Origin: a virus
Virus record (IMG/VR): IMGVR_UViG_3300028496_000013
Location: 1 to 6,880 of that record
Direction: 5' to 3' (one strand)
Length of the DNA: 6,880 bases
The translations under genes and the position numbers were made by a program. The stretch's first letter is position 1; each line of letters opens with the position of its first letter. Shown piece after piece: positions 1 to 6,880 of the stretch. A model generated the notes under the pieces. The model was given only the letters and a program-made list of their open reading frames with translations, did not search any database and had not been told where the DNA came from.

Positions 1-55
1 TATCAGCCCCGACTGCCGACCTCAACCATCTTGTCTCTCGCTACGCCTGGCACGA
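1..55. repeat. Terminal redundancy, copy 1 (identical to 6826-6880)
   Basis: Read directly: tatcagccccgactgccgacctcaaccatcttgtctctcgctacgcctggcacga occurs at both window ends. Confidence 0.97.
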
Positions 56-266
56 ATGGTGGTACCGCGAATTCGGCCGCAATCAGATCGAACAACCGCG
101 CAGCCAGCGCGACGTTGCCGCCTACGTCTCCAAGTACGTCGTCAAGGACGGCGAAGTCGATTTCTCCCGCAACTTCGGGGCGTGGCAACCGCCGCGCCCG
201 GACTACTCCGTGAGTCCGCTGCATTCCGCTTCTCTGCAAAAACCGCTGATAGGAAAAGAACCGTGA
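3..266 (+). CDS. Rolling-circle replication initiator, 3' part (continuation of 6453..6825)
   Basis: Frame-3 translation: SAPTADLNHLVSRYAWHEWWYREFGRNQIEQPRSQRDVAAYVSKYVVKDGEVDFSRNFGAWQPPRPDYSVSPLHSASLQKPLIGKEP*, with stop TGA at 264-266. The catalytic-Tyr motif III YVSKYVVK is at 123-146. The frame is continuous with 6453.. through the 55-nt overlap (639 nt total, divisible by 3). Confidence 0.85.
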   Translation, partial: SAPTADLNHLVSRYAWHEWWYREFGRNQIEQPRSQRDVAAYVSKYVVKDGEVDFSRNFGAWQPPRPDYSVSPLHSASLQKPLIGKEP

Positions 267-303
267 ATTACTGCGAAACGATCACCGCGAAACAGTGTGC
301 GTA

Positions 304-373
304 GTGGGTGCATCCGGTGGGCAACTTGTGGGCGGCGTGCCGTCCATGAGTTGCCCACGGGATGTGCCCACGG
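304..373. repeat. GTGGG(C/T) / GCCCAC iteron-like cluster with a 10-bp inverted repeat
   Basis: gtgggt at 304-309; gtgggc at 317-322 and 328-333; inverted gcccac at 353-358 and 366-371. gtgggcaact (317-326) is the exact reverse complement of agttgcccac (349-358). tgcccacgg repeats directly at 352-360 and 365-373. Confidence 0.65.
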
Positions 374-400
374 TGCGCAGCAACGTGCACTGTTTCGAGG

Positions 401-455
401 GGACAGAACAGCCCGCCCAGGGCTGGACAGATGTACCTGGGCACCTGCGGACAGA
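401..455 (+). repeat. Three direct GGACAGA repeats at an exact 24-bp period
   Basis: ggacaga at 401-407, 425-431 and 449-455. Copies 2 and 3 share ggacagatg. Confidence 0.65.
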
Positions 456-483
456 TGGCAAGCCACGCGCGGGTAGGAGCAGC

Positions 484-510
484 AAGGGCCGACCCGTAGG
501 GACGGCCCTT
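484..510 (+). other. Strong imperfect hairpin (candidate packaging signal or minus-strand origin)
   Basis: aagggccg (484-491) pairs with cggccctt (503-510). After an A/A mismatch, ccc (493-495) pairs with ggg (499-501) around the 3-nt loop gta. No T-tract follows, so it is not a typical terminator. Confidence 0.5.
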
Positions 511-578
511 AGCTTGACCCTACCAGTCCGCCTGAAAAACGACCGACCACCAACGACAACCACAGAGAGAAAACGAAC

Positions 579-857
579 ATGACCAACCCGACCGTCAAGA
601 TTCTCGACACCGCCAAAGAACGCGAGATCAACACCAAAGCCGGAAAGAAAACCGTTTTTTTCCAGCCCGTGCAGGTGGAGTGCGAACAGTTCCGCGTCAA
701 CGTGGATATGGATATCGACGGTGCCAAGGACGCGCTTCCGACCGGCTCCAAGCATGAGTGGGACGTGATCGCCGATTTGGTGCCAGGGGCCTACGCGAGC
801 ATCGACCTTTCGCGTCGCATGACGCTTCGCCCCCTCGCTGTGGCCGGTCAGAAGTAA
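579..857 (+). CDS. pV-like ssDNA-binding protein (92 aa)
   Basis: Size and position match gene V, immediately after the Rep/intergenic region. The translation MTNPTVKILDTAKEREINTKAGKKTVFFQPVQVEC...ASIDLSRRMTLRPLA loosely parallels Ff pV (N-terminal VKI..., C-terminal ...RLRLVPA) as I recall it. A purine-rich agagagaaaa lies upstream of the ATG. Confidence 0.7.
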   Translation: MTNPTVKILDTAKEREINTKAGKKTVFFQPVQVECEQFRVNVDMDIDGAKDALPTGSKHEWDVIADLVPGAYASIDLSRRMTLRPLAVAGQK

Positions 858-860
858 CCC

Positions 861-1079
861 ATGTCCGGTGTGCCACTCGCCCAGTTGTGCAACGTCGAAG
901 ATGTCGACACGACAACGGGCGTGTGTGCGCATCCGTACTGGGGTGCTCCGCCGTCAGTGCTCCCCGCGCTGACGTTGGAAGAAGGTGTGGTGGTCGCTTT
1001 CGCAATCGGCGCCTGCTGGACCCTCGGCTTAATCGCTCGGCTCTACATCCGGGCGATGCAACAGGGGATGCGGTACTAA
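861..1079 (+). CDS. Small membrane protein (72 aa), candidate minor coat or assembly protein (pVII/pIX position)
   Basis: It starts 3 nt after the ssb stop and has one C-terminal hydrophobic helix (VVVAFAIGACWTLGLIARLYI). The assignment rests only on position between gene V-like and gene VIII-like ORFs. Confidence 0.55.
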   Translation: MSGVPLAQLCNVEDVDTTTGVCAHPYWGAPPSVLPALTLEEGVVVAFAIGACWTLGLIARLYIRAMQQGMRY

Positions 1080-1119
1080 CCGGGCAATTCCGCCCTTTCA
1101 CTCCTCGGGAGAAAATGCA

Positions 1120-1383
1120 ATGAACCGTTCCAATGCTCTGGCAGTCCACGGCCGCGCCGTGTCGATGTTCAACCGCTGCAAGGCCACCGTCGCCAAGGTC
1201 GGCGCGGGTGCCGCCGCGCTCGTCGCCTCCGGCGCGTCGTTCGCCTCGGGTGGCGGCGACATGGGCACCGTGATCACCGACAAGATCAGCGGCGCCGAAA
1301 CGACCATCCAAGGCATTCTGATCGTCCTGGTCGGCGTGCTCGCGCTGTTCGTGCTCTACAACCTGTTCAAGAAGGTTCGGTAA
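1120..1383 (+). CDS. pVIII-like major coat protein precursor (87 aa)
   Basis: SD-like gggaga at 1108-1113. Signal-peptide-like leader ends ...AAALVASGASFA|SGGGD. The predicted 45-aa mature peptide has an acidic N-terminus (D, D, E), a hydrophobic core (IQGILIVLVGVLALFVLY) and a basic C-terminus (KKVR), which is the classic inovirus coat layout. A rho-independent terminator follows. An in-frame alternative start at M16 (nt 1165) would give a 27-aa leader. Confidence 0.85.
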   Translation: MNRSNALAVHGRAVSMFNRCKATVAKVGAGAAALVASGASFASGGGDMGTVITDKISGAETTIQGILIVLVGVLALFVLYNLFKKVR

Positions 1384-1404
1384 CGGCTTCGGCGGTTGCC
1401 ATCG

Positions 1405-1433
1405 GACGCCCCCTAGTGGGGCGTCTTTTGTTT
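1405..1433 (+). terminator. Rho-independent terminator after the major coat gene
   Basis: Stem gacgcccc (1405-1412) / ggggcgtc (1418-1425), loop ctagt, then ttttgttt (1426-1433). Ff phages also have a terminator after gene VIII. Confidence 0.8.
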
Positions 1434-1452
1434 CGGATATAGGGAGGGTGTC

Positions 1453-1515
1453 ATGGGCTATTTCGTAATCGTCGCGGTGCTTGGCGCGCTGTGGCTCGGG
1501 TTTGAGGCGGTATGA
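1453..1515 (+). CDS. 20-codon hydrophobic micro-ORF (MGYFVIVAVLGALWLGFEAV)
   Basis: Strong SD agggaggg (1441-1448) lies 4 nt before ATG 1453. Stop TGA 1513-1515 overlaps the ATG (1512) of the adsorption-protein gene as ATGA. The peptide is entirely TM-like. It is too short for the ORF track and was found by eye. Confidence 0.45.
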   Translation: MGYFVIVAVLGALWLGFEAV

Positions 1516-2918
1516 ACGGTCGGTGGTTCGTCCGGGTGTTTGCGTCTGCTGTGGTCCGTCGCGTGGCCTATGTGCTCGTCGCGCTGGTGCTCGCTTGGGT
1601 TGGCATGGGTAAGGCGCATGCGCAGCAGGTTGACGATGCTCGGTGCATGGGCTCTGCGCAGGAAGGTGCGATTGCATCGCCCCAGCCGTTGTGTTCGTCG
1701 CAGCAGCTGGCGTATGAGAACACGGGCAACTGGCTGCGGATAAATCGGCCCACGCAGTGGAACGGCGTTATTACTGGTCCGGCGTGTATTGGCAATGGTC
1801 GTTACTGCCGGTATATGACAAGCATCGGTGGTGCTTATATCGATGTTCGCTATTACGATTCGCAGGGTCCATGTCCGGGCGGCGGCGTCTGGAATGACGC
1901 TACGAAGAAGTGCGATGTTGCTTGCGCTAATCGGGCGACGGATGGTTCGGCATCGTTCGATGATTCGCTGTTGGTTGGCAACTATTGCAAGGACGGTTGC
2001 GTGTACGGCGTCGTGCTTGGTGCCGGTGAAACCGGGACGTTCAAGCGTGTTGGCGGTCGCGCGTTTGTGAGTGGCGCGAAGCCTACCGGGTCGTCGTGCA
2101 CGACTGACACGCCGACCGCGATTTATGATCCAGACAAGCCGGTTTGCGTGAGCACGGGCGGTGGCTATTCCGAGTGTGTAAAGCCCAATGGCCAGCATTG
2201 CGTTACCTCCGCTGCTGGTCGCTCTCTCTGCTGGAATCCCGGCGATACCGGCGAGCGCATCACGACCGATGGCACGCTCGGCGGTGATCGCGAGAAGGTG
2301 CCCACAACTCCGACGCCGCCGTCGAATCAGAACGACCCGACGACCGCTGTTGAGTCCACGACCAACGTCAACGGGCAGGACTACAACACGATCATCACGA
2401 CCGGCACGGGTGCCGGCCCTGGCCAACCCAACACGGGCGTCCCCGGCGACGGTGACGGCAACGGGGAAGGGGAGGGCGACGATGACGAAGGCACGGCCAG
2501 CGGCGGTGAGGACTGCAACGCGGCTCCTGTGACCACGGGTGACCCTGTGCTTGGGATGGTGGCCCGGCAGTCGTGGCTTGAGCGCTGCGGCACGCGCAAG
2601 GGCGATGCGGATGGCGACGGCGTGCCCGACTACCTGAAACCCGGTCCCGGCGATGGGGACGGGACCGACGGCAACGATGAGGCTGACGCTGAAGGCGGCA
2701 AGGTTAAGACGGTCGGCCTAGGCTTGAACGTGATTGATCAGGGCGGGTTGTTCGGTGGCGGCGCTGGTCAATGCCCTACGCTCGGCGTGCTCGACTTTGG
2801 AATTTTCGGCACGTATTCGCTCGACGAACAGCCGTGGTGGTGCGATTTGGTCGCGCTCATGCGCGCTGCGTTTCTCATCCTCGGCGCGTATCTCGCGCTT
2901 CGCATCTTGATGGAGTAG
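1512..2918 (+). CDS. pIII-like adsorption / minor coat protein (468 aa)
   Basis: N-terminal signal peptide (…VLVALVLAWVGMGKAHA|QQ). A Cys-rich N-terminal region holds 14 of the 18 Cys. There is a Thr/Pro linker and two Asp/Gly-rich acidic linkers (2442-2492, 2601-2700). A C-terminal membrane anchor (WWCDLVALMRAAFLILGAYLALRIL) is present. Size, architecture and position after the coat gene match gene III. Confidence 0.8.
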   Translation: MNGRWFVRVFASAVVRRVAYVLVALVLAWVGMGKAHAQQVDDARCMGSAQEGAIASPQPLCSSQQLAYENTGNWLRINRPTQWNGVITGPACIGNGRYCRYMTSIGGAYIDVRYYDSQGPCPGGGVWNDATKKCDVACANRATDGSASFDDSLLVGNYCKDGCVYGVVLGAGETGTFKRVGGRAFVSGAKPTGSSCTTDTPTAIYDPDKPVCVSTGGGYSECVKPNGQHCVTSAAGRSLCWNPGDTGERITTDGTLGGDREKVPTTPTPPSNQNDPTTAVESTTNVNGQDYNTIITTGTGAGPGQPNTGVPGDGDGNGEGEGDDDEGTASGGEDCNAAPVTTGDPVLGMVARQSWLERCGTRKGDADGDGVPDYLKPGPGDGDGTDGNDEADAEGGKVKTVGLGLNVIDQGGLFGGGAGQCPTLGVLDFGIFGTYSLDEQPWWCDLVALMRAAFLILGAYLALRILME

Positions 2919-2923
2919 GGGCC

Positions 2924-3238
2924 ATGTTCTCAATCACTGAAACGATCACTTGGGGCATCAAAAAGTTTTGGACGGTTGCGAAGCTCGCGGGTTCGGCCGT
3001 GCTCGGTCGCGTCATGGCGTCTAGCGGGATCGCGCTTGTGACTTACCATGCCGTTCTGCCCGATGTAAAAGCGTTCTTGGCGCAAAAGGTGTCCGGTTTG
3101 TCGCCGCAAGCCTTGGCGTTCTTGCAGGCCATCGGCTTCGATATTTTCATGGTGATGGTGCTATCCGCGCTGGTCGTAAAGATTGGCTCGCGCGTGTTCT
3201 TCTCGACGGTGGCTTCTCTGCCGAGTGGCACGCCATGA
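2924..3238 (+). CDS. pVI-like minor coat protein (104 aa)
   Basis: ATG 2924 follows ggag (2912-2915) and lies 6 nt after the pIII-like stop. The protein is hydrophobic and multi-helix (MFSITETITWGIKKFW...IFMVMVLSALVVKIG). Its stop overlaps the zot-like ATG as ATGA. The longer track ORF from 2771 would overlap the pIII-like gene by about 150 nt and its extension is Arg-rich, so I use the internal start. Confidence 0.7.
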   Translation: MFSITETITWGIKKFWTVAKLAGSAVLGRVMASSGIALVTYHAVLPDVKAFLAQKVSGLSPQALAFLQAIGFDIFMVMVLSALVVKIGSRVFFSTVASLPSGTP

Positions 3239-4398
3239 TCTATCAATACACCGGTCAGCCAGGTCACGGTAAAACACTGCACGCCATTGATCACGCAATG
3301 GAGTTCCGCGATAAGGGCCGCTTGGTCTACGTGTGCAATGTGCGCGGATTCAAGCACGCCGACACGCGGATGCTTCCGCTTGATCCCGAAGGCTTCAAGG
3401 ATTGGGAGTCGCTGCCCGATGGGTCCGTTGTCTTGGTCGACGAGTGCTATGAATCGGGGATGCTTCCGCGCCGTGGTCCGGGAAAACCTGTCCCGCGTCA
3501 TGTCGAACAGCTCGCCAAGCATCGGCATCGCGGCTTCGATTTCATCTTTGTGTGCCAGTCGCCAACCAAGCAAATGGACGATTTCGTGCATGACTTGATT
3601 GAGCGCCATACGCATGTTCGCCGCATTTTTGGTCTACCGTTCGCGCGCCTCCGGATTTTCGACCGATACGAACGCAACCCGGAAAAAGCCCATCCGTTGA
3701 TTATCAAGCGGGTTGGCCTTCCGAAACGCCCGATGGGATCTTATGAGTCCACGGTGCTTGAGACCACCGAAAAGAAAATTCCTTGGTACATGATCGCGCT
3801 CCCCATCGTGCTTGTTGCCGTTGTCGCTGGTGCGCTGTATATGCGGGGTCGAGTCAAAGACGTCATGGGAGAAAAAACCGAGATACCCGTAACAAACGCG
3901 AGCGTCGCGGCGGCTCACGGAGCGGTAGCGACGGGGGGCGTCGCGCCGCTCTCGCCCCCATCCGGTGCATCGCTTCGATCGACCGATTACGTCGCATGGC
4001 TCAAGCCTCGTGTTCCGTCGCAGCCGTGGACCGCGCCCGCTTACGATTCCGTGCCTGTGCCCAACAAGCCGCCGCGGTTGTTCTGTTACGTGACGGGGGA
4101 TGGTGAAACGCTCAAGGGGTGGGAGAAGGGCGGTTGCAAGTGCGTGACCGATCAGGCGACGCGCTACGCCCTCGACGATCTGACGTGCCGGACGATTGTG
4201 CGCGACGGGCAGTACGAACCTCTCTTGCAGAATCAGCCGGATCGGCCCTCGCAGGGGGCGATTGAACGCGGCGAGAATCACGCGCCTGTGGCTGCTGTTG
4301 GTGTTGGTGATCCGGAGTTCCGGGGCCAGCAGGCTCGTTACGGCCAGATGCGTAACGCTGAAATTCCAAACGATTACCACGGGAGCATGATGCAATGA
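3235..4398 (+). CDS. zot: pI / Zot-family phage assembly ATPase (387 aa)
   Basis: Walker A GQPGHGKT (3253-3276). Walker B-like VVLVDE (3427-3444). Motif HRHRGFDFIFVCQSP parallels Ff pI. A single TM helix (IPWYMIALPIVLVAVVAGALYM, about 3781-3843) is followed by a Cys-containing periplasmic C-terminal domain. This is the typical Zonular occludens toxin/pI family layout. Confidence 0.9.
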   Translation: MIYQYTGQPGHGKTLHAIDHAMEFRDKGRLVYVCNVRGFKHADTRMLPLDPEGFKDWESLPDGSVVLVDECYESGMLPRRGPGKPVPRHVEQLAKHRHRGFDFIFVCQSPTKQMDDFVHDLIERHTHVRRIFGLPFARLRIFDRYERNPEKAHPLIIKRVGLPKRPMGSYESTVLETTEKKIPWYMIALPIVLVAVVAGALYMRGRVKDVMGEKTEIPVTNASVAAAHGAVATGGVAPLSPPSGASLRSTDYVAWLKPRVPSQPWTAPAYDSVPVPNKPPRLFCYVTGDGETLKGWEKGGCKCVTDQATRYALDDLTCRTIVRDGQYEPLLQNQPDRPSQGAIERGENHAPVAAVGVGDPEFRGQQARYGQMRNAEIPNDYHGSMMQ

Positions 4399-5048
4399 AC
4401 CTTGCCGCTCGAAACAAATCGTTCGCTTTGAGTTATGACAACGCGGAGTGTTTGAAGTGGTTGGCGCTTGCGTCGATGTTGATTGACCATGCTTCGAAGG
4501 TGTTGGGCCCGTGGGATTTTGCGGTGCCGCTGGGTCGCATCGCGTTTCCGGTGTTCGCGTTCGTCATTGGGCGGCATCTGCTGTCTGACCGATTGCTTAC
4601 TCGGCTGTTGGTGGTCGGCCTGATTGCGACGGTGCCGCATATGCTCACGCTGACGCATGGCGAAGTGTTCCCGCTCAACATCCTGTTTACGTTCGCGTTC
4701 GCTGCCGGTGCGGTGCATCTTCTTCGGGATGGGCGGCCTTGGATCGCGCTCGGCCTGCTGGTGCTCGGAACGGTCGTGTGTGACTACTCGGCGCCCGGCC
4801 TGCTGCTGGTGCTGTCGTCGTGGATGTGGTGGGAGTATCGCGGGGCCCTTGGCGCTGCCGCGCTGGCCATTGGCTTGTTCGTCCTATGCTGGTTCAACGG
4901 GAATGCCTGGGCGCTGCTTGCCGTCCCGCTGGTGGTGCTCACCGTGTCGTGTGATTGGCGGGTGCCGCGCATCCGGCATTTCTTCTGGATCGCCTACCCG
5001 GTCCACCTCGTCGCACTGGCGCTGATCGCCCTCGCGGTACGGGTGTAG
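4395..5048 (+). CDS. traX: TraX-family polytopic membrane protein (217 aa; F-pilin N-acetylase family)
   Basis: The ATG overlaps the zot-like stop as ATGA. Hydrophobicity suggests about 6-7 TM segments. Motifs match my recollection of the TraX family and F-plasmid TraX: LKWLALASMLIDHAS, GRIAFPVFAFVIG, LNILFTFAFAAG and C-terminal HFFWIAYPVHLVALALI. This is recognition from memory and is not HMM-verified. Confidence 0.75.
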   Translation: MNLAARNKSFALSYDNAECLKWLALASMLIDHASKVLGPWDFAVPLGRIAFPVFAFVIGRHLLSDRLLTRLLVVGLIATVPHMLTLTHGEVFPLNILFTFAFAAGAVHLLRDGRPWIALGLLVLGTVVCDYSAPGLLLVLSSWMWWEYRGALGAAALAIGLFVLCWFNGNAWALLAVPLVVLTVSCDWRVPRIRHFFWIAYPVHLVALALIALAVRV

Positions 5049-5091
5049 GGCAGCGCCCTACGGTGACGCTTGTTCGGGGTCGCACAAACAA

Positions 5092-5117
5092 AAGCCCCGA
5101 CCATCTGGCCGGGGCTT
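5092..5117. terminator. Bidirectional rho-independent terminator between convergent genes
   Basis: aagccccg (5092-5099) / cggggctt (5110-5117), plus an inner cc/gg pair around loop atct. The minus strand reads a following ttttgtttgt tract. The plus strand reads a weaker ttcgttcgt. It sits between the + strand traX-like stop (5048) and the - strand ORF stop (5160). Confidence 0.75.
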
Positions 5118-5159
5118 CGTTCGTCACGGCGTCGGAACCTTCCTCACGCTAACCGCTTT

Positions 5160-5426
5160 TCAGCCTGCGCCCACGCCGTGTATCCGGTAGTCGGCCAGTT
5201 CGATCATCACCACCTTGATCTTTGGCCCGTATTTCGCCGCTCGCTGCGCCTGCTCGGCCTTGCGGCGGGACACGTAGCCTGCTAGTCGCAGTTCTGACCG
5301 GTCGCGCCACATGAGCCCGCGTAGGCGCTCTGGCGTCATGCGATCACCGTCCGGGGAAATGAGATGGCGGCCTTTCAGCCGCCACCCGTACCACTCGCCG
5401 TCGAAGTCGATTTGACCTTGGTCCAC
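5160..5426 (-). CDS. Small phage protein of unknown function (88 aa from GTG 5426; longest ATG ORF is 5160..5567, 135 aa)
   Basis: GTG 5426 has a GAGGG SD 7 nt upstream and lies 2 nt after the repressor stop. ATG 5567 has no SD and would overlap the repressor gene by 139 nt. The conserved-looking core FDGEWYGWRLKGRHLISPDGDRMTPERLRGLMWRDRSELRLAGYVSRRKAE reminds me of small DUF3653-type proteins of filamentous prophages. That is an unverified memory. Confidence 0.55.
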   Translation of the reverse strand: MDQGQIDFDGEWYGWRLKGRHLISPDGDRMTPERLRGLMWRDRSELRLAGYVSRRKAEQAQRAAKYGPKIKVVMIELADYRIHGVGAG

Positions 5427-5428
5427 GG

Positions 5429-5875
5429 TCAAGCCCTCACAATGTCGGCATGCCAGCCAACCGTATCTCCCGTCGAGCTTTTGTGACCGGCCTTGCTTCG
5501 GCACCACTCGCCGAAGCGTCCCAGCGCCTTGCGACTGGACATAATAGGCATTGCCCCGCTCTGCCATGCGCTAAGCGCTACTAGCGCCACCCCGATCACC
5601 GTAGTGACCGGGGACAGTCTGTCCCACAAGGCTCTCCAAGCCTTCTTCTCGGCTCTTTCCTCTGCGCCTTCTTGTCGGACTAGCACGATGAGTGCCGGGT
5701 CTGCGTGTGCGAGTTCGATCACTCTTGCTAGGTGCTCGTCTGTGATTCGGTTCACTCCGCGTCGCCATTGCATGACCGTTTGACCGGTCACTTTCAGGGC
5801 TTCGGCTAACGCTCTATCGCTGTCGCGCTGGCATGATTTCCGCGCGTTGTCAAGCAATTTATTTAGCGTGTTCAT
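5429..5875 (-). CDS. HTH (Cro/CI-like) transcriptional repressor (148 aa)
   Basis: SD gggaag lies about 5 nt upstream of ATG 5875. The N-terminal helix-turn-helix signature is SDRALAEALKVTGQTVMQWRRGVNRITDEHLARVIELA. It is transcribed divergently from the replication/structural operon, as for inovirus immunity repressors. It also has a C-terminal hydrophobic segment, PVTTVIGVALVALSAW. Confidence 0.75.
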   Translation of the reverse strand: MNTLNKLLDNARKSCQRDSDRALAEALKVTGQTVMQWRRGVNRITDEHLARVIELAHADPALIVLVRQEGAEERAEKKAWRALWDRLSPVTTVIGVALVALSAWQSGAMPIMSSRKALGRFGEWCRSKAGHKSSTGDTVGWHADIVRA

Positions 5876-6012
5876 ATCACTTCCCGGTTGACAAAGGTGT
5901 CATCTCCGAGTTTATATGCGTCCGCGTCACTCGATGAGTGATGCCGCTCCGCCCCGGTGCCCTAGCCGGGTGTCGGGGCGTCATCTAGGGCGCTGGGGCA
6001 GGGGGTAGGGCA
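5876..6012. promoter_or_regulatory. Divergent promoter/operator (switch) region
   Basis: A perfect -35 TTGACA sits at 5888-5893 (+ strand). The only AT-rich block, tttatatg (5911-5918), lies 17-19 nt downstream. That block reads TATAAA on the - strand as a leftward -10. Palindromes are TGACA-aagg-TGTCA (5889-5902) and TCACTC-gat-GAGTGA (5927-5941). The leader has hairpins at 5950-5956/5974-5980 and 5959-5965/5985-5991. Confidence 0.55.
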
Positions 6013-6279
6013 ATGAAAGATTTCGACGCAATTTGCCGGGCGGCTGCCATGGCAATTCAGAACGGCTACGTGGCTGGTGTGACCGGTGACGGTCGCACCG
6101 TGTTTCACGTTCTGAGCCACCAGGGCACGCTGTTGCAGTACTGGTTCACGCTCGATGAGTCGGCGGTGAATGCGCCCGCTGGTGATCCTCGGCAATTCGA
6201 CATTCGCGAGTGCGCCGACACTCAAATTTCCAACGCTGTCGTGCACTGGTCGCAGCATCGCGCGGCGGTGCTGTCGTGA
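6013..6279 (+). CDS. Hypothetical protein (88 aa), first gene of the rightward operon
   Basis: ORF with a G-rich SD-like stretch (gggggtaggg) just upstream of ATG 6013. Its stop overlaps the next start as GTGA. I recognise no motif. Confidence 0.55.
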   Translation: MKDFDAICRAAAMAIQNGYVAGVTGDGRTVFHVLSHQGTLLQYWFTLDESAVNAPAGDPRQFDIRECADTQISNAVVHWSQHRAAVLS

Positions 6280-6449
6280 ACGTGGTTTTGATGGTGGCGA
6301 TTTGCACGGTCCCGTGGTTGCTGGTGGTCGTGGCGTTCGTCCGTCTTTGGCGTGAACTGTCCGCCCTGGTCGATCATCAGCGGCGGCAGTGTGATCGTGA
6401 TGTTGCCTTCCGCGGTCGCGGTCTGGCGGTGCTCGATGAAGCGCATTGA
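6276..6449 (+). CDS. Small single-pass membrane protein (57 aa from GTG 6276; 52 aa from ATG 6291)
   Basis: N-terminal TM segment VVLMVAICTVPWLLVVVAFVRLW followed by a charged tail. GTG 6276 forms a GTGA overlap with the orf88 stop. The stop at 6447-6449 lies 3 nt before the Rep ATG. The track's ATG 6210 start would overlap orf88 by 70 nt. Confidence 0.5.
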   Translation: MNVVLMVAICTVPWLLVVVAFVRLWRELSALVDHQRRQCDRDVAFRGRGLAVLDEAH

Positions 6450-6452
6450 CTC

Positions 6453-6880
6453 ATGCCACCCGAAGGCTCACGCGGCCACGTCGAGCTGGTGGATCAGCCG
6501 GAGTTGTACGGTGTCGCGGATACGTGTACCGGCGACGCATGGACTGAGCTTCTCCGGCGATACCCCGCACATGTGTTCGCAACTCTCACTTTTCGGCGGG
6601 AAAAGTTCTGGACCGATCGCGCCGGCAATCGCCACGCCATCAACCGGACAGGCAGCAACGGTTCTATGCATCCGGAAGCGGCCGACAAAGCTTTCCGCAT
6701 GTTCGTTTCCTGCATCAACCGCGAGGTCTACGGTCGCGACTGGGGCCGTCGCTGGCACGGCGGCATCCAGTGGGCGAGGGGGCAGGAGTTCCACAAGGAC
6801 GGCCGGCTCCACTTCCACGCGCTGCTATCAGCCCCGACTGCCGACCTCAACCATCTTGTCTCTCGCTACGCCTGGCACGA
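6453..6880 (+). CDS. Rolling-circle replication initiator (HUH superfamily), 5' part. It continues across the circle junction; the full gene is 6453..6825 + 1..266, 212 aa
   Basis: Own translation from ATG 6453: MPPEGSRGHVELVDQPELYGVADTCTGDAWTELLRRYPAHVFATLTFRREKFW...GQEFHKDGRLHFHALLSAPTADLNHL. It contains Rep motif I FATLTF (6576-6593) and the HUH motif HFHAL (6810-6824). The ATG lies 3 nt after the upstream ORF's stop. It is absent from the ORF track because no stop precedes the window end. Confidence 0.85.
   Translation, partial: MPPEGSRGHVELVDQPELYGVADTCTGDAWTELLRRYPAHVFATLTFRREKFWTDRAGNRHAINRTGSNGSMHPEAADKAFRMFVSCINREVYGRDWGRRWHGGIQWARGQEFHKDGRLHFHALLSAPTADLNHLVSRYAWH
6826..6880. repeat. 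Terminal redundancy, copy 2 (identical to 1-55)
   Basis: Same 55-mer as 1-55. It implies a circular molecule, a circular-contig overlap or a tandem copy with unit length 6,825 bp. Confidence 0.97.

Follow-up and report, generated by a model that had tools for sequence, protein, structure and literature searches.

Among 157 related filamentous phages, the presence of a gene for a TraX-family membrane protein appears, from sequence comparison, to track a distinctive Gly/Ser-rich N terminus of the major coat protein. The reading that we favour is that the phage enzyme N-acetylates the coat at the periplasmic face of the inner membrane, and we give it a probability of about 0.45. The analysis centres on a 6,880-nt stretch of DNA (the window; IMG/VR record IMGVR_UViG_3300028496_000013), which covers a circular inovirus genome (about 6.8 kb) in full and carries a 55-bp terminal direct repeat (window 1–55 = 6826–6880). 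The traX-like gene itself is no discovery, as it has been annotated in filamentous phages of Xanthomonas and Stenotrophomonas since Cf1c; the association with the coat N terminus is what is new here.

A TraX-family protein coupled to the assembly ATPase

The traX-like ORF (4395..5048, plus strand; coordinates include the stop) starts with ATG and encodes a 217-aa polytopic inner-membrane protein, a putative acyl- or acetyltransferase. Its start forms part of a translational coupling junction (4381..4398, plus strand), in which a GGGAG Shine–Dalgarno sequence at 4381–4385, inside the 3′ end of zot, lies 9 nt 5′ of the start, and an ATGA at 4395–4398 supplies both the ATG of the traX-like gene and the TGA that stops the preceding ORF, exactly as a first-pass annotation of the sequence had read this 4-nt overlap. 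The preceding ORF (3235..4398, plus strand) encodes a 387-aa pI/Zot-like assembly ATPase, and profile searches bear out that earlier identification (Pfam Zot, 55 bits; phrog_197, E = 4e-68).

The TraX assignment holds equally well. Pfam PF05857 (TraX) matches the 217-aa protein with E = 1.4e-33. The match scores 117.1 bits, where the gathering score is 25, and residues 18–211 correspond to profile positions 3–216 of 217; by this profile the protein is a full-length TraX-family member. PF05857 is also found in 21 of 21 database relatives, and the protein also matches phrog_5529 ('transfer protein', E = 4e-39). The NCBIfam TrbP subfamily model NF010454 gives 125.4 bits, and because this score lies under the curated cutoff of 206 the protein is, in sequence terms, a relative of TrbP and not a TrbP equivalog. 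Sequence composition gives no sign of recent foreign acquisition.

The TraX signature blocks noticed at first pass correspond to columns without variation when the family is aligned together with F TraX and IncP TrbP, namely D31-H32, G47-R48..P52..F54, N95 and F197..Y201..H204-L205. Alignment with these two plasmid proteins leaves M28, D31, H32, G47, R48, A50, P52, F54, F197, Y201, H204, L205 and L208 all invariant. K21 is invariant among 23 phage-type sequences and is a Lys in place of the TMH1 Arg of TmAT proteins. An AF2 model of the all-helical protein contains 9 helices (pLDDT 93, pTM 0.89), and loop Lys and Arg residues (8 inside, 1 outside) indicate an N-in/C-out topology. In the predicted topology, D31/H32 and R48 are at most 5–6 residues from the points where TM1 and TM2 reach the periplasm. 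The invariant Asp-His pair and the Arg would then lie close to the periplasmic face, the side of the processed coat N terminus.

Structural comparison, proposed earlier as a check on family identity, returned no match with E < 0.1 when the AF2 model was searched with Foldseek against PDB and BFVD; the best PDB match was no better than E = 0.13 with TM < 0.27, and no link to an AT3/HGSNAT-type fold was found in PDB. The model therefore offers no hint of function. We take the placement of TraX in the TmAT superfamily and Pfam clan CL0316 from the literature, which describes TraX as a 9-TM, borderline member of a superfamily that passes cytosolic acyl groups to acceptors outside the cytosol, with TraX as its protein-acceptor member (PMC12423673).

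The zot–traX arrangement recurs among Xanthomonadales inoviruses

The first-pass annotation had regarded a traX-like gene after zot as unusual, but the arrangement is already known. A gene of this kind is annotated 3′ of zot in Cf1c (Cf1cp5, 'transfer protein'), Xf109 (ORF8) and Xf409 (both 'conjugal transfer protein TrbP'), SMA6 (ORF192, 'trbP-related'), XacF1 (ORF9) and XaF13 (ORF-8), and relatives of the 217-aa protein are encoded on 147 IMG/VR contigs. The window fits the Xylivirus/Coriovirus/Scuticavirus-type accessory zot–traX arrangement of Xanthomonadales inoviruses (phrog_5529), and its locus is syntenic with those of Xf109, Cf1c, XacF1, Xf409 and SMA6. The named phage proteins resemble the window protein in family, in size (about 192–216 aa as annotated) and in their site immediately 3′ of pI/Zot, where the start overlaps or abuts the preceding gene and convergent DUF3653 and XRE genes lie beyond. 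They differ from it in sequence (34–38% identity), and the window coat and Zot fall into other clusters; the traX-like gene is a divergent new member of an annotated accessory gene.

Position and overlap are both strongly conserved. Across reference and IMG/VR loci, 89 of 94 traX copies directly follow zot, and four of the other five come without upstream sequence. The start/stop junction recurs in related phages as ATGA (4 nt, n = 54) or TGATG (1 nt, n = 21). Since some 80 independent phage copies keep the overlap, co-expression of the traX-like gene with the assembly genes, as suggested at first pass, is likely. In the phages L237 and L238, traX has been relocated to a site flanked by the coat genes and pIII, which remains within the virion module but is not adjacent to pI. 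TraX function is evidently accessory, because the close relatives PSH1, Cf2 and SHP2 lack TraX and are viable phages.

A remaining prospect was that the gene would prove to be a routine part of these phages whose role had already been worked out. It is indeed routine and annotated, but our literature search on phage TraX found no functional test or characterisation, and searches for acetylated coat proteins of filamentous or Xanthomonas phages, and for TraX in connection with inoviruses, returned nothing relevant.

TraX presence and the coat N terminus

The proposed substrate is the major coat protein precursor (1120..1383, plus strand), recognized by phrog_1646 ('major coat protein', E = 2.5e-5), by its location just 5′ of the pIII-like gene and by a TM segment followed by a basic tail. 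Cleavage is predicted at ...GASFA|SGGGD (A42|S43), in agreement with the site given by the first-pass annotation, and would release a mature 45-aa coat, SGGGDMGTVITDK..., beginning with Ser43 at nt 1246. The coats of Cf1c, XacF1, Xf109, Xf409, XaF13 and SMA6 similarly have an SGGGG start past the signal peptide.

We compared coat N termini across 157 zot genes with an identified coat, 63 of them TraX-positive and 94 TraX-negative, scoring a mature coat as Gly/Ser-type when at least 4 uncharged residues precede the first charge and at least 3 of them are Gly or Ser. Cleavage sites were placed by our own heuristic rather than a trained predictor; the overview of coat clusters used a later-site rule that over-trimmed Gly/Ser-rich N termini, and the counts given here use another definition. 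An uncharged Gly/Ser N terminus occurs in 61 of 63 TraX-positive cases and 0 of 94 TraX-negative cases. The two TraX-positive copies outside the criterion belong to one tandem Luteimonas prophage with the coat SAPAV, which has no Gly run and whose cleavage site is ambiguous (AFA|SAPA or APA|VDVS). All TraX-positive coats have a signal peptide, a small first mature residue and an uncharged spacer, which is Gly/Ser-rich in all but this one lineage.

Counts were also made at reduced redundancy. Listed as TraX-positive with and without the Gly/Ser N terminus, then TraX-negative with and without it, the counts are 40/1/0/42 for unique coats, 7/1/0/8 for Zot clusters at 70% identity (p = 0.0014) and 5/1/0/3 for Zot clusters at 60% identity (p = 0.048). 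The co-occurrence stands on few independent lineages, 9–16 Zot clusters and two within-family contrasts. In the first of these contrasts, Xf-type coats begin xGGGGVDV with TraX and ADIDIS or AGIDVS without it; in the second, Cf1c-type coats begin SGGG(G)nDFDG with TraX and QSGDFDG without it. Four of four out-of-sample phages agree: L238 (STTPGGAIAAE), L239 (SGGGSGFDS), L240 (GGGGGVDVS) and L006 (GGGGSTGVDVS). One TraX-negative coat, in L049, looked like an exception because it has AGGGG, but this proved to be an artefact of a Zot fragment match. Shared ancestry or host range could also produce the co-occurrence, and the Xf-type coats without TraX are from hosts of lower GC content.

N-acetylation of the major coat protein as a candidate function

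The one experimentally studied precedent is the F plasmid, where genetic evidence shows that pilin, once cut by LepB at Ala51|Ala52, depends on TraX to become N-acetylated; this modification is dispensable for pilus biogenesis (review PMC7555446). F TraX (WP_000205776, 248 aa) shares with the window protein PF05857, a polytopic inner-membrane architecture and the D-H (TM1), G-R..P.F (TM2) and Y..H-L (last TM) motifs. Its substrate also resembles the phage coat, being a small LepB-processed inner-membrane filament subunit with a small first residue and a Gly/Ser spacer (AGSSGQD), as a comparison of processed ends illustrates (F TraA ..AMA|AGSSGQDLM; window coat ..SFA|SGGGDMG). The two systems differ in that F TraX is 27% identical to the window protein and its gene sits distally in a 33-kb conjugation operon, at the end, whereas the entire 6.8-kb phage genome contains no T4SS or conjugation cluster and no pilin gene, and in that the substrate is pilin for F TraX and the coat, by putative acetylation, for the phage enzyme. 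IncP (RP4/RK2-type) TrbP, the best-scoring curated subfamily, is 36% identical over nearly the full length, and the IncP pilin TrbC has Ser and a Gly-rich stretch (SEGTGGS) after its signal peptide; the window protein nevertheless scores under the NF010454 cutoff. It counts against the acetylation reading that the phage proteins score best with the TrbP subfamily: TrbP is non-essential and is not known to have a defined function, and the IncP pilin is cyclised, not acetylated.

By analogy with this precedent, the traX-like product would be a 9-TM inner-membrane acyltransferase translated together with pI/Zot. The acetyl donor would be cytoplasmic acetyl-CoA, as the TmAT superfamily suggests, and transfer would take place at the periplasmic face to the free α-amino group of the major coat protein. 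This acceptor would be exposed when signal peptidase cuts at ...ASFA|SGGGD..., while the coat subunit is still in the inner membrane before its assembly. The uncharged Gly/Ser-rich stretch may act as a flexible tether that brings the N terminus to the enzyme. In the virion, about 10^3 outward-facing coat N termini would be capped and would lose their positive charge, with changed antigenicity or adsorption, and aminopeptidase resistance, as possible effects. Extension of this scheme to the whole clade, with TraX N-acetylating or otherwise acylating inovirus coats and the Gly/Ser stretch co-evolving as a recognition tether, is a tentative proposal that we would hold a little short of even odds.

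The first-pass hypothesis had named either the coat or pIII as the acetylated protein. Comparative data lend support to the coat N terminus, but pIII is an unlikely target: the pIII-like minor coat/adsorption protein (1512..2918, plus strand; phrog_4454, phrog_4352 and phrog_815, size and position) has the predicted mature N terminus QQVDD (..GKAHA|QQVDD), which begins with Gln and is not Gly/Ser-rich, and the same holds in L238 and L239.

If this reading is correct, the surface chemistry of a whole group of plant-pathogen phages would depend on a post-translational step that the phage itself encodes and that has no place in standard inovirus models, touching charge, antigenicity, adsorption, liquid-crystal and biofilm behaviour, and protease resistance. 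To our knowledge, coat acetylation would be the first case of a filamentous phage encoding an enzyme that modifies its capsid. The TraX family, still poorly understood, would gain a natural protein substrate that is independent of pilin and also tractable, as the small abundant virions suit mass spectrometry, and the reaction might offer a natural route to N-capped displayed peptides. TraX-positive phages Xf109, XacF1 and XaF13 are in culture, making the prediction directly testable.

Alternative acceptors and roles

A different protein acceptor is one alternative: the enzyme may modify a host envelope protein, such as a pilus receptor or another exported protein, and so bring about superinfection exclusion or loss of twitching or virulence. 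Surface-modifying morons are common in temperate phages, and the end of the operon beside the regulatory module, where the traX-like gene lies, is a typical moron position. The first-pass annotation offered this idea as undescribed, but a similar one is in print, XacF1 ORF9 having been tied to TraX and F-pilin acetylation with speculation about host pilus modification (Ahmad et al. 2014, PMC4076744); in that study, cells infected with XacF1 had less PilA and no longer twitched, and its authors cite the TraX homology of ORF9. The same twitching and virulence phenotypes are, however, also seen with the Ralstonia phage phiRSM3 (cited in PMC4076744), and no Ralstonia phage is among the tblastn matches to TraX in the phage collection. 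Modification of a host protein would leave unexplained both the tracking of the coat N terminus and the placement of traX among the coat genes of L237 and L238, and PADLOC reports no defence-system match for the traX-like gene or its neighbours. Type IV pilins, moreover, have an N-methylated Phe N terminus that is buried in the fibre, unlike the small F-pilin N terminus. We consider a host protein target unlikely.

Still less probable is that the acyl group goes to something other than a protein, for instance LPS O-antigen, exopolysaccharide, periplasmic glucan or lipid. Most wider TmAT/AT3 members act in this way, including seroconverting O-antigen acetylases of temperate phages (Oac/OafA-type), which belong to the same superfamily (PMC12423673), are phage-borne and polytopic, and change a surface structure by moving an acyl group across the inner membrane. 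TraX is grouped with these carbohydrate O-acyltransferases (PMC12423673), and XacF1 infection alters EPS production (PMC4076744). Within that grouping, though, TraX is a divergent 9-TM branch, and the one member of this branch that has been studied acts on a protein (PMC12423673). The O-antigen acetylases have at least 10 TMs, often an SGNH domain, and carbohydrate acceptors, whereas the window protein lacks an SGNH domain or any other partner domain in the periplasm, shows no HMM or Foldseek link to them and matches only TraX, and not Acyl_transf_3, in Pfam at E up to 0.1. Nor would a non-protein acceptor explain the correlation with the coat N terminus.

The poorest candidate is a role in assembly without catalysis. 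In phages without pIV, pVII and pIX, the protein would partner pI/Zot in the membrane and might, like TraQ, chaperone or concentrate coat subunits with a Gly-rich N terminus at the assembly site. The conserved tight coupling to pI and the absence of several Ff assembly proteins from these phages (bioRxiv 2023.12.30.573655) agree with it, and a chaperone would account equally well for co-variation with the coat N terminus, but D31, H32, R48, Y201 and H204 are strictly kept with F TraX at 27–40% overall identity, such conserved intramembrane polar and charged residues indicate chemistry, not scaffolding, traX lies away from pI in L237 and L238, and close relatives assemble without TraX.

Genome context and likely host

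The remainder of the circle carries inovirus genes only, its content comprising Rep, pV-like, coat, pIII, pVI, Zot, DUF3653 and XRE genes. A 212-aa HUH replication initiator (Pfam REP_ORF2-G2P, 39.5 bits) is encoded on the plus strand by an ORF that runs from 6453..6880 across the circular junction into window 56–266. It is followed on the same strand by a small protein assigned to the pV (ssDNA-binding) position by location only (579..857; phrog_17532, function unknown; gene order as in Xf109 and SMA6) and by a small membrane protein homologous to ORF3/pVII-like proteins of Xanthomonas phages (861..1079; phrog_4644, E = 1.7e-14). A pVI-like minor coat protein of the DUF2523 family (2921..3238, plus strand; Pfam, 23.8 bits; phrog_1242) lies between pIII and zot.

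Beyond traX, a GC-rich hairpin of 12 bp (5091..5118) separates the convergent operons. The first-pass annotation had the traX-like gene end at an operon terminator; a hairpin does exist 43 nt past the stop, where the plus-strand sequence continues as CGTTCGTC, but because the T-tract is on the minus strand the terminator scan scores it as a probable terminator for the convergent genes only. Those genes, both on the minus strand, encode a DUF3653 protein (5160..5567; Pfam, 35 bits; weak BLASTP match to Cf2 gp09, E = 2e-5), the positional counterpart of Cf1cp7, Xf109 ORF9 and phiLf ORF112-like proteins, and a repressor-like XRE/DUF3693 HTH regulator (5429..5875; Pfam DUF3693, 38 bits; phrog_638, E = 8e-24).

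When the full window was compared by megablast with phage records, the only match was 37 bp long. Its Zot has no close relative in IMG/VR, and the attP core known from Cf1c, XacF1 and Xf109 (TATACATTATGCGAA) does not occur in the window at up to 2 mismatches. The window Zot is 36% identical to that of PSH1 and 31% identical to that of Xf109. Because the best named relative of the 217-aa protein is a Luteimonas prophage TraX with 62% identity, a Luteimonas-like member of the Lysobacterales is the likely host.

TraX-like gene in a complete inovirus genome

A whole JGI metagenome contig makes up the window. Its ends (1–55 and 6826–6880) form an exact 55-bp direct repeat, and this terminal identity marks the genome as circular and complete, at about 6,825 bp and 61% GC. 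It encodes the gene set of an integrative-type inovirus: a 212-aa HUH Rep (Pfam REP_ORF2-G2P) split across the circular junction (6453–6880 plus 56–266), a small protein in the pV position (579–857), an ORF3/pVII-like membrane protein (861–1079), the major coat precursor (1120–1383), a pIII-like protein (1512–2918), a DUF2523/pVI-like protein (2921–3238), Zot/pI (3235–4398) and the TraX-like ORF (4395–5048), with convergent DUF3653 (5160–5567) and XRE/DUF3693 (5429–5875) genes on the minus strand.

The 217-aa ORF described in the first-pass annotation is real: its length, ATG start and ATGA overlap with the zot stop are exact in the window sequence, and a Shine–Dalgarno motif (GGGAG) lies 9 nt upstream. 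The supposed operon terminator holds up in part, as a 12-bp hairpin is present at 5091–5118 but its T-run is on the opposite strand. Assignment to the TraX family is right; the Pfam PF05857 profile aligns over essentially its entire length at 117 bits (cutoff 25), phrog_5529 matches at E=4e-39, and the signature blocks first picked out by eye fall on columns that do not vary when the protein is aligned to F TraX (27% identity) and IncP TrbP (36% identity), comprising D31-H32, G47-R48, P52, F54, F197, Y201 and H204-L205. The NCBIfam TrbP subfamily model gives 125 bits, below its cutoff of 206, and the protein is thus a TrbP relative and not an equivalog. No function is known for TrbP, the subfamily closest to it.

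TraX-like genes accompany zot in Xanthomonadales inoviruses

A tblastn search of GenBank phages recovered homologues at 34–38% identity in the Xanthomonas phages Xf409, Xf109, Cf1c, XacF1 and XaF13. In all four reference records examined, the TraX-like gene lies directly 3′ of zot/pI, is annotated as 'transfer protein' or 'conjugal transfer protein TrbP', and is followed, where annotated, by the convergent DUF3653/XRE pair. Stenotrophomonas phage SMA6 has a 'trbP-related' ORF at the same position, and a 'TrbP conjugational protein' is named in the announcement of XaF13 (PMC6992868). Profile scanning of IMG/VR identified 147 viral contigs encoding a TraX relative. Among 94 TraX-like genes from 79 fetched loci and the reference loci, 89 directly follow zot in the same orientation and 4 of the other 5 lack upstream sequence; zot and traX meet in ATGA in 54 copies and in TGATG in 21. 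The gene, initially considered non-canonical, is already annotated and routine in these phages, and the window copy is a new, rather divergent member of an annotated Xanthomonadales inovirus accessory. Its closest named relative, at 62% identity, belongs to a tandem prophage of Luteimonas sp.; in strain 22616 (about 2300–16100 of the fetched locus) that prophage is duplicated at a spacing of about 7,473 bp.

Two loci, L237 (7001–7654) and L238 (3012–3665), carry the TraX-like gene away from zot, between three small structural ORFs and a pIII-like gene that it overlaps by 4 nt, an independent placement still within the virion module. One TraX-positive phage (L242) has an AbiGi-family (abortive infection) gene at 2903–3631 on the minus strand, immediately downstream of its TraX gene. 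Several IMG/VR loci (for example, L186, L155, L192, L031, L054 and L062) contain two adjacent, different filamentous prophages, frequently a TraX-negative Cf2-type beside a TraX-positive type. In PSH1 (L086), whose Zot (36% identity) makes it the nearest relative in culture, about 470 bp after zot (5072–5543) are unannotated and contain no TraX-like reading frame.

Coat N termini co-vary with TraX

We surveyed 256 zot genes from reference genomes and zot-anchored loci of three lineages (TraX-anchored, PSH1-like and Cf2-like), scoring for each a TraX HMM match 3′ of zot and the appearance of the major coat protein. The coat was taken as the ORF just 5′ of pIII with a TM segment and basic tail, its cleavage site was predicted with our own simple (−3,−1)/h-region scoring, and a coat was called Gly/Ser-rich when the mature protein had at least 4 residues before the first charged residue, at least 3 of them Gly or Ser. 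Among the 157 zot genes with a confident coat, this N-terminal stretch occurs in 61/63 TraX-positive and 0/94 TraX-negative cases; the two TraX-positive cases that lack it come from the Luteimonas tandem prophage, one per copy, and their coat begins SAPAVDVS. The co-occurrence comprises few truly independent contrasts: expressed as TraX-positive with and without the stretch, then TraX-negative with and without it, the counts are 40/1/0/42 for unique coats and 18/1/0/19, 7/1/0/8 (p=0.0014) and 5/1/0/3 (p=0.048) for Zot clusters at 80%, 70% and 60% identity. Four phages outside the pattern-building set all agree (4/4), with coats starting STTPGGAIAAE (L238), SGGGSGFDS (L239), GGGGGVDVS (L240) and GGGGSTGVDVS (Pseudoxanthomonas L006).

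TraX-negative coats fall into three types. The Cf2 type is Pf3-like and without a signal peptide (MGDILTG...), and the PSH1 type has a signal peptide and a mature start G(D/E)LA.. (GDLATAA in PSH1 itself). The third and most telling type consists of the same coat families as in TraX-positive phages without the spacer: Xf-type coats start (S/T/A/G)GGGG-VDV... with TraX versus A-DIDIS... or AG-IDVS... without it (5 loci, hosts of lower GC), and Cf1c-type coats start SGGG(G)n-DFDG with TraX versus QSG-DFDG without it (1 locus). The mature N terminus of the known F TraX substrate is similar (..AMA|AGSSGQDLM), and so is that of IncP TrbC (..AMA|SEGTGGS). The first-pass annotation had proposed acetylation of either the processed coat N terminus or pIII. 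Co-occurrence lends comparative support to the coat, and pIII is not a candidate because its predicted mature N terminus in the window is Gln and not Gly/Ser-rich. The question of what the TraX-like gene does is now sharper.

In IMG/VR loci of the Cf1c and Xf families, Gly run length differs among near-identical coats (SGGG-, SGGGG- and SGGGGGGG-DFDG), and the first mature residue is S, T, A or G in otherwise conserved Xf-type coats. This variation suggests slippage with tolerance, or diversifying pressure, at the proposed modification site. The annotated Cf1c coat (NC_001396.1, 313–585) ends ..TILAPSRSVVGRFATRSDRRQVSQSAA versus ..TILAAFALGRWTLRALGLIGGK in close IMG/VR relatives, suggesting a frameshift error in the 1991 entry.

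Predicted architecture and proposed function

An AlphaFold2 model built from a 21-sequence alignment has nine helices (pLDDT 93, pTM 0.89), and loop K+R counts of 8 to 1 favour a cytoplasmic N terminus and hence an N-in, C-out topology. In the model, the invariant D31-H32 and R48 are placed 5–6 residues away from where TM1 and TM2 end on the periplasmic side, and K21, also invariant, is closer to the cytoplasmic side. This predicted architecture agrees with a 2025 account in which TraX is a borderline, 9-TM member of the TmAT superfamily (Pfam clan CL0316). Members of that superfamily take acyl-CoA from the cytosol and hand the acyl group to an extracytosolic acceptor; TraX stands apart among them by its protein acceptor and by a Lys replacing the TMH1 Arg (PMC12423673). 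Foldseek searches of PDB and BFVD with the model returned no significant match.

We propose that the TraX-like protein, made with pI through translational coupling, would insert into the inner membrane, draw on an acyl donor in the cytoplasm (presumably acetyl-CoA) and cap coat Ser43 at its alpha-amino group, which would become exposed to the periplasm after the signal peptidase cut. The flexible SGGG stretch could bring the coat N terminus within range of the Asp-His/Arg site close to the periplasmic face, before pI assembles the capped subunits via a host secretin; pIV is absent from these phages (bioRxiv 2023.12.30.573655). We assign this mechanism as a whole a probability of about 45%. Any benefit of TraX must be conditional, because TraX-less relatives are viable. 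Coat capping appears to be unpublished, as literature searches turned up neither experimental work on a phage TraX nor a proposal of coat acetylation, and the co-occurrence that points to it is clean but phylogenetically shallow.

A host pilin or envelope protein as the target, a published speculation (Ahmad et al.) also raised in the first-pass annotation, is attractive for a temperate phage but seems unlikely: according to the XacF1 paper, Ralstonia phiRSM3 produces the same phenotypes in twitching and virulence (PMC4076744), no Ralstonia phage is among the TraX matches in the tblastn search of GenBank phages, and the coat correlation is left unexplained. Slightly less probable is acylation of a carbohydrate or lipid, as by other TmAT enzymes. 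Least likely is a non-catalytic assembly chaperone, against which the strict retention of polar intramembrane residues argues.

Conserved DNA element near a possible att-like site

Inside the XRE/DUF3693 gene (minus-strand ORF 5429–5875) lies a 37-bp stretch, CCCCGATCACCGTAGTGACCGGGGACAGTCTGTCCCA (5590–5626), composed of two adjacent hairpin-forming palindromes. It is 100% identical in Cf2 and exact in 27 fetched loci of the Cf2-like, PSH1-like and Cf1c-like lineages, and its carriers otherwise have no megablast-level DNA similarity to the window. The stretch resembles a conserved cis-acting element, which may be an origin, packaging signal or recombination accessory site. The attP core of Cf1c, XacF1 and Xf109, TATACATTATGCGAA, is absent from the window. 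About 45 bp from the 37-bp element, the window carries GACATAATA (5538–5546), common to the annotated Cf2 attP region (TTGACATAATATAC); this short match marks a possible dif-like XerCD site.
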